A stretch of 64,000 nt of DNA. Origin: Candidatus Nanosyncoccus sp. GTDB lineage: Bacteria > Patescibacteriota > Saccharimonadia > Saccharimonadales > Saccharimonadaceae. The notes below the pieces were generated by a model. That model did not search any database. It was not told the origin of the DNA and saw only the letters and a list, made by a program, of their open reading frames with translations. The stretch is from positions 10,179 to 74,178 of the forward strand of contig JAZQXF010000038.1 of NCBI GenBank assembly GCA_045632725.1, written 5' to 3'. This document shows, piece after piece, positions 1-64,000 of this stretch (position 1 is the stretch's first letter; each line of letters begins with the position of its first letter). The translations under genes and the position numbers were made by a program.

Positions 1-387
1 ACTATAAACCGTGTCATCTTCTTTAATGTTCATAATTTCGTAATAACCTATAGCCTCGAATAGCTTTTTGGCATCTTCTATATTTTTAACATCACAGCTA
101 ATTGCCCTCTGACTAATAATGTCGCCATTGTTAGCTATTTTTTTAATTTTATAAGTAATTTTTTGCGTAACGCTCTTTTCTCCTGTAATATATCTCAGAA
201 TAATTGCATTCGACAATATCTCTCTCGCAGTCATATTTTTAATATCAAAAGAACGCGGAATATAGTAATAATCATCCAACGAAAAGCTTTCTCTGAGTTC
301 AAATCCCCGATCCTCCAAGAAATTTAATAGCTCTTCCTTTGAACAGAGAACTTTTATAGTTACTTCGTTTTCTTCTTTTATAGACAT
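1..387 (-). CDS. CYTH-domain protein (CyaB-like class IV adenylyl cyclase / triphosphate tunnel family), C-terminus outside window
   Basis: Hand-translated open frame from ATG 387-385 to the window edge (129 codons, no stop): MSIKEENEVTIKVLCSKEELLNFLEDRGFEL...ILRYITGEKSVTQKITYKIKK...FEAIGYYEIMN. The pattern ExxIK / D.YY / LRxR / TYK / iGy fits the CYTH fold. Absent from the ORF track because it is truncated. Confidence 0.5.
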   Translation of the reverse strand, partial: MSIKEENEVTIKVLCSKEELLNFLEDRGFELRESFSLDDYYYIPRSFDIKNMTAREILSNAIILRYITGEKSVTQKITYKIKKIANNGDIISQRAISCDVKNIEDAKKLFEAIGYYEIMNIKEDDTVYS

Positions 388-409
388 TCTACTCCTAGCT
401 ATTCTATGT

Positions 410-450
410 CCTATATTATATGATAACATAACTATACCTACAACAGTAAT
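410..450 (+). repeat. P'' : degenerate third copy of the ychF promoter region
   Basis: cctatattata..ataactatacctacaacag is comparable to ccttatattata...ataattatatccacaataacag at 2653-2698, with an internal deletion. Weaker than P'. Confidence 0.45.
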
Positions 451-545
451 CTTGATTTTCTAAACCAACCAATGACTCCACATATACCTTTCTCTGTTGC
501 AGTTCAACTTCCAAAACCAAAATGGAAGAACATGAACATTCCTTT
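451..545. repeat. X module copy 1
   Basis: cttgattttctaaaccaacc is identical to 1062-1081. The next ~75 nt are ~65-70% similar (tccaaaaccaaaatggaagaacat versus tctcaaaaccaaactggaaatacat). Confidence 0.7.
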
Positions 546-554
546 GCGCTAATT

Positions 555-693
555 TGATATAATATAAATATCGAAGCACTCGCACGGCGCCGAAGGTACC
601 TACCGCGAGAGCTTCTTTTTTGCGTTATAATATATATCGAAAGTCCATCAGGCAACGCTGGACTAAAGTAGGTCGGGGCTTTCTTTTTTTATT
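555..693. repeat. R module copy 1 (~139 nt twin-hairpin punctuation module)
   Basis: Near-identical to 1636-1773. TGATATAAT, hairpin GAAGCACTCGC/GCGAGAGCTTC + T6, TTATAAT, second hairpin (AGTCCA/TGGACT inside GAAAG/CTTTC) + T7. Begins at the stop codon of the 696-956 gene. Confidence 0.85.
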
Positions 694-695
694 CA

Positions 696-956
696 CTAAG
701 CTTTCTTCCATCTTTTCAGAGTTGGAAAAATCTTAGTACAATACTCCCTCATTTGTTCATTAGTCATTCCAGCTTGCTCCCCAAATTGAGAGCATTTTTC
801 AATATATTCCTCCATTGAACATTTATCGATGAATTCGCCATCTTTATAGCACCATTTACAATAGTCAGTGTTTACGCTACCATCCTTTTCAGTGGCATAC
901 ATATCCTCTGAAGTTAGTGGCATTGCGCAACTTTGACAGATTTTAACATTATCCAT
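696..956 (-). CDS. small zinc-ribbon domain protein
   Basis: 86 aa with CxxC...CxxC (CQSCAMP...YCKWCYKDGEF), typical of the stand-alone putative zinc-ribbon family. SD-like gaagga upstream. Confidence 0.5.
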   Translation of the reverse strand: MDNVKICQSCAMPLTSEDMYATEKDGSVNTDYCKWCYKDGEFIDKCSMEEYIEKCSQFGEQAGMTNEQMREYCTKIFPTLKRWKKA

Positions 957-984
957 TTTAAATCCTTCTGTTATCTTGATTTAA

Positions 985-1058
985 ATTATACATCAAAATA
1001 TGTTATAATTATACCAATAATAACAGATACACAAGCTAGTTTTGAATTTAAAGATCGG
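985..1058 (+). repeat. P' : duplicated ychF promoter + first 18 nt of ychF (start codon decayed to TTG)
   Basis: attatacatCaaaatatgttataattata..aataacagata.cac...tTTGaatttaaagatcgg aligns with 2658-2732 (attatacatGaaaatatgttataattata...ATGaatttaaagatcgg) at roughly 80-85% identity by eye. Confidence 0.8.
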
Positions 1059-1061
1059 AGT

Positions 1062-1150
1062 CTTGATTTTCTAAACCAACCTATTTTTATATCCCGTTTA
1101 CTATCAAAATCCATCTCTCAAAACCAAACTGGAAATACATAAAAACAAAA
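1062..1150. repeat. X module copy 2
   Basis: See 451-545. Lies directly after the duplicated ychF promoter/start fragment. Confidence 0.7.
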
Positions 1151-1186
1151 AGATAGGACTCATCTATTCCGAGACAAGTCCTATCT
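1141..1186 (-). terminator. intrinsic terminator of the PD-(D/E)XK gene
   Basis: Stem AGATAGGACT/AGTCCTATCT followed by a T-run on the minus strand. Confidence 0.8.
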
Positions 1187-1208
1187 TAATAACTCTATTA
1201 TATCAAAA

Positions 1209-1631
1209 CTACTTCTTAAAATCAACTATTTTCTTTGTTTTTGTAACAATCTTTAACCACTTTACCCCCTTAGATTTATAAAACTGCTTTTCCAATTCTT
1301 GTAAACATTTAGTCTGATGAATTTTAATTCTATCTAAATCAATAATTACATTAGATGATTGCCTCACAGCTTTCTGCAATGTATTCTCTAGAAGCCATCG
1401 GCCTTTCCCTCTGGGGCTTTTTAATTCCCATTTTAACCCTTCCATAATAATATCAGGAGTTCGAACACCCTTTTTATCGCTTTTCGGAATCAATTCAACA
1501 TCAATCCCCATTTCAGTAAACAACAAAATAGTCTTATATTCATGTTTTTCCAAAATCACACCATTGGGAATTATTCTACCTTTTTTCATTCCCGACATTA
1601 TATATAAACTATCGCTATTTTTCAACCCCAT
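1209..1631 (-). CDS. PD-(D/E)XK-fold nuclease-like protein (resembles stand-alone REase-fold toxin / CdiA-CT-like domains)
   Basis: 140 aa. Motif GVRTPDIIMEGLKWELKSP matches PD...(D/E)xK. Followed by an intrinsic terminator at 1141-1186. Confidence 0.4.
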   Translation of the reverse strand: MGLKNSDSLYIMSGMKKGRIIPNGVILEKHEYKTILLFTEMGIDVELIPKSDKKGVRTPDIIMEGLKWELKSPRGKGRWLLENTLQKAVRQSSNVIIDLDRIKIHQTKCLQELEKQFYKSKGVKWLKIVTKTKKIVDFKK

Positions 1632-1635
1632 ACCA

Positions 1636-1773
1636 TGATATAATACAGATATCGAAGCACTCGCACGGCGCCGAAAGTACCTATCGCGAGAGCTTCTTTT
1701 TTTGCGTTATAATATATATCGAAAGTCCATCAGGCAACGCTGGACTAAAGTAGGTCGGGGCTTTCTTTTTATT
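1636..1773. repeat. R module copy 2
   Basis: Only a few mismatches to 555-693 (e.g. gaaGgtacctaCcg versus gaaAgtacctaTcg). Fills the whole gap between the JAB-like and PD-(D/E)XK genes. Confidence 0.85.
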
Positions 1774-2650
1774 TAGGCATATTATCCCACTGATATTTCC
1801 GAATAATCTCTTCAATGCAATCATCATACAATTTATCATCCTCAGATTCATTTCTTTCTTTCACATAAGACGCTTCAGAGAGTATTTTTGGACTTTCAAA
1901 AGTATAAGCCGGAACCTTTTCTTCTCCGCTTTGTCCAACTGATATAACACTCGTAATCTTCTTAAAACGATTCTGAGTTTTATCAAAAACCATACAGTCG
2001 ACATCACCATTCTCTGGCAAAACTATATGACAATATTCAAATTCGCCCTCATCGCGCCTCCCACGGATCGCCTCTTCCTGCAAAGAAAAGCCAACTAAAT
2101 CTGGTAAAGAATAGTTGCCATAAGATTCTGAAGCATTAGGATGTGTATGCCCAAGACTGACTAATGGTTTCATCCCGGAAGCCTTCATCTTATCAATATG
2201 ACCATTAATCGCTTGCCAATAATAAGTTAAAAGCATATTAAAATCCGCCGCCGAATCATCCGCCTCTAAATCAGGATTTTCATCATAAAACTTTCTCTTA
2301 AATTCGTCATTAATATCGATATCGCTACCAATTGCATTAAATAAATAGTTCCCATCCTGCACCCAACCCAATACTAAAAAAGAATGTTCTTTTTTGGTTT
2401 CAGCAGTTTTTCCCGCTAATTCCATCATTTTCTTATACACAGCATCGCTCATCACCATTGTTTTTCTAGAATTATCGATGTTTTCATGAAAAATAGAGAT
2501 TCTTGAACCTCTGTCTGCATCATGATACATTTTTAAGTTCCCAAGAATCTGTTGATTGTTGTTACCAGTCATCAAAGATTCAATAGTAGATATTACCCGG
2601 TCACTTTTTAAAAGCTCGCCAGGAGCAGAAGATTGGTCTATTGTTTCCAT
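1769..2650 (-). CDS. JAB/MPN (JAMM)-like metalloprotease domain protein
   Basis: 293 aa. Has an upstream Glu (KKEHSFLVLGW) and LGHTHPNASESYGNYSLPD, an HxH...SxxD JAMM-like metal site with non-canonical spacing. Leaderless-type -10 (catgTATAATataaggtATG). Confidence 0.4.
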   Translation of the reverse strand: METIDQSSAPGELLKSDRVISTIESLMTGNNNQQILGNLKMYHDADRGSRISIFHENIDNSRKTMVMSDAVYKKMMELAGKTAETKKEHSFLVLGWVQDGNYLFNAIGSDIDINDEFKRKFYDENPDLEADDSAADFNMLLTYYWQAINGHIDKMKASGMKPLVSLGHTHPNASESYGNYSLPDLVGFSLQEEAIRGRRDEGEFEYCHIVLPENGDVDCMVFDKTQNRFKKITSVISVGQSGEEKVPAYTFESPKILSEASYVKERNESEDDKLYDDCIEEIIRKYQWDNMPK

Positions 2651-2715
2651 ACCTTATATTATACATGAAAATATGTTATAATTATATCCACAATAACAGA
2701 TATCACAGATTGGTT

Positions 2716-3810
2716 ATGAATTTAAAGATCGGCATCGTAGGCCTCCCAAACGTTGGAAAGTCTACGCTATTTAATGCATTAACAAACGCTGGCGCTCTTG
2801 CCGCCAACTATCCTTTTGCTACCATCGAGCCAAATGTTGGCATCGTACCAGTCCCAGATGAACGCTTGGAGGTCCTCGCCAAAATGTACGATACCGACAA
2901 AGTCGTTCCCGCCACAGTCGAATTTGTAGATATCGCCGGCCTCGTAGCTGGTGCGAGCAAAGGCGAAGGTCTCGGCAACAAATTCCTCGCCCATATTCGC
3001 GAATGCCAAGCTATTTGTCATGTTGTTCGCGCTTTTAAAAATAATGATATAGTTCGCGCCGACAATAAGGTAGAAGATGACATTATAGCTCAAGCCAAAG
3101 AAGATATCGACATCATCAATCTGGAGCTTCAGCTTGCCGATGAGGAAACCAAAGCCAAAATTGAAGCCAAACGTAAAAAAGACCCCAACGATGAAAACAT
3201 CCCGTTCTTAACCGACAAACCCGTAATTTATATGTTTAATGTAGATGAACATGGTCTGACCGACCAAGGTTTGCAAGAAAAACTCTGCGATTTAGTCAAT
3301 GCAAGCAACAATCAAAATCGGCAACGGGTGACGGTCGTGGAGGGGGACCCCCAAAATCGCCTTAGCGATTTTGGGGGAGGAGAACGACCGGCAGGACCCG
3401 TTGCCCATAATAATTGCATTTTTATCAATGCCAAGCTGGAAGAAGAAATGTCCGGCATGTCTCGCGAAGAACGTAAAGAGTTTCTAAAAAGCTACGGTAT
3501 AGAACACGATGCTTTAGAAGAACTCATCAAAGCCGCCTACGACACTTTAGGCTTACAATCTTTCCTCACCGCCGGCAAAAAAGAATGTCGCGCCTGGACT
3601 ATCAAGAAGGGCTCCACCGCCCCACAAGCGGCCGGCACTATACATACCGATTTCGAACGCGGATTTATTGCCGCCCAAATCTGCAATTACGATGATTTAA
3701 AGACACTCGGTTCCGAACAAGCCGTAAAAGCCGCCGGCAAACTCCGCACCGAAGGCAAAACCTACATTATGCAAGATGGCGATGTAGTAGAATTCCGCTT
3801 CAACGTATAA
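2716..3810 (+). CDS. ychF: ribosome-binding ATPase YchF, carrying an in-frame ~29-aa palindromic-element insertion
   Basis: MNLKIGIVGLPNVGKSTLFNALT (P-loop) plus a C-terminal TGS-like ...GKTYIMQDGDVVEFRFNV. The ORF-track start 2641 reads through the promoter, so the true start is ATG 2716. Confidence 0.9.
   Translation: MNLKIGIVGLPNVGKSTLFNALTNAGALAANYPFATIEPNVGIVPVPDERLEVLAKMYDTDKVVPATVEFVDIAGLVAGASKGEGLGNKFLAHIRECQAICHVVRAFKNNDIVRADNKVEDDIIAQAKEDIDIINLELQLADEETKAKIEAKRKKDPNDENIPFLTDKPVIYMFNVDEHGLTDQGLQEKLCDLVNASNNQNRQRVTVVEGDPQNRLSDFGGGERPAGPVAHNNCIFINAKLEEEMSGMSREERKEFLKSYGIEHDALEELIKAAYDTLGLQSFLTAGKKECRAWTIKKGSTAPQAAGTIHTDFERGFIAAQICNYDDLKTLGSEQAVKAAGKLRTEGKTYIMQDGDVVEFRFNV
3320..3405 (+). 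mobile_element. GC-rich palindromic element (short form) inside ychF
   Basis: GGCAACGGG-TGA-CGGTCGT...CCCCCAAAATCGC-CTTA-GCGATTTTGGGGG...ACGACCG-GCAGGA-CCCGTTGCC. GC-rich island in an AT-rich gene. The frame stays open. Confidence 0.8.
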
Positions 3811-3866
3811 AAACAAGAAAAAGCAAGGTCCAAGACCTTGCTATAAAACGCTTCATTTCTTACATT

Positions 3867-4214
3867 CTACATAAACAAGAATTTATGAGCATCGTAGAAT
3901 AGTTCCACGCTCATCTTAGGATCATTGCCCCATGCAAGTTGAGTTATAATAAAACCATCTCGCCCACTCGCTGAGCTTTTAACTATAGCGATGTCATCAA
4001 GCGACCGACCAACCTCTCTAAGCTGCTCGGCCATCTTTTTATCCACGATATAGTGAACAATCAGCCCATTCTCCATCTCTGGACTTTCTGGTAATACTCC
4101 TTTTATAGGAGCAAATTCACATATATCTCCAGTACAGACATCATAGACATAAATTTCCTGGTTGGTAATATTTATTAGCCAATCAGAAAGTCTAATGTTC
4201 GCATATCTATTCAT
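3867..4214 (-). CDS. hypothetical protein
   Basis: 115-aa ORF with SD-like ggggg upstream and a terminator downstream. No recognisable motif. Confidence 0.45.
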   Translation of the reverse strand: MNRYANIRLSDWLINITNQEIYVYDVCTGDICEFAPIKGVLPESPEMENGLIVHYIVDKKMAEQLREVGRSLDDIAIVKSSASGRDGFIITQLAWGNDPKMSVELFYDAHKFLFM

Positions 4215-4314
4215 CCAACTACCCCCTACCTAATATATAAAAGTACAATAATTTGAAGCGCCAATTTTTATTGTATCACATAATTGATATTTTGTCACGT
4301 TTTCCGTTTCTACC

Positions 4315-5268
4315 TTATAATATTTCAAACCAGTCCCTCACCACAAAATCTTCTCCACACACATCGGCTACCGCCAAAATCGGATTTAGTTTATTAAATT
4401 CCTTCCTAAATTTCAGAAATGATTCTGCCGCATAGCGCATCTGCCGCTGTTTCCTATTATCTACCGCCATTATCCCTCCACCGAAATCCGCATTTTTCCG
4501 ATATTTCACTTCCGTAAAGTAAATTTTATCCCCATACACCGATATTATATCTATCTCATAAAAATAAGTCTTGTGATTACGCGCTATAATCTCATGCCCA
4601 CACCTTACCAAATGTTCGCACACTGCATCCTCGCCACGATTCCCAATCTTTGTTGTATTTTTTACAACACTATCCTCTCGCGAGAAACCAGTTAGACTCT
4701 TGCATGGCTCAAAACTTCGCCGATGTTCCGGACAAATTCCAAATTCATTAATCGCCTTGCAATGTAATGCCGTTCCATATCCCACATGTTTATCAAATCC
4801 ATATTCGGGATATTTTAAAGCTATTTCATACATATACTTATCTCTTGCTACTTTCGCCACAATCGATGCGGCCGATACTTCCCTTATCATGCTATCTGCC
4901 TTTACCACCGTAGATACATAATTAGAAAGTGATGTATCAGCAAGAAAATTTACTTTTCCATCAATCACAATCTGCGAAAACTGCCTATGACAACCCTGCA
5001 CCATCTTTACTGCTCGCCGCGTTGCAAGCCTTAATGCTTCGGATATTCCTGCTTCATCTAACTCTACATTACTCACCCAACCTAGCCCCACCGTTGCTTC
5101 ATTTAAAATAATCTCACTTAATTTTTCACGCTTTTTTGCTGACAATTTCTTAGAATCCGCCAGCTCCCCAAACCACTCTTTTTCTTCATCCGGCAAAATT
5201 ACTGCACCCACAACAAGCGGCCCTGCTAAAGGGCCGCGACCAACTTCATCTATACCAAGTATTGCCAT
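4315..5268 (-). CDS. rnhB: ribonuclease HII fused to a YraN/UPF0102-type endonuclease domain
   Basis: N-terminus ILGIDEVGRGPLAGPLVVGAV... (RNase HII). C-terminal ~110 aa GEDAVCEHLVRCGHEIIARNHKTYFYEIDIIS...FTEVKYR matches YraN-like PD-(D/E)XK. Confidence 0.85.
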   Translation of the reverse strand: MAILGIDEVGRGPLAGPLVVGAVILPDEEKEWFGELADSKKLSAKKREKLSEIILNEATVGLGWVSNVELDEAGISEALRLATRRAVKMVQGCHRQFSQIVIDGKVNFLADTSLSNYVSTVVKADSMIREVSAASIVAKVARDKYMYEIALKYPEYGFDKHVGYGTALHCKAINEFGICPEHRRSFEPCKSLTGFSREDSVVKNTTKIGNRGEDAVCEHLVRCGHEIIARNHKTYFYEIDIISVYGDKIYFTEVKYRKNADFGGGIMAVDNRKQRQMRYAAESFLKFRKEFNKLNPILAVADVCGEDFVVRDWFEIL

Positions 5269-5742
5269 CTAGGCTTCAATTTTTTCTTCTGCCTTCTCAG
5301 CCTCAGCAGTTTCGGTCTTTACTTCTTCCGGAGCCTCTACTACCTCTATTTCTGGCTCTTCCACTGTCGTATCGTTTACCGCTAAACGATCAAAATCTTT
5401 TCCACGCAACCTTGCCGACTTACCAGAACGATCCCGCAAATAAGAAAGGTTGTTTCGGCGCACCTTAGAACGCTTAGTAATCTCAATCTTTTCTACTAAC
5501 GGCGAGTGAATCAAATAAGATTTCTCCACTCCTACACCAGAAGTCACCTTGCGAACCACAATCCTTGCTGTATGTGACTCTTTACGATCCACCCGAATAA
5601 CCACACCTTCAAAAGTCTGCAAGCGGAATTTACTGCCTTCCTTAATCTTCTGGGTAACTTTTACGGTATCACCAGATCGAACATCTACCACTGCTTTCTT
5701 CTTTTGTGCATCACCAATTTGCTTTAAAATTGAAAAACTCAT
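5269..5742 (-). CDS. rplS: 50S ribosomal protein L19 with acidic C-terminal extension
   Basis: GDTVKVTQKIKEGSKFRLQTFEGVVIRV...VRKVTSGVGVEKSYLIHSPLVEKIEI is the L19 signature. Confidence 0.9.
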   Translation of the reverse strand: MSFSILKQIGDAQKKKAVVDVRSGDTVKVTQKIKEGSKFRLQTFEGVVIRVDRKESHTARIVVRKVTSGVGVEKSYLIHSPLVEKIEITKRSKVRRNNLSYLRDRSGKSARLRGKDFDRLAVNDTTVEEPEIEVVEAPEEVKTETAEAEKAEEKIEA

Positions 5743-5841
5743 ATTTTACCTTTTATATTAGACAATTACCCATTATTCTACCATACTTGTTTTACTTTTT
5801 CAAGGGTTTTCACTAAACAATACCCCGAATAGCCTTTAATT

Positions 5842-6417
5842 CTAACCTTTAAGCGCCAAACGCACTCGCTCTTCCACCGACAAAGAAGAATCTACTTTTT
5901 CTAACGCCGCCATGGCCTCCTTCAGCGGAAACCCTAGCGCAATCAAAGCATCAAGCGCCTCATCGTTTACGGTCGCAGCCGCAGCAAATTTCACCTCCGT
6001 TGCACCATAGTGACTTGGTATGCCGACTTTATCACTCAAGTTTACTATTACTCTCTCGGCACTTTTCTTGCCCACACCGGAAGCCTTAGAAATAAAAGCT
6101 ACATCGGCATTGGCTATTGCATTGCGTACTTCTTCAGCTTCCGCGAGTGACAATATTGCAATTGCCGCTTTTGGCCCCACCCCTTGTACACCAATCAAAA
6201 GTTCAAAAATCTTCTTCGCTGCTAAGCTCAAGAACCCATATAATTCTTCCGCATTTTCTCGTACCTGATGATAAGTGTAAAATTTATGCTCTTCTCCTAA
6301 ATTCACTGCTTCAAAATCCGATGTTGGCACCATTGCTTCATACCCAACTCCATTCACATCAATAATTAATGTATTATCAAATTTTTCTTCAATCTTACCC
6401 CTTAAATGAGCTATCAT
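5842..6417 (-). CDS. ruvA: Holliday junction branch migration protein RuvA
   Basis: MIAHLRGKIEEKFDNTLIIDVNGVGYEAMVP plus HhH repeats (GVGPKAAIAILS, ASGVGKKSAERV). Confidence 0.9.
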   Translation of the reverse strand: MIAHLRGKIEEKFDNTLIIDVNGVGYEAMVPTSDFEAVNLGEEHKFYTYHQVRENAEELYGFLSLAAKKIFELLIGVQGVGPKAAIAILSLAEAEEVRNAIANADVAFISKASGVGKKSAERVIVNLSDKVGIPSHYGATEVKFAAAATVNDEALDALIALGFPLKEAMAALEKVDSSLSVEERVRLALKG

Positions 6418-6938
6418 TTCTGCCTCCTACTATTTGAGAATTTATCAACCTCTATTATATCATCTTCACGATAGAGCAAGCTACAAGTCACTGCTGCGGC
6501 CAATGCATCCGCCGCATCATCCGGCTTCGGCTTTTCTTTTAGTCCCAAATGCACTCTTGCCATTTCCTCCATTTGAGTTTTTGTTGCCGCTCCATAGCCG
6601 GTGAGGGCCTGCTTTATAGCATTTGGAGTATACTCCCTAATTTCCGCTCCACTTTGTCTTGCCGCCAACAAAATTACTCCACGCGCCTCTGCCACTGCTA
6701 TGCCTGTCGTAATATTTTTTGAAAAAAACAATTTTTCCACTGCTACCACATCTGGCTTGGTTTGCTCAAATACTATCTTTAAAGATTCATAGAGCTCCTT
6801 TAACCTCTCTGGCATCGGCGCATCCACCATCGTAGTTACCGCACCATAGTCCAACGCTCTAGCTTCCGCCCGGCTAGAAGTTTCAATCAAACCAAACCCA
6901 CAAATCCCAATCCCCGGATCAATTCCTAAAATACGCAT
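6414..6938 (-). CDS. ruvC: crossover junction endodeoxyribonuclease RuvC
   Basis: MRILGIDPGIGICGFGLIE... Start moved to the Met preceded by TGTATAAT-N6. Overlaps ruvA by 4 nt. Confidence 0.9.
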   Translation of the reverse strand: MRILGIDPGIGICGFGLIETSSRAEARALDYGAVTTMVDAPMPERLKELYESLKIVFEQTKPDVVAVEKLFFSKNITTGIAVAEARGVILLAARQSGAEIREYTPNAIKQALTGYGAATKTQMEEMARVHLGLKEKPKPDDAADALAAAVTCSLLYREDDIIEVDKFSNSRRQK

Positions 6939-7002
6939 AAATATATTATACAACCCATCATTAGTCTTTAATTACCCTTAAAAGAGTATTTATCCAATTT
7001 TG

Positions 7003-8352
7003 TTACTTAACATATTTAATTAATGTTTCCCTTAAATCTTTTGCCGGAATCACGAATGGATTTTTTACCGTTCTCGGAGCTATCGCATGCTTGAAGCCCA
7101 ATTTCTGTGCCTCAATAATTCTTTGATCCGCCCTAAAAGCCGACCTTATCTCACCACCCAAGCCAACTTCACCAAATACCACATATTCATCATCTAATTT
7201 TCTTCCCGCTACCGCCGAAGCTATCGCCATACATACGGCAAGATCCGCCGCCGAATCACTCAACCTCATCCCTCCAACCACATTAATAAATATATCTTTA
7301 TTATTAAGTTTTAATTTTGTCCGTCGCTCTATCACCGCAATTAATAAATTTAGACGATTGATATCAAAGCCGCTTGCTGTCCGCTTCGGGTACCCATAAT
7401 TAGAATTTGTAGCCAAAGCTTGTATCTCTACCAATATCGGCCGATTGCCCTCCATTGTAGCCAATATCACCGAACCATCCGTATTCATCCTCTCGGCTAG
7501 TAGTGTAGCCGATGGATTCTGCACCTCAATAAGACCAGATTCCATCATTTCAAAAATCGCTACTTCGTTAGTAGAACCAAATCTATTTTTTACTGCCCGC
7601 ACAGTCTTGAATCCACCATATCTATCACCCTCAAAATTCAGTACCACATCCACCAAATGCTCCAACACCTTCGGCCCCGCAAAAGTACCATCCTTTGTCA
7701 CATGCCCCACTATTATCACCGCCGTATCCGTAGCCTTCGCCGCACGGATTATCAAATTACCACAATTTGTTACTTGCGACACCGTTCCAGGCGCCGACGA
7801 TAATTCATCCATCACTAATGTTTGGATTGAATCCACAATTACAAGATCAAACTCTCCAGTTTCTATAGTTTTAGCAATATCATTTCCGCTTGTCGATGCT
7901 GCAAAATTTAACTTCTCCGACTTCGCCCCCAATCTTTCTGCTCTTAATTTCACCTGACCAGCACTCTCTTCGCCAGATACATATAATACACTATGAGTTT
8001 TTGCCACCTCCGCACAAATTTGCATAAGCAACGTAGATTTACCTATTCCGGGCTGACCTGCTAATAAACTCACCGACCCCATCAATATCCCACCCCCCAG
8101 TACCACATTTAAATCTTTGAATTCTGTTACCAATCTCGCTTTTGCATCCGATGGTATCACCGTGTCCAACTTTACAAATTCCAACTTTTTACCAGATGCT
8201 CGCCCTTTTTCTATTGCCGATTTTTTTCCCAACTCCACTTCCACAGCCTGCTCCACCAACGAATTCCAATTTCCGCAACTCGTACACTGCCCCATCCACT
8301 TAGAAAAGCTCGCACCACATTCTTGGCACACAAACTGACTTCTGTTTTTCAT
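7003..8352 (-). CDS. radA: DNA repair protein RadA/Sms
   Basis: N-terminal zinc finger CQECGASFSKWMGQCTSCGNW, Walker A GQPGIGKST, Lon-like C-terminus. Confidence 0.9.
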   Translation of the reverse strand: MKNRSQFVCQECGASFSKWMGQCTSCGNWNSLVEQAVEVELGKKSAIEKGRASGKKLEFVKLDTVIPSDAKARLVTEFKDLNVVLGGGILMGSVSLLAGQPGIGKSTLLMQICAEVAKTHSVLYVSGEESAGQVKLRAERLGAKSEKLNFAASTSGNDIAKTIETGEFDLVIVDSIQTLVMDELSSAPGTVSQVTNCGNLIIRAAKATDTAVIIVGHVTKDGTFAGPKVLEHLVDVVLNFEGDRYGGFKTVRAVKNRFGSTNEVAIFEMMESGLIEVQNPSATLLAERMNTDGSVILATMEGNRPILVEIQALATNSNYGYPKRTASGFDINRLNLLIAVIERRTKLKLNNKDIFINVVGGMRLSDSAADLAVCMAIASAVAGRKLDDEYVVFGEVGLGGEIRSAFRADQRIIEAQKLGFKHAIAPRTVKNPFVIPAKDLRETLIKYVK

Positions 8353-8383
8353 ATATAAAATTATATCACGGCAACCTCAGATT

Positions 8384-11300
8384 TTAATATCTTGGCGCCA
8401 ACTCACTAGTATAAGCTTCAACTAGCTTATCCGTACCAGTAGCAACGTTCTGTTTTTTAGACCACAAGTAAAGGGAAGTATCATAATTTATAATTTCCGC
8501 CGGCACAATAGAATACACGCCGGTCGCCGCCCCATAAGTCCTTCCTAGTGTCAAAGTATTAGAAATTATAGAGCCATTAATTCTCAACTGACTAGATCTC
8601 ATCTCCTCATCTACATCCACTGTTCTGCTTGCATCATCTGGATCCACACAAGTATTTACAGCCCCTTCTGCAATTAGCACTGCATCAATTCTAGTTACAT
8701 CACATGAAATCAAAATATTCTTTCCACTATAAATTATTATTTTCGGCACTTCACCTAATCCAGTATAGCCATCATTTGCATACTCAATATTGCCATTAAT
8801 CTTAATACTGCCAGTTGAGGCAATTACTCTAGTAGTTTTTACCATACCATCCACTTCAGTACCTCTAAAATTACTAATCTCCCCCACTTCTTTTGCTGTC
8901 TCTATCGTATAGCTAGTGTCTTCCTCATCAGTAAATTCAGATATCAAAGCTCTTTTATTTGATGAGACATTATTCTGTAACATTCCACCCAACCCTCCTA
9001 CAGCACCAGATGAAGCTTTACAATTAACATTTGCGAAACTCAAGGTACTCCTTACGCAATAATCGAGACTCTGACCTTCTGCGCTACCACCTAGATCTGC
9101 ATCTCTAGCCGCAGCTGGTATCCCCTGTTCATTTATGCCCTCAATACCATACCCAGTACCAGCACCGCTAGCCAGCCCAGTTACTGCACCATTTGCCACT
9201 AGCCCAAGTTCTACCCAAGAGCCAAATACCCGATGGTCATTATTATTGGTCATGCTATACGGATACCTATGACTATATGCAGCCAAATTATTTTTTGCAC
9301 TAGGTTTTACACTAATATTACCAGCAGAATAAACACTGCCGCCCCACACCTGAAAACTCGGCCGTTTAGCAATACTAAAGCATTTAGAATCCGAGATTCG
9401 CCACTTTCCACTACCAAAAGCGCTCAACTGTCTATCATAGCCACTATTTGATGGATACACCGCCACTGCTGCGCAAATTTTTGATCCTGCCGGAACATCC
9501 TTAACATTCACTTTTGCCGTATATTCATTTGCTCCACCATTTGCTTTAGGAGATAGAGTTAATCCATCAAGCTCCCCCGCATATCCACAATTTTGACCAT
9601 CATTTGTTAAGCCAAAGTAGCTACAAAGGTCAGTAGCATTAGTTCCCCAACTTTCACTTCCGCTCGCTACATCATTAGCGTAATAGAATACCATTCTCAC
9701 TTTAGCATTATGCATTCTCGTAGCATAGGCCTGTTCCTCCGTGCCATCAGTGGTTAAATTATTTATCCTCTTTAATACCGACACGCCAAATTTTACAGTT
9801 GCTTCTTCTCCAGCAAAAAACGTTTTGTCATTGGTTATTACCTCTGCCCCAGTATTAAAATTATATGGCACATAGGCTGTAGCTCTTCTTTCGATATTTT
9901 CGGTTATGACATTAGCCTTATTATAACCATTTACATCAGTGAACTCTATTTGGCTAGGCGTTGTGCAGCTAGCACTATTATTACAATTCTCACCACTTCG
10001 CTCATAATTAATCTCCGCTCTTTCTATAAGTTCTAAACCAACCTCGCTCTCACTAACAGTGTGTTCATTGCTATTTTCATGCTTCTTAGTGTCGCCACCA
10101 TCAAAACGATATGTCCCACTAAATTGTGTACCCGTAAAATTACTGCTATATACATAATAGGAATTATTCCAACCAAGCATATTGCTAGGTTTATTAGAGT
10201 CAAACATATCTTTCATATTTTTTTCAGCATTCTTACCATCAGCAGGATATATATATCTACCTCCATTTATTTGTATCTTCTCCGGAACCAGATTATACGC
10301 ATACTGCAAAACCGGATCATACGTAGATAAGAAAGTTATTTTGTCCCCTGGCTTCGCCCAAACCTCGCCACTAGGATTATTATATTTACTTACATCATTA
10401 TTCTTTACTTTTAAGTCTAGGTCAGTGCTAGCCTTGCCAAGCGCAGAAGCACAAGCTGTAATAGAGACATTTCCCACTTCCGCATTGGCCGCAAACGCCA
10501 ATTTTTCACATACCACCTGCCCAGGAAATAATTTATTCCTAAAAATTTCTGTCCTCACCATACTAGATGCAATATCGGAAAATTCCTCTCTTCCGCTAAG
10601 CACACTCCTATCCGAACTAATTGTTCCATAGTTGGAAGTCCTAGAAACACCATATATAGTACCACCATCCCCACTCTTTCGCCTTAGCCAATGATAAAAT
10701 CGCACCGTACATCCATTTACTGGATCACAATCTTGAATATTATAAATAATTTTCGTACCATTAACATTGGTCCACCCAGTACTAGCCTTCTTAGAATCTG
10801 GCACGCTTGACCAAGCATCTGCCGCTTCAGACACTCTCACCATGCCCTCAAATTCATTTTTCGCTGTTTTAGCCACAATAGTTGTATCATTAGTAACATT
10901 ATATTCATCGGCTATCACATCTGTACAATATTTACTGCTAGGACTTATACTTACTGCCGAACCACTACCACTCTTGATTGTAAATTTACTCAAAGTATAG
11001 CCATTTCTAACGGTAAGACAAATCTTTAACCGATCATCTTTAAATATCGCATTATTTTCATTTATCACACCTCTAGAACCATAATATGAAAACTTTCTAT
11101 TAACTGTTAGCATGACCCCATCATCAACATCAATCGATAACTCATACTTTGGCGCATAGTAAGCATATAGAGTTCTATCGGTATTAAAATAGTTATAAAT
11201 TCTAGTATATATATACTTTGCGGTTGTATCATCTTTCTTATAATATACAGCACTCCCCGATCTGCTAGTAGAATCCAAATATGTCTTATAGGTATCATTG

Positions 11301-12397
11301 TTGGAGCTAGTCCTTTCTATAATCCCGCTAGTCCCAACAGAATTGCTAGTCTTCCAACCAATAAATTTATATTTATCAGTATTTCCACCAGCATTATTCT
11401 GCGAAACAACCTTCCATTGGTTATATCCACTATCTGCCTCATAACTGCCACCTATATTGCTATCATCGTAAATATTTTTATTCTGTACAGTAAGGACTCT
11501 CTGTTCTTGTTTCTTCTCATATACAGCATAAACAGTAACATCACTGCCATACAGTACTTCACTATATTGCACATTCCCCGCATTAGCATAACCAGAACCA
11601 TTACTATTTTTTGTCCACCCCTTAAACGTATATCCACTATTATCCCCATGTCTCACCGAAGCGCTTCCACCATACTCGGCCGAACTTTTTTTATCCCCAA
11701 GACCAGATATGTTAGATAATGAAACTCCAGAGACACTAATAGATTTAGCAGTAAGCGAAGCCCGCTTATTCTCTCTCATATTCCATTCTGAACACCGATA
11801 AGAGCTAGTGTAGGCAGTACCAATCTGAGGTTGATTAATACCATTGTACGCATTATACCAATACTGAGGATATCGCAGACAAATACTTCCACTATAGATA
11901 TCATATCCACTATAACTAGTCTTTTCTGACTTTTTCTTAAAATCAGAATATCCCACATTAAAACTACCGCTAAAATATTTCCTATTTCCAAAATAACTAT
12001 CTCCGCCATTATAAGTGCCCATCTGATACCAACCATCGCCACAATTGCCAAACGTAGCATTAGTATCGCCAGACAACAAATAGATACTCTTAGTGCTACT
12101 AGCCCCACTACCATACATATAACCAAACTTTGCACAAAGGAAATCACTCCAACCAGTATTATAGTTGCCGACACTTGTTGGCGAAGTCATCATATCTAAT
12201 CTAAAAGTACACTCATACCGCTGACTATTATCGTTCGCACTACAGTTAAGCTGAGACTCCACGCCACCGCTTACATAGCTACTGGCGTTTACCTTATCAC
12301 TCATAGCAACCAAGGCAAAACCCATCACCAAAAGTGTAACAAAATACATTATCTTCAAATTAAATATAGTCTTAGCTAAATTTCCACAAACCATCAT
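8384..12397 (-). CDS. very large secreted/surface protein with InlB B-repeat (Listeria-Bacteroides repeat)-like modules
   Basis: 1337 aa with an N-terminal hydrophobic signal/anchor. Modules such as GYTFKGWTKNSNG...VTVYAVYEK and YKFIGWKTSNS. No enzymatic motif seen. Confidence 0.65.
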   Translation of the reverse strand: MMVCGNLAKTIFNLKIMYFVTLLVMGFALVAMSDKVNASSYVSGGVESQLNCSANDNSQRYECTFRLDMMTSPTSVGNYNTGWSDFLCAKFGYMYGSGASSTKSIYLLSGDTNATFGNCGDGWYQMGTYNGGDSYFGNRKYFSGSFNVGYSDFKKKSEKTSYSGYDIYSGSICLRYPQYWYNAYNGINQPQIGTAYTSSYRCSEWNMRENKRASLTAKSISVSGVSLSNISGLGDKKSSAEYGGSASVRHGDNSGYTFKGWTKNSNGSGYANAGNVQYSEVLYGSDVTVYAVYEKKQEQRVLTVQNKNIYDDSNIGGSYEADSGYNQWKVVSQNNAGGNTDKYKFIGWKTSNSVGTSGIIERTSSNNDTYKTYLDSTSRSGSAVYYKKDDTTAKYIYTRIYNYFNTDRTLYAYYAPKYELSIDVDDGVMLTVNRKFSYYGSRGVINENNAIFKDDRLKICLTVRNGYTLSKFTIKSGSGSAVSISPSSKYCTDVIADEYNVTNDTTIVAKTAKNEFEGMVRVSEAADAWSSVPDSKKASTGWTNVNGTKIIYNIQDCDPVNGCTVRFYHWLRRKSGDGGTIYGVSRTSNYGTISSDRSVLSGREEFSDIASSMVRTEIFRNKLFPGQVVCEKLAFAANAEVGNVSITACASALGKASTDLDLKVKNNDVSKYNNPSGEVWAKPGDKITFLSTYDPVLQYAYNLVPEKIQINGGRYIYPADGKNAEKNMKDMFDSNKPSNMLGWNNSYYVYSSNFTGTQFSGTYRFDGGDTKKHENSNEHTVSESEVGLELIERAEINYERSGENCNNSASCTTPSQIEFTDVNGYNKANVITENIERRATAYVPYNFNTGAEVITNDKTFFAGEEATVKFGVSVLKRINNLTTDGTEEQAYATRMHNAKVRMVFYYANDVASGSESWGTNATDLCSYFGLTNDGQNCGYAGELDGLTLSPKANGGANEYTAKVNVKDVPAGSKICAAVAVYPSNSGYDRQLSAFGSGKWRISDSKCFSIAKRPSFQVWGGSVYSAGNISVKPSAKNNLAAYSHRYPYSMTNNNDHRVFGSWVELGLVANGAVTGLASGAGTGYGIEGINEQGIPAAARDADLGGSAEGQSLDYCVRSTLSFANVNCKASSGAVGGLGGMLQNNVSSNKRALISEFTDEEDTSYTIETAKEVGEISNFRGTEVDGMVKTTRVIASTGSIKINGNIEYANDGYTGLGEVPKIIIYSGKNILISCDVTRIDAVLIAEGAVNTCVDPDDASRTVDVDEEMRSSQLRINGSIISNTLTLGRTYGAATGVYSIVPAEIINYDTSLYLWSKKQNVATGTDKLVEAYTSELAPRY

Positions 12398-12646
12398 CTA
12401 TACTTCGCCCTCATCTATGTAACCAGTACCAGGAAGATCCTCACTCTCATCCTCACCTAAGAATTCCACCTGATAGTCGGCCGAATCCCCCTCTTGCTCA
12501 GTTTGCTGATTAATAACCTCATTATGTTCTTTTTTATTATTACTCACCACCCCAATCCCCACACCCAAGCCAACAGCCACCACCAAAAGCACGCACAACA
12601 AAATAATCAAACCCTTATTCTCAACTTTTGGTCTGCCCTCTTTCAT
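12398..12646 (-). CDS. small single-pass membrane protein
   Basis: 82 aa. TM segment LIILLCVLLVVAVGLGVGIGVV and an acidic tail. Its stop abuts the start of the large downstream ORF. Confidence 0.45.
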   Translation of the reverse strand: MKEGRPKVENKGLIILLCVLLVVAVGLGVGIGVVSNNKKEHNEVINQQTEQEGDSADYQVEFLGEDESEDLPGTGYIDEGEV

Positions 12647-12754
12647 ATACTTCTATATTAGCATAAGCGCCAAAAAAATCCAACCTTATTTCTTTAGAAT
12701 TAAATCGCTCCGCTTACAATCCTAAACATTCCTATTTGCTTAATCGAAGTATTT

Positions 12755-13975
12755 TTATTTGGCAAATTTCTCTCGCATCCATCCATCCACCGGTCCAGCT
12801 GTCATTAGTACCACCAAGTATCCATCATCCACATATTTTTGCAACTTCTCCGCCAAATCATCGCCAAGCTCTGCCGTTTCCGCTATATCCTTATTTTCTA
12901 GTCCATCTATCAATTCTTCCGGAGTTAGCACGGGCAAGTTCGGATTCTCCCTTGTAAGATATGTTGGCAACCAATAAATCTTATCTGCTCCAACAAAAGC
13001 ATCCACATATCCATCCTTTACTTCGTGCTGGCGCGTGTTTTGATGTGGCTGATATACTACCACTATCCCCTTTTTATCGCGCAAGCACATCTCATCCTTT
13101 GCCACATCTATTGTCGATACGATCTCCTCTGGATGATGCGCATAATCCGTATATACCCCATCTGCTATTTTTTCGAATCTCCGCCCCACACCTGGAAAAT
13201 CATTCAAAATCTCTATTATTCTCTCACGCGAAACCTCTGGCGCCATCACCATCACAGCCTTAGCCGCCAAGGCCGCATCTTCCCGCCGCACTTTGCCAGC
13301 TAGTTTAAATTCATTTTCGTTAAAATCACTACTCTCTATTACTAGATTACTTTGCTTTTTAAACTGCGAAAATGCCCCCACATAATCTTCCACCGTTGGA
13401 TAAATATCTGGATGATCATAACTTACTACCGGTATCACCGCCAGCCATGGATGATATTTGAGAAAATTTTTATCATATTCATCTGCTTCGTATATAAAAT
13501 ATTTATCACCCACCTTATACGAACCACTTGGCGCAAACCCCAATGTTGTCCCCACAATATAGGCCGCAGGCAGTCCCAACTTCAAGGCCGCCCACACAAT
13601 CATTGCCGTAGTAGTAGTCTTGCCATGTGTACCCGCTACTGCTACCATTTTAAGTCCTAATTTCTCTACCAAAAACGCCGTAAAATCATCTCGTTTCGTA
13701 TACTTTACGCCCGCTTCACGCGCAAGTACCAATTCATCATGCTCCTCAGGTAAAGCTGATGTGTACACGAACCAATCCACCCCCTTCTCTAATTTTTTTC
13801 GCAAAAATTCTCCATCCTGCGGCCCAATATTCACTTCGATCCCAGCCCCAATCAGTTCATCATATATTGCGCCCTTAGCAAGATCCGACCCCCACACCGT
13901 AAACCCTGCTGCTTTCGCCATCAAAGCCAAAGGCCCCATCCCCGTACCAGATATACCAGATATATAAATATTCAT
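12755..13975 (-). CDS. Mur ligase family protein (MurC/Mpl-like)
   Basis: ISGISGTGMGPLA..., AGTHGKTTTTAMI (P-loop), YEADEYDKNF (MurC/Mpl-type motif). Start set at the Met 7 nt after TGTGTTATAAT. Confidence 0.75.
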   Translation of the reverse strand: MNIYISGISGTGMGPLALMAKAAGFTVWGSDLAKGAIYDELIGAGIEVNIGPQDGEFLRKKLEKGVDWFVYTSALPEEHDELVLAREAGVKYTKRDDFTAFLVEKLGLKMVAVAGTHGKTTTTAMIVWAALKLGLPAAYIVGTTLGFAPSGSYKVGDKYFIYEADEYDKNFLKYHPWLAVIPVVSYDHPDIYPTVEDYVGAFSQFKKQSNLVIESSDFNENEFKLAGKVRREDAALAAKAVMVMAPEVSRERIIEILNDFPGVGRRFEKIADGVYTDYAHHPEEIVSTIDVAKDEMCLRDKKGIVVVYQPHQNTRQHEVKDGYVDAFVGADKIYWLPTYLTRENPNLPVLTPEELIDGLENKDIAETAELGDDLAEKLQKYVDDGYLVVLMTAGPVDGWMREKFAK

Positions 13976-14068
13976 ACCAAACATTATAACACAAACCCTC
14001 TACGGACTATAGGCTCGGCCAAACAGCCCTTAAATATATCGATAGAGAGGTTGTGTTATAATTACATA

Positions 14069-14488
14069 ATGAAGATCAAATCAGAGCAAGAAATGTTAGA
14101 GTTTGGCAAAACCTTTGCCCAATCATTAGATAGCCAAGTTATAGAACTCATTGGCGATGTCGGTGCCGGCAAGACCACTTTTACTCGTGGCCTATCTGAA
14201 GGACTTGGTATTAAGAATACTATCACTAGCCCAAGTTTTACTATCTCCAAATCCTACGCACTTCCTAGCGGCAAAGGCAATCTTATCCACTATGACTTTT
14301 ATCGCCTTTCCAACCCCGGCCTCATGCTCGATGATTTACGCGAAAACCTCCAAGACCCAAATAACATAATTATTATTGAATGGGGCGAGTCCATCGAAAA
14401 TATCTTACCAAAAAATCGACTCAAAATTGAAATAAAATATAACGATGATAACACCAGAAATCTCAAAATCATAGAAAGCAAATCATAA
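14069..14488 (+). CDS. tsaE: tRNA t6A37 biosynthesis ATPase TsaE
   Basis: IELIGDVGAGKTTFTRGL, HYDFYRL. Start 6 nt after TGTGTTATAAT (14057-14062). Confidence 0.85.
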   Translation: MKIKSEQEMLEFGKTFAQSLDSQVIELIGDVGAGKTTFTRGLSEGLGIKNTITSPSFTISKSYALPSGKGNLIHYDFYRLSNPGLMLDDLRENLQDPNNIIIIEWGESIENILPKNRLKIEIKYNDDNTRNLKIIESKS

Positions 14489-14515
14489 ATAACTTTTTAA
14501 AAACATAAAAAGACA

Positions 14516-14652
14516 CAACTATGGGTGGCGCCAATATCCCAACGCAGCGGCATTCCGGAGCGCGGCAGCGCGAGGATTAGTGCTGTCCGCCCATGGCGAT
14601 GGGCCGGACAGACACGGCCGCAAGTGGGATATGGCGACAGGCCCCATAGTTG
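14516..14652 (+). mobile_element. GC-rich palindromic element (intergenic copy, tsaE-tsaB spacer)
   Basis: CAACTATGGG-TGG-CGCCAATATCCC...GTCCGCCCATGGCGATGGGCCGGAC...GGGATATGGCG-ACAGGC-CCCATAGTTG. Confidence 0.8.
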
Positions 14653-14690
14653 CAGCATAAATAAAGTTCATCTCGTGTTATAATTTATCT

Positions 14691-15023
14691 ATGAAATTAT
14701 ACCTAGATACCTCCACCCCAGAAACCATCCTCAAGCTAAACGAAAAGGAATACAAATACACTTTTGCTAACGATCTCGCCGAAAAATTATTGCAATTCAT
14801 TCACGACAAGCTCGCCGAAAACAATAAAACTTTTAAAGATGTCACCGAAATTACCTTCATGTCCGGCCCCGGCTCTTTCACTGGGCTCCGCATTGGCGCC
14901 GCCATAGTTAACACCTTAGCCTCAGATTTAAATATTCCACTATACGACCATCATGGCAAAAAGCACCAAATCATCTTACCAGATTACGGCCGTCCTGCCA
15001 ATATTTCCAAACCTCGCAAATAG
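14691..15023 (+). CDS. tsaB: TsaB-like protein, N-terminal domain only (110 aa)
   Basis: MKLYLDTST...ITFMSGPGSFTGLRIGAAIVNTLA matches the TsaB N-terminal ASKHA half. The protein is about half the usual length. Confidence 0.65.
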   Translation: MKLYLDTSTPETILKLNEKEYKYTFANDLAEKLLQFIHDKLAENNKTFKDVTEITFMSGPGSFTGLRIGAAIVNTLASDLNIPLYDHHGKKHQIILPDYGRPANISKPRK

Positions 15024-15039
15024 TACTCCTCGCGCAAAA

Positions 15040-16161
15040 TTACATTTTCTGTTTTATCAAGAAACGTGCCACAGATACCAGTAGTACCGATACTACCACC
15101 ACCATCACACCCTCAATTGTCGCCATCACAATCAAACCCTTAGTTGAATCCGGCCTTACCACCGATGTTTCACCCAGTGGCGCTACATAAGTCGGATCGG
15201 TCGGATCATACGCTATCTGTATTCCATCTTCATCGCTTCCATCGGCCAGTTTTACATCCTTCACCCCCAAGTTCATCCCACTAAACTTCACATCGAAGAC
15301 AGAATCTTCCGAATCTCTATCTGCATGGAAAATTCTTACAATCGAGCCATCACCTGCCATCACATTTACTCCGGAATAAGCCATGTCTTTGCCATCCACT
15401 CCTGCATATATCTCCCCATTCTTATGAATAACAAAATGCCCAGTAGCTGCACTATGTATTCCGCCCATGTCAATTACCAATTTATTCCCCACGAACACGA
15501 AAGTATCATCATCTGCAGTTATTTCAAATTCCTCCGCTCCACTAGAAAGCACAGTAAACGGCACTGCAAAATTCATCGTAAATAGATGGTTGTGCCCATC
15601 ATCATTCACTGCATCACCTTTACTAAATTCTGCTGCATCTAGCGGATAAAACTTCTCTGATTTGAATATAAACTCTGCTCCACTTGCTACATATTGCATC
15701 TTCAAACTTCCGACATAGCTTTCACTCTTGCCTTCCACAGTGCTAAACCAACGCCCAAAATCCACACCCTTATTAGATACTAAATTGCCCTTACCAGTTG
15801 CCACCGGTAGATAATCCTCATCTAGCTCAAAACCCGCCAAACCTTGTTCAATTTCCTTATTATAATACTTGCATTTTGTCCATTCAAACTGTCGCAAGAC
15901 TAAAGCTTCTTTCATGCTATTGTCATACAAATTCACGCACTCATCGGATCTCTGATCATAATACATCACCGGCAAAGACACCAGCTTTTCTTCACTTACG
16001 CCGGCACTAGCTAGTATTGCATCCGGAGTTTTCGATATTGTCTTTTTTGCAATTTCATTTACTGTACTAGATAAGCCCAAAACAACAGTCACCACACCAA
16101 GTAGTAGAATTCCTAAAGCAATCCCCCCAAATATCCGCGATTTATTCTTTTGTTGCTTCAT
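15040..16161 (-). CDS. fibro-slime (PA14-like) domain membrane-anchored protein
   Basis: HNHLFTMNFAVPFTV...FEITADDDTFVFVGNKLVIDMGGIHSA matches the fibro-slime domain core. TM segments at both the N and C termini. Confidence 0.6.
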   Translation of the reverse strand: MKQQKNKSRIFGGIALGILLLGVVTVVLGLSSTVNEIAKKTISKTPDAILASAGVSEEKLVSLPVMYYDQRSDECVNLYDNSMKEALVLRQFEWTKCKYYNKEIEQGLAGFELDEDYLPVATGKGNLVSNKGVDFGRWFSTVEGKSESYVGSLKMQYVASGAEFIFKSEKFYPLDAAEFSKGDAVNDDGHNHLFTMNFAVPFTVLSSGAEEFEITADDDTFVFVGNKLVIDMGGIHSAATGHFVIHKNGEIYAGVDGKDMAYSGVNVMAGDGSIVRIFHADRDSEDSVFDVKFSGMNLGVKDVKLADGSDEDGIQIAYDPTDPTYVAPLGETSVVRPDSTKGLIVMATIEGVMVVVVSVLLVSVARFLIKQKM

Positions 16162-16202
16162 TTCTACCCTAAGTATAAGCCCTTTCTGTTATTTTATCAA
16201 GC

Positions 16203-16586
16203 CTACTCCAAATTTCCCGCTTCTGGAATCCCCAAACGTTCATCCGAAAGCATATCTTCATCAAAGGGTTCTTCGTATGCATCAATCGCTTTTACCTCTA
16301 TACTCAACTTTTCCAAATATTCCTCAATCACCGCAGCTGTCAAGCCCCCACTCTTGTCAAAAACGTATTCTTCTTCTTTTTCACCCTCTTCCTTTATTTC
16401 TTCTTCATCGGGCAAATATCCTGGCCGCGATCTATCTAGATATATATCCCCAGAATTATGATAAATAATCAAAGATATACTAGTTACAGCCACCGCAATC
16501 GCTATCGATGCCACACCCAAAATTACCAAATTTCGCCCACCATGTGTCATCTTTTTGTTAATATTACTTTTACCTATTTTTGTCAT
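16203..16586 (-). CDS. membrane-anchored hypothetical protein
   Basis: 127 aa. TM LVILGVASIAIAVAVTSISLII. 4-nt overlap with the upstream ORF. Confidence 0.45.
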   Translation of the reverse strand: MTKIGKSNINKKMTHGGRNLVILGVASIAIAVAVTSISLIIYHNSGDIYLDRSRPGYLPDEEEIKEEGEKEEEYVFDKSGGLTAAVIEEYLEKLSIEVKAIDAYEEPFDEDMLSDERLGIPEAGNLE

Positions 16587-17089
16587 ACCTTACCCTTTAG
16601 CCCTTCTACCAGCCTCAAATGCTCGGATATCAATGCCCGCATTTTTAAAACATCTTGCACCATAATTCTACGCTTCTGTCGCACCACCACCAAACTATCA
16701 TAAAATTCCTCCGGCTTTTGTTTGCAATCCATACCTACTAGCTCCTCTAGCTTTTGCTGATATGTCACAAAATCATTCGCAAATACCGCCTTGCTCGCCG
16801 CAAACTTATTTTGATTTTCCACCAACCCAGCACTAGACAAATTATTTTCTACCAACCGCACATTAAGTGGCATAATGAACTTCGATAGAATTGTCTCATA
16901 ATACCCACCTAAATACACCCGTATTCTGGCATCCTCTTTCTGTACCTTCTTCAGATTGTCCTTAATCGTATCACAATTTTTCACTATTGCCGCACTCTGC
17001 ACCTCTGTTATTGCCATCACATTAGGGGCAAAAACTTGCAAAAACATAAGAAGTGTGATATAATAAAAAGATATACTCTTTTTCTTCAT
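16583..17089 (-). CDS. secreted hypothetical protein
   Basis: 168 aa with signal-like N-terminus MKKKSISFYYITLLMFLQVFAPNVMA. Confidence 0.45.
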   Translation of the reverse strand: MKKKSISFYYITLLMFLQVFAPNVMAITEVQSAAIVKNCDTIKDNLKKVQKEDARIRVYLGGYYETILSKFIMPLNVRLVENNLSSAGLVENQNKFAASKAVFANDFVTYQQKLEELVGMDCKQKPEEFYDSLVVVRQKRRIMVQDVLKMRALISEHLRLVEGLKGKV

Positions 17090-17117
17090 ACTTAAAATTA
17101 TATCATAAAAGCCAAAA

Positions 17118-19034
17118 TCAACGCTTCAACATTACAGTAAATGCTTCACTCGGGATATCTATCTTACCAAATCTCTTCATTCTCGCCTTACCACGCTTCT
17201 GTTTTTCTAGTAATTTTGCCTTTCTGTCTCTATCCCCAGTGTGAATTTTCACAGTCACATCTTTTCTATATGCTCCAATAGTCTCTCGCGCAATAATCCT
17301 TGCGCCTATCGCCGCCTGCAAAGCCACTTCCCAGTTCTGTCGCGGTATCACCTCCTTCAATTTCTTAGTAGTTTCCCGCCCTATCGCTTCCGCCTCGCTT
17401 CTATGACACATCACCGATAGTGCATCAATTTTATGTCCACCCACCAAAAAATCTACCCTCACCAAGTCCTCTGCCTTATATTTACCTAGCTCATAGTTAA
17501 ATGAAGCATATCCCGAAGTTGCCGATTTTAGCTGATCGTAAAAATCAGTTAGCAGATTTGCCATCGGCGCCTCAAAATCTATCACTGCCCTATCTTCGAT
17601 ATAGCTTAAATTTGTCTGATGCCCACGTTTCTCATTTATTAAATTTAGTACATTGCCAATCATATCCTTTGGCAAAATAATTTCCCCCTTCACCCATGGC
17701 TCCCTAATTTCCCTCACCTCCGAAGCATCTGGCAAATCTGCCGCCGATTTGATTTCCAAAATTTCACCATTATTCATCACCACTTCATAATTTGTCGATG
17801 GATTAGTTACGATGAGATCTAGCCCAAACTCTCGCTCCAGCCTCTCTCGAATAATATCCATATGAAGAAGCCCTAAAAATCCAATTCTTAGGCCAAATCC
17901 TAGCACCGGCGAATTCTCTGGCTCGAACCTAAGCGCCGAATCCGAAAGCGCCAATTTCTCAATTGCCTCTCGCAGATCTTTATATTGATCGTTTGACACC
18001 GGGAAAAATCCAGCATACACAAATGGCAACACATTCTTATACCCCGGCAAAGCTTCGCTAGCCGGATTCTTTACTAAAGTAACAGTGTCACCCACCTTTG
18101 CCTCACGCGTAGTTTTCAAATTTGTTACAATGTAGCCAATTTCACCTGCCTTCAAATTTTCCCTCGGCGACATTTTGGGTGTCAACACTCCAACTTCTAG
18201 CGCTAAACCCTTAGTCCCTGCTGCCATCATCAAAATTTCAGAATTTTTCGCGATCTCCCCCTCAAAAACGCGTATATATAGCACTACCCCACGATAATCA
18301 TCGAAATACGAGTCGAATATCAATGCACGGGTGGCCGAAACCTGCTTTTCCAGAATCATTGAATGATTTGAATTTTCAACACCTATATTCCTGCCGGGCC
18401 GGACAGGTTCGCCCCGTAGGGGCGGTTCTACCCGCGACCCAGTGTATGAGGTGCTTGAAAATTCAAGTCCTGATTCTGGAAAAGCAGGTTCGGACAGGAC
18501 CCGTGCATTATTATTTGCTATGATGGCATCCAATATTTTATCAACACCATATCCAGTTTTTCCAGATGCCTCAATAATATCTTCTCGTTTGCATCCAAGC
18601 AAATTAATTATCTCAGCTGCGGTTTTATCTACATCTGCCGCCGGCAAATCAATCTTGTTTATTACTGGAATGATTTCCAAATCTTGCTCTATAGCCAAAT
18701 ATACATTTGCCAGTGTCTGTGCCTGTATCCCCTGTGTTGCATCCACCACCAGCACCGCCATCTCAACCGCCTGCAAACTCCGGCTCACTTCATACGAAAA
18801 GTCCACATGCCCCGGAGTGTCAATCAGGTTCAAAGTATAGCCTTTCCAGTGCATTGTCACCGGCGCAAGTTTAATGGTAATCCCTTTTTCTCGTTCTAGC
18901 TCCATGCTGTCCAGAAGCTGCGACTTCATCTCCCGCTTTTCTACCGTACCAGTTAGCTCCATCATCCTATCCGCAATCGTGGATTTTCCATGATCAATAT
19001 GCGCAATGATGCAAAAATTCCGTATCTTATCCAT
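17118..19034 (-). CDS. lepA: translation elongation factor 4 (LepA), carrying an in-frame ~60-aa palindromic-element insertion
   Basis: IRNFCIIAHIDHGKST, DTPGHVDF, NKIDLP, and a C-terminal LepA-specific domain. 638 aa versus ~600 usual. Confidence 0.9.
   Translation of the reverse strand: MDKIRNFCIIAHIDHGKSTIADRMMELTGTVEKREMKSQLLDSMELEREKGITIKLAPVTMHWKGYTLNLIDTPGHVDFSYEVSRSLQAVEMAVLVVDATQGIQAQTLANVYLAIEQDLEIIPVINKIDLPAADVDKTAAEIINLLGCKREDIIEASGKTGYGVDKILDAIIANNNARVLSEPAFPESGLEFSSTSYTGSRVEPPLRGEPVRPGRNIGVENSNHSMILEKQVSATRALIFDSYFDDYRGVVLYIRVFEGEIAKNSEILMMAAGTKGLALEVGVLTPKMSPRENLKAGEIGYIVTNLKTTREAKVGDTVTLVKNPASEALPGYKNVLPFVYAGFFPVSNDQYKDLREAIEKLALSDSALRFEPENSPVLGFGLRIGFLGLLHMDIIRERLEREFGLDLIVTNPSTNYEVVMNNGEILEIKSAADLPDASEVREIREPWVKGEIILPKDMIGNVLNLINEKRGHQTNLSYIEDRAVIDFEAPMANLLTDFYDQLKSATSGYASFNYELGKYKAEDLVRVDFLVGGHKIDALSVMCHRSEAEAIGRETTKKLKEVIPRQNWEVALQAAIGARIIARETIGAYRKDVTVKIHTGDRDRKAKLLEKQKRGKARMKRFGKIDIPSEAFTVMLKR
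18325..18506 (+). mobile_element. GC-rich palindromic element (long form) inside lepA, antisense to the gene
   Basis: GCACGGG-TGG-CCGAAACCTGCTTTTCCAGAATCA...GCCCCGTAGGGGC...TGATTCTGGAAAAGCAGGTTCGG-ACAGGA-CCCGTGC. Nested stems, and the frame stays open on the minus strand. Confidence 0.8.
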
Positions 19035-19093
19035 ATAAATATATTATACAATAAAGTGTTCTTTTCCTCAAACTTACCAGCAAAATCGCGCGC

Positions 19094-21265
19094 CTACAAG
19101 CCCTTCATTGTCAAGGACAATCGCCCCTTATCATCTATCGCCACCAACCTCACGCGTACTTTATCCCCTAGGTGCAATACTTCTTCTACTTTCTTTAATC
19201 TCTTATCGGAAATCTGTGAAATATGTAGCATACCATCAATACCTGGCAAAATTGTCACAAATGCCCCGAAATCTTTGATCGAGGCTACTACGCCATCATA
19301 AATTTTTCCCACCTCTGGCTCTTCGGTTAACCCCCTAATCCAATCTACCGCCTTCTTAATTTTTTCAGGATCATCCCCCGCTACAGTTACCAGACCATCC
19401 TCTTCGATATTTACTTCCGCACCAGTCTCAGCCGTAATCTTATTAATCATTTCACCGCCCTTACCAATCACCGCACCAATTTTATCCGGCTTAATCATCA
19501 ATTTCTCAATCCGTGGTGCATATTTGCTAATCTCTGCCCGCGGTTTATCAATCACACTCATAATATGGTCTAGGATAAACATCCTACCAGCATGACTCTG
19601 CTTGATCGCTTTTTCCAAAATCTCTACCGGCAAACCATGTACTTTCATATCCATCTGAAGCGCTGTCACACCCTCGGTTGTACCAGTCACCTTGAAGTCC
19701 ATATCTCCAGCAAAATCTTCCGCATCCATCAAATCAGTCAAAACATAGGCCTTGTCAATATCATCGGCTGTAATCTCAGAGCCCTTTGGTACATCCACCA
19801 TTAGCCCCATCGCCACACCAGATACTGGCCGTTTAATTGGCACACCTGCATCCATTAAAGCCATACAAGAAGAACATGTTGCCGCCATTGAAGTAGAACC
19901 ATTCTGCGACATAATCTCAGTTACCGAACGAATCGCATATGGAAACTCCTCTTCAGAAGGAAGCACCGGCATTAAAGCTCGCTCCGCCAAATACCCATGC
20001 CCAATTTCACGCCTGCCTGGTGAGCCAATCCTTCCCGGCTCCCCCACCGTGTAGGAAGGAGCATTGTAGTGATGCATGTACCTGCGCTTACCATTAGTCA
20101 CCTCCATCGTATCTACATCTTGGCAATAAGACAAAGGCGCCAATGTCACAATATTCATCGCCTGAGTTACACCACGCGTAAATAATGATGAACCATGTAC
20201 TCTTGGCAAAATCGAAACCTGGCTAGACAAAGGCCTCACTTCATCCAATTTTCGCCCATCCGGCCTTACGCCTTCCTCTACAATCCCGCGCCTCACTTCC
20301 TTATGCACCGCTAACTCAAATGCTTGATCATATACATCACGCAAATTTTCATCATACCATTCTACTTTTTCATTATCCGTATCCCCCTCACCGTGCTTCA
20401 AAGCCATCTCATCATGCATTGCATACTTAATGTCATCAAGCATCTGCGCTCGTTCCATCACATTGCCACGAATCTTTGAGCCAAATTTACCCTTAGCCCA
20501 CTCTGCCACTTCTTCCATCACTGCTTCATCTGGCAATACTAGCTCATACTCTTGTTCTTTTGCCGCCACCTGTTTGGCCAGTTCACGCTGTAAGTCCAAT
20601 ACTGGCTGCACTTTATCTACTGCCCAATGCATCGCCTCAATGATTGTGTCCTCTGGTACTTCTTTTGCACCAGCTTCCACCATCATCACTTTGCCATCTT
20701 TGCATGCTACCACTAAATCCAACGGAGAAATTTCCCTCTCCTCCAAAGGCAAGAATCCCTTAAACTCTCCCCCGATTCTTCCTACTCTGATACCAGCTAC
20801 CGGCCCATCAAATGGCACACCAGCATTCATTAATGCCGATGAAGCCGCAATCATCGCCACGCAATCTGGCCGAAAATCCGGATCCATAGACAACACGGTA
20901 CATACCACCTGTACCTCTTGTCGATACCCCTTCGGGAATAGTGGCCGAATTGGCCTATCAATTAGTCGCCCCACTAGCACTGCCTCATCCGCCGGCTTGC
21001 CTTCACGCTTAATAAACTTAGAACCAGAAATCTTCCCCGCAGCATAAAACTTTTCTTCATAGTCAATCGATAGCGGGAAAAAATCCTGCACCACTGGTTT
21101 CGTACCTACCACTACGCTACCTAGCACCACAGTGTCGCCATACCGCACTAACACCGAAGAAGTAGTCCGAAATCCTACCCTATTCACCTCCAATGACAGC
21201 TCACGCCCCAGCCATTCTGTCGAAACCCGCACCGTTTTCTTACCATTTGGATTAATAATATCCAT
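19094..21265 (-). CDS. pnp: polyribonucleotide nucleotidyltransferase (PNPase)
   Basis: Two RNase PH domains, KH (IGAVIGKGGEMINKI) and S1 (GKIYDGVVASIKDFGAFV). Confidence 0.95.
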   Translation of the reverse strand: MDIINPNGKKTVRVSTEWLGRELSLEVNRVGFRTTSSVLVRYGDTVVLGSVVVGTKPVVQDFFPLSIDYEEKFYAAGKISGSKFIKREGKPADEAVLVGRLIDRPIRPLFPKGYRQEVQVVCTVLSMDPDFRPDCVAMIAASSALMNAGVPFDGPVAGIRVGRIGGEFKGFLPLEEREISPLDLVVACKDGKVMMVEAGAKEVPEDTIIEAMHWAVDKVQPVLDLQRELAKQVAAKEQEYELVLPDEAVMEEVAEWAKGKFGSKIRGNVMERAQMLDDIKYAMHDEMALKHGEGDTDNEKVEWYDENLRDVYDQAFELAVHKEVRRGIVEEGVRPDGRKLDEVRPLSSQVSILPRVHGSSLFTRGVTQAMNIVTLAPLSYCQDVDTMEVTNGKRRYMHHYNAPSYTVGEPGRIGSPGRREIGHGYLAERALMPVLPSEEEFPYAIRSVTEIMSQNGSTSMAATCSSCMALMDAGVPIKRPVSGVAMGLMVDVPKGSEITADDIDKAYVLTDLMDAEDFAGDMDFKVTGTTEGVTALQMDMKVHGLPVEILEKAIKQSHAGRMFILDHIMSVIDKPRAEISKYAPRIEKLMIKPDKIGAVIGKGGEMINKITAETGAEVNIEEDGLVTVAGDDPEKIKKAVDWIRGLTEEPEVGKIYDGVVASIKDFGAFVTILPGIDGMLHISQISDKRLKKVEEVLHLGDKVRVRLVAIDDKGRLSLTMKGL

Positions 21266-21389
21266 GAAAAATACCTTTCTCGGGAAAACTTCAGGTATTT
21301 AAGTTAAGAGAAATTTTAAAATATCGCTTTTAGCTTAAATATCTGCCGTCTTCCCAATTCTTAATTTACTACTTTCAGTATATCAAATA

Positions 21390-21418
21390 TTGACAAAAAA
21401 CACAATCTGTGATATAAT
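21390..21418 (+). promoter_or_regulatory. consensus sigma70-type promoter of the orphan gene
   Basis: TTGACA-N17-TATAAT with a TG extension (TGATATAAT). Confidence 0.75.
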
Positions 21419-21483
21419 TAGAAGGTAAGTCTGTTTGCAGGTCTTTCCTGTAACAAACCTTGTACTTTTGAAGAAAGGAGGAA

Positions 21484-21933
21484 ATGACATTGGATTTCCC
21501 AACAATTGAGTTCAAAGAAGAGCTAGGCGAGGGAGTCGGAACGTTAGTTATATCTGGAATAAAGCTTACCAGGACTTTCCTGGATAAAATCTGGGCAAAA
21601 TTTAAAAAATATTTTCTGCTCAGAAGTTACCATCTGGATGTGACATGCACATTCAAAATGAGCGAAGGCTCAATCGAATGTCATATGTTCGCCAACTATG
21701 CATACGCAGAGAAGGCAAGCATAGACCCCAGGTGCCTAGGAGAACGATTCAGGCAAACGTTCTCCTTATGGGTCGCTGAATTCCGACAGCTTCTAGAGGC
21801 AATAGCCGACGATAATGAGTTCGTACAAAAAGACAACGAGTTCGTGGAAGATTATTCCGACAGACTCGTTAGAATTGCGTATCGGTACATGCCATATGTG
21901 CCGAAACGCATCAGAATGGCAGCGACAGCCTAA
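21484..21933 (+). CDS. orphan hypothetical protein inserted between rpsO and pnp
   Basis: 149 aa. Consensus promoter 21390-21418, strong SD gaaaggaggaaATG, intrinsic terminator 21950-21982. Visibly GC-richer than the flanks. No motif recognised. Confidence 0.6.
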   Translation: MTLDFPTIEFKEELGEGVGTLVISGIKLTRTFLDKIWAKFKKYFLLRSYHLDVTCTFKMSEGSIECHMFANYAYAEKASIDPRCLGERFRQTFSLWVAEFRQLLEAIADDNEFVQKDNEFVEDYSDRLVRIAYRYMPYVPKRIRMAATA

Positions 21934-21949
21934 TCTTCCTCCCCCCTCA

Positions 21950-21982
21950 AGCCCACCGGGTAACACCGATGGGCTATTTTTT
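21950..21982 (+). terminator. intrinsic terminator of the orphan gene
   Basis: AGCCCA...TGGGCT followed by ATTTTTTG. Confidence 0.75.
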
Positions 21983-22055
21983 GTTATTGTTTCAAATCAG
22001 CATTAAAAAAGACACACCTTCAGCATGTCTTTTTATCAGTATAATCCTGCTGGAT

Positions 22056-22322
22056 TTATTTCCTAAGGCCTAATTTGCTAATGGTCTTCTTATATAGCTC
22101 AAAATCAGTCTCTTCTAGATACTTTAGAAGCCTTTTGCGCTTCCCTACCATCTGAATTAAACCTCTTTTGGCCATAAAGTCATGTTTGTTATTCTTTACA
22201 TGCTCGGTCACTTCTTTGATCCGCTCAGTTAGAATAGAAACTTGAACTTCAGGAGAACCAACATCTGCCTTATTACGGGCAACTTTGGCAATAGCCTTGT
22301 CTTTATTCTCTTTTGTTATCAT
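22056..22322 (-). CDS. rpsO: 30S ribosomal protein S15
   Basis: GSPEVQVSILTERIKEVTEHVKNNKHDFMAKRGLIQMVGKRKRLLKYL. Leaderless-type TGTGATATAAT-N6-ATG. Confidence 0.9.
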   Translation of the reverse strand: MITKENKDKAIAKVARNKADVGSPEVQVSILTERIKEVTEHVKNNKHDFMAKRGLIQMVGKRKRLLKYLEETDFELYKKTISKLGLRK

Positions 22323-22434
22323 TCTTTCATTATATCACAAATCCCCCATCTTGAAAACCCCTACAAATTGGTATATATTCTATACAGGGATTGACGAATT
22401 TTAACTATTAGGTGTTGGATGAAGGGAGGAAGTT

Positions 22435-22518
22435 ATGGAAGAGCTTGACCTTGAATATGTTATCGTAAAATTCAAGAAAAAGAAAACTCCTCGGAACAAA
22501 ACCGAAGAGAATTCATAA
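22435..22518 (+). CDS. candidate 27-aa small protein
   Basis: Hand-found: gaagggaggaagttATG then MEELDLEYVIVKFKKKKTPRNKTEENS*. Strong SD but very short. Confidence 0.3.
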   Translation: MEELDLEYVIVKFKKKKTPRNKTEENS

Positions 22519-22612
22519 ATCCTAAATTGATTCTAGCATACAATTTTTAAAAATCAATTATTTTTATTTTAAATAAATTTAGTTGTATCGTCAATCCCTC
22601 CCGAATTTAATT

Positions 22613-23431
22613 ATGGAAGATCAAATTATTTTAATCGATAAACCCGCCGGCATTTCTAGCTTTGGCGTGGTAGCCAAAGTTCGCGGGCAACTAAAAGCCG
22701 AGTTCGGTCACAAAGTCAAAGTCGGCCACACCGGCACGCTCGACCCTTTCGCTACCGGCCTTCTCATTTTGCTCTCTGGCAAAATGACCAAAAAGTCAGG
22801 TGAATTTTTAAAACTTGATAAAGTTTACGAAGCTACTTTGAAGCTCGGCTACACTTCCACCACTGGCGACCCCGAAGGAGAAATCACAGAATACCCTTTC
22901 TCAGAGCATAGCGAAGCTTTTCCGCAGGAAAAGCTGAGTAATTCACCGGATTTTTACAACATTTCACCTCTGGAAAAATCAGAGAAACAGCCTCAACAAT
23001 ATCCAAACGAAGGGGGTCCGGAGCTTGGCAAAGCGAGGAGTAGCGCCGCCCGCCCATGGCGATGGGCCGGGCGGACGCGCCCCGAGTTGGATACTGTTGA
23101 GGCTGCCCTTAACTCATTCGTAGGCAGAATTATTCAGACTCCGCCCAAATTCTCCGCCATCAAAATCAATGGCCAACGTGCCTACAAATTAGCCAGAAAA
23201 GGCACCGACTTTGAAATCCCCAGCCGCGAAGTCGAAATCTACAATATTGAAATCCTAGCATATGATTACCCAGAGCTCAAAATCCGCGTTCATTGCAGCA
23301 GCGGCACTTATATCCGCACTCTTGCCGAAGATATTGGCAAAAAGCTCGGCACTGGCGCCTACCTCACCGCACTTCGCCGCACCAAGATTAGCAACTACAA
23401 TATTCAAGATGCCAAAAAACTTATGTTATAA
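22613..23431 (+). CDS. truB: tRNA pseudouridine-55 synthase TruB, carrying ~55-60 aa of in-frame palindromic-element sequence
   Basis: IILIDKPAGISSFGVV, GHTGTLDPFATGLLILL (catalytic Asp), IIQTPPKFSAIKINGQRAY. Confidence 0.85.
   Translation: MEDQIILIDKPAGISSFGVVAKVRGQLKAEFGHKVKVGHTGTLDPFATGLLILLSGKMTKKSGEFLKLDKVYEATLKLGYTSTTGDPEGEITEYPFSEHSEAFPQEKLSNSPDFYNISPLEKSEKQPQQYPNEGGPELGKARSSAARPWRWAGRTRPELDTVEAALNSFVGRIIQTPPKFSAIKINGQRAYKLARKGTDFEIPSREVEIYNIEILAYDYPELKIRVHCSSGTYIRTLAEDIGKKLGTGAYLTALRRTKISNYNIQDAKKLML
22890..23105 (+). mobile_element. composite palindromic-element insertion inside truB
   Basis: 22989-23105 aligns over ~105 nt with the interior of the 14516-14652 copy (shared core CCGCCCATGGCGATGGGCCGG) but has different, still complementary, outer arms CAGCCTCAACAATATCCAAAC / GTTGGATACTGTTGAGGCTG. 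22890-22985 adds further hairpins (AGCTTTTCC-GCA-GGAAAAGCT; GATTTTT...GAAAAATC). Confidence 0.7.
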
Positions 23432-23438
23432 TTAAAGT

Positions 23439-24050
23439 ATGTTGATCACATCCACTAGGCTTATCGGCACACTAGTTCTTAGCATGCAAACTGGTGGGCC
23501 TATTGGTCGTGTTGTCGAACCTATCATCGATCCCGATAATCTCAAAATTATCGCTTTCCACCTAGCCGGCAGTCTTATCCCTCGTGATGGCGCAAATATT
23601 CTTGATACCTCCAGCATTCGAGACCACTTTAAAAATTGCTTCGTTGTAGATGATATTGATGAACTAGTTGCCCCTAGTGATGTTGTCAAAATCGCCAAAA
23701 TTTTAGAGCTTAATTTTGATTTAATTGGCCTCAAAGTAGAAACCAAAAAAGGTTCCAAACTTGGCAAAATCATAGATTACACCATCAATCTAGATGACCT
23801 CACGATCCAGCAAATCATTGTCAAGCGCCCCACTCTTAAAAGCCTTATCGACCCCGAGCTCACCATCCATCGCAAAGAAATTGTCGAGATTACCGACTAC
23901 AAAGTAATCATCAAAGATGAAGAAAAAGTCATCAAGGCTAAAGCCGAGAAAGAAAATTTCGTACCAAATTTTGTCAATCCTTTTCGTGATTCACGACCAG
24001 ACTTTGCACCAGCTGATACGGAAACCCCTGCCGACAAAGATAAGCAATAA
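23439..24050 (+). CDS. PRC-barrel domain protein (tandem)
   Basis: 203 aa. LIGTLVLSMQTGGPIGRVVEPIIDPDNLKIIAF and LIGLKVETKKGSKLGKIIDYTINLDDLTIQQIIV resemble PRC-barrel repeats. Start 6 nt after TATGTTATAAT. Confidence 0.5.
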   Translation: MLITSTRLIGTLVLSMQTGGPIGRVVEPIIDPDNLKIIAFHLAGSLIPRDGANILDTSSIRDHFKNCFVVDDIDELVAPSDVVKIAKILELNFDLIGLKVETKKGSKLGKIIDYTINLDDLTIQQIIVKRPTLKSLIDPELTIHRKEIVEITDYKVIIKDEEKVIKAKAEKENFVPNFVNPFRDSRPDFAPADTETPADKDKQ

Positions 24051-24660
24051 GTTTATCATCATCATATTTTGCCCGTTTCTTGGCAATCATTTTCAAGATT
24101 TCCTCTTCATCATTCCGCCCATTTAATACTTGTTCAATAATCTCTGCCGTAATCCCTTTTTTCATTAACTCTATTTTCAGTCTCTTCTGCGAAATTCCCT
24201 TTTTCGTAAACCGATTCTCCACGTAATACTGCGCAAATCTCACATCATTTATATAATTCTTTTTTTTCAATCTTTCCAATATAACATCAATGTAACTCTT
24301 ATCTATTTTTTTCTCATATATTTTTTTACATAAATGATCCCGCACTTCTTTTTCACTTCGTGGCCGCATTAGTACCCATTCTAAAGTTCTCTGATATAAT
24401 TTTCCAAATTCTGACTGCCTTTTATACTCTTCTAACTCTTCCGCCGTTATTTCTCTGCCTATTCTTATCTTCAAATCCACTACTTGCGTAATATCCAAAG
24501 AAAAAGCATATTTATTATTTACAAATACATTTACCCGATCCTGATTTTTTACTCCCTGCCGAATATCCGTAATCTTCAAAGAAATAGCATTATCATCAAA
24601 ATCATTATCAGTCAATTCAAACTCATCATTGACTTCATCCAAACTATTTATTATTTCCAT
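23974..24660 (-). CDS. recX: recombination regulator RecX
   Basis: Three-helix repeats RSEKEVRDHLCKK / YINDVRFAQYYVENR / GISQKRLKIELMKKGI, located downstream of recA-nudix. The 3' end overlaps the convergent 23439-24050 ORF by 77 nt. Confidence 0.75.
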   Translation of the reverse strand: MEIINSLDEVNDEFELTDNDFDDNAISLKITDIRQGVKNQDRVNVFVNNKYAFSLDITQVVDLKIRIGREITAEELEEYKRQSEFGKLYQRTLEWVLMRPRSEKEVRDHLCKKIYEKKIDKSYIDVILERLKKKNYINDVRFAQYYVENRFTKKGISQKRLKIELMKKGITAEIIEQVLNGRNDEEEILKMIAKKRAKYDDDKLIAYLCRQGFPYQLVQSLVVNHEKD

Positions 24661-24663
24661 ATA

Positions 24664-25218
24664 TCAAATAATCCCGTGCATCTCTAACCACTCATCCACA
24701 AAATCAAAAGTCATTTCATCGCTAGCTAGTGGCGGCTTCGCATAATTATGGATAAATTCTCGCATCTCACTATACGGCACCCATTTCACTTCAGACACTT
24801 CATTATCATCAAAATGAAACTCATCCGGCCTACCAGTATAATCTACAAAATACAGCCATGCGAACCTATTCTTATTAAGTGGTCGCATAAATCCATATCT
24901 TAGATCATTCGTACCAAGCTCCACACCAATCTCTTCCCGCGCTTCACGAATCGCCGCTTCTACAGCAGACTCACCAAGGTTAATATGCCCACCCGCAGAT
25001 AAATCATAATACTCGGGATATCGATCAATATCCTTAGCTCTCTTCTGCCATAAGAACTCCAGCTCGCCATTCTCATTTCGCCGGTACAAGAACGTAATCG
25101 CCGCCCCCACAATTTCATCCACATCCGCACCCGGATTACCTAATGCCGATGCCCACGAAGCTCCAGCTATCGGCTCTCCATTTGGTGCAAATACCTGCCA
25201 CTGCTCATCATGATGCAT
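24664..25218 (-). CDS. NUDIX hydrolase
   Basis: Nudix box GGHINLGESAVEAAIREAREEIGV. Confidence 0.8.
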   Translation of the reverse strand: MHHDEQWQVFAPNGEPIAGASWASALGNPGADVDEIVGAAITFLYRRNENGELEFLWQKRAKDIDRYPEYYDLSAGGHINLGESAVEAAIREAREEIGVELGTNDLRYGFMRPLNKNRFAWLYFVDYTGRPDEFHFDDNEVSEVKWVPYSEMREFIHNYAKPPLASDEMTFDFVDEWLEMHGII

Positions 25219-25221
25219 ATG

Positions 25222-26250
25222 TTAATCGTTCCTGGCGGCTTCCCGCACTTTCGCTTCAATTTCAGCCATCAACTCGGGCTTTTCTTTAAATAGTTTCTTT
25301 ACCGCTTCGCGCCCTTGTCCCAAAGTCTCGCCATTATATTTGATAAATGCCCCCGCCTTTTCCAACACTCCATATTGCACACCCAAGTCTAATATATCGC
25401 CAGTTTTCGATACGCCCTCGTTATACATAATGTCAAACTCTGCCGTACGAAATGGTGCCGCTATTTTATTCTTCACTACTTTTATCTTGGTGCGGTTACC
25501 GGCGATATTGTCGCCATCTTTAATCTGCCCAATTCGCCGAATATCCACCCGCACTGAAGCATAGAACTTCAACGCATTACCACCAGTAGTGGTCTCTGGA
25601 TTACCAAACATTACACCAATCTTCATCCGAATCTGATTGATGAATATTACCGTAGCCCGCGACTTAGAAATGATACCGGTCAACTTTCGCATTGCTTGAC
25701 TCATCAGTCTAGCCTGCAAGCCCATCTGCGCATCACCCATGTCCCCATCTATTTCTGCCTGTGGTACCAATGCCGCCACCGAATCCACTACAATCAAATC
25801 TACCGCATTAGATCTAACCAATGTCTCACAAATTTCCAACGCTTGTTCACCATTATCTGGCTGCGAAATCAATAAATCCGCTATATTCACTCCGATCTTC
25901 TTCGCATAAGCTGGATCAAGCGCATGCTCCGCATCAATAAACGCTGCCTGTCCACCCTGCTTTTGCATTTCAGCAATTGCATGTAAGGCTAAAGTAGTCT
26001 TGCCAGATGACTCCGGCCCATAAATCTCTATAATTCTACCCTTTGGCCAGCCACCACCTAATGCCAAGTCAAGTGATAGGGAGCCAGATGGCAATAATTC
26101 CACATCCATCTTCGGAGTCTCACCCAGCTTCATGATTGAGCCATCACCAAATTGCTTCGTAATCTGCGCAATCGCTAGCTTCAATGCCTCGCTCTTGCCA
26201 TCTTCATGATTATCTTTTTTGTTTTCTGTCACCGCATCTTTTTTCGCCAT
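25222..26250 (-). CDS. recA: recombinase RecA
   Basis: [38 protein letters not shown]. Confidence 0.95.
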
Positions 26251-26307
26251 AGTATAGTATTACCTTTCTTTCCGTATTATATAATATATCCCCCATAGGA
26301 AACAGAG

Positions 26308-26336
26308 TTGACTTTTACGATCTCGTATGGTAGAAT
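26308..26336 (+). promoter_or_regulatory. consensus-like promoter in the recA-murB spacer
   Basis: TTGACT-N17-TAGAAT with a TG extension (TGGTAGAAT). Confidence 0.6.
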
Positions 26337-26342
26337 CAATTC

Positions 26343-26395
26343 AAAGGTTAGGATTTCTCTTCGGTTGTTGTATTCCGAGGAGATTTCTTTTTTAG
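26343..26395 (+). ncRNA. candidate ~50-nt small RNA
   Basis: Lies between the promoter at 26308-26336 and an intrinsic terminator (TCTCTTCGG / CCGAGGAGA stem 26356-26383 + TTTCTTTTTT). No SD-preceded ORF. Confidence 0.3.
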
Positions 26396-26551
26396 CTTAA
26401 TTATGACATAGTCTAATTCTGGCTCTTCCATAACCCTCCTTTCTCCTTACCATTGTTTTAACATACATCACCCCGTTTCCTGCACCCTACTTAACACACC
26501 CCACTTCAAATATCAACCCCCCACCCTCTTTTATGCTATAATTAACCTACT

Positions 26552-27679
26552 ATGCGCATCAACGAAAATATTTTAATCTCTAGTCTTACCACCATGCGCC
26601 TTGGTGGCCCAGCCCGCTATGTCCTAGAAATAGAAAATCCCGCCGATATTCCCGATGCTTATGGCTTCGCCGCCACTTACCACCTTCCCACCTTTGTACT
26701 CGGCTACGGCGCCAACACCATCGGCCACGATGAGGGCTTCAATGGCGTTATCATCATCAACCGCATGCGCGGTATTACCGATTTATCACAAGAGAACAGC
26801 ACATGGATGGGTGACGCCAATGGGGGGACCCCCGCTGCGCGCAGGCGCAAGCCGAGCACAGTGGGGGAAACTTTGGCGGCAGGCCCCATCCAGTATATTA
26901 AAGTCATGGGCGGCGAGTACTGGGATGATGTCGTAGCTTACGCTTGCGAGAGAAACCTCACCGGTATCGAAGCACTAAGCAAAATCCCCGGCCTCGCCGG
27001 CGCCGCACCAGTACAAAATATCGGTGCTTACGGCCAAGAAATCGCCGATACTTTAGTCTCTATCGAAGTTTACGATACTATCACCCACACTTTCAGGACT
27101 CTCACCCACGATGACCTCGGCTTTTCTTATCGTAAAAGCATTTTAAATACCACTGAAAAAAATCGCTACTTCGTTATTTCTATCACTCTCGCTTTACACG
27201 AAGGTAAGATGCAGCCTCCATTTTATCGCTCTATCGAAAGTTACGCCGCCGAACACAATCTTACCGATTTCTCCCCTCAGGGCATCCGTTCCATCGTTAG
27301 CACCATTCGTGCCGACAAGCTTCCTGATCCACTAGAAAAGGCCAGCTCCGGCTCCTTCTTCAAAAATATCTACCTCACCAGAGAAGAAGCCGAGCTCGCC
27401 GAGGCCAAGGGCTACCCAGTCTACCACGGCAAAGATGGTCACAAGATTAACTCCGGATGGCTTATCGAACATGCCGGCTTCTCTGGCCAACTCCTTCATG
27501 GCATGCGAGTAAACCCTAAAGCCGCCCTTGTCCTTATCAACGAGTCCGCCAAAGGCTATCAAGACCTCGCCGCAGCTCGTAGCGAAATCACCAACAAAGT
27601 TTACGACCTTTACGGTTACTGGCTAGAGCAAGAGCCTGTCGAAATCATCAATCCCTCTAAGCCGGGAGATCTGCAATGA
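26552..27679 (+). CDS. murB: UDP-N-acetylenolpyruvoylglucosamine reductase MurB, carrying an in-frame ~30-aa palindromic-element insertion
   Basis: LTTMRLGGPARY, LGYGANTI, IPGLAGAAPVQNIGAYGQE, GSFFKN. 375 aa, which is long for MurB. Confidence 0.85.
   Translation: MRINENILISSLTTMRLGGPARYVLEIENPADIPDAYGFAATYHLPTFVLGYGANTIGHDEGFNGVIIINRMRGITDLSQENSTWMGDANGGTPAARRRKPSTVGETLAAGPIQYIKVMGGEYWDDVVAYACERNLTGIEALSKIPGLAGAAPVQNIGAYGQEIADTLVSIEVYDTITHTFRTLTHDDLGFSYRKSILNTTEKNRYFVISITLALHEGKMQPPFYRSIESYAAEHNLTDFSPQGIRSIVSTIRADKLPDPLEKASSGSFFKNIYLTREEAELAEAKGYPVYHGKDGHKINSGWLIEHAGFSGQLLHGMRVNPKAALVLINESAKGYQDLAAARSEITNKVYDLYGYWLEQEPVEIINPSKPGDLQ
26804..26892 (+). mobile_element. GC-rich palindromic element (short form) inside murB
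   Basis: TGGATGGG-TGA-CGCCAA...GGGGGGACCCCC...TTGGCG-GCAGGC-CCCATCCA. Shares GGGTGACG, GGGGGACCCCC and TGGGGGA blocks with the ychF copy. Confidence 0.8.
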
Positions 27680-28461
27680 AATCTTTAAATGGCCGCGAAC
27701 TTGCTAGCTTCATCAAGGAACGCCAAGCCCACCAGGTAGCTGGCCTTCCACATCAGCCTCGGCTTCTCATCATTCGCGATAGCAACAATCCTGTCATTGC
27801 TAAATATGTCAATCTAAAAATCCGTTACGGCGAAGATATCGGTATCGCAGTCGAAGATTACTACGCCAAAGATTCCGCCAATATTGCCGCCAAGATTACT
27901 GAAGCTAGTCAAGACCCTAACATCCATAGCATTATCCTTCAACTCCCCATAATAGAAAAAGACAAGACCGACCAACTCTGCAATTTCATCGCTCCAACCA
28001 AGGATGTAGATGGCCTAGGAGAGAAGGCTGAGTATGATTCCGCCACCGCCACTGCCATTCTTTGGCTCCTCGCTGGCTATGATATCAAGCTGGAGGACAA
28101 AAAGATTGCCATTGTCGGCCGCGGCAAGCTAGTTGGTGCCCCACTCTACCGCATTTTTACCAACTCGCATTACGATGTTACTTTGTTTCACCGCGGTAGC
28201 GACTTGACAAAGCTTAAACATTTTGATATAATAATCAGTGCCACGGGTATTCCGGGGTTGATTTCTGATAATTTCATCTCCCCAGGCACCACTCTTGTAG
28301 ATGCTGGCACCGCCAGCGAAAACGGCATCATCAAGGGCGACCTTAGCCCCGATCTCTATGCCCGCACCGACCTTGCCGCCATTACCCCAGTTATTGGCGG
28401 AGTCGGTCCACTTACTATCGCCTGCCTTTTCGATCATATTATCCAATGTTGCAGTAAATAG
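27676..28461 (+). CDS. folD: methylenetetrahydrofolate dehydrogenase/cyclohydrolase FolD
   Basis: ILQLPI...KDVDGL, VGRGKLVGAPL, PVIGGVGPLTIACL. ATGA overlap with murB. Confidence 0.85.
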   Translation: MKSLNGRELASFIKERQAHQVAGLPHQPRLLIIRDSNNPVIAKYVNLKIRYGEDIGIAVEDYYAKDSANIAAKITEASQDPNIHSIILQLPIIEKDKTDQLCNFIAPTKDVDGLGEKAEYDSATATAILWLLAGYDIKLEDKKIAIVGRGKLVGAPLYRIFTNSHYDVTLFHRGSDLTKLKHFDIIISATGIPGLISDNFISPGTTLVDAGTASENGIIKGDLSPDLYARTDLAAITPVIGGVGPLTIACLFDHIIQCCSK

Positions 28462-28473
28462 TTATCGCATCAA

Positions 28474-28530
28474 AAGGTGATTACCTTTCAGGATGGTAAT
28501 TACCTTTCAAAAAAGTAATTACTTTATCAC
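28474..28530. repeat. three direct repeats with exact 19-nt period (core GTRATTACYTT)
   Basis: aaggtgattacctttcagg / atggtaattacctttcaaa / aaagtaattactttatcac. Lies between the convergent folD and FISUMP genes. Confidence 0.75.
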
Positions 28531-28591
28531 TACCACTCACCAATCGTTTTCCTAATCACAAATTCCCTAATTTTTTCAGACATTCTGGAAG

Positions 28592-30406
28592 CTAAGAACT
28601 AGGGGCTATCAAACAACGAACAGAGCCTCCTGTTGAACGGTTATAGTTAGCAGCAGAATTTACGAACGATGATTCAACGCGTAAGCTATGGGCAGCATAA
28701 TCTGCCCTAAAAGAAGTAGCAGACCAATAGCAACTGGTTCCACCCCCATAAAGAAGAACATCATTAGCGTAATAACCCACAAGTAGGAAGTTAGGTATAG
28801 TTCCAGGCCCTGCCTGAGTATAAAAATCATCACCCCTCGCCGATATAGAAGTAGTACTACTTAAGCCATATTTATGCGCTAGCGCATAAAAATCTGATAC
28901 AATTTGCCAGTCAATAGCATCAGTAAGTCTAGATCTTGGTAGTCTCCAGCCCTTAGGACAAATACTATATGGCGCATCAGCGCCTTCCGTGGAGATAGAG
29001 CGACCAGAACCCAGCGTAGCAGCATCCCATGAATAGTAGGAGTTACAAGGTTTAGCATCAGCACAATCGGACTGATTAACGGTAATATTATTACTATTAT
29101 AAACATATGCATAATTTTCAGTAATAAACCCATATATACTAGAATCTGGTAACACTATAGTATCATTAGTCTTAGTCAAATTATTACTAGTGACAAAAGT
29201 GCTAATATAGCTAGAATCTACATCCGTCTCTGATGAAGATAATGCAGTACCTCCGGCCAAGTTTAAATTCTCAGTCATCCACACTTTTCCATCTTTTAGC
29301 TTAGCTATATTATAATCCCGGGAGTCTCTAGAGTCGATCAAGGTATATGTTGTCTCTTCAGCCATAGCCGTTATTAAAGTGTTTTTGTTACTGCCACCAA
29401 GGTCCTGTAAGCAGAGGATGTCAGTAGCATTACCAGTACCTATAGTAGTGCCAGATGGATTGCACTTCTGTTTCCACATCGCATACAATATCACCTCATT
29501 AGATTGTGTAGCATCTAATGTATACACTCCACCCGGAGCATATGGCGCAGTACTTTCGCCGGCACAGCTATCTATACCATCATTAGTAGCAGGCAGTACA
29601 TTGCACCACCCCAAGAAAGTCATCCCGACCCTAGTAGGTACAGTAGATGACAGGATTACATTCATCGCCCCAGAAGTATTATCCGTAGGGTCAGCTATCG
29701 TACCACTCTGCTCGCTAGGCAAGCCAGAAACAGTATCCTCAGTATTGCCTTTATCATAGCTAATCTTATAGCTTATAGGGTTTGCTGTCGCCGTAATCAC
29801 AAAGGTATTACTATAGCTACCCGGTGGCGTAGTACCATTCACCCTTGCGCCAATGGCAATATTGTATTCATCCGCTGTATTATTTGCCACACCAGTCTGA
29901 GCTATTACGACCTGCGTAGCACTACTAGTCGGAGCTGGCAAATAGCTATTATTTACATCGTTCGTTTGCGTGGAAGAATTATACAGCACGCTAGGCTTAT
30001 ACCCCCAAGTATTGTTTAGGCTGGTATTACTCACGTAGTCGCTAGCCAGCACCGCGCTACTAATGGATGGTATAGTAGCTATAGTGACATCGTTTTCTTT
30101 ATACGTTAAAGCATTGCTATTAGCCACCTTAGCCTTTATGCCCAAAGTATAGCCAGAGTAATTATCAGTCCACACGCTAATATTATTAGCAGGGCTAGAG
30201 GATGCGAAAGTCCCACTTGAGTTTACTGGGTTTATATCTAGAGATATGCTACTAGCTATAGTTACCTTAAGAGAAGAAGTAGTAGCCACCACTGGCCTAC
30301 TAGCCACCCCACTCGCCCAAAAAGCACACGCCATGCCAGCCACCAGCCAGATAGCTTTCCCTTTCTTAGATGAGCTGATTTTTCTTTTTCTCATAGCCCA
30401 AAGCAT
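28592..30406 (-). CDS. secreted protein with InlB B-repeat and C-terminal Fibrobacter succinogenes major paralogous (FISUMP) domain
   Basis: Signal/anchor at the N-terminus. GMTFLGWCN...VILYAMWKQ (B-repeat). DSRDSRDYNIAKLKDGKVWMTENLN...CPKGWRLP...YWSATS...GGSVRCL (FISUMP pattern). Confidence 0.65.
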   Translation of the reverse strand: MLWAMRKRKISSSKKGKAIWLVAGMACAFWASGVASRPVVATTSSLKVTIASSISLDINPVNSSGTFASSSPANNISVWTDNYSGYTLGIKAKVANSNALTYKENDVTIATIPSISSAVLASDYVSNTSLNNTWGYKPSVLYNSSTQTNDVNNSYLPAPTSSATQVVIAQTGVANNTADEYNIAIGARVNGTTPPGSYSNTFVITATANPISYKISYDKGNTEDTVSGLPSEQSGTIADPTDNTSGAMNVILSSTVPTRVGMTFLGWCNVLPATNDGIDSCAGESTAPYAPGGVYTLDATQSNEVILYAMWKQKCNPSGTTIGTGNATDILCLQDLGGSNKNTLITAMAEETTYTLIDSRDSRDYNIAKLKDGKVWMTENLNLAGGTALSSSETDVDSSYISTFVTSNNLTKTNDTIVLPDSSIYGFITENYAYVYNSNNITVNQSDCADAKPCNSYYSWDAATLGSGRSISTEGADAPYSICPKGWRLPRSRLTDAIDWQIVSDFYALAHKYGLSSTTSISARGDDFYTQAGPGTIPNFLLVGYYANDVLLYGGGTSCYWSATSFRADYAAHSLRVESSFVNSAANYNRSTGGSVRCLIAPSS

Positions 30407-30504
30407 AACTTTATTGTATATTATTTTATCTAAAACGTAAACGCTTTCTTATGCCTTTGTCACATAATTTCATAACTCACTACATCTCGGAACATAAAGG
30501 CAAA

Positions 30505-30545
30505 AACCAAAAAATCTCCCCAACTTTCGTTGAGGAGATTTTTAA
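30505..30545. terminator. bidirectional-type intrinsic terminator
   Basis: AAAAATCTCC..GGAGATTTTT downstream of the 30576-31847 gene. Confidence 0.75.
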
Positions 30546-30575
30546 GTTTCCCGCCCTATTGTGAAGCGGTCAACT

Positions 30576-31847
30576 TTACATTAACTTTTTGCGGCTGGCA
30601 ATGTAATAACCAAGCATTGTTACTACCGAGCCGGCACCCACAGCACCCATCGCAATAGTACCTGCACCAGTACTTACGATAGTAGTTGGGGTTGGCTCTG
30701 AAGTCGGAGTAGGAGTTGGCTCATCTGGAGTTGGTTCCGGATTTTCTGGCTTATCTTTACAGACATCGCCGCTCTTCGTTACCATCACCGAGGCATCATC
30801 CTTATAAACTCCACCATTTACAGTAGAACTTGCCCAGTTTACTAATTGGTTCTTACCACAAGCCAAAGTCTTGTCTACTACTTTGCCAGTAAAACGCACA
30901 TAAGCATTACCCTTTGCGCCATAGCTACCGATATTAATACCAGTAGTAGTCAAAGTGTTATCCTTTAGTAGTACACCACTTTGGTAGTTCGAATTATATA
31001 GATATGTTGAATCGTTTACATATTCCACGTTAGTTGGCAATACGTCACGAATCATCACATTATTCACTTGGCTAGATAGTAAGTTTACATATTCAATTTG
31101 ATATTCTACTTCATCACCCACCTTAGCTTCTACGGATTCGCTCCAAGTCTTAGTACCTTTGATACGAACCTGCTTAGAAAGCTTAGCTGCTACCGAGCTG
31201 TGTACTTTTACATCAATAGTTACTACGCCAGAGTATTCATAACAGCCAGGAATTTCACCATTCATCTTATCATAGCCAAGTGTTGCACCAGAGATGATCA
31301 CTTCGTTTGGCAAGTTAAATGTACCCTTGTTGTTATTATATTTGGCCGAACCATCTACGTATTCTAGATACACATCCTCATCAGCTACCAATTTTACTTC
31401 ATCCCAATACCGCGTAGGAGCTGCATTGGAAGAGTCTAAGTAGCCAATCACGGTATGAGATTTAGCTACAGTAGTAGGAAGCGAGAAAGTTGCTTTCACA
31501 CCTTTCGCGATTGCTTCCATGCCCTTTGGGCTGTTGTTGTGCACAAACAAGCGAATGGTATATGTTTCACCATCTTTTACTTTGATGGTGTCAGCATTCC
31601 AAGTTTCTACGTTTGCGCCAGCTACTTTGGCTGCTACGAAATTCTTTTCATCCCCGATTTTACCGTTTGAAATCGAGTTAAACGTAATGGTATCTTTAAG
31701 ATCACCATTGTTAATTTGCTCAAGCGTATAGCTCTTGCGGCCATTCGCCGAATCACCCCAAGCACTTACAAATGTTGGAGCAAGCGTACCAGCTAACACT
31801 ACTGCTGCTGCCGACACGCCCAAAATAGTCTTATAAATTTTATTCAT
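30576..31847 (-). CDS. cell-surface protein with DUF11-like repeat domain and C-terminal sorting-signal-like anchor
   Basis: Signal peptide MNKIYKTILGVSAAAVVLAG. VGDEVEYQIEYVNL...IRDVLPTNVEYV (DUF11-like). Pro/Thr linker, then IVSTGAG + hydrophobic stretch + RKK tail. Start set at the Met after SD aaagaaagga. Confidence 0.6.
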   Translation of the reverse strand: MNKIYKTILGVSAAAVVLAGTLAPTFVSAWGDSANGRKSYTLEQINNGDLKDTITFNSISNGKIGDEKNFVAAKVAGANVETWNADTIKVKDGETYTIRLFVHNNSPKGMEAIAKGVKATFSLPTTVAKSHTVIGYLDSSNAAPTRYWDEVKLVADEDVYLEYVDGSAKYNNNKGTFNLPNEVIISGATLGYDKMNGEIPGCYEYSGVVTIDVKVHSSVAAKLSKQVRIKGTKTWSESVEAKVGDEVEYQIEYVNLLSSQVNNVMIRDVLPTNVEYVNDSTYLYNSNYQSGVLLKDNTLTTTGINIGSYGAKGNAYVRFTGKVVDKTLACGKNQLVNWASSTVNGGVYKDDASVMVTKSGDVCKDKPENPEPTPDEPTPTPTSEPTPTTIVSTGAGTIAMGAVGAGSVVTMLGYYIASRKKLM

Positions 31848-31903
31848 AATTATCCTTTCTTTAATTAGTTGCCTAGCCGACAAATTGTTAATTTTCGTCC
31901 ACG

Positions 31904-32023
31904 CAACCGAATCATCTCAAATCTCAAATTCTTGGATGAAGCCCGGCAGCAAAGCTGCCGGACTCTTGCTAAGGTACTTGGGGTGTCCACTCCCCACGTG
32001 GGCTCCACCCAAAGCTATATGTT
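31904..32023. repeat. left arm of the gene-bracketing inverted repeat (A 31904-31930, B 32011-32023) split by a GC-rich insert (31931-32010)
   Basis: caaccgaatcatctca (16/16) and aaagctatatgtt (13/13) are the exact reverse complements of 34008-34023 and 33977-33989. Confidence 0.8.
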
Positions 32024-32024
32024 T

Positions 32025-33914
32025 TTAGTCCGGAGGGCCTCCCCAGGCCGTTCCGGGCTCATCATCGGCCACATTGTGGCCATCAGTCGTTTGCGCAGAA
32101 GATGTTTGTGGTGTTGGCGTATTAACACCGCCATTACCAGTGCCATTGTCGCCGTTGTTGTCTACCTTGGCAGATGATTCTTGCGGCTTCGTGGAAGGCG
32201 TATTATTATCCTTTCCGGTCTTCTGTGTCTCATTTATCTGGCTCATTTCCTCCATATCCTTCTTGTATTCTTCGTACGAAGGATACTTATTGGAGTTTGT
32301 CGGCTTGTCCTTTGTAGACTCCGTTGAGCCTTTCCCTGCATTAGTATCCGGTCCGGGGCCAGATACATCATTTGGCTCCGTATTGGTCTTCGGAGCTTTA
32401 CTCGGGTCCTTGTCATATTTGGGCGTAGAACTTTCCGGTTTACTCTCCGGTTTTGATTCCGGTGTCGAGCTTTCCGGTTTACTCTCCGGTTTTGATTCCG
32501 GAATTGAGCTCTCTGGGTACGAATACTCCGGTGTCGATTCTGGCTTCGAAGTCTCAGGCTTCGACTCCTCCACCTGATGTGACTCAGGTGTCGTTGTCTT
32601 CGGCTTTTCTTCTTCAAAGATCTCTGGCCGTTTATCGTGGGTATTAAACCCAATTTCCAGAAGCCTTTTCCCATCCTTTCTGACATATGCCAGAATGTAG
32701 GCCTCCTTCTTGTACTGATAGTCAGCCTTTATCCCAGCCCTGTCATTGTTTTTGACCGTGTCATTGAGGCGCCAGTTTTCCACTGTCTGCCTCTTCTCAA
32801 CACCCACCGACACCAACCTTTCCAAAAAAGTACAAAGAGTTGCCGCATACGTGCGGTATTCCTCCGTCACATAAATTGTGCCAGATTTATCTTTGTACTC
32901 ACACCAGGTAAAAATACCTTTGGCGTTCTTCTTCACCATCTCCCCCATCCAGGGATTTAGGTCGCCGAGTTTTTTGTCGCCGAGCTTTTTGCTCTTCAGG
33001 AAATTGGCTACCGCAACTCCGTAAACGGGATTTCGGAGAATTTCTTCCTCCAACTCTTTGAACATCTTCTCGTTGTCCTTGGAAGTGAACCCAAATGTTA
33101 AGGCATCGGAAAATCCAGACTTTTCTGTCCTTTCCTTATCATTCGGTGAGAGAGAACTATCCAGGAGGGTTTCCGAAATGCCCTTATACTTACTGAGTGT
33201 GAGCTTTTCTAAATCCTCCGCAGACAGCTTCGGAACTGTCAGGTCATCGATAGCTTTTTCCATCTCTTCGCTTTCGCTCTGAGACATTTCAGCGCTACCA
33301 GTAGTCTTACTACAGCCAGTCAAACTAACCAACAGCGTGACCCCCAGCAATACTACTATCATGGCTATCGCCACCGCCAACACTGTATCCGCCCTTTTAT
33401 CTCCGATTTTACGAAGATAAATGATGTAATCGATGGCCATAAAAGCCACAAATCCAACAATCAGCAAAATAGGTAAAGCGCAAAAGATGTTTTCCAGCCA
33501 TGGCACCTGCCAAGGAGCAGACACAATACCTACTACTGCCCTAAACGTGAAAAATGGCAAGCCCGCGCACACCGCGAAGACAATAGCCTCACGGATTTCC
33601 GTGCCGCTAAGCTTCCAGAAGAGACCCAGCAGTACGTATCCTGCCACCAGGATGACTATCATCAGCCATCCCAACCAGATCGTGTTACGATCCAGTTTAG
33701 CAGCATAATGATTCATCAGAAACATTGCTACGCCAGCTAAGAAGCTGGCTACAAAGCCCCAGAGACCAGTGTGTTTCAAGAACACCAGTCTCTTATGGGG
33801 CTGGCCATCAATTCCTGTAATAGTAGTGGTCATCTCACCACCATGTACCATGTGAAATGCTGTCGCCAGTAAAAAAGCAACAGCAACGCCGAGTATAATG
33901 TCAAACAGCAACAT
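32025..33914 (-). CDS. polytopic membrane / lipoprotein-like protein with low-complexity PESKPES repeat tail
   Basis: 629 aa. About 6 N-terminal TM helices, LTGCSKTT lipobox-like site, a globular middle, and a tail with tandem 13-aa STPESKPESKPES repeats. Strong SD ttaaggaggtaatattATG. GC-richer than the core genes. Confidence 0.6.
   Translation of the reverse strand: MLLFDIILGVAVAFLLATAFHMVHGGEMTTTITGIDGQPHKRLVFLKHTGLWGFVASFLAGVAMFLMNHYAAKLDRNTIWLGWLMIVILVAGYVLLGLFWKLSGTEIREAIVFAVCAGLPFFTFRAVVGIVSAPWQVPWLENIFCALPILLIVGFVAFMAIDYIIYLRKIGDKRADTVLAVAIAMIVVLLGVTLLVSLTGCSKTTGSAEMSQSESEEMEKAIDDLTVPKLSAEDLEKLTLSKYKGISETLLDSSLSPNDKERTEKSGFSDALTFGFTSKDNEKMFKELEEEILRNPVYGVAVANFLKSKKLGDKKLGDLNPWMGEMVKKNAKGIFTWCEYKDKSGTIYVTEEYRTYAATLCTFLERLVSVGVEKRQTVENWRLNDTVKNNDRAGIKADYQYKKEAYILAYVRKDGKRLLEIGFNTHDKRPEIFEEEKPKTTTPESHQVEESKPETSKPESTPEYSYPESSIPESKPESKPESSTPESKPESKPESSTPKYDKDPSKAPKTNTEPNDVSGPGPDTNAGKGSTESTKDKPTNSNKYPSYEEYKKDMEEMSQINETQKTGKDNNTPSTKPQESSAKVDNNGDNGTGNGGVNTPTPQTSSAQTTDGHNVADDEPGTAWGGPPD
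32431..32508. repeat. 2 x 39-nt tandem repeat within the CDS
   Basis: ctttccggtttactctccggttttgattccgg(tgtc/aatt)gag occurs twice, encoding the STPESKPESKPES repeats. Confidence 0.85.
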
Positions 33915-33976
33915 AATATTACCTCCTTAAAAATATTTTCTGGAGGCTCCCGCCCCCAGGCTATGGGGATTGGGAT

Positions 33977-34023
33977 AACATATAGCTTTCAGATTTCAAT
34001 TGAAATCTGAGATGATTCGGTTG
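33977..34023. repeat. right arm of the gene-bracketing inverted repeat, containing a 20-nt perfect palindrome
   Basis: aacatatagcttt + CAGATTTCAATTGAAATCTG + agatgattcggttg. Lies in the 5' UTR of the 32025-33914 gene. Confidence 0.8.
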
Positions 34024-34072
34024 TTAATGGTCTTCATCGCTTCGAAAACACACCAAAACTCAGACTACTTTC

Positions 34073-34101
34073 ATTGTATCACACTTTAGCTTTTTTGTCA
34101 A
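34073..34101 (-). promoter_or_regulatory. consensus promoter of the 32025-33914 gene
   Basis: Minus strand TTGACA-N17-TACAAT with a TG extension. Gives a ~150-nt 5' UTR. Confidence 0.7.
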
Positions 34102-34212
34102 TATATATGCCAGCTTTTTGCGCTTATGTCTAATTAAAATTTTACCCCCTTTCCTAGCCCCTCAGAATACTACCAAAATCCCTAGCCCAATTCGCACAAT
34201 GATCTCTTTAGA

Positions 34213-34242
34213 AATAAGAAAAACCCGGTCTATTGACCGGGT
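34213..34242 (-). terminator. intrinsic terminator of the 34301-35320 gene
   Basis: ACCCGGTC/GACCGGGT stem followed by TTTTTC on the minus strand. Confidence 0.8.
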
Positions 34243-34300
34243 CTTCCTAAGGTGCGTGTAGCTTTGAGCCCAGGTAGGAATGGGCCGAGTTGAAATCAAA

Positions 34301-35320
34301 TTAACCGATATGGTGCTCTTTTAGCTCCTCCGGTGTCGGTGAACGCTCTATCTCGCCATCTTTCCACCAGTAGTACTCTATTTCATAGAGTAATTCACTA
34401 CTGGCATAACTGCCAGATAATGTATATGCCTCCGCCTGATCCTGGCAAAACATTCGTTCTGTTCTGCCATCTTGCAGATAGAACGAATAGGTCTTTCTCA
34501 GACCATCTCGCGGACCATCCGCCACCCGGCAAATGGCGGACTCATCTAGGAAGCTCACAAAGCTGCCCTTTTGCCACTTAACATATACCTTTTGCCACTG
34601 ACCAGCAGAAAGCTGTTCAGCGACATTGACGTTCCATGTAACTTCCCACTTTCCTGTCGCTACATCTTTGTAGAAGTAGCCGATACCATCCCCATCGGGG
34701 ACAGCCCTGCTAACTGCAAATGGCCCAGGCACAAGGTTGTTAGACACAGGATTGGAGTTAGATGTCGCAGGTGCGACAGGCGCAGGCGCCGATTGCGTAA
34801 GCTGCTCCTTGACTTTCTTCATCTCATCCTCCAGTGTTATCAGGCGATCATGATAGCTGGCCGATTCGCTCTCCATCTTTGCTAAGCTATCTTTCTGAGC
34901 ATTCAGTTCACTCTCATAGCTAGCTAGCCTGTTGGTGAGCTCGGTTTTCACCGCATCGAGCATGTCACAGATTTTTGTGACAGCATTGGCGGATTCAAAT
35001 CCGGGCGTAGCTTGCCCATTCGAATGAATCGTCTGCGACTCTGCTGTAGTCTTGGGCTGCTCCTTCTTGGGAGCAGGAGCGGGCGTTGCAGGTTTAGACT
35101 GCTGTACAGACTGAGGAACAGAAGCGGATGCGGCGGGCTGAGGCGCAGGAGCGGGAGCGGGCGTTGCCGGCGTAGCCTGCTGTGCAGGCTGGCTCGTGGG
35201 AGTCGGTGCTGCAGACTGTGCAGGCACCTTACCAGAGGCATTAGCCTCCATGGCAGAAGCTTCAATCGGCAAGTTACCTCTGTCTTTCTTCTTCCAAAAC
35301 GGTGCTTTCTTGGATAACAT
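34301..35320 (-). CDS. hypothetical protein (Pro/Ala-rich N-terminus, coiled coil, globular C-terminus)
   Basis: 339 aa. Consensus promoter 35393-35421, SD taagggggaaaattgttATG, terminator 34213-34242. The most GC-rich gene in the window by eye. Confidence 0.55.
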   Translation of the reverse strand: MLSKKAPFWKKKDRGNLPIEASAMEANASGKVPAQSAAPTPTSQPAQQATPATPAPAPAPQPAASASVPQSVQQSKPATPAPAPKKEQPKTTAESQTIHSNGQATPGFESANAVTKICDMLDAVKTELTNRLASYESELNAQKDSLAKMESESASYHDRLITLEDEMKKVKEQLTQSAPAPVAPATSNSNPVSNNLVPGPFAVSRAVPDGDGIGYFYKDVATGKWEVTWNVNVAEQLSAGQWQKVYVKWQKGSFVSFLDESAICRVADGPRDGLRKTYSFYLQDGRTERMFCQDQAEAYTLSGSYASSELLYEIEYYWWKDGEIERSPTPEELKEHHIG

Positions 35321-35392
35321 AACAATTTTCCCCCTTATAAAATTTTAATTGTCACCTTTTCCTACCTTTTTAAGGTGCATTTTTATAACTTA

Positions 35393-35421
35393 ATTATAGC
35401 ACACACCATAATTTTTGTCAA
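35393..35421 (-). promoter_or_regulatory. consensus promoter of the 34301-35320 gene
   Basis: Minus strand TTGACA-N17-TATAAT (TGCTATAAT). Confidence 0.7.
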
Positions 35422-35522
35422 TACTTAAGACATTATAATTACTAAATGCCAAATATTTCACTCGCTCCATCTTGATTTTTCTCCAACAATCGCTATAATA
35501 TATAGTATTGTAGTACCTATCT

Positions 35523-35600
35523 GGTGGGATTAGCTCAGATGGTTAGAGCGTCTGATTGTGGTCCAGAAGGTCGTCGGTTCGATCCCGATATCCCACCCCA
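35523..35600 (+). tRNA. tRNA-His (GTG) with encoded G-1 and CCA
   Basis: Hand-folded cloverleaf: G-1 + GTGGGAT acceptor / ATCCCAC-C-CCA, anticodon loop TTGTGGT. Confidence 0.85.
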
Positions 35601-35619
35601 AGTGCTACAAAAGTATATT

Positions 35620-35694
35620 GCGAGCATAGTACAGCGGCTAGTATATCAGTTTTCCAAACTGAGGATGAGAGTTCGACCCTCTCTGCTCGCACCA
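35620..35694 (+). tRNA. tRNA-Gly (TCC)
   Basis: Acceptor GCGAGCA/TGCTCGC, anticodon arm TCAGT-TTTCCAA-ACTGA, T arm GAGAG-TTCGACC-CTCTC, CCA encoded. Confidence 0.9.
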
Positions 35695-35763
35695 CAAGAT
35701 AAGCCTCCGTGCTTATTTTTTGTTGCCCCCCCATTCGCATCAAAACTACCCCTAATACCTTAT

Positions 35764-36207
35764 CTATTTAATACCAAACTTTGGTTTAATCGATGACGTA
35801 AAGCGCTTCACCGCAGATACCGCCGCATGCGGCACATTGTTATTTGTGTGAGATGCGTTACTCGTACCCGGCGTACCAGCACTACCGCCTATCCGTGATC
35901 CACTATTTATACCCGACATACTAGTATTATTCTTCACATCTGCACCGCCCACCTTCATACTAGCACCTTTCTCCGACTGAACATATTCTTTCGCCCTCGG
36001 ACCATTCATATATGCACTATTTGCAATTCGCGAATCATTATATCTCTTTATAATCTGCCTATTACCATCCACTTCCATCCTCTTGTCAAAGCCCTCCACC
36101 GATGTCGTACCCATAGCCTCAGCACTCTGTGCCTTTCCGTACGCCGAGGAATGAAAAATATCCTCTTTCTTTTCCCGCATTACATATTTAATAAATGGAT
36201 TCTTCAT
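35764..36207 (-). CDS. hypothetical protein
   Basis: 147-aa ORF immediately downstream of 36211-36864. Ser/Gly/Asn-rich with no motif. Confidence 0.4.
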   Translation of the reverse strand: MKNPFIKYVMREKKEDIFHSSAYGKAQSAEAMGTTSVEGFDKRMEVDGNRQIIKRYNDSRIANSAYMNGPRAKEYVQSEKGASMKVGGADVKNNTSMSGINSGSRIGGSAGTPGTSNASHTNNNVPHAAVSAVKRFTSSIKPKFGIK

Positions 36208-36210
36208 AAA

Positions 36211-36864
36211 CTATTTTGGCAAAAGCAAGAATGCCACCGTTCCTGCTGCAGCCCCCAATATCACGGCCAATATTATCGCCACTACTCGCCCCACCTTTGC
36301 ATCCTTCTCTGGCTTTGAAATAATCGTTACCGGCCCAGTAGCCTCCTCCTTAGTGGGCTCCACTTTCCGCTCATAAACATTCTTTGATAGTGGCCGCTTT
36401 GCCACCTTCGCCTGGTTGATAAACGGCGACTTTGGAATCTTCATCTTAGACTTATCTTCCGCTTTCTCCTCTGTTTGTTTGGACTTTTCCACAGGCTTTT
36501 CCACAGGCCTAGCTAGCTTTTTTGCGGCTATTTTTACCGACTTTGCTTCCGCCAAATCACCCTTAGCATCCCTGGGCTGCCCACTAGACAATGGCCGCTT
36601 TTGTACCTCTGTCTTCACAAACTTCGACTGAAAATCTTCAATCACGCCATACTTTGGCTCTTTTCTCAGTGCAAATGTTTCTGCACCTATTCTTAAATCA
36701 TCATCTTCTAATACTAGCTCTTCATATACCATTCTTGATTTCGCCGCCCCTGCCCATACATCGGAATCCACTGTCTTTTTCCCTGTCGGCTTTTTTGCCG
36801 TAGCAATAGCCGATGGCGCCTTAGCCACTCTAGATGGAACAAAATCAATATATTTTTTATTCAT
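36211..36864 (-). CDS. hypothetical protein with C-terminal TM anchor
   Basis: 217 aa, Lys/Glu-rich, C-terminal VVAIILAVILGAAAGTVAFLLL. Start overlaps the tpiA stop. Confidence 0.45.
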   Translation of the reverse strand: MNKKYIDFVPSRVAKAPSAIATAKKPTGKKTVDSDVWAGAAKSRMVYEELVLEDDDLRIGAETFALRKEPKYGVIEDFQSKFVKTEVQKRPLSSGQPRDAKGDLAEAKSVKIAAKKLARPVEKPVEKSKQTEEKAEDKSKMKIPKSPFINQAKVAKRPLSKNVYERKVEPTKEEATGPVTIISKPEKDAKVGRVVAIILAVILGAAAGTVAFLLLPK

Positions 36865-37628
36865 TATCTCACTCTTTTAGCTATTTCGATTATATCAATG
36901 AACTCCCCCAGAATCAAGCTCGAACCGCCCATTAACAAACCATTTACCCCTGGCACTGTCAAATATGCTCCCGCATTAGCAGAATTGACACTACCACCAA
37001 ATAACACCGGAACTTCTTCACCCGCTTTACCATACATTTCCTGTAAAATCTTACGAACTAGCCCCACCGCTTCGGCTACCTCATCTGGAGCGGCCAACTT
37101 AGCCGACTTAGCACTAGAAATCGCCCACACTGGCTCATACGCCACTATTACCTTATTAATATCATCATCCGCTACTTCAGCTAACCCACCAACCAATTGA
37201 TCACGAATCACATCTGCTGTCTCTCCAAATGTCCGCTCGCTCTCTATCTCACCTATACATAGTATTGGCGTAATCTTATTCCGAATCGCCGCCGCCACTT
37301 TTTTCTGCACCATCTTATCATCTTCTCTGAATATATATCTCCGTTCCGAATGTCCAATAATCGCATAATCCACCATTCCTCTCAGTTGCGAAAAAGAAGT
37401 CTCGCCCGTAAAAGCCCCATAATCCCTATAGAAAGCATTCTGTACCGCTAGCTTTACCTTGTGTCTGTCTACTTGCAAAGACAACGGTTGCAAAGCTATT
37501 GTTGGCGGTGCCACCACTACCTCTAGATCTCTATAATTTGGCAAAGCTTTTAACAGCTTATGAAGATAGATAGAAGCCTCCCCCACTGTAAAATTTAACT
37601 TCCAATTGCCCACGATATAAGTTTTCAT
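36864..37628 (-). CDS. tpiA: triosephosphate isomerase
   Basis: MKTYIVGNWKLN, IIGHSERR, VAYEPVWAI, FGGSVN. Start 6 nt after TATGCTATAAT. Confidence 0.9.
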   Translation of the reverse strand: MKTYIVGNWKLNFTVGEASIYLHKLLKALPNYRDLEVVVAPPTIALQPLSLQVDRHKVKLAVQNAFYRDYGAFTGETSFSQLRGMVDYAIIGHSERRYIFREDDKMVQKKVAAAIRNKITPILCIGEIESERTFGETADVIRDQLVGGLAEVADDDINKVIVAYEPVWAISSAKSAKLAAPDEVAEAVGLVRKILQEMYGKAGEEVPVLFGGSVNSANAGAYLTVPGVNGLLMGGSSLILGEFIDIIEIAKRVR

Positions 37629-37647
37629 GCTACAATTATAGCATATG
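37626..37647. promoter_or_regulatory. overlapping divergent leaderless promoters of tpiA and the HAD gene
   Basis: catGCTACAATTATAGCatATG. The plus -10 TACAAT is at 37631-36 and the minus -10 TATAAT at 37640-35, overlapping by 2 bp. Only 16 bp separate the two start codons. Confidence 0.65.
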
Positions 37648-38409
37648 AAAAAAGTTTTAGCATTCGACATAGATCAAACCTTAAACGTGGCCAAGACACC
37701 AATTACTGATGATATCGCTGATTTATTAGTAAAATGTCTAGACCATTTCGAAATTTGCCCCATTTCGGGCCAAAAGTTCGATCAATTTCTTATTCAAATA
37801 GTAGACCGTTTACCTAACCCCACCCCAGAGCAGCTTAGCCACTTACATCTTTTCGTAGCTCAAGGAACACAATATTATCGCTATGATGTCTCCAAAAAAG
37901 ACTGGGTCCAAGTATATAACTACCCCCTCACAGAAGAACAAGTCACCAAAATCACCGAGACTATCGAAAAAGCCGCTCGCGAGCTAGGATATTGGGAAGA
38001 AGATAAATTAAAAGAAGGTGATGAAATCATCGAAAATCGCCTCTCCCAAGTCACCTTCTCTGCTCTCGGTCAAAAAGCCGGCACCGAGGAGAAATACGCT
38101 TGGGATCCAGATCACAAGAAGCGTGAAGCAATTTGCGCTCGCTGTCGCGAGCTCGCGCCCGAGTTCGAATACGAGATCGGTGGCACCACTTCTATCAACG
38201 CCATCACCCCTGGCATGAATAAGGTATTCGGGATGACTCATCTATTAGAAGAACTAGATGTTAAAAAAGAGGATATTCTCTACTTTGGCGACATGACTCA
38301 GCCCGGCGGCAACGATTACCCAGTAGTCCAGATGGGCATTGATACCATCACCGTGCGCAATCACGAAGACACCGCCTATAGTTTACGCGGTATTCTGGGT
38401 GTGTTATAA
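37645..38409 (+). CDS. HAD-IIB family hydrolase (phosphomannomutase-like)
   Basis: VLAFDIDQTL (DxDxT), YFGDMTQPGGNDYP. Confidence 0.65.
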   Translation: MKKVLAFDIDQTLNVAKTPITDDIADLLVKCLDHFEICPISGQKFDQFLIQIVDRLPNPTPEQLSHLHLFVAQGTQYYRYDVSKKDWVQVYNYPLTEEQVTKITETIEKAARELGYWEEDKLKEGDEIIENRLSQVTFSALGQKAGTEEKYAWDPDHKKREAICARCRELAPEFEYEIGGTTSINAITPGMNKVFGMTHLLEELDVKKEDILYFGDMTQPGGNDYPVVQMGIDTITVRNHEDTAYSLRGILGVL

Positions 38410-38416
38410 TTAAAGC

Positions 38417-40258
38417 ATGAATATTTTGGTGGTGGGGAATGTCCTCAAGGATGTTTATCTCAATATAGACAACCGTTCCGAGCAATTAGAGACCGATGAC
38501 AACAATACTCAATGGCTAGATATCAGCTTTGATTCCAGCGAGCACCACTTTTTTAACCGCAATTCCAGTCTAGGCGGTGCTGCCATCTCTTTAGAAGTCT
38601 TGCAAAAAATAGGCATCCCTACTGCTATTTCTGGCTCCAACTTACAGCTAGAAAACGATGGACTCACCCTCGCATCGGCCGCCGAGACTTACCGTTATAT
38701 CCTAATAGCCGACGGGAGAACCAGTTACATAGTACCTAGCAAATATCACCCCACCGATTTCTCCCCCCCCGCTGAGCCGGTAGATTATCTCTATATAGAC
38801 CGCTCCGCCGAGCTTACTACTGATGCTAGCGCCAAAATCCAAGCCTATCTCGACATCTCTGCAAACACCAAATTAGTCATCTATGTCCGTAATTTTAAAA
38901 ACCCCAACCTAAACGAACTTATCCCCCGTTCAAGTCTCATCTTTTTGGAAGATAACAGAGATAATTCGGAACTTCAAAACGCGCTTGCATTATCCGATCT
39001 TTCACCAGAAAAAATCATCCATCTATCCGAGACCAAGCTTTCTTACTCAGATATCTCCGAATCAATTTCCCCTAGCCGCATAGACATCTTTACGCACTTA
39101 TCTCTGTATTCAATCGCCTCAGCTACTATTCTCGGCGGCTTTGTGCTTGGTCAATCTGTAGAAGATAGCCTAAATCTAGCCCGCATCAATATCGAAAATT
39201 CCAAGCTTAATTCCACCCTTACACTCAAAGAGCTTCAAGAGATAGCCGCAAACACCACATCAAGTGACAATCTCGAGCTCATTGCTGCAAGTTTGGTTTT
39301 GAAAGATAAAGGCATTCTTGCCGCTGATGAATCCGGTGGCTCCATCAAAAAGAAATTTGCCGAACTTAATATTCCTGATACCTACGAAAATCGCCGTGAT
39401 TATCGCAATATCTTCTTCACTACGCCAAATATAGAACAATATCTCAATGGTATTATTCTCTTTGATGAAACCACCAAGCAACTCGCCGATAATGGTCAAA
39501 ATTATGTCGATTTCCTCACCACTCGCCGTATCATACCTGGTATTAAAGTGGATCAAGGCCTAGTCAATTTCGATAATTCCTTAGAAACTTACACTAGAGG
39601 TTTAGATGAACTAGATGAAAGATTGCAAGAATATTTCGTAGCCGGCCTCCGTTTTGCCAAATGGCGCGCCGCTTTCGAAATTCATCTTTCTGTTTCTGGA
39701 AATATTATTACCCCTACCGATAAAGCTATCAATGAAAACTGCCGTATTCTTGCCGAATACGCCAAAAAATGCCAATCAGCCGGCCTCGTACCCATTGTTG
39801 AGCCAGAAGTTGTTTATGATGGATATTATTCTATCAAGCAAAACGCCGAAGTCACTAGCCATATCCTAGATACACTCTTCACCAAACTAGCCGATTTCGG
39901 AGTAAACTTACGCGCTTGCATCCTCAAGGTCAATATGGTTCTAGCTGGCAAAAACTATAATCAGCCATCCACCCCAGAAGAAGTAGGAGAAATCACCGCC
40001 AAAGTCCTAAAGGAACACGTTCCTGCCGAACTCGCCGGTATAGTCTTTCTCTCCGGTGGCCAAACAGTCGAACAATCTACCACTAACCTCGCCGCGATCA
40101 AAGAAAACGGCCCCTTCCCCTGGCCAATCACTTTCTCTTTCGCCCGCGCTCTACAATCCCCCGCTCTCCACACCTGGGCCGGCAACAATCAGAATACCGA
40201 TGCCGCTCGCCAAGCTTTCTTAGATAGATTAATCGCAAATGTAGAAGCAATCAAATAG
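38417..40258 (+). CDS. fba: class I fructose-bisphosphate aldolase with ~290-aa N-terminal PfkB/ribokinase-like (apparently degenerate) domain
   Basis: C-terminal half: ILAADESGGSIKKKF, IPGIKVDQG, FAKWRA, PIVEPEV, LKVNMV, FLSGGQ, SFARALQ (class I FBA). N-terminal half: MNILVVGNVLKDVYL...GGAAIS... is PfkB-like, but the DTxGAGD site is replaced (LSLYSIA). Confidence 0.8.
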   Translation: MNILVVGNVLKDVYLNIDNRSEQLETDDNNTQWLDISFDSSEHHFFNRNSSLGGAAISLEVLQKIGIPTAISGSNLQLENDGLTLASAAETYRYILIADGRTSYIVPSKYHPTDFSPPAEPVDYLYIDRSAELTTDASAKIQAYLDISANTKLVIYVRNFKNPNLNELIPRSSLIFLEDNRDNSELQNALALSDLSPEKIIHLSETKLSYSDISESISPSRIDIFTHLSLYSIASATILGGFVLGQSVEDSLNLARINIENSKLNSTLTLKELQEIAANTTSSDNLELIAASLVLKDKGILAADESGGSIKKKFAELNIPDTYENRRDYRNIFFTTPNIEQYLNGIILFDETTKQLADNGQNYVDFLTTRRIIPGIKVDQGLVNFDNSLETYTRGLDELDERLQEYFVAGLRFAKWRAAFEIHLSVSGNIITPTDKAINENCRILAEYAKKCQSAGLVPIVEPEVVYDGYYSIKQNAEVTSHILDTLFTKLADFGVNLRACILKVNMVLAGKNYNQPSTPEEVGEITAKVLKEHVPAELAGIVFLSGGQTVEQSTTNLAAIKENGPFPWPITFSFARALQSPALHTWAGNNQNTDAARQAFLDRLIANVEAIK

Positions 40259-40330
40259 CATAAACACCATTCGCCAATGCAATGAGTTTTAGACCATTTT
40301 TATTTATTATATTTTATCAACTTAACAATG

Positions 40331-40362
40331 AAAAAATCTCCCAAATTTAAGGAGATTTTTTC
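40331..40362. terminator. bidirectional intrinsic terminator (fba / rplY)
   Basis: AAAAAATCTCC-N9-GGAGATTTTTT. Confidence 0.8.
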
Positions 40363-40397
40363 TTACCATATACTGTACAAATCCGAGTTGGGAAAGA

Positions 40398-41072
40398 TTA
40401 TTCCTTTGATCCTTCCTCTTCAACTTTCGCTGGCTCTTCCTCCGCTGTCGACTCGACAGCCTCAGTAGCTTCAGCCCTCTCTTCCGCCTCACGTGCTGCC
40501 GCTTCTGCCGCTGGATCGTATAGCGATGCTATCACCTGTTCTGAATCCAATTCTTTATCGGCTAGCTCCACGCCCTTTGGCAATACTATATCAGCCACCG
40601 TAATCTTATCTTCCACTTCTTTCATATTGGATGCATCAATCTCCAATTCCTTTGGCAAGTCCGCCGGCTTCGCTTTTACATCTATTTCTTCCATTGCTTG
40701 GTTCAATGCAAAATGATAAGTCTTTGATGCTTCTGAAGCTTCGAAGTTTACAATCACTATAGGGGTAGTTGCCTCCACTACTTCCTTTGCCGAAATAGCT
40801 TGAAATTCCACATTCATAATCTTACGTGATACTGGGTCAATTGCTACGCTCTTCACAATCGCTAGATGCTTTTTACCGGCCATGTCTAAATCTATCGGCG
40901 AATGATATCCAGCCTTCTCTAGTACTTTCTCGGTTGCCACATACTCAGATGCTAAAAGCACCGACTCTTTACCACCATATACCACAGAAGGAATCAATCC
41001 CTTCGCTCTTAAATCTTTCAACTTTTTACCAGTCGCTTCACGTTTTTCTAAAGTTAACTTATATTCAGCCAT
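40398..41072 (-). CDS. rplY: 50S ribosomal protein L25 / general stress protein Ctc
   Basis: LTLEKREATGKKLKDLRAKGLIPSVVYGG, with an acidic C-terminal tail. Confidence 0.85.
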   Translation of the reverse strand: MAEYKLTLEKREATGKKLKDLRAKGLIPSVVYGGKESVLLASEYVATEKVLEKAGYHSPIDLDMAGKKHLAIVKSVAIDPVSRKIMNVEFQAISAKEVVEATTPIVIVNFEASEASKTYHFALNQAMEEIDVKAKPADLPKELEIDASNMKEVEDKITVADIVLPKGVELADKELDSEQVIASLYDPAAEAAAREAEERAEATEAVESTAEEEPAKVEEEGSKE

Positions 41073-41100
41073 GATAATTCCTTTCTCTGTTTAAATTATA

Positions 41101-41592
41101 TCACACCTTTCGGACCTTCACCATTGCTGGTCTTAGGACTTCACCCTCATAATAATACCCCGGCCGCAGAGTCTCGGCAATTACTTCTTTTTCTCCATCA
41201 CCTTCTACCATCACTGCATCATAAAGATCCGGATTAAATTCCAAGCCCTCATCTGATGGGATCTTTATCAAATTAAGCTCCTTCAAAGTTTTCTGCAAAG
41301 ATTTTGTTAGTGGCTTCAACTCATCGTAGCTATTTATTGCCAAATTCATATCATCCAGAAGTGGCAAAATTTTATAGACAGTAGCCAACTGCGCCATTTT
41401 TTTTGCATTTTCCCTCTGCAATTCTACTTGTTTGCGGAAATTTTCAAAATCCGCTCGTGTTCTTTGCAAATCGCTGGTTAATTCCGCAATCTGATTTTCC
41501 ACCTCTGACGCATCTACTTCAACCTTTAAATTTTTCAAATCCCCCACATTCAAAGTAGCCTCAACTTCTTCATCTTTCATCATTTTTTTCAT
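41101..41592 (-). CDS. grpE: nucleotide exchange factor GrpE
   Basis: RTRADFENFRKQ, FNPDLYDAV, and position in an hrcA-grpE operon. Confidence 0.85.
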   Translation of the reverse strand: MKKMMKDEEVEATLNVGDLKNLKVEVDASEVENQIAELTSDLQRTRADFENFRKQVELQRENAKKMAQLATVYKILPLLDDMNLAINSYDELKPLTKSLQKTLKELNLIKIPSDEGLEFNPDLYDAVMVEGDGEKEVIAETLRPGYYYEGEVLRPAMVKVRKV

Positions 41593-42353
41593 AAAATATC
41601 CTCCAACATGCTGCCCGCATGCTTTACTAATGACATTACTTTTGAATAATTCTGCCTCGTTGGACCTAGCACCCCCACATAGCTATTATCCGAAAACGGC
41701 GAACGAAACTTCGACACGATCAACGATACTCCCGAATTCTTACCAATCGGATTCTCATGCCCAATAAAAATATTTAAAGCTTCGCCCGGCGCCGTTTCCC
41801 TCAACCATGGCTCCAAATTGTCCAACAATCTTGCTACAGCCTGTACTCTTTTTGTATCACCAAATTCCGGCTGCATAAATAATCTTGAAATACCAGACAA
41901 ATACAGCTGACTGCCAATCGTTGCTAGTCCCAAGTTTCCGGTCAGCTCTACCAATGTATCTACCGCCTCACGTATTGCCGCATCAGCCTGAGACTGAGAA
42001 GCAGCCCTTCTTTCCATAGCATACTTGCTGCGACCCAACTTACCATCTTCAATCATTCTTACTTCTGGCATATTCATTACATAGGAAGCATCTGTTTCAT
42101 AAAAATCATCCTCAAATGTATCCAAGTTATTCACGTAGAACCTATATCCAGCATCCGTAGGCACCCGTCCCGCCGAAGTATGTGGCTGCGCTATTAGCCC
42201 AAATGCCTCCAGTCGTGCCATCTCCGCCCTGATCGTAGCTGGCGATACATGAAAAAGCTTAGCTAGTGTCACGCTTCCCACCGGGCAAGCCGTTTCGGCA
42301 TATTCCTCAATAATTTGGTTAAGAATCTCTTTCTGCCTTTGAGTAATTTCCAT
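41589..42353 (-). CDS. hrcA: heat-inducible transcription repressor HrcA (short form)
   Basis: QRQKEILNQIIEEYAETACPVGSVTLA...SPATIRAEMARLEAFGLIAQPHTSAGRVPTDAGYRFYV. CIRCE operator immediately upstream. Confidence 0.8.
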   Translation of the reverse strand: MEITQRQKEILNQIIEEYAETACPVGSVTLAKLFHVSPATIRAEMARLEAFGLIAQPHTSAGRVPTDAGYRFYVNNLDTFEDDFYETDASYVMNMPEVRMIEDGKLGRSKYAMERRAASQSQADAAIREAVDTLVELTGNLGLATIGSQLYLSGISRLFMQPEFGDTKRVQAVARLLDNLEPWLRETAPGEALNIFIGHENPIGKNSGVSLIVSKFRSPFSDNSYVGVLGPTRQNYSKVMSLVKHAGSMLEDIL

Positions 42354-42372
42354 ACCTCATATTATACAATAA

Positions 42373-42399
42373 CTAGCACCCAAAATACAAGAGTGCTAA
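42373..42399 (-). promoter_or_regulatory. CIRCE operator (HrcA binding site)
   Basis: CTAGCACCC-N9-GAGTGCTAA on the + strand, which reads TTAGCACTC-N9-GGGTGCTAG on the - strand. The consensus is TTAGCACTC-N9-GAGTGCTAA. It lies 20 nt upstream of the hrcA start. Confidence 0.85.
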
Positions 42400-42427
42400 T
42401 TTCCCCAACTTATGTTAAAATAACCTT

Positions 42428-43051
42428 ATGGATGAAGCAACAAAAATTCAGAATATAAAAGAATGGCTCGGCACCGGTTCTATCAATATATTCGGCTTAC
42501 CCATGTCTGGTAAAGATACTCAAGGTATCAAACTTGCCGAAATATTAGGCGCTAAATTCCTCTCTTCTGGCATGATTATCCGTGCTATGGAACAAGAAAC
42601 TAGGCAAAAATTATCCGACAAAGGGAATCTTATCCCCACTAATATATTTTACGAATGGGTCTTGCCATATTTTAGTCGCCGCGACCTTTTCGAATACCCG
42701 CTAGTCCTCTCTTCTATTGGTCGTTGGAGTGGAGAAGAAGGCGAGGTAATGTCCGTTGCTGCTGGCGCCGGGCACGAAATCAAAGCTGCTATTATTCTCA
42801 ACATCTCCGAAGCCGATGTTGAAAATCGCTTCAATGCAGCCAAAGCTCTAGGTGACCGTGGTGATCGCGCCGACGATAAAGATCTCCCCACCTTCCACAA
42901 CCGCCTTCAAGAGTTCCGTACCAAAACTCTACCAGTTATCCAACATTACAAAGATCTAGGCCTATTGATTGAAATCAACGGCGATCAATCCCGTGAAGCC
43001 GTATTTAACGAAATGATCGACAAACTATATCAAAAATCTCTCATTCAATAA
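42428..43051 (+). CDS. adenylate kinase-family nucleoside monophosphate kinase (divergent P-loop)
   Basis: INIFGLPMSGKDTQGIKLAEILGAKFLSSGMIIR is comparable to the Adk motif GxPGxGKGTQ...iStGdllR. Confidence 0.55.
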   Translation: MDEATKIQNIKEWLGTGSINIFGLPMSGKDTQGIKLAEILGAKFLSSGMIIRAMEQETRQKLSDKGNLIPTNIFYEWVLPYFSRRDLFEYPLVLSSIGRWSGEEGEVMSVAAGAGHEIKAAIILNISEADVENRFNAAKALGDRGDRADDKDLPTFHNRLQEFRTKTLPVIQHYKDLGLLIEINGDQSREAVFNEMIDKLYQKSLIQ

Positions 43052-43065
43052 TCACGGCGAACTAT

Positions 43066-44487
43066 TTATTTAGTTTTGTCTTTTCCTTTTTCCTTTTTTC
43101 TTACTAAATATTTTTTGACTAAAGAGAATCTACGGACAATCTCATGTCTAAATTCATAAATCAAGTATGCTACCCCCACACCCACCAACCCAATTACCGC
43201 ATATAACGCTACAAAAGAAGATTCTTCTTCATAACTTTCCGGCTCCAAACTATAACTTGCCCCCGTATTCTGTACTATTTTTCTACACCTATTTGTCTCA
43301 GGATTCAGATAATACCCCTCCTTACAAGTCTTCTCCTCTGCGACTTTCGCCTTATTACACCGCCCAGTCAAAATATTTAAATAATATCCTTCGGCACAAA
43401 CCTTTTCCGACACCGCCGCCACTTTCACGCAATTACCCGTTGCTTCATTAATGACTTTTCCTTCCTCACAGGTTCTAAATTCTTGATAATCATTTGGCTT
43501 GCCCAAAGTCACTGCATAAGTCACTTTCCAAATTTCTTCACCCTTTTCATCATATCCCACTAGTATATACGAAGTACCTTTACGCTGCCCATTTGGATAG
43601 TTCAAAATATCTACCACAGTTCCATCCACATCTACTATCTCTAAAGTATTAAAATTAGTTGGATTCTTTGTCAGGCTAAATTCAGTTGGATAATATACAT
43701 AATGGCCTTCCGCGCCAACTATTCCATGCAAATCGTAATTCTTGTTCTTATACCGTATCTGACACCCATCCAACAAAACTTGTTCTGGTCCAAAATTATA
43801 TATCTCAATAAACTGTTCAGTTTTGGAAGTCTCGTAATAACTTAAAATTTCCGAAAATTGCAAACCCTTGCACTGACTCACGACTTGGCCATAACCTTCA
43901 TCATCTTTTACATCATCAACATAATAACTCTCAGCATCATATTTAACCTCATATTTATTTACATCCATATGTTCAAATTCGCCTGTCTCCAAATTTCTTG
44001 CCAGTAATGTTGGAGTTGCTGATTTAAAGTCTTTATAACAACCATCTTTTCCTGTCCAACATACCACATCTACCACTTCCTCGCCTCTTTTTAGTTCCAC
44101 TCCACCCTTAAAAGCCAACGTTTTGCTATAGTTCACGGCCGCCAGCTCGCCCTCGGGCGAGCTGGCTAAGCGAAGGAGGATGGTCTCGCCAGTCATCAGA
44201 CTATTCTCGGGAAATTCTACCAATACGGCATAGTTCCCGCTTGAATTAGTATAGCCAATAGTCATGCCAGCGAGCGAAATCGGTGTGTCGGATTCTTTGC
44301 GGCCAATCTCTATCATTTCTCCGACATTGTTTTTGCCATCTACCATATATCCCGGATTGATAGCTTTAATATAAATCTCTGGAATCTCTGAACTAAATTC
44401 TACCGCCCCCACATTGTAGCCCACCAACAACATTCCCAATAGAATCACCCCACAAATTCCACCTAAAAATATTTTAATATTTTTCAT
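43066..44487 (-). CDS. lamin-tail-domain (LTD)-like surface protein with Cys-rich repeats and C-terminal TM anchor
   Basis: Two LTD-like segments (EIYIKAINPGYM...EMIEIGRK; FSEILSYY...QFIEIYNFGPEQVLLDGCQI), repeats CAEGYYLNILTGRC / CKEGYYLNPETNRC, and a TM segment near the C-terminus. Confidence 0.5.
   Translation of the reverse strand: MKNIKIFLGGICGVILLGMLLVGYNVGAVEFSSEIPEIYIKAINPGYMVDGKNNVGEMIEIGRKESDTPISLAGMTIGYTNSSGNYAVLVEFPENSLMTGETILLRLASSPEGELAAVNYSKTLAFKGGVELKRGEEVVDVVCWTGKDGCYKDFKSATPTLLARNLETGEFEHMDVNKYEVKYDAESYYVDDVKDDEGYGQVVSQCKGLQFSEILSYYETSKTEQFIEIYNFGPEQVLLDGCQIRYKNKNYDLHGIVGAEGHYVYYPTEFSLTKNPTNFNTLEIVDVDGTVVDILNYPNGQRKGTSYILVGYDEKGEEIWKVTYAVTLGKPNDYQEFRTCEEGKVINEATGNCVKVAAVSEKVCAEGYYLNILTGRCNKAKVAEEKTCKEGYYLNPETNRCRKIVQNTGASYSLEPESYEEESSFVALYAVIGLVGVGVAYLIYEFRHEIVRRFSLVKKYLVRKKEKGKDKTK
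44141..44166. repeat. isolated perfect GC-rich hairpin inside the LTD-protein gene
   Basis: GCCAGCTCGCCC-TC-GGGCGAGCTGGC (12-bp perfect stem), translated as ...ASSPEGELAA... Confidence 0.6.
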
Positions 44488-44547
44488 GTTCCCATCTCTA
44501 ACACACCAATACTAGAAAATCAACCCCCACCATGTTATAATTTAAGC

Positions 44548-45255
44548 ATGGGCTTTTTCATATCCTTAGGAATCGTTATCCTGTCTATGCTTATCATGGC
44601 TTCTTTGCAGTTACAGCCCGGTGTTTTCGCTCTTCTTAACCATTACGCTTCCGGTAAATATTCTAAAGCCAGAGCTTCAGATCTCACACTTTTCTTTATT
44701 ATTGGCGCCGAAACCGCCGCCGCCTGCCTATTTTTATGTTCCTACTATTTGGCTAACCTATTCTTCTTCTACCAATTTCGCCCCGAAACTAGTTTCTTTG
44801 CCTGGATTCTAGTTGGTGTTCTAGCCGCCCTTGCCATCATGAGCCTTTTCTTCTACTTTCGTCCTGGCCCAGGTACTAGACTATTCATTTCTAGAAAATG
44901 TGCCAAGAATCTCGATGCTCATGCCAGACTTGCAAAATCTCGCTCCGATGCTTTTGCATTAGGCGCCCTCTCTAGCATCTGTGAATTAATTTTTACTCTA
45001 CCACTATATATTATTACTTCCGCTGAAATCATGGAAATGACCGTAGAGTTCTTTCCTAGCTATATCCTCACTATCCTTTACATTGTAATCCCTACCATTC
45101 CACTCTTTATTATCCGTTGGCGTTTTCAGGCTGGCCACAACCTCGCTAACATTGAACGCTCACGCATCAAAGATAAAAACTTCACCCGCATTATTTTATT
45201 CTTCAGCTATATATCAATTATTATTCTCTTTATTTATTTTAGGATTATTGCATAA
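44548..45255 (+). CDS. polytopic membrane protein, unknown function
   Basis: 235 aa with ~6 hydrophobic helices. Start 6 nt after CATGTTATAAT. Confidence 0.5.
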   Translation: MGFFISLGIVILSMLIMASLQLQPGVFALLNHYASGKYSKARASDLTLFFIIGAETAAACLFLCSYYLANLFFFYQFRPETSFFAWILVGVLAALAIMSLFFYFRPGPGTRLFISRKCAKNLDAHARLAKSRSDAFALGALSSICELIFTLPLYIITSAEIMEMTVEFFPSYILTILYIVIPTIPLFIIRWRFQAGHNLANIERSRIKDKNFTRIILFFSYISIIILFIYFRIIA

Positions 45256-45494
45256 TGGATATTACTAACGATAAAAATCTAATTAAAAATCTCAAGATCG
45301 ATGCCAAAGCCGTAGGCATTCCTGCCGGTGCCGCCGATATCTTTATCGAAGAATCCCTAAAAGCTGTCTCAAAGACCTTAAAAGCCAAAAAAATCATCAC
45401 GAACAAGGACTTAGATAGGGCCATCACAAAAGAACTCAAGAAATACAACACCGATTTAGCTTATGTTTATGAAAATCGTGATAAAATAATATAA
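45255..45494 (+). CDS. hypothetical small protein
   Basis: 79 aa. TAATG coupling with the upstream gene, and its stop abuts the next start. Confidence 0.4.
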   Translation: MDITNDKNLIKNLKIDAKAVGIPAGAADIFIEESLKAVSKTLKAKKIITNKDLDRAITKELKKYNTDLAYVYENRDKII

Positions 45495-46868
45495 ATGGGT
45501 AGGAAATACGATTTTGACTATATGATTATTGGTAGTGGCCCAGCCGGATCTGCTGCTGCGCTTACCTTAGCCAAGTCCAAAAAGCGTATCGCTCTAGTAG
45601 AGGATAGATATTTTGGCGGCAGTAATCTCAATACTCGCGATGTTCCATACAGCATTGCTCTAGATTTTGCCCATACTTATCACAAGATCTCATATTCTCC
45701 CGAGTTTGCAAATCAAGATTTCTCATTTAATTTTCCCGCCATCATTACCCACCAGACAAAGACTATTATTAATTCTGGTGGCGGCAGCACGAGACAATTC
45801 TCCGATAACAGCAAAATTGTTTGTTTGCACGGGCGCGTTAATTTCCTAGACAGTAATACTATTGCTATCGATAATCAAAAATTCACCTCCCAGGCCTTTA
45901 TTCTAGCCACCGGCTCCCGCCCAAATACTTCCAATATTGCAGGCATTGATACGGTCAATTATCTCACACCCGAAACTGCCATCAAGATTCGCCGCTCCCC
46001 CAAAGCTGTCTTAGTCATTGGTGGTGGTTCCACCGGCTGCGAAATCGCCGAATACTACGCCAAGCTTGGCACCAAAGTCATCATCATGGAACAATCCAAC
46101 CGTATTTTACCATGCGAGGACAAAGAAGCTAGCACTACCATTACCGACTACTTCACCAACGAACTCGGCATCATGGTCCTCGCAAACTGCAAAGTCATCG
46201 CCCTAGAGCAAGATGAAATATCCAAACGCATAATTTTCCGTAATAATCGCACCGAAAAGATGGTACGAGTGGACTGCATCGTTCTTGCTACCGGCAGTCT
46301 GCCCAATACCGACCTCGGCCTAGAAAACGCCAAAGTAAAATACACTGCTTCTGGTATCAAAGTTGACAAATTCTTCCAAACTTCAGCCAAAAACATCTAC
46401 GCCATAGGCGATTGTATTGGCGGCAACTCCTCCACCGAACGCGCCAATTATGAAGGAAAGCTCCTAGCTACCAACCTTGGCAGTAAATCCAAAAACATTA
46501 TTAATTATACAGGTTTTGCTCGCACCACCAACACCTGTCCCGCCATCGTTACGGTCGGTTTTAGTGAAAACGATCTCATCCACTGCAAGCGTAAATACAG
46601 TAAATCCATCTTCTACCTAAAAGACACTTCTGCCGGCAAAATTTTCCATACACAATACGGTTTTGTCAAACTTCTTGCCGATCATGCCAATCACATCATT
46701 GGCGGCTGTATTGTCTCACCAAACGCCGAGTCCATGTCGGGCGAGCTCGCACTTGTCATACGTCATAAACTTGCAGCTATCGAACTTGCCAGTACTCCGC
46801 ACATCGCCAACGATTTTAGCTACACCATTAAATTAGCCGCTGAAAAATTAGTCAAACACAAAAAATAA
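45495..46868 (+). CDS. FAD-dependent pyridine nucleotide-disulfide oxidoreductase family protein lacking the redox-active CxxxxC
   Basis: IIGSGPAGSAAAL (FAD), VIGGGSTGCEIAEYY (NAD), AIGDC. The expected GGTCLNVGCIP reads GGSNLNTRDVP. Confidence 0.75.
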   Translation: MGRKYDFDYMIIGSGPAGSAAALTLAKSKKRIALVEDRYFGGSNLNTRDVPYSIALDFAHTYHKISYSPEFANQDFSFNFPAIITHQTKTIINSGGGSTRQFSDNSKIVCLHGRVNFLDSNTIAIDNQKFTSQAFILATGSRPNTSNIAGIDTVNYLTPETAIKIRRSPKAVLVIGGGSTGCEIAEYYAKLGTKVIIMEQSNRILPCEDKEASTTITDYFTNELGIMVLANCKVIALEQDEISKRIIFRNNRTEKMVRVDCIVLATGSLPNTDLGLENAKVKYTASGIKVDKFFQTSAKNIYAIGDCIGGNSSTERANYEGKLLATNLGSKSKNIINYTGFARTTNTCPAIVTVGFSENDLIHCKRKYSKSIFYLKDTSAGKIFHTQYGFVKLLADHANHIIGGCIVSPNAESMSGELALVIRHKLAAIELASTPHIANDFSYTIKLAAEKLVKHKK

Positions 46869-46929
46869 TCAGCCCTAAATTCAGCCTGAGTTAGGGGGGT
46901 AACTCAAGCTGAACTTAAAACTGATTATT
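46866..46929. terminator. long imperfect hairpin between the oxidoreductase gene and tRNA-fMet
   Basis: TTCAGCCTGAGTTA-GGGGGG-TAACTCAAGCTGAA, extended by outer TAATCAG/CTGATTA pairing. Confidence 0.6.
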
Positions 46930-46934
46930 AATTT

Positions 46935-47011
46935 TGGTTGTGGGGGCTGGATTTGAACCAGCGACCTTTTGGTTATGAGCCAAACGAGCTACCAGGCTGC
47001 TCTACCCCACG
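46935..47011 (-). tRNA. initiator tRNA-fMet (CAT)
   Basis: Hand-folded: C1xA72 mismatch, A11:U24, anticodon loop CTCATAA, CCA encoded. Only two G:C pairs at the base of the anticodon stem. Confidence 0.8.
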
Positions 47012-47086
47012 ACATATCTTCATTATATCTCATCACGCCAAAATTGTCAAGGTTTTACCTCAATACCCCCCAACCAAATTCTAAGC

Positions 47087-48343
47087 TTAAAAATCCCACT
47101 CCGTGATCGGCGAAAGATTTTTCTTAATCAAAGAGCTATCGCCACTACCAAGTAGCTGTATGGCATACATAGGATAAGGATCTGCATTATCCGCCATATC
47201 CAATCGCACATCCACCCTACGATATAAATCATTCGCTCGCCCCGTGGAATCAATACTTACTTGCGTATTATTGATTGATATCGCTGTCGATTCTGTATCC
47301 TCAGTTATTTCACCATTCTCCACAAAACAACTACTCGTAGTACAGAATTCAAGCTTAACATCCGTGCTAGAGCCAGCATATGGCATAGATATAGCCACCA
47401 TAAAGGTATCGCTATTCCTACTGCCCCCCACTGGATCCGGCAATTCTATTGTTGCCGAACAGGCAAATTCATCGTTTTCGGCACAGTAAACCACATATGG
47501 TAAATTAGTAGTAGTTTTATCATTAGACTTCAAAAATCCCTCTTTACCAATATGCCCATTTTGAGCAACTTGATATTTCCCATCTACAGGCTCTATATTA
47601 GACTTATCAGTTGGCACCAAATACAACGTACCCCTATCGGTCTTATCTCCCACTGTCATATCGAAATCACTCAAACTAAATGTCTCCGCAGTTTGTATCA
47701 GCCCTACCGAAATCACCGGGGGCATCGGTGCCTTAGTATTAAAAATGCCACCATTGCTACCAAAATTCGAATTTTGATTCACTACATCCTCTTTATCACT
47801 CTGCCAACTTACTCTGATAGACTCTATTTCGCTAACATCTACTCCATCAAAATTAGCTCTTATCACCTTAGTAGGATCATTTCCAGTTAGAGTTGTCCGG
47901 TAATCACTTAATGCAGTCTTAACCACCACGCAAGTATAGGCCTGTTGCAAATTATTCCCACCAGCTCCTGTCTTTTCCTGCACCAATACACCCATTCCAT
48001 TACCGTTCTCATCTTTTTCGACCTCTCTTCCCAAAATCTCCGCCACCATATCACATTTATCCTTTGTACTATTAGAATTATTTGCCTCATCAAACCACTT
48101 TATAATCTCGCTGCAACCCTCAGCATTATTTTTTAAACAATTTCTGTAATTATAGAAAGCCAATTTCCCATCTTCCACACCGGCAAGCGCAGAATCATAT
48201 GCCGACTGCGCTAAATCATCATTGGAGGTACGTGCTATCTCCGAAATAATCACCGCTGCAAAACTCGCCGCTATAATCACTAAAATCAAAGTAGAAATTG
48301 CCACAATATAAAACGATGCTGCACCTTTTTTAAATTTTTTCAT
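47087..48343 (-). CDS. pilus-associated hypothetical protein (N-terminal TM anchor, follows two prepilin-like genes)
   Basis: MKKFKKGAASFYIVAISTLILVIIAASFAAVII. SD ggagga lies 4 nt before ATG 48343, within the end of the upstream gene. Confidence 0.5.
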   Translation of the reverse strand: MKKFKKGAASFYIVAISTLILVIIAASFAAVIISEIARTSNDDLAQSAYDSALAGVEDGKLAFYNYRNCLKNNAEGCSEIIKWFDEANNSNSTKDKCDMVAEILGREVEKDENGNGMGVLVQEKTGAGGNNLQQAYTCVVVKTALSDYRTTLTGNDPTKVIRANFDGVDVSEIESIRVSWQSDKEDVVNQNSNFGSNGGIFNTKAPMPPVISVGLIQTAETFSLSDFDMTVGDKTDRGTLYLVPTDKSNIEPVDGKYQVAQNGHIGKEGFLKSNDKTTTNLPYVVYCAENDEFACSATIELPDPVGGSRNSDTFMVAISMPYAGSSTDVKLEFCTTSSCFVENGEITEDTESTAISINNTQVSIDSTGRANDLYRRVDVRLDMADNADPYPMYAIQLLGSGDSSLIKKNLSPITEWDF

Positions 48344-48344
48344 T

Positions 48345-49211
48345 TTATCCTCCATTTGCTTGAACAGCAAAGTTAAATTTATTTATCGCACAATAATCAA
48401 AATTTGATTCATACTCACTTGGTGTTGCGCAAAAATTCCCACTAGACATCACATCAATCCCACCCTGCACCGTACCCAATATAAAAGAAACCGAATAAAA
48501 CATCGTATTAGCTTCATTTTTTGCTGGCGTTGGCGCATATAAACTATACAAAGCCAAAGCGTTATTATTACTATCGCTTAGCAAAACTTCTGGCTCCTCA
48601 CCTACTTCACCAATGCTAAAATCATTCGAATCAGACACGAAATATCTACCATCTTCTAATGCTCCTTTACACGCATTCCTATTCTCATCACGTGCCTTAA
48701 TCAATCGAAAATTCTCGGCAACCAAATCTGACCCTTCATACTTATACAATAATCTCGCCCGTGACACTCCAGAATTATCTTCCGTATAAAGATATCCGGA
48801 ATTCCACACATAAGAATATGCACCCGTGCAAAATGCACCATAAAGCGGCACATTCACAACATCCTTACCCTTTATTTTTATCTTATTGGAATTATTAGCA
48901 AACTTCCGTACCAAAACAAACTTCCGACCATTGTCACTTTTACAGGCATCTTCCTGGGCACTATTATTTCCATAAAGTTTCTCACACATTTCTATTATCT
49001 TTTCAGATGGCGAACCTTGTATTGCCGACCTCATATCATCCACCAAGTCCATACCTACCGTATTAATCTGATTCAAAGTTAACCCTCTCCGATAGGTCGA
49101 TATCGCATCATTAATAATCAAAGCTATAGTAATCGAGAGTATTGCAATAAAAGCTATCGAAAGTGACAACTCTACCAACGTAAAACCCTTCTTCATTCCC
49201 AGCTTTCGCAT
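48345..49211 (-). CDS. prepilin-type N-terminal cleavage/methylation domain protein (minor pilin-like)
   Basis: MRKLGMKKG/FTLVELSLSIAFIAILSITIALI is a class III signal peptide. Confidence 0.7.
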   Translation of the reverse strand: MRKLGMKKGFTLVELSLSIAFIAILSITIALIINDAISTYRRGLTLNQINTVGMDLVDDMRSAIQGSPSEKIIEMCEKLYGNNSAQEDACKSDNGRKFVLVRKFANNSNKIKIKGKDVVNVPLYGAFCTGAYSYVWNSGYLYTEDNSGVSRARLLYKYEGSDLVAENFRLIKARDENRNACKGALEDGRYFVSDSNDFSIGEVGEEPEVLLSDSNNNALALYSLYAPTPAKNEANTMFYSVSFILGTVQGGIDVMSSGNFCATPSEYESNFDYCAINKFNFAVQANGG

Positions 49212-49234
49212 ACCTTTATTATACCATAACCATC

Positions 49235-50011
49235 TTAAGAATTGCACCCTTCCCCATCCGACAAAATCTCTACCCCAGAAGCATTCCGCGCCCCAGCAAT
49301 AATCCTGATGCCCCTTCTCAAATTACTCTTCTCCGCACCATTAGGATTTACACAAAATACCACCTCCTCTTTTACAAACTTCTTTTCTTTGAGTAAGGGA
49401 CTCAAACTATTTTCCGCGCCAGTGGATCCTGGTCCCAATTTTGATACTATATCATCCACATCTATACTCTCGCCTAAATCCGCAAATGTATAAATAGTAC
49501 CAGAACCCGGATGTCTCACTATTAAAATCATGCCTTTAAAAACTTCGTAACCATTATCCCACCCAGCAGTGGTCTGAATCTGTGAATCCCACCTCGGGGT
49601 ATATTCATCCACAAATCCAACTGGCCTGAACTCACCATCATCTTGTATAATCACGTTCGCATCCAAGGCACTTAGTTTATCTAAAATATCGCCACCTACC
49701 AAATCATCTTCAATCTTTCCAATCACATTGTATGAAGCAATAGCATTTCTATTATTATCATTCCTAAATATTATTAACTTTCCGTATATAGCCTTATCCG
49801 TTCTACCTGTCCCCTCACTCTGCACATTGGATACCTGCGAATAAGTGCTTCGTAAAAACTCTGCAAAATTCTGCACGGCATCATTATAACGCTGCTGGAA
49901 AATCGAATTCTGTGTGCCCACCGCTATCCCCACAAAAATAGCCGCCGTAATCGCCAAAAACAGCGAGACCTCCACCAAAGTAAACCCGCACCTAAACTTC
50001 TTCATACCCAC
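49235..50011 (-). CDS. prepilin-type N-terminal cleavage/methylation domain protein (minor pilin-like)
   Basis: MKKFRCG/FTLVEVSLFLAITAAIFVGIAV. Confidence 0.7.
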   Translation of the reverse strand: MGMKKFRCGFTLVEVSLFLAITAAIFVGIAVGTQNSIFQQRYNDAVQNFAEFLRSTYSQVSNVQSEGTGRTDKAIYGKLIIFRNDNNRNAIASYNVIGKIEDDLVGGDILDKLSALDANVIIQDDGEFRPVGFVDEYTPRWDSQIQTTAGWDNGYEVFKGMILIVRHPGSGTIYTFADLGESIDVDDIVSKLGPGSTGAENSLSPLLKEKKFVKEEVVFCVNPNGAEKSNLRRGIRIIAGARNASGVEILSDGEGCNS

Positions 50012-50042
50012 ATTATATCACAAGCATTTTTATTTTAAAATT

Positions 50043-50477
50043 TTAATGACCCGGAAACAAGTACATCATCCATTTTTCAAAATTTGAATACACCCTTTCA
50101 TCCTGTTCGATTTTCGCCACCTTATGCTTGCTCTTCGCTGTTTCTGAATTTTCCGGCAACACTACCATATTTTCACCCGGCAACTTTTTATCCAAATACT
50201 TCCTAGCCAACAATTCCTGGTATTCCTCAGTTTGATAATATTCATTTTCAAGTTCCGCCGCCTCCACCTCTACGGTCAAAAGCTCCAGTTCTTTCTTTTC
50301 AGTCACCAAGGTCTCCGACAATTCCCAGTTTCTCGACATCGCTGCAATTGACTGATATGTCCACACTAAGCACAACACGATTGCGACTAATAACACCATA
50401 TTTTCTATCGTAAAAAAATCACGTTTCAGTCTAAACTTCGTACGCCGCAAATTATCCTTCAAGCTCATGCTTACCAT
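50043..50477 (-). CDS. septum formation initiator (FtsB/DivIC-like)
   Basis: Single TM plus coiled coil, then EEYQELLARKYLDKKLPGENMVVLP, typical of the DivIC/FtsB C-terminal motif. Confidence 0.6.
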   Translation of the reverse strand: MVSMSLKDNLRRTKFRLKRDFFTIENMVLLVAIVLCLVWTYQSIAAMSRNWELSETLVTEKKELELLTVEVEAAELENEYYQTEEYQELLARKYLDKKLPGENMVVLPENSETAKSKHKVAKIEQDERVYSNFEKWMMYLFPGH

Positions 50478-50506
50478 TATAGCATTTTGTGGTAAAATAG
50501 AGTAGC

Positions 50507-50583
50507 GGGGGTATAGCTCAGTTGGTCAGAGCATGCGTCTTATACACGCAGTGTCCTTGGTTCGAGTCCAAGTACCCCCACCA
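50507..50583 (+). tRNA. tRNA-Ile (TAT)
   Basis: Hand-folded: acceptor GGGGGTA/TACCCCC, anticodon arm TGCGT-CTTATAC-ACGCA (anticodon TAT), T arm CTTGG-TTCGAGT-CCAAG, CCA encoded. Confidence 0.8.
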
Positions 50584-50624
50584 TAGAAACAAAAAAGACC
50601 TTGAGGTCTTTTTTTGTTTCTATA
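50584..50624 (+). terminator. terminator after tRNA-Ile(TAT)
   Basis: AAAAAAGACC-TTGA-GGTCTTTTTTT. Confidence 0.8.
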
Positions 50625-50733
50625 ATAGGTACTTGGATAAGACAAAGATTCGCCATCTCAAATTTACCACTCCCCCACACAAAAAGAGACTACTGTCGCA
50701 GTCTCTTTTTCGCACCTAATTAACTTGCGTTGG

Positions 50734-50940
50734 TTAAGCCTTTTTCTTCAAAGTCAAGAAACCATTGCGCGGATTCTCACAAACCATCCGGTCTGCAGGA
50801 AGATCACATGGTGTACCCTTACCGCCTTCAGCATCCTTAGTGAAGAAGTAGATAGTCTGAGGTTTGCCACCACGAAGAGTTACTTCAGATTTATGAAGGT
50901 AGTACTTTACTCCCTTGCCGTTAGTATGTTCGTAAGCCAT
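50734..50940 (-). CDS. small conserved-looking hypothetical protein
   Basis: 68 aa MAYEHTNGKGVKYYLHKSEVTLRGGKPQTIYFF... Terminator 50681-50711 downstream. Confidence 0.45.
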   Translation of the reverse strand: MAYEHTNGKGVKYYLHKSEVTLRGGKPQTIYFFTKDAEGGKGTPCDLPADRMVCENPRNGFLTLKKKA

Positions 50941-51027
50941 TTAAGCTTCCTCCTTAAGTTAATATATTCCTATCTTATGACCCTATAAAATAATTGTCAA
51001 GAGGTTCAAGAAGTAAATCTAGCTAAA

Positions 51028-51702
51028 TTACATAAATAATAGAGACAACCTCAATACTATCCACACTATTCCTCTAATAAAAATTACAACGATTATCGCA
51101 AGCGTAATCAATATCATAAACCCAGTTAAAGTTGGCGCCCACAGCGGCGAAGCGTATTCTTTACGATACAATTCTGTAGATGGCAGATTCGCCGCAATTG
51201 TATCATTTATTTCATCCGCTGCTGGATACTTCTGGATCTCGCCTACCATACAATTTATATAATTTGGGTCACTCCAACTCCACCCATTCACAATCGCCTG
51301 CGGCCGACATATTTCCGATGCCATTTGATAAACATTTCCATTCGGATTAGCATCGGAAGCAATCGTTTTTTCTGCCTCCTCTAGAGCCTTATTTGCCGCC
51401 CTGATGTACTGGTGTTCCATATAAAATGGACCGGTACCAAACATCACTTTCTGATTACCATTATCATCCACTACATTTATTACGATATTAGAAAAAACAA
51501 AACTTTTTAACTTTTCTAAGCTTCGCAGTATTTCTTCATCATCTTCATTTTTATCCGCTTCCAATACCGCATCACGCAACTCAGTCATATGAACATGATC
51601 CACTCTTAGAAGCGTTGCATCCACAAAAAGTAGTGGCACCAATATTACCCAAAGCTTCCAGGTCTTCACTCGATGAAATTTAAAACGCCCACGCTTCTTC
51701 AT
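51028..51702 (-). CDS. membrane protein, unknown function
   Basis: 224 aa with N- and C-terminal TM helices. Confidence 0.45.
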   Translation of the reverse strand: MKKRGRFKFHRVKTWKLWVILVPLLFVDATLLRVDHVHMTELRDAVLEADKNEDDEEILRSLEKLKSFVFSNIVINVVDDNGNQKVMFGTGPFYMEHQYIRAANKALEEAEKTIASDANPNGNVYQMASEICRPQAIVNGWSWSDPNYINCMVGEIQKYPAADEINDTIAANLPSTELYRKEYASPLWAPTLTGFMILITLAIIVVIFIRGIVWIVLRLSLLFM

Positions 51703-51911
51703 ATTATATATATTATACCATAATCACTTAAAAATTTTACCCCTAGCTCACCCCTTTAGTATACTTAGAAGATAAAATACTTTATGCTTGCAAACTTCAA
51801 AATCCTTTGCTAGAATAATCATTGTTGCTTATATTTTCCCAATAGACTTCAAGTCTTTCGCGAGGTGGGTCGGTCGTAAAAGCAATAAACATTAAGGAGA
51901 AAATTAGATAC

Positions 51912-51998
51912 ATGCGTATCAAACGACTGAAACGTTCCGTAGAGCGTAAAAAGTCAACCATCCCTCCTGCCGCCTGGCAAGAGTTTATTGAAATCTAA
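51912..51998 (+). CDS. candidate 28-aa basic small protein with its own promoter, structured leader and terminator
   Basis: Promoter TTGCAA-N17-TAGAAT (51788-51816), SD aaggag, MRIKRLKRSVERKKSTIPPAAWQEFIEI*, hairpin + T-run 52006-52036. Confidence 0.35.
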   Translation: MRIKRLKRSVERKKSTIPPAAWQEFIEI

Positions 51999-52043
51999 CT
52001 TCAATCAAAAATAGCTCCCAAAGGAGCTATTTTTTGTCTTTAG

Positions 52044-52802
52044 CTATTCACTCAATTTTGCCGCCACGATATCTTTTAAAAGTTTCGTAAAATCATCGCC
52101 AGACCTTGCCGAATCCCAAGAAATTGTCTTTCCGTTTATCGTTACCTCACCTGCACCGCTCCAATTTATCAATTGTCCATCTACATAAAACGCCGGAGTG
52201 CCACCTACATCAATCCTCTTCGATATCCCCATATCAAAGCTAATCTTTTTCGATACATTCTCACTTGCTATGTCCTGATTAAACTTCTCCAAGTCACCCT
52301 TGCCATTAGTTACTTCCTCAAAGTACTTATTGAATAGCTCGGTGCGTTCACTAGCTGAAGCATATTCCCATTCTGACTGCTCAGCAAAAAGCTTATCTGC
52401 ATATTCTTTCCAATACCCCTGCAACCCTGCCGCTTCCGCTGCTGATGCTGCCGCTGTACCATTTTGATGATAAGACAAAAGAAAACTACGGTAAACCACA
52501 GCAAGCTTTCCATCCAACTTTTCTATTACCTTATTAACCTTTGGATTAATCGAGGCGCAACCCGGGCACTGATAATCTGCATATTCAAAAATCAACACCG
52601 GCGCATCCGCGCTACCTTTTACATGATCACCAATATTACCATTATCCTTAGTTGGCCCTATTACCGAATAAAAATCATATGCATTAAAATCTGTCGCTTT
52701 ACTATTTCCATCAATAATAAGATAAGTCGCAACCGCCAAAAAAGCCACCACTGCCACCCCGACAATAGCGCCCACAACACTAAAACCTTTTTTCTTTTTC
52801 AT
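52044..52802 (-). CDS. DsbA-family thiol:disulfide oxidoreductase, membrane-anchored
   Basis: N-terminal TM, then active site YADYQCPGCA. Confidence 0.75.
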   Translation of the reverse strand: MKKKKGFSVVGAIVGVAVVAFLAVATYLIIDGNSKATDFNAYDFYSVIGPTKDNGNIGDHVKGSADAPVLIFEYADYQCPGCASINPKVNKVIEKLDGKLAVVYRSFLLSYHQNGTAAASAAEAAGLQGYWKEYADKLFAEQSEWEYASASERTELFNKYFEEVTNGKGDLEKFNQDIASENVSKKISFDMGISKRIDVGGTPAFYVDGQLINWSGAGEVTINGKTISWDSARSGDDFTKLLKDIVAAKLSE

Positions 52803-52833
52803 ATAACTCCTTTAATGATATAATGATTATATC

Positions 52834-53409
52834 ATGTTCGAAAGATTGATGCGGAAGTTTGTCAAGTTCATTGACCCAAAACTAGAAAAATATCGTAGCA
52901 AAAAACCCACCGCACCAATTCAGAAATATACCCCCAAGACTCTTACCGATTTTATTGATGTCCTCCGCCGTACGCCAAAATCCATTCTTAGCGGTCGTGA
53001 CCGCAATCGTATCGCCGCTGTTATGAGCTTCGATGAGCGTAAAGTTGGTCAGCTCATGATTCCAAAAAGCAAAATGATTTTTGTGGGCGAAAAGGAAGTT
53101 CTTGGTCCACTCGTATTAGATAAGCTTTACAAATCTGGTTTTACTAATTTCCCGGTCGTAGATAACAAAGATAAAGTACTCGGTATCATCCATACTGAAG
53201 CCCTTAATGCCCTAGAAATCAAAAAAACCAATCGCGCCAATAAATACCTTGATCCTACCGTAAATTATCTACATACCACCGACACGCTACAATTCGCCGT
53301 AGAAGAAATCGAGCGCACCAATAGCTACTATTTTCTAGTTCTAAACGAATCCAACTCCCTGGCTGGCTTCTTTACCATCCAAATGCTCCTAGACTATCTC
53401 CTCAACTAA
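52834..53409 (+). CDS. CBS domain protein
   Basis: LMIPKSKMIFVGEKEVLGPLVLDKLYKSGFTNFPVVDNKDKVLGIIHTEAL plus a second CBS-like repeat. Confidence 0.6.
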   Translation: MFERLMRKFVKFIDPKLEKYRSKKPTAPIQKYTPKTLTDFIDVLRRTPKSILSGRDRNRIAAVMSFDERKVGQLMIPKSKMIFVGEKEVLGPLVLDKLYKSGFTNFPVVDNKDKVLGIIHTEALNALEIKKTNRANKYLDPTVNYLHTTDTLQFAVEEIERTNSYYFLVLNESNSLAGFFTIQMLLDYLLN

Positions 53410-53449
53410 AGCATTTATTTTCTCCTTAAAAAATGCTATAATATACCCC

Positions 53450-55246
53450 ATGAGAATTTTAGTAGATGCATTAAATGACTTTTTGGGTAAACAAGTAACC
53501 GTAGAAGGCTGGGTCAATTCCCGCCGCGATCATGGTGGCCTAATTTTTATTGACCTACGCGACCACACTGGAATTATTCAATTAGTCATTACTCCGGAAA
53601 CTAAAGAATCTTTCGAGCTCGCAGAAACCATTCGTGATGAATTTGTCCTCAAAGCTACTGGTACCATGCGCGAACGTGAGCCAGATTTAGTCAATCCAAA
53701 TATCCCCACCGGAAAGATCGAATTAGTCGTAGAAAATTTAGAGTTATTAAATAAATCCGAGCCGCTCCCAGTCAACACTCATGATGATGGCGAAAAATCA
53801 TCCGAAGAAATGCGCCTTAAGTATCGCTACTTGGACTTGCGCAGACCCAGCATGCAAAATATTCTTAAACGCCGCTCTGAATTCTATCGTTTCTTAAGAA
53901 ACTACATGTATGATCATGACTTTACCGAGATCACTACACCCATCCTTGCCAATTCTTCGCCAGAAGGCGCTCGCGATTTTCTAGTACCATCCAGATTACA
54001 TCCAGGCAAATTTTATGCCCTACCTCAAGCCCCACAACAGTTCAAACAACTTTTAATGGTTGGCGGGGTAGATAAATATTTTCAGGTCGCTCCATGCTTT
54101 CGCGACGAAGACCCTCGCGCTGATAGATTATATGGTGATTTTTACCAATTAGACTGTGAAATGGCCTTCGTGGAAGATGGCGAGACCGTACGTAGGGAGA
54201 TCGAACCCCTCTATATTTCCCTAGCCACCGAATTTTCCCACAAAAAACTTGTCATTAATTCCAAGCCAGCCAAAGCCTACATCCCGGAATATAGCCAAGT
54301 TCCTCGTTTGCCTTACGATTTTGCCATGGAGACTTACGGTGTAGATAAGCCAGACCTTCGTTACGGAATGGAGCTAATAGATCTTACCGATACCTTCAAA
54401 AATACTGATTTTAAAGTATTCAAAACCGAATGTGTAAAAGCTCTTTGCGTAAAAAACGGTGCTTCCCTCACTCGCCGGGAAATAGATGAATTTACCGATG
54501 AAGCTAGGAAGCTCGGCGCTGGCGGCTTAGCCTATATATTATACACAAATGGCGAAGCCAAATCCCCAATTGCCAAATTCTTAACTCCCGAAGAGCTTAG
54601 CAATATTCAAGAAAAAACTAGCGCAGTAGATGGTGATGCAGTATTCTTTGGTGCAGATGATAGGAAAAAAGTTAATAAAGTTCTCGGTCAGCTTCGCATT
54701 TCTTTCGCAGACCATTTTGGTCTTAAAAATCCAAATGAAATCGCTTACTGCTGGGTAATAGACTTTCCATTTTACGAATGGGATGAGAATAATCACAAAA
54801 TAGACTTCGGCCATAATCCATTCTCTATGCCAAAAGGCGGATTGAAAGCCTTGGAGTCCGCCAAGACTGATACCGAAAAGCTTGCCATAGTCGCCGATCA
54901 ATACGATATGGTCATGAATGGTTACGAAGTTTGCTCTGGTGCCGTTCGTAATTATAATCCAGAAATCATGTATAAGGTATTTAATATATTAGGATACAAC
55001 AATGCCTATGTTGAATCTCGCTTTGGCGGCATGTTAAATGCCTTCAAATTTGGTGCTCCACCTCACGCAGGTTGCGCTCCTGGCCTAGATCGTATCTTCA
55101 TGGTTCTAGAAAACGTAGAAAATATTCGTGATATCGTAGCCTTCCCTAAAAATGGCTCCGGAGTAGACTTAATGATGAATTCACCTTCACCGGTAGATCA
55201 AACCCAGCTAGATGAAGCTCATCTTGCCATTATTCCAGAAGAATAA
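53450..55246 (+). CDS. aspS: aspartate--tRNA ligase
   Basis: GWVNSRRDHGGLIFIDLRDHTGIIQLV, FRDEDPRADR, GGLDRI-type motif 3 (APGLDRI). Confidence 0.95.
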   Translation: MRILVDALNDFLGKQVTVEGWVNSRRDHGGLIFIDLRDHTGIIQLVITPETKESFELAETIRDEFVLKATGTMREREPDLVNPNIPTGKIELVVENLELLNKSEPLPVNTHDDGEKSSEEMRLKYRYLDLRRPSMQNILKRRSEFYRFLRNYMYDHDFTEITTPILANSSPEGARDFLVPSRLHPGKFYALPQAPQQFKQLLMVGGVDKYFQVAPCFRDEDPRADRLYGDFYQLDCEMAFVEDGETVRREIEPLYISLATEFSHKKLVINSKPAKAYIPEYSQVPRLPYDFAMETYGVDKPDLRYGMELIDLTDTFKNTDFKVFKTECVKALCVKNGASLTRREIDEFTDEARKLGAGGLAYILYTNGEAKSPIAKFLTPEELSNIQEKTSAVDGDAVFFGADDRKKVNKVLGQLRISFADHFGLKNPNEIAYCWVIDFPFYEWDENNHKIDFGHNPFSMPKGGLKALESAKTDTEKLAIVADQYDMVMNGYEVCSGAVRNYNPEIMYKVFNILGYNNAYVESRFGGMLNAFKFGAPPHAGCAPGLDRIFMVLENVENIRDIVAFPKNGSGVDLMMNSPSPVDQTQLDEAHLAIIPEE

Positions 55247-55260
55247 ACACAATTGCATAA

Positions 55261-56463
55261 TTATTTCTTCAAAAATTTCGGCTTTACAACAGAAAAATTA
55301 ATTGCATTCTTTTGAAATGTAATAATAGCAAATCTTATTGCCACCACTGAGGCTACCGCTACTACTATCAATCCAATACAATATTCCCATACCGATATTG
55401 TACCAAATCCACTTCTCAACATTAATGCCACTGGTGCCGTAAATGGAAAGTAAGTCATAATTTGCACCACTAAGCTCGGCTCGGCCATCATAAACATTTG
55501 CATAAAGTAAAGTGGCATCACCATTGCAATAATTGCTGGCCCAATAAACTGCGATGCATCCCGCGCCGTAGACACTAGCGACCCTACAAACGTACAAACC
55601 CCAGCATAAAATATCGCAGACACCGCAAACAATAATACACTCAAAACAATCATCAACGGATCAACCTCAATCATTGATAAAATCTGCCCAACCAGTGCAT
55701 TATCGCGATTGCAAAATACCAAGATCAACACAGGTACCGCTATTGCCACAATCTGTATCATGCCCAACGCCAACATTGCTATTATTTTACCCACAATCAA
55801 ATGTTTAGATGATACCGATGTCAAAATCATCTCACTAATACGATTTTCTTTTTCCTCTACTACTGTCATCAGAAATCTATTTCCACATAATGCTATAAAC
55901 ATAAAGAATAATATGCCAATGAAAAATGGGATTACTGCCTTGCCCAAAGCATTCGCATTCTCACCTTCAATGGTTAATTTATTATCCACAATCTCATACT
56001 GCCCAGTCAAAGCCAATACATCCATATCATCCACTCTACTTGCCGCATCATTCAAAAGTAACCCCTTCAGTATATTTCCATCATTATTAAATACTTCCAA
56101 CCCTTCCGAAATATGGTAAAATTCCGCCTTCTTACTCTCTACAAAATCTTCCGGAATATAAAAATATAAATCCACCTCACCATTTTTTACCATTTCTATA
56201 CCAACTTCCTTGTCATCATCTATTATAAATGGTGCCTGTTCAGAAAACATCCCAGCCTCATCCGTAATCGCCACATTAGTATTTTCATCCAATGTAGGAT
56301 TAGTTTCTACCCCCTGCGATGAAATAAAACTAACAAAGTATATTCCGCCTATCATTAAAGGAATTAGAAGTGTCGCTGCCCAAAACGCCGGCTTTTTCAC
56401 TTGCCTCAAGAATTCAAACTTCAAAACTTTAAATATTGCCCCACTACTCATCTTTATCTCCAT
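55261..56463 (-). CDS. ABC-2 type transporter permease (NatB-like)
   Basis: 400 aa with one N-terminal TM, a large loop and a C-terminal 5-TM bundle. Overlaps the ATPase gene by 20 nt. Confidence 0.65.
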   Translation of the reverse strand: MEIKMSSGAIFKVLKFEFLRQVKKPAFWAATLLIPLMIGGIYFVSFISSQGVETNPTLDENTNVAITDEAGMFSEQAPFIIDDDKEVGIEMVKNGEVDLYFYIPEDFVESKKAEFYHISEGLEVFNNDGNILKGLLLNDAASRVDDMDVLALTGQYEIVDNKLTIEGENANALGKAVIPFFIGILFFMFIALCGNRFLMTVVEEKENRISEMILTSVSSKHLIVGKIIAMLALGMIQIVAIAVPVLILVFCNRDNALVGQILSMIEVDPLMIVLSVLLFAVSAIFYAGVCTFVGSLVSTARDASQFIGPAIIAMVMPLYFMQMFMMAEPSLVVQIMTYFPFTAPVALMLRSGFGTISVWEYCIGLIVVAVASVVAIRFAIITFQKNAINFSVVKPKFLKK

Positions 56464-57166
56464 AGACCTTCACGAAAATATCATCCAAACTCTTGTCACC
56501 AAACTCCCCACGAATCTCTTTAATTGTTCCATATGCTCGTGCTCTTCCATCCTTTAGTAGTAATGCTCTATCACATAATCTTTCTACCTCATCCATGTAA
56601 TGCGTAATCATTATGATCGCCGCACCTTTTTTATGATGTTCTTCAATTATTTCCATCAAAAGTTTACGATTCATCGGATCGAACCCTTTAGTAGGCTCAT
56701 CTAGAATTAAAAGCTTTGGATTATTCATAATGGTAATACCTAATTGAATCTTCTGCTGTTGCCCACCGGACAATCTCTCCACTCGTTCTTTTACCTTATC
56801 TTCCAGCCCCACCCTTTTCAGGTATTTCACTGACCAACCATATGGATCTTCTACGCCTTTCAACTCGCCAAAATACACCATCGTATCTATCACGTTTTCC
56901 TTACGATATAGCCCCCGTTCCTCCGGCAAATAGCCTATTACCACTCTCGCATCTTCTGGATCATATTTTTTGCCATCCACCAAAAGCTCGCCGCTAGTAG
57001 GCGTATACAAACCTAAAAGCGCACGAATCGTAGTAGTCTTTCCAGAACCATTTGCACCAAGTAATCCAAATATCTCCCCTCTTTTTACATCAAAATTCAA
57101 ATCATCGATAACTACTTTGTTACCAAACATCATCTTAAAGTTTCTAACTTCAACTACATTCTTCAT
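56444..57166 (-). CDS. ABC transporter ATP-binding protein
   Basis: GLLGANGSGKTT (Walker A), LSGGQQQK (signature), LLILDEPT (Walker B). Confidence 0.85.
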   Translation of the reverse strand: MKNVVEVRNFKMMFGNKVVIDDLNFDVKRGEIFGLLGANGSGKTTTIRALLGLYTPTSGELLVDGKKYDPEDARVVIGYLPEERGLYRKENVIDTMVYFGELKGVEDPYGWSVKYLKRVGLEDKVKERVERLSGGQQQKIQLGITIMNNPKLLILDEPTKGFDPMNRKLLMEIIEEHHKKGAAIIMITHYMDEVERLCDRALLLKDGRARAYGTIKEIRGEFGDKSLDDIFVKVYGDKDE

Positions 57167-57188
57167 GCTATCATTTTGACACAAATAA

Positions 57189-57263
57189 TGGTAGAGCCAG
57201 TAGGAATCGAACCTACATCGCAGACTTAGAGGGTCTGGGTCCTATCCATTGAACGATGGCTCC
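57189..57263 (-). tRNA. tRNA-Arg (TCT), unusual C at position 33
   Basis: Hand-folded: acceptor GGAGCCA/TGGCTCT (G1-U72), anticodon arm CAGAC-CCTCTAA-GTCTG, T arm GTAGG-TTCGATT-CCTAC, CCA encoded. Confidence 0.7.
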
Positions 57264-57284
57264 ACCGCTACTTTATATTATACT

Positions 57285-58043
57285 CTATTCTTCTGGTTTT
57301 CTCAACTTGTAATAAATAGATGGCGCGAATCTTATACCAGCCAACAATTGCTGCGCCGAATCTTCCATCTTTACTAGATTCTTTGTTCCAAAAATCTTTT
57401 TAAGCCCCTTGCTTCGGAAATTGGATACGGATAATACCTTTTCCCGTTTAAACCCAACTTTCTCAAAAATCTCTTCCACATACTTTGGATGATAATTGTA
57501 GAATCCATTTTTTGAAATCTCTTGATAATTAGCCACTTTTTTATCAAATGGATTCACCCTACTTCGCCCAGTTACATAACGCGCCATTTTTGGTAAAGTC
57601 CTCTTATTTGCTACTTCTATCACTGCTACTCCACCCGGCTTTAACACCCGATAAAGCTCAGAAATGGCCTTTTCCATATCCTTCAGATGATGCGTTACTC
57701 TCACCATCATTAGTCCATCCAATTCATCATCCTTAAAAGGTAGCTCGTAGATATCGCCAACCTTAGTCTCCACCTTATCCCCATAGATCTCTTTTGCTTG
57801 TGCCAACTCGGTCTTAGAGTAATCAAAAATATAAACTTTACGCGCTCGTTTCAAATACTCATTTGCCAACCTACCATAGCCACCACCAATGTCGGCAAAT
57901 TTTTCCATTCGCCTTGGTAACAATTTCCGTATCGCCATTCGATCCGCCTGATCCTCATATTCGCGATCCGCATCCTCCCAAAAGATCTTTTTATAGTCAT
58001 AACCATTATAGTCAGAAATAACTTTTTCGCTCATATCTACCAT
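57285..58043 (-). CDS. class I SAM-dependent methyltransferase
   Basis: FADIGGGYGRLA (motif I), LKPGGVAVIEV. Confidence 0.75.
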   Translation of the reverse strand: MVDMSEKVISDYNGYDYKKIFWEDADREYEDQADRMAIRKLLPRRMEKFADIGGGYGRLANEYLKRARKVYIFDYSKTELAQAKEIYGDKVETKVGDIYELPFKDDELDGLMMVRVTHHLKDMEKAISELYRVLKPGGVAVIEVANKRTLPKMARYVTGRSRVNPFDKKVANYQEISKNGFYNYHPKYVEEIFEKVGFKREKVLSVSNFRSKGLKKIFGTKNLVKMEDSAQQLLAGIRFAPSIYYKLRKPEE

Positions 58044-59665
58044 TATATCACACGAGATATTTCTTCTAAAGTTGTCTCACCCCGCAACACTGCTAATACC
58101 CCTTTTTGTTCTAGAGTCAACATCCCATTTCTTCGTGCAGTCTCTTCTATTACTTTAGTATTTATCTCCGCAATATCTCCACGGATAAACGCCTGAATAT
58201 CATCACTTACTACCAACTGCTCCATTATTACCGTCCTGCCTTTATAACCAAACGGATCTTCATCCGTTACTACCGGGTCATAAAGCAATGGATTCTCCAT
58301 ATCAAAATCCGACAATATATCAGCATCAACACCACCAAGTACGCTACGTATATATTCTAGCTCTGCTTCCGTAGCTGGCCTGGCCTTTTTCACATCAGAA
58401 AGTTTGCGCACTAACCTCTGAGCCACAATCAACCGAATTGAACTCGCAAATATCGGATTCACCCCAATTAAATCTATCATTCTAGAAAATGCCGCCGCCG
58501 TAGAATTCGCATGAAAAGATGACAACACTAAATGCCCAGTGATAGATGCCTGGATTGCAGTCTTAGCCGTATCTGCATCACGAATTTCACCCACCATCAC
58601 TACATCTGGGTCCAACCTTAATACGCTTCTAAGTCCATCAGCAAACGATTCCCCTGCGCTTGTATTAATTGGAATTTGAGAAATCCCTGCAATACCATAT
58701 TCTATCGGATCCTCCAGAGTAATAATCTTTCTGTCAGAAGTATTTAAGGCATTCAACATAGAATAAAGAGTAGTAGACTTACCAGACCCAGTCGGCCCCA
58801 CCATTAACACTAGCCCCCTAGGATGCGATATTACTTCATTTATCTCTGCTCTTTCATTTTGCGACAAACCAAGTAAGTCCAAATTCAGTAAGCTTTCATC
58901 AAAGTTAAAGAGCCTCAATACCGCATCTTGCCCATACATTGTCGGAATAGTCTCCACACGTATATTTAATAGATGCATCGCATTGTCACGATGAATCTCC
59001 TGCTGCATATGACCAGATTGAGGCTTGTTGGAAGCCGTAGATACATTCGCCCTAGAACTTAGCTCCCCCATAAATATCCGATATTTATCCTTATCGATAT
59101 TTGCCACCGGATGTAATAGCCCATCCACCCGCATCCTAATCCGAATTCCATCCTTCATATTCTCAATATGGATGTCCGAAGCCCCCAGTTTATCAGCCTG
59201 ATCCAGTAAAAAATCAAAAACCTTGTCTGCCGGCACTGTATTTAGTGTCTTCGAAACTGATGCAATTGTCTCCGAATCTCCCTCTCCAGCAATTTTTATA
59301 TCATCATACTGTATCACCTTTGGCGGATCATATCTCAGCATAAATACTTTATATGCCGAATTTGAAATCAAGAAAAAATCTACTCGCTCACCCTCATCGC
59401 CGTATTCGCGCCTCATCCTTTCTATCAAAGTCCGCGGGGTCTGACTAGTCACCATGAATTGATAATTTTCCTCACCGCCTCCACGTTGCAATGGAATAAT
59501 AAAATCCTGATGCATCTCCTGCACATCTAACAAATCCGGTACCAAAGGAATTTCATTTTCAAACTCACGAGTGTCCAAATAGGGCAGTCCCAATATTCTA
59601 GCCCTATCAGCAGTAGCCATCTCCTCGCTATTACGACGTTTTTGCTGAACTTCCTTCTCATCCAT
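58043..59665 (-). CDS. pilB: type IV pilus assembly ATPase PilB (GspE family)
   Basis: LVLMVGPTGSGKSTTLYSML, DPDVVMVGEIRD, LVLSSFHAN. Start 6 nt after TGTGTTATAAT. Confidence 0.85.
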   Translation of the reverse strand: MDEKEVQQKRRNSEEMATADRARILGLPYLDTREFENEIPLVPDLLDVQEMHQDFIIPLQRGGGEENYQFMVTSQTPRTLIERMRREYGDEGERVDFFLISNSAYKVFMLRYDPPKVIQYDDIKIAGEGDSETIASVSKTLNTVPADKVFDFLLDQADKLGASDIHIENMKDGIRIRMRVDGLLHPVANIDKDKYRIFMGELSSRANVSTASNKPQSGHMQQEIHRDNAMHLLNIRVETIPTMYGQDAVLRLFNFDESLLNLDLLGLSQNERAEINEVISHPRGLVLMVGPTGSGKSTTLYSMLNALNTSDRKIITLEDPIEYGIAGISQIPINTSAGESFADGLRSVLRLDPDVVMVGEIRDADTAKTAIQASITGHLVLSSFHANSTAAAFSRMIDLIGVNPIFASSIRLIVAQRLVRKLSDVKKARPATEAELEYIRSVLGGVDADILSDFDMENPLLYDPVVTDEDPFGYKGRTVIMEQLVVSDDIQAFIRGDIAEINTKVIEETARRNGMLTLEQKGVLAVLRGETTLEEISRVI

Positions 59666-59730
59666 GCTTAAATTATAACACAAGCTTCATACGCCGTATC
59701 AACAAAAAAAGAAGCCCCTCTGAGGCTTCC

Positions 59731-59835
59731 CTAGCGACCATTTTTCAAACGTGGATGTTTGCGCTTATCACTATGTTTATGATTATTGTTCCGATTCTGC
59801 TTTGCTACCGGATGCATCTTAAATTTTCTTGCCAT
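59731..59835 (-). CDS. candidate 34-aa highly basic small protein
   Basis: Hand-found: TGTGTTATAAT-N6-ATG, MARKFKMHPVAKQNRNNNHKHSDKRKHPRLKNGR*, followed directly by hairpin GAAGCC...GGCTTC + T-run (59703-59729). Confidence 0.4.
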   Translation of the reverse strand: MARKFKMHPVAKQNRNNNHKHSDKRKHPRLKNGR

Positions 59836-59974
59836 ACCTACATTATAACACATTTCCACTTAATTGCGAATCAAATTATTTGGTAAGTGTGTTATAATTA
59901 CCTCAGTGGGCTTATATAGCCCATGTATTTTTTCATCATTATCGTTTTCAAATTCCAACAGGAGGTGTCAAAAG

Positions 59975-60607
59975 ATGAAAATCATCAGTCCAAGTTTCCA
60001 GTTAGAAGATTTCGATGGCACAAAACTATTAAAAAACATCGAAGCCGCCGGCCGAACCTGCTACAAATCCGAGACAAACATTACCGATAAATCAGCCTAC
60101 AAGTTTGTCAAACGTTTAGTCGAAAACGGCCACGAATCCGTTATCGAACACGAGAAAGTATCCGCCCGCATCATCTGTGATCGTGGAGTCTCGCACGAAA
60201 TCGTGCGCCACCGCATCGCCAGCTACAGTCAGGAATCCACCAGGTATTGCAATTACAGTAACGATGGAGAACTAAGCTTCATCAGGCCATTCTTTTGGTC
60301 AGATGCACCAAAAAAGTTCGCAGTCTGGCAAGCATCAATGCAGAATGCAGAAGATTCTTACCTCAAGCTTATCAGTATGGGCGCAACACCACAAGAAGCT
60401 CGCAGTGTCCTACCAAACAGTCTAAAGACAGAAATAGTAGTCACAATGAATCTCCGAGAATGGCGCCACTTCTTCCGTATGCGCGCTGACAAGGCCGCTC
60501 ATCCGCAAATGCGCGAAATCGCCATACCAATGCTCCTAGAGTTCCGCAAGCGTATTCCAGCTGTCTACGATGATATTTGGCCAGAAATCACCACTTGGCC
60601 CACCTAA
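59975..60607 (+). CDS. thyX: FAD-dependent thymidylate synthase ThyX
   Basis: ThyX motif RHRIASYSQESTRY. Start set at the Met after SD acaggagg. The ORF-track start 59864 reads through the promoter/leader. Confidence 0.9.
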   Translation: MKIISPSFQLEDFDGTKLLKNIEAAGRTCYKSETNITDKSAYKFVKRLVENGHESVIEHEKVSARIICDRGVSHEIVRHRIASYSQESTRYCNYSNDGELSFIRPFFWSDAPKKFAVWQASMQNAEDSYLKLISMGATPQEARSVLPNSLKTEIVVTMNLREWRHFFRMRADKAAHPQMREIAIPMLLEFRKRIPAVYDDIWPEITTWPT

Positions 60608-60653
60608 GAAAACGACTATAGCCCTCAACGTAAAGTTGGGGGCTATTTAAGTA

Positions 60654-60711
60654 CAACAAAAAAAACACCCGCTAGAGGTGATGTGCTATTCTGGCGGAAA
60701 GGACAGGATTC
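60654..60711 (-). repeat. partial duplicate of the tRNA-Ser 3' end (21 nt) plus its downstream terminator region
   Basis: caacaaaaaaa-cacccgctagaggtgatgtgctattc-TGGCGGAAAGGACAGGATTCG is repeated at 60732-60790, where it continues into the intact tRNA. Confidence 0.85.
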
Positions 60712-60769
60712 GCATCGTTAGATTCGAATCCCCAACAAAAAAAACACCCGCTAGAGGTGATGTGCTATT

Positions 60770-60855
60770 CTGGCGGAAAGGACAGGATTCGAACCTGCGG
60801 ATGTTTCCATCTCTGGTTTTCAAGACCAGTGCCTTCAACCACTCGGCCACCTTTC
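60770..60855 (-). tRNA. tRNA-Ser (TGA)
   Basis: Acceptor GGAAAGG/CCTTTCC, anticodon loop CTTGAAA, long variable arm GATGGAAACATCC, CCA encoded. Confidence 0.9.
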
Positions 60856-60951
60856 CACCAATTATTATAACATACTAGAACACTCAAAATCAATCCCCCA
60901 CCTTTAATATATCACACTTATGCTAAAAAGTCAACTATTAAACCATCAAAT

Positions 60952-61653
60952 CTATTCGGCGTTTGTATAGACATTGGTTACATCATCCAAATCATCTATC
61001 GCGCCAAGTAGTTTTTCCAATTTCTCCGCATTTTCACCCTCCACTGGTACATAATTGTTTGGCACATATTGTAGTTCTGCCGAAGTCACCGTGAGACCAT
61101 TATCTACTAAAGCCTTTCGCACTTTCATCAAATCTGAAGATGCTGTATAGATTACGATTCCTTCATCTTCTTCCGAAGCATCTTCCACACCAGCTTCCAA
61201 AGCCACCATTAAAGCATCCTCACCTTTTTCAGAAATTTCAATCACGCCTTTCCTAGTGAACTGGAACATCACGCTACCAGGATCTGCCATTCGCCCACCT
61301 GTCTTATCCAAAGTATGACGCACCTCTGGCATAGTACGATTTTTATTATCTGTCGCCACCTCTATTACTATACCTACCCCGCCAGGACCATAAGCCTCAT
61401 AGACTTCCTCTATAAGCGCCGCCGCCGACTTATCCGCCGCTCTAGCAATTGCCCGCTCGATATTTGCCTTTGGCATATTCGCATGCCTAGCTTTTTCAAG
61501 CACCATTGCAAGCGATGGATTCATTGTTGGATCCGTACCGCCACGCGCCGCAATCGCAATTTGATTTCCAATTTTCGTAAAAAGTGCTCCTCGTTTGGCA
61601 TCTACTACCGCTTTTTGTCGCTTAGTCGTTGCCCATTTACTATGTCCAGACAT
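60952..61653 (-). CDS. yebC: YebC/PmpR family DNA-binding regulator
   Basis: MSGHSKWATTKRQKAVVDAKRGALFTK. Confidence 0.9.
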   Translation of the reverse strand: MSGHSKWATTKRQKAVVDAKRGALFTKIGNQIAIAARGGTDPTMNPSLAMVLEKARHANMPKANIERAIARAADKSAAALIEEVYEAYGPGGVGIVIEVATDNKNRTMPEVRHTLDKTGGRMADPGSVMFQFTRKGVIEISEKGEDALMVALEAGVEDASEEDEGIVIYTASSDLMKVRKALVDNGLTVTSAELQYVPNNYVPVEGENAEKLEKLLGAIDDLDDVTNVYTNAE

Positions 61654-61670
61654 ATTTTCTCCAACTTATT

Positions 61671-63119
61671 TTAATAATTCACTTCCCCTAATTTTAACAT
61701 TTTTCGCCTCAAAAGTCCAACCAGCAAAGGAATAAATATCGCCATATATATCCCAAACACCCATACTTGATATGGCTCTATCTCTATCAGAAAACTTTTC
61801 ATTCCACCAAAAAACTCCACCACCGCAATATGAAATTCTAATAATTTTGTTGCTATAAATGCCACTACCATTTCTATACCAGGTATGCCCGCCACTACGC
61901 CAACCAAAAACACCAAACCCATCGCATACGGCAAAGTCGGCAAAATTAAAAGATTTGCCATCACCGAAACCAACGATATGGTACCATAATAATACAAAGT
62001 TATTGGCAAAGTCATCATCGTAGCCGCCATCGTAGTGATAATCGTTTCAGCTATAAACCCAGGCTTCTTCCTTCCGTAAAAGAATCTTGTAAACCTTGGC
62101 CCCAGAATCATAATCCCCGCAAAACTCGCAAAAGACAAAAGCCAGCCCAAGTTAATGATAAACATCGGATTTACCAACAAAGTCCCCGCTGCCACTATCA
62201 AAATTATCCGCCACGGTGCTATCTTTCTCCCTACATACCACGCCATCAGAGTCAAAATTGTCATAATTCCTGCTCGCATTATTGATGGAGTCCAACCCAC
62301 CATCGCCATAAAAAATATCACAAATAAGATCGAAAACAATAATCCCGAAAATCGTGATAATCTACCAAAAATCTTCCGAGCAATCTCTACCAATATAGAC
62401 AAATGTGCACCACTTGCCACCACGATATGCACTAATCCTACAGTCCGTAAATCTTCACTTAAATCATCTGGTAACCCCGACTTCATCCCTAATAAATAAG
62501 ACAATCCTAAGTTAACTTGTGGTTCCGAAATTAGCCCCTTCACCCTCTCCGCAAACCAATTTCTTACCAATAACACCCAGTCGCCTGGCTCTGGTTTCAA
62601 AATCTTCTTTATAGTGGGCTTATACATATAGCCAGCATATATACCAAATCCCTCAGCTAGTTTCCCATTCACTGTAATCATATCAGACCTAGCCACATTG
62701 CTGTTATATCTTGCCGAAATATAAATACTTCCGCTGGCTGGCACTTCTTCTTCGCCAAATTTCAGATTTACTAACTTAATTTTTGTGCCACCCTCATCCA
62801 TCTCCGGATCACCATCCACCACGCCAGTAATCAAAACTGTTTGTCCATAAAATTGCCGAATATAATTCTCTCCCATTAGCTCGCTAGACACCCGAAAAAA
62901 TGCCATTATCATCCCCGCAATCAATGCTATCACTACAAAAACTAGCCTCGGCCACAAATATGCCACCATCATCAATATCAACGTAAACCCTATCCATATT
63001 GGTGAAGCAAAGAAATTTATTCTAAATACTAGCCCAAGCACCACACCTATTACCACACCCAAACACATCGCCACCAAAAAATACGATTGATGCAGACTCC
63101 TTTCCAATAAATTCTTCAT
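61671..63119 (-). CDS. comEC: ComEC/Rec2 DNA internalisation channel (competence domain only, no metallo-beta-lactamase domain)
   Basis: 482 aa, polytopic. GLVHIVVASGAHLSIL is the ComEC core motif. Confidence 0.75.
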   Translation of the reverse strand: MKNLLERSLHQSYFLVAMCLGVVIGVVLGLVFRINFFASPIWIGFTLILMMVAYLWPRLVFVVIALIAGMIMAFFRVSSELMGENYIRQFYGQTVLITGVVDGDPEMDEGGTKIKLVNLKFGEEEVPASGSIYISARYNSNVARSDMITVNGKLAEGFGIYAGYMYKPTIKKILKPEPGDWVLLVRNWFAERVKGLISEPQVNLGLSYLLGMKSGLPDDLSEDLRTVGLVHIVVASGAHLSILVEIARKIFGRLSRFSGLLFSILFVIFFMAMVGWTPSIMRAGIMTILTLMAWYVGRKIAPWRIILIVAAGTLLVNPMFIINLGWLLSFASFAGIMILGPRFTRFFYGRKKPGFIAETIITTMAATMMTLPITLYYYGTISLVSVMANLLILPTLPYAMGLVFLVGVVAGIPGIEMVVAFIATKLLEFHIAVVEFFGGMKSFLIEIEPYQVWVFGIYMAIFIPLLVGLLRRKMLKLGEVNY

Positions 63120-63285
63120 ATGATTTTGCTAACATACCTCAGCGACATTTTCAACCACACCACTACGCTTGCGCTTCCGTGCATACCCCTTGCGCTTTTT
63201 CATTACCCCAAAATATGATATAATTCATTCACGCACCCGTATTATCCACTTCGCACCTGCGACGCGTTAATCAAACCTTTCATTC

Positions 63286-63362
63286 GCACCCGTAGCTCAG
63301 CTGGATAGAGCATCAGTTTCCGGAACTGAAGGTCACACGTTCGAATCGTGCCGGGTGTACCA
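63286..63362 (+). tRNA. tRNA-Arg (CCG)
   Basis: Acceptor GCACCCG/CGGGTGT, anticodon arm TCAGT-TTCCGGA-ACTGA, CCA encoded. Confidence 0.85.
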
Positions 63363-63404
63363 AAATACTTTAAAAGAAAGCTTGCTTTGTTTTAAAGTAT
63401 TTTA
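63362..63404 (+). terminator. long AT-rich hairpin after tRNA-Arg(CCG)
   Basis: AAATACTTTAAAA-N14-TTTTAAAGTATTT (13-bp perfect stem). Confidence 0.6.
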
Positions 63405-63405
63405 A

Positions 63406-63445
63406 GCACCGCCCGGCTAGATAGCCGATCGTGCCGGGTGTACCA
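63406..63445 (+). repeat. tRNA-Arg(CCG) 3'-end duplicate forming an acceptor-stem-like minihelix ending in CCA
   Basis: GCACCGCCCGG-CTAGATAGCCG-ATCGTGCCGGGTGTACCA. The last 20 nt are identical to the tRNA 3' end at 63343-63362. Confidence 0.75.
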
Positions 63446-63455
63446 AATAACACTC

Positions 63456-63532
63456 GCACTCGTAGCTCAGCGGATTAGAGCACTTGTCTTCGGAACAAGG
63501 GGTCGTGGGTTCGAATCCCTCCGAGTGTACCA
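63456..63532 (+). tRNA. tRNA-Arg (TCG)
   Basis: Acceptor GCACTCG/CGAGTGT, anticodon arm CTTGT-CTTCGGA-ACAAG, CCA encoded. Confidence 0.85.
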
Positions 63533-63571
63533 AATATTATAAATGAGAGTTTACTCCCATTTATAATATTT
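63533..63571 (+). terminator. long AT-rich hairpin after tRNA-Arg(TCG)
   Basis: AAATATTATAAATGAGAG-TTTA-CTCCCATTTATAATATTT. Confidence 0.6.
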
Positions 63572-63644
63572 GTAACGAGGTTGGAGATTATCTATCCCTC
63601 CAAATATACCATTTTCCCAATTCTATGATATAATATAAATAAGT

Positions 63645-63721
63645 GGTACCGTAGCTCAGCTGGTTAGAGCGTGGGACTCATAAGCCCAAGGTCACTGGTT
63701 CAAGCCCAGTCGGTACTACCA
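63645..63721 (+). tRNA. elongator tRNA with CAT anticodon (Met, or Ile2 if lysidinylated)
   Basis: Acceptor GGTACCG/CGGTACT, C11:G24 (elongator type), anticodon loop CTCATAA, T arm ACTGG-TTCAAGC-CCAGT. Confidence 0.8.
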
Positions 63722-63764
63722 AATTAAGACCTCTTGGTCTTTATTTTTATGCTATAATATTCCC

Positions 63765-64000
63765 ATGAAATCCAAAAAAGGCTTTACTATACTAGAAATT
63801 ATCATCGTTGCAGTTTTTGCATCATTACTGCTAATCCTTCTCTTTATTCAAAAATCCAATGTTGATGCCATGGATCGTGACAAAGTTCGTAAGACCGCCA
63901 TCAATGCTATGTATTACGCACTTGAAGAAAGCTTTTATAAAGACCACAGTTATTACCCAGAAACCATCTCCGAAGAGAACATCACAGTTATCGACCCAGC
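63765..64000 (+). CDS. type IV pilin-like protein (prepilin N-terminal methylation domain), 3' end outside window
   Basis: MKSKKG/FTILEIIIVAVFASLLLILLF. Start 6 nt after TATGCTATAAT. Confidence 0.7.
   Translation, partial: MKSKKGFTILEIIIVAVFASLLLILLFIQKSNVDAMDRDKVRKTAINAMYYALEESFYKDHSYYPETISEENITVIDP

Follow-up and report, generated by a model that had tools for sequence, protein, structure and literature searches.

The 5' end of the conserved GTPase gene ychF is probably a site-specific landing pad for gene cassettes, which would be captured in an integron-like manner by a recombinase whose gene lies in another part of the genome. The evidence is a cassette junction that recurs at the same nucleotide of ychF in related genomes, together with empty sites, reciprocal attachment junctions and a clean cassette swap between near-identical strains.

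The DNA analysed here (the window) is a 64-kb stretch from the tiny genome of a gut Saccharibacterium (Ca. Nanosyncoccus-like), in which the array lies just upstream of ychF. It contains two complete cassettes (A and B) and the right-hand part of a third (C), which is truncated by the window edge. The features are as follows:

1-387, minus strand: cargo gene of cassette C, possibly CYTH/class IV adenylate cyclase-like, its 3' part beyond the window edge (open frame)
402-450, plus strand: P'', remnant of a P copy, adjoining X1 (alignment)
451-548, plus strand: X1, left end of cassette B (X profile, 50 bits; 20-mer; alignment)
555-692, plus strand: R1, consisting of R-a (555-621) and R-b (617-692) (repeat match to R2)
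696-956, minus strand: Zn_ribbon_2 protein of 86 aa, the cargo of cassette B (PF12674)
981-1061, plus strand: P', right end of cassette B (repeat finder, P profile, alignment)
1062-1150, plus strand: X2, left end of cassette A (20-mer; alignment with X1)
1150-1187, minus strand: predicted intrinsic terminator of the nuclease gene (minus-strand hairpin with a 16-pair stem and a T-run after it)
1209-1631, minus strand: F6, predicted 140-aa CdiA-CT-like PD-(D/E)XK nuclease gene of cassette A (PF18451; structure model)
1636-1770, plus strand: R2, consisting of R-a (1636-1702) and R-b (1699-1770) (repeat match to R1)
1769-2650, minus strand: 293-aa protein with no assigned function, the main cargo of cassette A (open frame without a family match)
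2654-2735, plus strand: P, the working copy, heading ychF (repeat finder, P profile)
2716-3810, plus strand: ychF, the target gene (PF06071, PF01926)

The first-pass annotation had described this succession of P, X and R modules, and the repeats between P' and P, X1 and X2, and R1 and R2 were all confirmed. The working P has a leftward -10 box (TGTATAAT in minus-strand reading) and a rightward TGTTATAAT, as well as a 5'UTR that contains AGATTGGTT. It also includes nucleotides 1-20 of ychF, with the proposed crossover region GGCAT at 2731-2735. The repeat finder matched P' to P in two blocks (981-1029 with 2654-2702, 49 nt, 90%; 1030-1058 with 2704-2732, 29 nt, 83%), and a P profile built from the upstream regions of relatives' ychF found only these two copies in the 64 kb (993-1059 at 56 bits, 2667-2735 at 64 bits). 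P' likewise has back-to-back -10 boxes, a 5'UTR and a ychF stub, and its identity with the real ychF stops after +20. It had been read as the promoter plus the first 18 nt of the gene; the promoter copy is there, but the stub is 20 nt long (1042-1061). Its TTG at 1042, taken at first for a decayed ATG, is a normal start variant that heads functional ychF in many relatives (e.g., L002, L010, L017 and L032).

Both X modules open with the 20-mer CTTGATTTTCTAAACCAACC, as noted before, which occurs exactly twice (451 and 1062; 0.01 expected), and they can be aligned over about 95 nt. X1 consists of the 20-nt right arm of an inverted repeat and an extended X of the 'AATGACTCC' subtype, and X2 ends the stub ORF after 10 codons (TAA at 1072-1074). 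R1 and R2 are about 97% identical overall (67 nt at 94% and 73 nt at 100%), and a 45-mer taken from R was found twice against 0.00 expected. P'' retains the leftward -10 region and TATACCTACAACAG and lacks about 35 nt, namely the left arm and the ychF stub. By itself it is below significance, as the P profile (E<0.01) does not report it. We accepted it as a degraded P copy only because it lies directly before the solid X1 (50 bits) and has kept TATATTATA and TATACCTACAACAG.

The consensus P|X junction forms an imperfect inverted repeat of 21-8-21 (fold dG -15.1, z -6), and the minimal X is only the 20-22-nt arm. No compensatory changes were found in the arms of P|X, so that they may serve as a protein-binding site, a hairpin, or neither. 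Read by eye, the ychF side of the target (+21 onward) weakly resembles the X arm. In the window, the left arm of P' is mutated (GCTAGTTT where the consensus has GGTTGGTT), the hairpin of the P'|X2 junction is weak (dG -3.1 vs. -15.1 for the consensus), and the P'' junction is probably dead. As both internal junctions are degraded, the cassettes of the window are probably fixed in place. The P copies, first described as decaying copies of the ychF promoter, are not simply that: every cassette arrives with a P of its own, which then takes control of ychF.

The same architecture was found in about 140 related Ca. Nanosyncoccus-like ychF loci. The X profile detected 157 copies, all but one of them on the plus strand, and wherever a non-terminal P copy of the relatives was read, it stops after nucleotide +20 of ychF and passes into X. 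We counted 140 cassettes with a median length of 933 bp; sizes range from 0.2 to 2 kb, concentrated between 0.5 and 1.5 kb, and a cassette has one or two intact genes. The cargo is diverse: the 92 ORFs of 73 cassettes were sorted into 54 families, of which 43 have a single member. The P at the end of each cassette has two perfect -10 hexamers (predicted promoters). The P-proximal gene points leftward, diverging from P, in 75 of 105 cassettes, its start codon about 65 nt upstream of the ychF ATG.

The cassettes behave as units. Between species, X, the cargo and the right-hand P reach 85-97% identity, which the left-hand P and the outer flanks do not, and the right-hand P was the closer one in 11 of 12 informative cassette pairs. 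One cassette is 99.3% identical between two species in which the adjacent ychF is only 77% identical, a case of horizontal transfer. More generally, one and the same cassette can be present in differing contexts from species to species. A decay gradient along the arrays, which would mark the polarity of insertion, was not found. Direct repeats of a promoter a few kb apart would also be expected if the ychF promoter region had been duplicated locally in tandem and had then diverged, without any mobility. This origin is extremely improbable, as it is already contradicted by the unrelated cargo between the repeats, by shared cassettes that are far more identical between species than the adjacent ychF, and by the empty sites and strain-level swaps described below.

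The first-pass annotation had proposed serial site-specific insertion, leaving a target duplication plus an element end, and a comparison of the ychF upstream region in relatives. Both empty sites and unrelated cargo were found there. In 15 of 68 species the site is empty: ychF has a short native promoter without X, and the conserved gene F3 diverges from it. In L006, L031, L032, L043, L094 and L135, short native promoters of this kind are joined to X at the leftmost junction, making it a true attL. The native promoter of L032 has been displaced onto X together with the stub, and a cassette-borne P now heads ychF. Compared with the naive locus L026, attL of L032 retains the native markers at +9 and +15, attR has the cassette markers, and native ychF sequence resumes at +21. 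This pattern places the crossover within a 5-nt window, GGAAT (ychF +16 to +20). In addition, in the near-identical strains L060 and L098/L130, whose flanks are 98.6-99.6% identical, one cassette has been cleanly swapped, with the boundaries on both sides within about 7 nt of the predicted crossover. Together with the P|X junction at +20 in about 140 loci, these findings bear out the proposal of serial insertion.

Could homologous recombination alone, without a dedicated recombinase, have produced these arrays? In that case, X would have been fused to ychF +20 once in the distant past, and the P|X(+R) repeats (about 100-170 bp) would serve as portable RecA homology after transformation. Saccharibacteria are naturally competent (PMC10633639), no recombinase was found, and three recent exchanges (L074/L080, L079/L135 and window/L141) end inside P, X or R. 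Since these end points lie within modules and not at the junction, part of the turnover is homologous, these three cases showing exchange between conserved modules. As the sole explanation, however, we consider it rather unlikely. The L026/L032 crossover lies in five identical bases with mismatches on both sides, which is too short for RecA; several different native promoters are joined to X at the same nucleotide, suggesting repeated primary insertions; in the strain-level swap, the boundaries on either side fall at the junction; and the 20-nt palindrome-forming arm as the invariant minimum of X would be left unexplained.

Site-specific capture at ychF would call for a conservative site-specific recombinase, most likely of the tyrosine type, which we infer to be encoded elsewhere in the genome. 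In agreement with the first-pass annotation, which saw no integrase or transposase, motif and profile searches of the 64-kb window found no recombinase and nothing resembling a tyrosine recombinase. None was present in the inspected cassettes (73 sorted into cargo families), no intI borders the arrays in about 140 loci, and no circular cassette or excision product was observed. A candidate is an Xer-like gene (F11) present near ychF in 14 loci, naive genomes included; in 13 of them it is conserved 3-8 kb upstream, and in the remaining one it lies 6 kb downstream. It scores 91 bits against the integron-integrase profile TIGR02249 (cut-off 265).

Xer-dependent modules are known from pdif modules of Acinetobacter plasmids and from IMEX elements at dif. 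They, too, are small recombinase-free cargo modules with short inverted-arm core sites, and their housekeeping tyrosine recombinase is encoded elsewhere, as proposed here. The ychF site, in contrast, has arms of about 21 bp around an 8-bp centre instead of 11-6-11 (XerC-6 bp-XerD) and no evident dif-like arms; moreover, all sites are direct, and the target is the ychF start, not dif. Minimal mobile elements of Neisseria exchange cassettes by transformation and flanking homology. Their conserved flanks permit whole-gene exchange in a competent organism, which fits the three module-internal end points, but they are not known to show the repeated junction, the target duplication and the few-base crossover, all of which the ychF array has.

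The arrays share several features with integrons and with integron cassette arrays lacking a nearby integrase (CALINs): a single chromosomal insertion point, one-orientation arrays of short, mostly single-gene, functionally diverse mobile cassettes, imperfect palindromic sites between them, no recombinase inside them, and toxin-like genes. Integrons recombine attI with attC through IntI; attC carries R''(RYYYAAC)/L'' and L'/R'(GTTRRRY) boxes, with the crossover G|TT in R'. The ychF site has no adjacent intI, by-eye reading found neither R'' nor R' boxes in the P|X consensus, and the crossover GGAAT lies beside the palindrome centre, not at the base, and inside the coding start of a conserved gene. 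Integron cassettes are also largely promoterless and are read from a common Pc, whereas each ychF cassette carries a predicted bidirectional promoter, regenerates the ychF promoter, 5'UTR and first 20 nt, and has cargo that mostly points away from the insertion point. With no intI, no attC boxes and a promoter on every cassette, we rejected a classical integron. A CALIN with P|X as attC, for which the only nearby tyrosine recombinase would be F11, far below the integron-integrase cut-off, is barely credible.

SCC and pseudo-SCC arrays at rlmH are gene-end islands that regenerate their target. As in these and in islands at tDNA and dusA, ychF is split and then restored by element-borne sequence, a displaced native fragment marks the far end, direct repeats of target fragments are present, and tandem arrays form by repeated integration, with integrase-less members presumably moved in trans. 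The islands differ in measuring 5-100 kb, against 0.2-2 kb, and in encoding their own integrase, which none of about 140 ychF cassettes does; in the ychF cassettes, the restored part also includes the whole promoter. The arrays might be debris of full-size integrative elements (prophages or integrative mobilisable elements) that entered the ychF 5' end as a tandem series, each regenerating the gene, and that later lost the integrase and most other genes by deletion. The geometry is that of target-regenerating islands, and the dusA islands are a known precedent for integration into the 5' end of a gene (PMC4482086). Nevertheless, such an origin is quite improbable: neither an integrase nor a remnant of one was seen in any of the 140 cassettes at about 140 loci, the sizes lie mainly at 0.5-1.5 kb, each cassette keeping one or two genes intact, and no full-length homologue of the X reading frame was found. 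Furthermore, the P|X junction was absent from 2.9 million viral contigs, and metagenome matches fitting the P profile are arrays, with ychF next wherever the contig is long enough. Tycheposons of Prochlorococcus (10.1101/2020.12.28.424599) are similar in that flexible genes of streamlined genomes are gathered at a few sites by repeated integration, newer elements pushing older ones inward and leaving partial target repeats, but they carry a tyrosine recombinase and replication modules, target tRNA genes and measure several kb or more.

From left to right, a cassette has X, a 20-22-bp arm that in most cases is lengthened to about 95 bp. F6 comes next in some cassettes, then R, whose one or two hairpin units resemble a promoter with a terminator behind it and lie on the plus strand throughout. 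One or two cargo genes, mostly leftward, separate R from P. P itself, of about 80 bp, combines a back-to-back pair of -10 boxes with a 5'UTR that has a Shine-Dalgarno-like AGG, and with ychF nucleotides 1-20. In the preferred reading, in which a recombinase acting in trans inserts the cassettes, P would abut X in a putative closed circle and create the imperfect 21-8-21 inverted repeat. This site would recombine with the ychF start, the crossover falling in GGAAT (+16 to +20). The incoming P would then drive ychF rightward and cargo leftward. The previous P would end up further upstream, where the new X arm would cap it and stop its stub ORF after 10 codons. Repeated insertion would build the array. 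Its cargo is further reshuffled when the conserved P, X and R modules undergo homologous recombination or gene conversion with one another.

R is a conserved module of the cassettes, locked in plus-strand orientation. In each unit, 7-8 nt separate an extended -10 box from ATCGAA(A)G, after which come a G+C-rich hairpin and a T-run. R may act as an insulator/terminator or as a small RNA gene. We lean slightly towards the broader view that ultra-small CPR bacteria possess an independent, integron-analogous capture system, in which self-contained cassettes replace the host promoter and start, the recombinase is unlinked (Xer-like or of a new family), and R modules are sRNA genes or insulators of the mobile backbone. 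If so, the first codons of an essential-type GTPase gene would serve as the equivalent of attI. Our literature search found no description of such an integron-like gene-capture site at ychF.

Among the cargo genes of the window, the zinc-ribbon label stands (PF12674, E 2e-28), and the gene recurs as array cargo at ychF in L040 (at rank 1) and L073 (at rank 2). The PD-(D/E)XK label is supported as well: F6 matches PF18451 (CdiA_C) at 50.3 bits (cut-off 26.6), its structure model (pLDDT 88) best matches 4g6v_A (TM 0.64-0.67, E 4e-6), and D60, E69 and K71 of the D...E-x-K motif are invariant across 30 homologues. F6 is therefore predicted to be a nuclease of the CdiA-CT type of B. pseudomallei 1026b. 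In the relatives, no other cassette gene is as common (22 of the 92 ORFs belong to the F6 family); in the cassettes read, it is situated between X and R. Toxin-like genes, as predicted from sequence, occur among the cassettes. For the partial gene at 1-387, the CYTH label is backed by TIGR00318 (E 5e-4), but this is below the cut-off, and Pfam gave no CYTH match. The 293-aa protein had been called JAB-like; we dropped this label, as no Pfam, NCBIfam, PADLOC or PDB sequence match was found and, by eye, the spacing of its H-T-H...S-L-P-D string is non-canonical relative to the JAB/JAMM motif E...HxHx7Sx2D. It has 28 homologues, and the four with source names all belong to Candidatus Saccharibacteria; the gene is about 99% identical at the nucleotide level to the ychF-proximal cassette of another species (L141). 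The terminator hairpin of the nuclease gene was also found 3' of a homologue outside any array (L140).

Direct reading of positions 1-4200 gave the same layout upstream of ychF as the first-pass annotation had claimed. Genes alternate here with three kinds of module: P, the right end of a cassette (a copy of the ychF promoter, the 5'UTR and the first 20 nt of ychF, called the stub); X, the left end, with a 20-nt arm; and R, a hairpin module consisting of two units, R-a and R-b.

Features at the 5' end of ychF in the window
1-387, minus strand, partial gene of cassette C (direct reading)
402-450, P'', a degraded promoter-like stretch, about 35 nt short of a normal P
451-548, X1 (direct reading)
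555-692, R1 (direct reading, repeat finder)
696-956, minus strand, Zn_ribbon_2 gene (PF12674)
981-1061, P' (repeat finder against P)
1062-1150, X2 (direct reading)
1150-1187, minus strand, terminator (direct reading)
1209-1631, minus strand, 140-aa gene (PF18451)
1636-1770, R2 (repeat finder against R1)
1769-2650, minus strand, 293-aa gene
2654-2735, P, which runs into ychF
2716-3810, ychF (PF06071 and PF01926)
1062-2735, cassette A: X2, terminator, nuclease, R2, 293-aa gene, P
451-1061, cassette B: X1, R1, zinc ribbon, P'
up to 450, cassette C: right end at 450, the rest cut off by the window edge

The claimed P', X and R repeats were recovered by the repeat finder: P' and P share 49 nt at 90% and 29 nt at 83% identity, the starts of X1 and X2 share 24 nt at 96%, and R1 and R2 share 67 nt at 94% and 73 nt at 100%. 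The X 20-mer occurs exactly twice in 64 kb (0.01 expected), as does a 45-mer of R (0.00 expected). P'' had also been described as a P copy. Its place directly before X1 supports this, but on its own it is not significant against the P profile and lacks part of the normal length; it is credible because of its position only and is the weak element of the layout. Both internal junctions of the window are probably inactive, since the left arm of P'|X2 is mutated (dG -3.1) and P''|X1 has lost both left arm and stub. PADLOC defence models gave no matches.

Scanning with the YchF protein yielded 80 flanked species-level loci and assigned the window to Saccharibacteria of gut and rumen, namely Candidatus Nanosyncoccus and its relatives. 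In many of these loci, a profile of the ychF-upstream region detected 2 to 8 P copies upstream of ychF. Of the copies read, all non-terminal ones break at one nucleotide, after ATGAATTTAAAGATCGGAAT (ychF +20), and then run into CTTGAATTTCTAAACCAACC, the 20-mer already noted in the first-pass annotation. The X profile found 157 copies in loci L001-L139 and the window, 156 of them on the plus strand. With a degenerate junction pattern, 59 further metagenome stretches were retrieved; those that also matched the P profile are arrays, with ychF next wherever the contig is long enough. The same pattern detected no P|X junction in viral contigs, and searching for the X-arm motif outside arrays gave chance matches only. 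P copies have the orientation of ychF in all cases but one, which lies in an inverted segment of L074. There, the P|X junction and the adjoining F12 cassette (3201-3790, compared with 7985-8569 of L080) are inverted, and the upstream flank with families F11 and F3 is inverted too; we therefore interpret this as an inversion with one end at the array site.

Together, the beginning of X and the preceding 3' part of P make up an imperfect inverted repeat, AGGTTGGTTATGAATTTAAAG - ATCGGAAT - CTTGAATTTCTAAACCAACCT, which is the best-conserved portion of the repeat unit. Folded as single-stranded DNA, the P|X consensus reaches -15.1 kcal/mol (z -6). In the smallest cassettes X is reduced to the 20-22-nt arm alone; 16 X-profile matches end within the first 40 positions, and 14 more junctions have no X-profile match at all. 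No covariation was seen in the arms of the inverted repeat, and as the set was chosen by a pattern fixing part of the right arm, arm asymmetry is not interpretable. Junction hairpin stability showed no decay trend with the place of the cassette in the array (rho 0.14, p 0.23), and Rfam contained no match for P, X or R. Within P, a perfect -10 hexamer on the minus strand (TGTATAAT) stands back to back with a second perfect one on the plus strand (TGTTATAAT). At the displaced ychF start (1042-1074 in the window, and every P|X of the relatives), X closes the stub after 10 codons, with the consensus peptide MNLKIGILNF. The minus strand of X reads ...FGFGKWILIENGIKETGWFRNSRFRSLNS followed by a stop, in a frame that is sometimes open for 50-85 codons and is annotated as a 62-79-aa protein in five assemblies. 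The possibility that X is the leftover 3' end of some former gene, for example an integrase, was rejected, because the frames do not exceed 85 aa and are often broken, and only five tiny ORFs match among 5.8 billion proteins.

The chromosomal left flank is conserved (gene families F5-F4-F2-F3). Among the 68 species with enough upstream sequence, 40 have at least one X, while 15 lack X and have a short native promoter (TATAAT-AACAGAT-ATG); in these, F3 is typically the immediate or a close upstream neighbor of ychF. In the ychF tree, these naive genomes and the array-bearing genomes are interspersed. The native arrangement of TATAAT, 7 nt and ATG (L009, L023, L025, L044, L045 and others) suggests a leaderless ychF mRNA, and the cassette-borne P adds a 5'UTR of approximately 40 nt with AGG 6 nt before the start codon. 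Most X copies that are not preceded by a long P follow a short native promoter and the 20-nt stub instead (for example L006, L031, L032, L043, L094 and L135).

Cassettes common to several species are 85-97% identical in X, cargo and right-hand P, but not in the left-hand P and the outer flanks; of 12 informative pairs, 11 are more alike in the right-hand than in the left-hand P. One cassette can occupy different ranks in different arrays, and L074 and L080 share a cassette with 99.3% identity next to ychF genes with 77%. The 293-aa cargo of the window is about 99% identical to that of L141, from another species (protein homologue 98% identical), and beyond the first cassette the two arrays differ. 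L040 and L073 also carry the zinc-ribbon cargo in their arrays. Searches for exact matches to three proteins of the window had no result.

Three recent exchanges left a near-identical block whose limits fall elsewhere than at the junction. In L074/L080 the block begins some 48 nt into X and stops some 25 nt short of the ATG; in L079/L135 it covers only the cargo; and in window/L141, where the stretch between X and R holds a nuclease module of another subfamily and orientation, it runs from inside R-b to just past the -10 box of P. These module-internal exchanges look like homologous exchange or gene conversion between conserved modules, which is plausible because a Saccharibacteria lineage was shown to be naturally competent (PMC10633639). 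Both observations also favor the main rival explanation, according to which cassettes turn over by homologous recombination alone. That explanation is, however, unable to account for two other comparisons. L032 and the naive L026 are about 96% identical from ychF onward. In a three-site alignment, L026 reads native promoter - ATGAATTTGAAGATTGGAAT - TGTGGGATTACC..., the distal site of L032 reads L026-type native promoter - ATGAATTTGAAAATTGGAAT - X, and its proximal site reads cassette-type P - TTGAATTTAAAGATCGGAAT - TGTGGGATTACC... The markers +1, +9 and +15 remain with their parent, which, judged from this alignment, places the exchange within GGAAT (+16 to +20), as a reciprocal and conservative event. 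Five identical bases between mismatches cannot support RecA-type recombination. The second, independent case is L060 compared with L098 and L130: the flanks are 98.6-99.6% identical and the ychF-adjacent cassettes unrelated, with divergence beginning by X position 7 on the left and ending at ychF +15 on the right. We rate the ychF-start arrays as probable site-specific cassette arrays.

No recombinase was found among the cassettes. In the 64-kb window, neither the profile of F11 nor crude motifs revealed one (the motifs, a crude test, gave two weak, non-specific matches), in agreement with the first-pass annotation, which had seen no integrase there. F11, a conserved, Xer-like family, is the only tyrosine recombinase seen near arrays and scores below every NCBIfam cut-off, including that of integron integrases. 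Its gene is found upstream of ychF in 13 loci, at a distance of 3-8 kb, and downstream in a 14th, 6 kb away. F11 was rejected as a linked integrase, as it also occurs in naive genomes, shows no correlation with arrays and is missing from the window; it is a candidate, at most, for acting on the cassettes in trans.

The 140 P-to-P intervals have a median of 933 bp (range 198-6076 bp), and most cassettes contain one or two genes. In 75 of 105 cassettes the P-adjacent gene points away from P, and the median distance between its start codon and the cassette end is 85 nt, which puts the start codon about 65 nt before the ychF ATG. Relatives differ in cargo as well as in having empty sites, the two comparisons named in the first-pass annotation: the 92 ORFs of 73 cassettes from species genomes fall into 54 families, 43 of them singletons. 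Recognized cargo includes MazG, a serine hydrolase and a Cu-oxidase_4 protein, to which our reading of the sequences adds HD, GNAT, NUDIX and methyltransferase proteins. By the same kind of reading, the largest cassette (6 kb; L002, 2336-8412) has one peptidase-like gene along with two each of class II aminoacyl-tRNA-synthetase-like and radical-SAM genes, and may represent a small biosynthetic cluster.

With 22 of the 92 ORFs, F6, the family of the 140-aa protein of the window, is the most frequent cassette gene. In the cassettes read, it is located between X and R, in either orientation, and forms two subfamilies. The only strong structural match of the 140-aa model (pLDDT 88) is 4g6v_A, the CdiA-CT toxin of B. 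pseudomallei, and D60, E69 and K71 are invariant among the homologues. A role as an addiction-type toxin, as in large integrons, would be speculation. A homologue with 87% identity lies outside any ychF array (L140, 10001-10470), next to two tRNA genes and genes of the arginine-deiminase pathway; its terminator hairpin is the one seen in the window, and nuclease gene and terminator seem to travel as one unit.

Each R unit comprises a conserved extended -10 box, 7-8 nt, ATCGAA(A)G, a G+C-rich hairpin and a T-run. About 24 copies each of R-a and R-b were found in the loci, all on the plus strand; the mapped copies all lie upstream of ychF, and the window has only two of each. R occupies one of two positions: approximately 100 nt from the left end of the cassette, immediately behind X, or approximately 520-700 nt from it, where in the cassettes read R directly follows the nuclease gene that comes after X. 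Compensatory changes are few in R-a (4 of 14 pairs) and almost absent in R-b. In the simplest reading, R would be an insulator, ending transcription that starts at the displaced P and would otherwise enter the cargo in antisense direction. Because the -10 boxes are conserved, the units may also be transcribed as hairpin RNAs of about 50 nt; a search for their targets by complementarity gave self matches only and was uninformative.

The arrays bear on how Saccharibacteria, with genomes below 1 Mb, gain and replace accessory genes. They represent a dedicated hot spot, present in no fewer than 40 of 68 species-level genomes of a single gut clade, where unrelated small genes by the dozen, among them enzymes, membrane proteins and toxin-like nucleases, are inserted and swapped as ready-to-express units. 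Such an array works like an integron, yet three of the four features listed as integron-defining are lacking. Islands that regenerate their target gene have a similar geometry, but their integrase is absent here. In the literature searched, we found no description of ychF-start cassette arrays. If the mechanism is true, it would be a second answer, evolved independently, to the problem that integrons solve, with another site logic, in which the cassette hijacks and then restores the start of an essential gene. It would also indicate a new recombinase and att-site pair, and offer a natural landing pad for engineering bacteria that only recently became genetically tractable.

The ychF gene of the window contains an in-frame, G+C-rich, nearly palindromic insert of approximately 105 nt (3309-3416, GGCAACGGGT...ACCCGTTGCC; arms named I4), resembling the in-frame palindromic elements of Rickettsia. 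In most relatives ychF has 987 nt and lacks it; some have inserts of other lengths, and those of L012 and L024 lie at a similar position with short matches to that of the window. Directly 3' of ychF, a 115-aa ORF (3867-4214, minus strand) has no family match and belongs to F21, which in L057, L062, L072 and L076 is found upstream of ychF, within or adjoining the array region; the downstream side of ychF is likewise variable among species. The window also encodes a tRNA-Ile with a UAU anticodon, uncommon in bacteria (50507-50583), and a 317-aa ORF (4315-5268, minus strand) that appears to be a fusion of RNase HII and a YraN/UPF0102-like domain; its L141 homologue has both PF01351 and PF02021.

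What the first reader, a model, noticed from the sequence alone, without database searches (positions are those of the whole stretch)
18325..18506. 182-nt long-form element in lepA, antisense to the gene, replaces the G-domain/domain II linker
lepA is on the minus strand, yet the element has the same plus-strand polarity (GGGTGR arm at the low coordinate) as the copies in the plus-strand genes ychF and murB. The mRNA therefore carries its reverse complement, and the frame still stays open. It is translated as ...ARVLSEPAFPESGLEFSSTSYTGSRVEPPLRGEPVRPGRNIGVENSNHSMILEKQVSATR... About 60 residues sit where E. coli LepA has a ~13-residue linker (recalled). All four canonical copies share one polarity regardless of gene strand. 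This argues for a DNA-level, possibly replication-strand-biased, insertion mechanism rather than an mRNA-level function. With n=4 the evidence is weak.
Basis: partly seen in the sequence, partly recalled or inferred. Interest (0 to 1): 0.65.

Follow-up and report, generated by a model that had tools for sequence, protein, structure and literature searches.

The report
Strand-locked hairpin repeat inside lepA
A ~180-base GC-rich palindromic repeat sits in-frame in the linker of the translation-factor gene lepA of a gut Saccharibacterium, and its family almost always faces the same way relative to DNA replication whatever the direction of the host gene, which points to a DNA-level, replication-coupled selfish element rather than an RNA or protein function.

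Summary
Window 18322-18509 is a near-perfect hairpin (-106 kcal/mol, z -11.5). It lies antisense and in-frame in lepA and gives 62 residues where E. coli LepA has 13. Close relatives (76-89% identical LepA) have a 13-18-residue linker, or hairpins of other sequence, length or orientation at the same site. The site is therefore an insertion hotspot.

The element is modular. It has a terminal motif (GGG-TGRC...GRCAGGM-CCC), an AT-rich stem and a GC tip. Related copies carry a conserved ~73-nt three-way-junction core.

Across 2 Mb of related Saccharibacteria DNA the core lies on the C-rich strand in 109 of 129 informative copies. By host-gene family the split is 28 to 1 (p about 1e-7). Sense versus antisense to the host gene is 13 to 15. 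Terminal-motif copies split 14 to 1, and the single exception looks spurious.

The inserts are translated: the reading frame is open in 40 of 42 lepA inserts, against 17-28% of the other frames. The hairpin arms include inverted copies of host flank, stem changes are almost all Watson-Crick to Watson-Crick, and whole hairpins flip in place. These are signatures of fold-back and template switching.

Whether the strand bias comes from insertion or from selective survival is unresolved, and no mobilising enzyme was found. The nearest analogues are the Rickettsia palindromic elements.

The parts
18322..18509 (+). Full palindromic element in lepA: one long hairpin. Its polarity, defined by the asymmetric terminal motif, is on the + strand, which is the C-rich strand.
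   Evidence: Folds. Sequence.
18329..18335 (+). 5' terminal motif GGGTGGC. Its reverse complement GCCACCC supplies the A-T-R codons of lepA.
   Evidence: Sequence.
18493..18502 (+). 3' terminal motif GACAGGACCC. It pairs with the 5' motif, leaving a 3-nt GGM bulge and a purine-purine mismatch.
18339..18358 (+). Left arm of the 20-bp perfect inverted repeat. The right arm is 18471-18490.
   Evidence: I17.
18358..18470 (+). Inner module: an AT-rich stem plus a GC-rich tip (GCCCCGTAGGGGC). It is 88-92% identical to the lepA inserts of L001-L003. It is 75-80% identical to copies at two other sites, L002 14381-14490 and L035 1775-1881.
17118..19034 (-). Host gene lepA (EF4), 638 aa. The element encodes residues about 173-234, between the G domain and domain II.
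3320..3405 (+). Short-form family copy, sense and in-frame in ychF (ORF 2641-3810, + strand).
14518..14650 (+). Intergenic family copy between the tsaE-like and tsaB-like genes. The terminal motif encloses the three-way-junction core at 14547-14621.
26804..26892 (+). Short-form family copy, sense and in-frame in murB (ORF 26552-27679, + strand). About 30 extra residues compared with solved MurB structures.
22988..23105 (+). Related hairpin, sense and in-frame in truB (ORF 22583-23431, + strand). Its arms are different, but it carries the same core at 23010-23083.
   Evidence: (D5).

Best explanation
The element is one copy of a modular family of non-autonomous, GC-rich palindromic repeats. The family is carried by gut and rumen Saccharibacteria (Nanosyncoccus-like).

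The conserved modules are the asymmetric terminal motif and, in most relatives, a ~73-nt three-way-junction core. They are copied between loci at the DNA level. Around them the hairpin grows by fold-back or template-switch synthesis, which copies the neighbouring host sequence in inverted form. The same process keeps the two arms perfectly complementary and occasionally flips the whole hairpin.

These events take place on single-stranded DNA at the replication fork. As a result, surviving copies are locked to one replication strand: the strand that folds better lies on the C-rich strand, which is the leading-strand template.

Inside genes, only copies that keep the frame open and land in permissive surface linkers survive. 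These are translated. In LepA, about 48 extra, probably disordered, residues sit between the G domain and domain II.

Shown:
- the anatomy of the element
- its multi-copy nature
- covariation in the stems
- the strand lock
- independence from the direction of transcription
- open reading frames
- presence/absence polymorphism
- inverted copies of host flank in the arms
- flips in place

Inferred:
- that GC skew marks replication direction
- that fold-back or template switching is the generating process
- that the inserts are translated and tolerated

Unknown: which enzyme, if any, recognises the conserved unpaired bases.
For: Anatomy and significance.

Multi-copy family with conserved modules: 73 core hits in 1.48 Mb and 93 in 0.49 Mb of independent metagenome loci. 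L067 has two identical cores 3 kb apart.

Structure conserved through change:
- 11 of 19 pairs are compensatory in the seed alignment.
- In the independent set, 98.2% of cells are paired, 15 of 19 pairs show double changes, and 0 of 500 shuffles reach the observed values. Slid controls give 32-40% paired.
- Changes are almost all Watson-Crick to Watson-Crick, with hardly any G-U or A-C cells. This is what arm homogenisation by template switching predicts (PMC8794818, PMC8604942).

Hotspot and polymorphism: LepA of 588-687 aa at 84-89% identity, with a 13-18-residue linker or with inserts of different sequence at one site.

Arms built from host flank:
- The empty site in L005 and the filled site in L006 share the ERGPAP(S/A)(F/L)LG codons. 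The 3' arm of L006 is the inverted copy of those codons.
- In 31 of 34 lepA hairpins the stem starts in the host V-E-x-x-P codons.
- In the window, the upstream codons NARV are the inverted copy of the host codons TRAL.

Flip in place: the L048 insert is 116/132 identical to the reverse complement of the L036 insert, against 87/132 in the direct orientation.

Strand lock independent of transcription. In the three genomes where lepA lies on the C-rich strand (L060, L071, L079) the core is sense to lepA. It is antisense in most genomes where lepA lies on the G-rich strand.

Folding asymmetry: the core-sense strand folds better in 155 of 163 copies with DNA parameters.

Translated: the frame in use is open in 40 of 42 lepA inserts, against 14 of 84 for the other sense frames and 35 of 126 for the antisense frames.

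Extra residues compared with solved homologues in LepA, YchF, TruB and MurB.
Against: - No transposase, recombinase or other partner gene was identified, and none was searched for systematically.
- No direct target-site duplication was seen.
- Mobility rests on the distribution of copies and on one pair of identical copies. It was not observed as an event.
- GC skew is only a proxy for replication direction.
- The stability difference between the two strands is small with DNA parameters (1.5-2.9 kcal/mol).
- In the lepA-locus sample, intergenic cores were not biased (4 C-rich to 6 G-rich). In the metagenome sample they were (11:1).
- Many copies are orthologous, so copy-level counts overstate independence. 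The family-level count of 28:1 is the safer figure.
- The conserved unpaired nucleotides and the GNRA and UNCG-type loops of the core would also suit an RNA.
- Translation of the insert is inferred from open frames only. No proteomic or RNA data could be obtained.
Confidence: 0.65

Rival explanations
1. The element is the same, but the strand lock is set at insertion. An enzyme specific for single-stranded DNA (an IS200/IS605-like HUH Y1 transposase, or an integron-like structure-specific recombinase) recognises the folded element and inserts it into one replication strand only. Later template switching merely remodels the arms.
For: - The strand bias is very strong at the level of host-gene families (28:1) and in the terminal-motif family (14 C-rich copies against one dubious G-rich hit).
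- The conserved bases are the asymmetric, unpaired ones: the GGM bulge, the covarying purine-purine mismatch, GGA/GA, and the junction bases. In known systems that recognise folded strands, these are the kinds of bases that proteins read.
- From established knowledge: IS608 inserts into the lagging-strand template and shows a genomic orientation bias.
Against: - No such enzyme was identified.
- There is no LE/RE architecture and no conserved tetranucleotide target.
- Hairpins flip in place, so the orientation at insertion is not frozen. A continuing directional force would still be needed.
- The best-conserved copies are less biased (44:13) than the weaker ones (65:7). That is the opposite of what a pure insertion bias predicts.
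Confidence: 0.3
2. The hairpin is a functional RNA element that acts in the lepA transcript or as an independent small RNA. Candidates are a regulatory structure, a ribozyme or an excised intervening sequence.
For: - The structure is strongly conserved with covariation.
- The core has GNRA (GGCA) and UNCG (UACG) loops and a tandem G-A motif.
- The RNA fold is very stable.
Against: - Orientation relative to the host gene is random (13 sense to 15 antisense families). In lepA the mRNA carries the reverse complement of what the ychF and murB mRNAs carry.
- The reading frame through the inserts is kept open (40 of 42). That would be unnecessary if the insert were removed.
- G-U pairs are almost absent.
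- There is no Rfam match, even at E<=1.
Confidence: 0.05
3. The insert is an adaptive, lineage-specific LepA domain, selected at the protein level. It is not selfish DNA.
For: - The frame is open, and the peptide is conserved among the closest relatives (FSSSGLEF..TSY..RNIRVENSN).
- It sits in an inter-domain linker, where an insertion could modulate function.
Against: - LepAs with 84-89% identity carry no insert, or carry unrelated peptides, or carry the same DNA in the opposite orientation at this site.
- The same DNA modules occur in at least 38 unrelated gene families and in intergenic DNA.
- Peptide conservation can be explained by the constraint the hairpin places on the DNA.
- The AF2 model gives no structure for the insert, but that model is poor overall.
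Confidence: 0.04
4. The hairpin has a purely local origin. It grew in situ from a small quasi-palindrome by repeated template switching, with no transfer of sequence between loci.
For: - The arms are inverted copies of local host flank.
- Short linkers in some species are themselves small hairpins: L014, L033, L013 and L041.
- Template switching is known to create and extend hairpins (PMC8794818, PMC13100816).
Against: - The same 73-nt core and the same terminal motif occur in many unrelated genes and genomes.
- The window's lepA element shares about 80% identity over its full length with an intergenic copy in L002.
- Identical cores occur in two genes of L067.
Confidence: 0.04

Closest known systems
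Rickettsia palindromic elements (RPEs)
   Same: Both are palindromic repeats of about 100-150 bp with no coding capacity of their own. Both are inserted in-frame in many unrelated housekeeping genes. Both are translated as extra peptide segments at positions compatible with the protein fold (review PMC10969869, read). Both occur in a reduced-genome, host-dependent bacterium.
   Different: - The host phylum is different (Saccharibacteria/CPR).
- These elements are GC-rich islands in a 42% GC genome.
- They are modular, with a conserved three-way-junction core and an asymmetric terminal motif.
- Their arms contain inverted copies of host flank.
- One site (the lepA linker) is occupied by different elements, in both orientations, in different species.
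- They show a strong lock to one replication strand. The MITE review does not contain the words 'orientation' or 'replication' at all.
- Sequence homology to RPE families was not tested.
Mitochondrial GC clusters and repetitive hairpin-forming elements (yeast var1 GC clusters, Allomyces double-hairpin elements, sponge RHEs)
   Same: These are GC-rich palindromic mini-elements that spread in AT-rich, reduced genomes. They can sit in-frame inside protein genes. No transposase is known for them. Basis: my own knowledge for yeast and Allomyces; PMC2800124 for sponge RHEs, from the title and abstract listed.
   Different: They are organellar rather than bacterial and their sequences are unrelated. 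I know of no report of a lock to one replication strand or of inverted duplication of host flank.
IS200/IS605 single-strand transposition, its PATE derivatives, and REP/RAYT
   Same: The DNA is recognised as a folded single strand, and activity is coupled to the replication fork. That coupling gives a genomic orientation bias relative to replication (established knowledge; REP families are reviewed in PMC3733652, listed).
   Different: - There are no subterminal LE/RE hairpin pairs.
- There is no GTAG or CGTC tag.
- These elements are not 20-40 bp and are not extragenic.
- No TnpA or RAYT gene was found, although none was searched for systematically.
- Here the whole element is a single long hairpin.
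Integron attC sites
   Same: attC sites are imperfect palindromes of 57-141 bp whose structure, rather than sequence, is conserved. Extrahelical bases mark the active strand, and the terminal structures are variable, sometimes branched. Orientation relative to replication matters (my own knowledge).
   Different: - The R''/R' consensus (RYYYAAC/GTTRRRY) is absent.
- The copies are not arranged in cassette arrays.
- They lie inside genes.
- No intI gene was seen.
Hairpins generated by template switching (quasipalindrome correction, arm expansion, spacer inversion)
   Same: The following all match the process described in PMC8794818, PMC8604942 and PMC13100816 (abstracts), and the fold-back inverted duplications described in PMC11724301:
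- one-step perfect compensations
- arms that extend into neighbouring sequence
- inversion of the part between the arms
- occurrence inside coding genes
   Different: Those papers describe a local mutational process. Here the same conserved modules recur at dozens of loci, so copying between loci is also required.

Membership tests
In-frame palindromic repeat of the RPE type (functional class, not sequence family) | A palindromic, non-coding repeat of about 70-190 bp present in many copies | tested here: met
   Folds. 73 and 93 core copies. Terminal-motif copies.
In-frame palindromic repeat of the RPE type (functional class, not sequence family) | Inserted in-frame in unrelated protein-coding genes, with the frame kept open | tested here: met
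   LepA, YchF, MurB and TruB in the window. 38 host-gene families overall. The frame is open in 40 of 42 lepA inserts, against 17-28% of the other frames.
Rickettsia palindromic elements (sequence families RPE-1 to RPE-10) | Sequence homology to a described RPE family | not tested
   No RPE reference sequences were available. Rfam gave no match.
Classical MITE (derived from a DDE-transposase IS) | Terminal inverted repeats | tested here: met
   The whole element is an inverted repeat.
Classical MITE (derived from a DDE-transposase IS) | Direct target-site duplication flanking the element | tested here: not met
   The flanks are inverted repeats, not direct ones: AAC/GTT, GGC/GCC, CAC/GTG. Comparing empty and filled sites shows an inverted copy of the host flank.
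Classical MITE (derived from a DDE-transposase IS) | A parent IS with the same ends in the same or related genomes | not tested
   No systematic search for transposase genes was made. No phage or plasmid carries the element.
REP / BIME (mobilised by RAYT) | An extragenic palindrome of 20-40 bp with a GTAG or CGTC tag | tested here: not met
   These elements are 67-190 nt and mostly intragenic, and their ends read GGGTGRC / GRCAGGMCCC.
IS200/IS605-derived PATE | Orientation bias relative to replication | tested here: met
   28 host-gene families to 1 on the C-rich strand.
IS200/IS605-derived PATE | Distinct LE and RE subterminal hairpins, and insertion 3' of a fixed tetra- or pentanucleotide | tested here: not met
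   The element is a single long hairpin with one centre of symmetry. The listed flanks share no common target sequence.
Integron attC | R''/R' boxes (RYYYAAC...GTTRRRY) and a cassette context with intI | tested here: not met
   The ends are GGGTGRC...GRCAGGMCCC. The copies lie inside housekeeping genes. A search for intI was not made.
Any described RNA family (Rfam 15) | A match to a covariance model | tested here: not met
   At gathering threshold the whole window gives only tRNAs. At E<=1 there is no match in 14300-14800 or in 18250-18580.

The most novel reading that the evidence does not exclude
These are a previously undescribed kind of replication-fork-coupled hairpin element. A conserved three-way-junction core and an asymmetric terminal motif are read as folded single-stranded DNA by an as yet unknown structure-specific enzyme. 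They are inserted by fold-back priming, which leaves an inverted rather than a direct duplication of the target. New modules nest preferentially into the tips of existing hairpins. This would explain site re-use, such as the lepA linker hotspot, and the near-absolute lock to one strand.
Probability: 0.25. Interest if true: 0.85.

Novelty: new variant of a known kind. Interest (0 to 1): 0.66.

Why it matters
- It extends the phenomenon of selfish DNA inside protein-coding genes, known mainly from Rickettsia and from mitochondria, to the Candidate Phyla Radiation. It shows that essential translation, cell-wall and tRNA-modification genes of ultra-small gut symbionts carry translated hairpin inserts.
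- The strand lock holds in 28 of 29 informative host-gene families and is independent of transcription. This is an unusually clean natural signal that hairpin DNA is generated or filtered differently on the two replication strands.
- The lepA linker offers dozens of independent empty, filled, flipped and partly deleted states of one site. It is a ready-made comparative system for studying how palindromes are born, grow, invert and are lost.
- In practice, these elements break assemblies, inflate protein lengths and create spurious similarity between unrelated proteins. That similarity merged unrelated host genes in my first clustering.

Tried and rejected
- Public sequencing runs. Only fragmentary Logan contigs from gut, bovine, pig and manure metagenomes were available. 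No contig skipped the element and there were no usable RNA runs, so nothing can be said about excision or transcription.
- AlphaFold2 model of LepA with the insert. Mean pLDDT was 44 because the alignment is shallow. The model cannot be used to judge the insert. Alignment to solved LepA structures was used instead.
- Motif-free census of hairpins. This was tried with inverted-repeat seeds and with local folding. Both missed branched or imperfect copies or merged neighbours. It was abandoned in favour of the covariance model and motif searches.
- First clustering of host proteins. The insert-encoded peptides linked unrelated genes. It was redone with a longer minimum alignment length.
- Strict regular expressions for the core were too narrow.
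- Searches that found nothing: Rfam, plasmids, viral contigs.
- Literature. No paper combines Saccharibacteria with palindromic/in-frame, or with miniature inverted-repeat.
- Ideas considered and rejected: an intron or intervening sequence, a riboswitch or ribozyme, an assembly artefact (the family occurs in more than 100 independent assemblies), a K-turn reading of the terminal motif, and KOPS or Chi-like polar motifs as the cause of the bias (no resemblance was seen; not formally tested).
Full report
**1. The observation.**

Window 18322-18509 is a GC-rich island in a ~42% GC genome. It folds into a single long hairpin. The + strand gives -106.3 kcal/mol (z -11.45; 0 of 200 shuffles as good) and the - strand gives -101.8 kcal/mol. 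It contains a 20-nt perfect inverted repeat (I17).

The hairpin lies inside ORF 17118..19034 on the minus strand. This ORF is LepA/EF4, 638 aa.

Against E. coli LepA (PDB 3CB4), residues 1-172 align to 1-177 and residues 235-636 align to 191-592. So 62 residues stand where E. coli has 13.

RCAGGMCCC occurs four times in the window, always on the + strand (0.82 expected). Each occurrence has an upstream GGGTGRC and complementary flanks. The four copies are:
- 3326-3399 in ychF (+ gene)
- 14523-14645, between the tsaE-like and tsaB-like genes
- 18329-18502 in lepA (- gene)
- 26809-26887 in murB (+ gene)

Gene names come from Pfam and the ORF list.

A fifth hairpin sits in truB at 22988-23105. 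Its arms are different, but its inner core is shared with the intergenic copy.

**2. The organism, and the lepA site as a hotspot.**

The closest LepA proteins are from gut and rumen Candidatus Saccharibacteria (Nanosyncoccus-like MAGs).

At 84-89% identity their lengths range from 588 to 687 aa. All of this variation lies at the linker.

In 80 species-level loci, about one third have an unstructured linker of 13-18 residues. The rest carry 25-68 residues encoded by strongly folding hairpins (-50 to -110 kcal/mol). These hairpins fall into several unrelated sequence classes.

The window's own insert is orthologous to those of L001-L003 (88-92% identity over the inner 107 nt).

Some species keep only truncated remnants, for example FSSSGLEFLSTSYAGHPAEP in L008 or VETKPIFSSEKKDLVSPT in L013.

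**3. Modular anatomy.**

There are two conserved modules.

*(a) The terminal motif.* It reads GGG-TGRC-stem ... stem-G-RCAGGM-CCC. It forms a short helix with a 3-nt GGM bulge and a purine-purine mismatch that covaries: TGAC goes with GGCA, and TGGC goes with GACA.

*(b) The core.* It is a ~73-nt three-way junction: YCC-GGA-G..loop..C-GA-GGR, then a junction, then a long stem tipped by CCCGU-GRMG-ACGGG.
- A covariance model of the core finds 73 copies in the window plus the 80 lepA loci (1.48 Mb).
- It finds 93 copies in 80 independent metagenome loci (0.49 Mb). These loci were retrieved with a degenerate pattern searched on both strands.
- It finds none in viral contigs.

The structure is maintained through change.
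- In the seed alignment, 11 of 19 pairs show compensatory double changes.
- In the independent set, 98.2% of cells are paired and 15 of 19 pairs show double changes (360 cells). No shuffle of 500 reaches these values. Slid controls give 32-40% paired.
- The changes are almost exclusively Watson-Crick to Watson-Crick. G-U and A-C cells are nearly absent.

The window's lepA copy has the terminal motif, an AT-rich middle stem and an unbranched GC tip. It does not have the core. Over its full length it is about 80% identical to an intergenic copy in L002 (14349-14523). That copy sits at the site orthologous to window 14518-14650, where the window carries a different cargo. So sites are re-used, and modules are exchanged or nested.

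**4. The arms are built from host sequence, and hairpins flip.**

Compare an empty lepA site (L005) with a filled one (L006).
- The 5' arm of the hairpin is made of the host codons for E-R-G-P-A-P-(S/A)-(F/L)-L-G. These codons are present in the empty site too.
- The 3' arm, which encodes A-L-R-K-E-V-L-G-P, is their inverted copy.
- The motif (I/V)-E-x-x-P-x-P is conserved in insert-free LepAs of distant relatives. It is therefore host sequence.

In 31 of 34 lepA hairpins the stem starts within these host codons. In 21 of 34 the stem reaches the T/R-A-L codons on the other side.

In the window itself, the host codons T-R-A-L (ACCCGTGCATTG) form one side of the outer stem. The upstream N-A-R-V codons are their inverted copy.

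The inserts of L048 and L020 are the reverse complements of those of L036 and L006 at the same site: 116/132 identical as reverse complement, against 87/132 in the direct orientation.

Taken together, four features are the published signatures of replication template switching and fold-back synthesis (PMC8794818, PMC8604942, PMC13100816, PMC11724301):
- inverted duplication of the flank
- one-step perfect compensation
- arm extension
- inversion of the part between the arms

**5. The strand lock.**

The whole window has negative GC skew (-0.11 to -0.42 in every 2-kb bin), including the regions where genes are on the + strand. About 73% of coding bases in all loci lie on the G-rich strand. I therefore take the G-rich strand as the leading strand. 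This is an inference.

| Sample | C-rich | G-rich | Flat |
|---|---|---|---|
| Terminal-motif copies | 14 | 1 (has mismatches, looks spurious) | - |
| Long-form inner module (3 sites) | 8 | 0 | - |
| Core, lepA-locus sample | 54 | 16 | 1 |
| Core, independent metagenome sample | 56 | 4 | 14 |

*Relation to transcription.*
- In the lepA-locus sample, cores on the C-rich strand are antisense to their host gene in 36 cases and sense in 14.
- In the metagenome sample the figures are 22 antisense, 23 sense and 11 intergenic.

*Host-gene families.* Grouping copies into 38 host-gene families removes orthologous redundancy.
- 28 families are mostly C-rich, 1 is mostly G-rich and 9 are uninformative (p 1.1e-7).
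- 13 families are sense to the gene and 15 are antisense.

*A natural experiment.* In L060, L071 and L079 lepA itself lies on the C-rich strand, and there the core is sense to lepA. It is antisense in most genomes where lepA lies on the G-rich strand.

The orientation therefore follows the replication strand and not transcription.

**6. Insertion bias or survival bias?**

The core-sense strand folds better than its complement in 155 of 163 copies with DNA parameters (mean difference 1.5-2.9 kcal/mol) and in 151-152 of 163 with RNA parameters. In most copies, then, the weaker fold lies on the lagging-strand template. This is what strand-specific loss of hairpins would leave behind (classical Trinh and Sinden logic; my own knowledge).

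Two further points favour a continuing filter or directional flipping:
- Hairpins flip in place.
- The best-conserved copies are less biased (44:13) than the weaker ones (65:7).

On the other hand, the conserved bases are the asymmetric, unpaired ones, and the bias is near-absolute at the family level. Both would fit an enzyme that reads a folded single strand, as in IS200/IS605 or integron attC.

I could not separate these two readings, and I identified no enzyme.

**7. The inserts are translated, not removed.**

The frame in use is open in 40 of 42 lepA inserts of 25 or more residues. This compares with 14 of 84 for the other sense frames and 35 of 126 for the antisense frames.

Together with the random orientation relative to genes and the absence of any Rfam match, this argues against an intron, a ribozyme or a regulatory RNA.

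YchF, TruB and MurB also carry about 30-60 extra residues at the element positions compared with solved homologues.

The two exceptions are L053 (2 stops) and L040 (4 stops). They may be recent disruptions, pseudogenes or assembly errors.

**8. Comparison with what is known, and novelty.**

The closest class is the Rickettsia palindromic elements, which are in-frame, palindromic and tolerated in housekeeping proteins (PMC10969869). Mitochondrial GC clusters and hairpin elements are also close.

Tests for other classes gave these results:
- Classical MITE: fails on target-site duplication.
- REP: fails on size, tag and location.
- PATE: fails on LE/RE architecture.
- attC: fails on the R boxes.

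What differs from all of these is the combination of five features:
- a conserved branched core
- arms that contain inverted host flank
- site re-use with cargo swapping and flips
- a strong lock to one replication strand, independent of transcription
- a Saccharibacteria host

Full-text searches found no paper linking Saccharibacteria to such elements.

I classify the element as a new variant of a known kind.

**9. Limits.**

- Replication direction is inferred from GC skew.
- Mobility is inferred from the distribution of copies.
- Translation is inferred from open frames.
- The 3D model was uninformative.
- Public reads gave no population or RNA evidence.
- No search for a partner enzyme was made.

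Noticed in passing
window 555-688 and 1636-1770: Two adjacent direct repeats, 67 nt at 94% and 73 nt at 100% identity, recur 1081 nt apart. Each looks like a TATAAT box followed by a GC hairpin and a T run. They may be duplicated promoter/terminator units or small RNA cassettes (D3/D4).
   Followed up: no
window 60654-60712 and 60733-60791: A 59-nt perfect direct repeat overlaps the 3' half of the tRNA at 60774-60856 (-). This is a partial tRNA duplication and may be the scar of an old integration.
   Followed up: no
window 63345-63364 and 63428-63447: A 20-nt duplicate of a tRNA 3' end lies within the tRNA cluster at 63286-63718 (D13).
   Followed up: no
window 35031-35286: GC-rich tandem repeats (44-nt units at 84% identity) lie inside ORF 34301-35320 (-). 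The region folds strongly but is not a member of the hairpin family.
   Followed up: no
L053 10526-10612; L040 909-1037: Two lepA linkers contain in-frame stops. L053 carries a terminal-motif element with 2 stops. L040 carries an AT-rich insert with 4 stops. They may be a split or pseudogenised lepA, a very recent insertion, or an assembly error.
   Followed up: partly
L017 2279-2389, L019 9862-9971, L076 14827-14933, L023 14337-14433, L159 7680-7817: In these core copies of 97-138 nt, the extra length seems to be a second hairpin nested in the tip of the long stem. I read this directly only in L017 and in part of the L019 copy. It suggests that hairpin tips are preferred sites for further insertion or growth.
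   Followed up: partly
L067 2335-2407 and 5350-5422: Two identical core copies lie 3 kb apart, in two different genes (a 796-aa ORF and lepA). This is the clearest sign of recent copying within a genome.
   Followed up: partly
all loci (host genes of core copies): Host genes are over-represented on the C-rich (lagging) strand. 13 of 28 families lie there, although only 27% of coding bases do (p about 0.02). In the window, 3 of the 4 intragenic copies are in + strand genes.
   Followed up: partly
L002 14349-14523 compared with window 14518-14650: The orthologous tsaE-tsaB intergenic site holds a long-form element in L002 and a core-bearing element in the window. Both have the same terminal motif and the same strand. 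This is cargo replacement at a fixed site.
   Followed up: yes
window 17900-18900 in public runs X1-X4: Metagenome contigs break at the element, and depth rises 3- to 8-fold over its inner part. This is consistent with a multi-copy repeat that fragments short-read assemblies.
   Followed up: no
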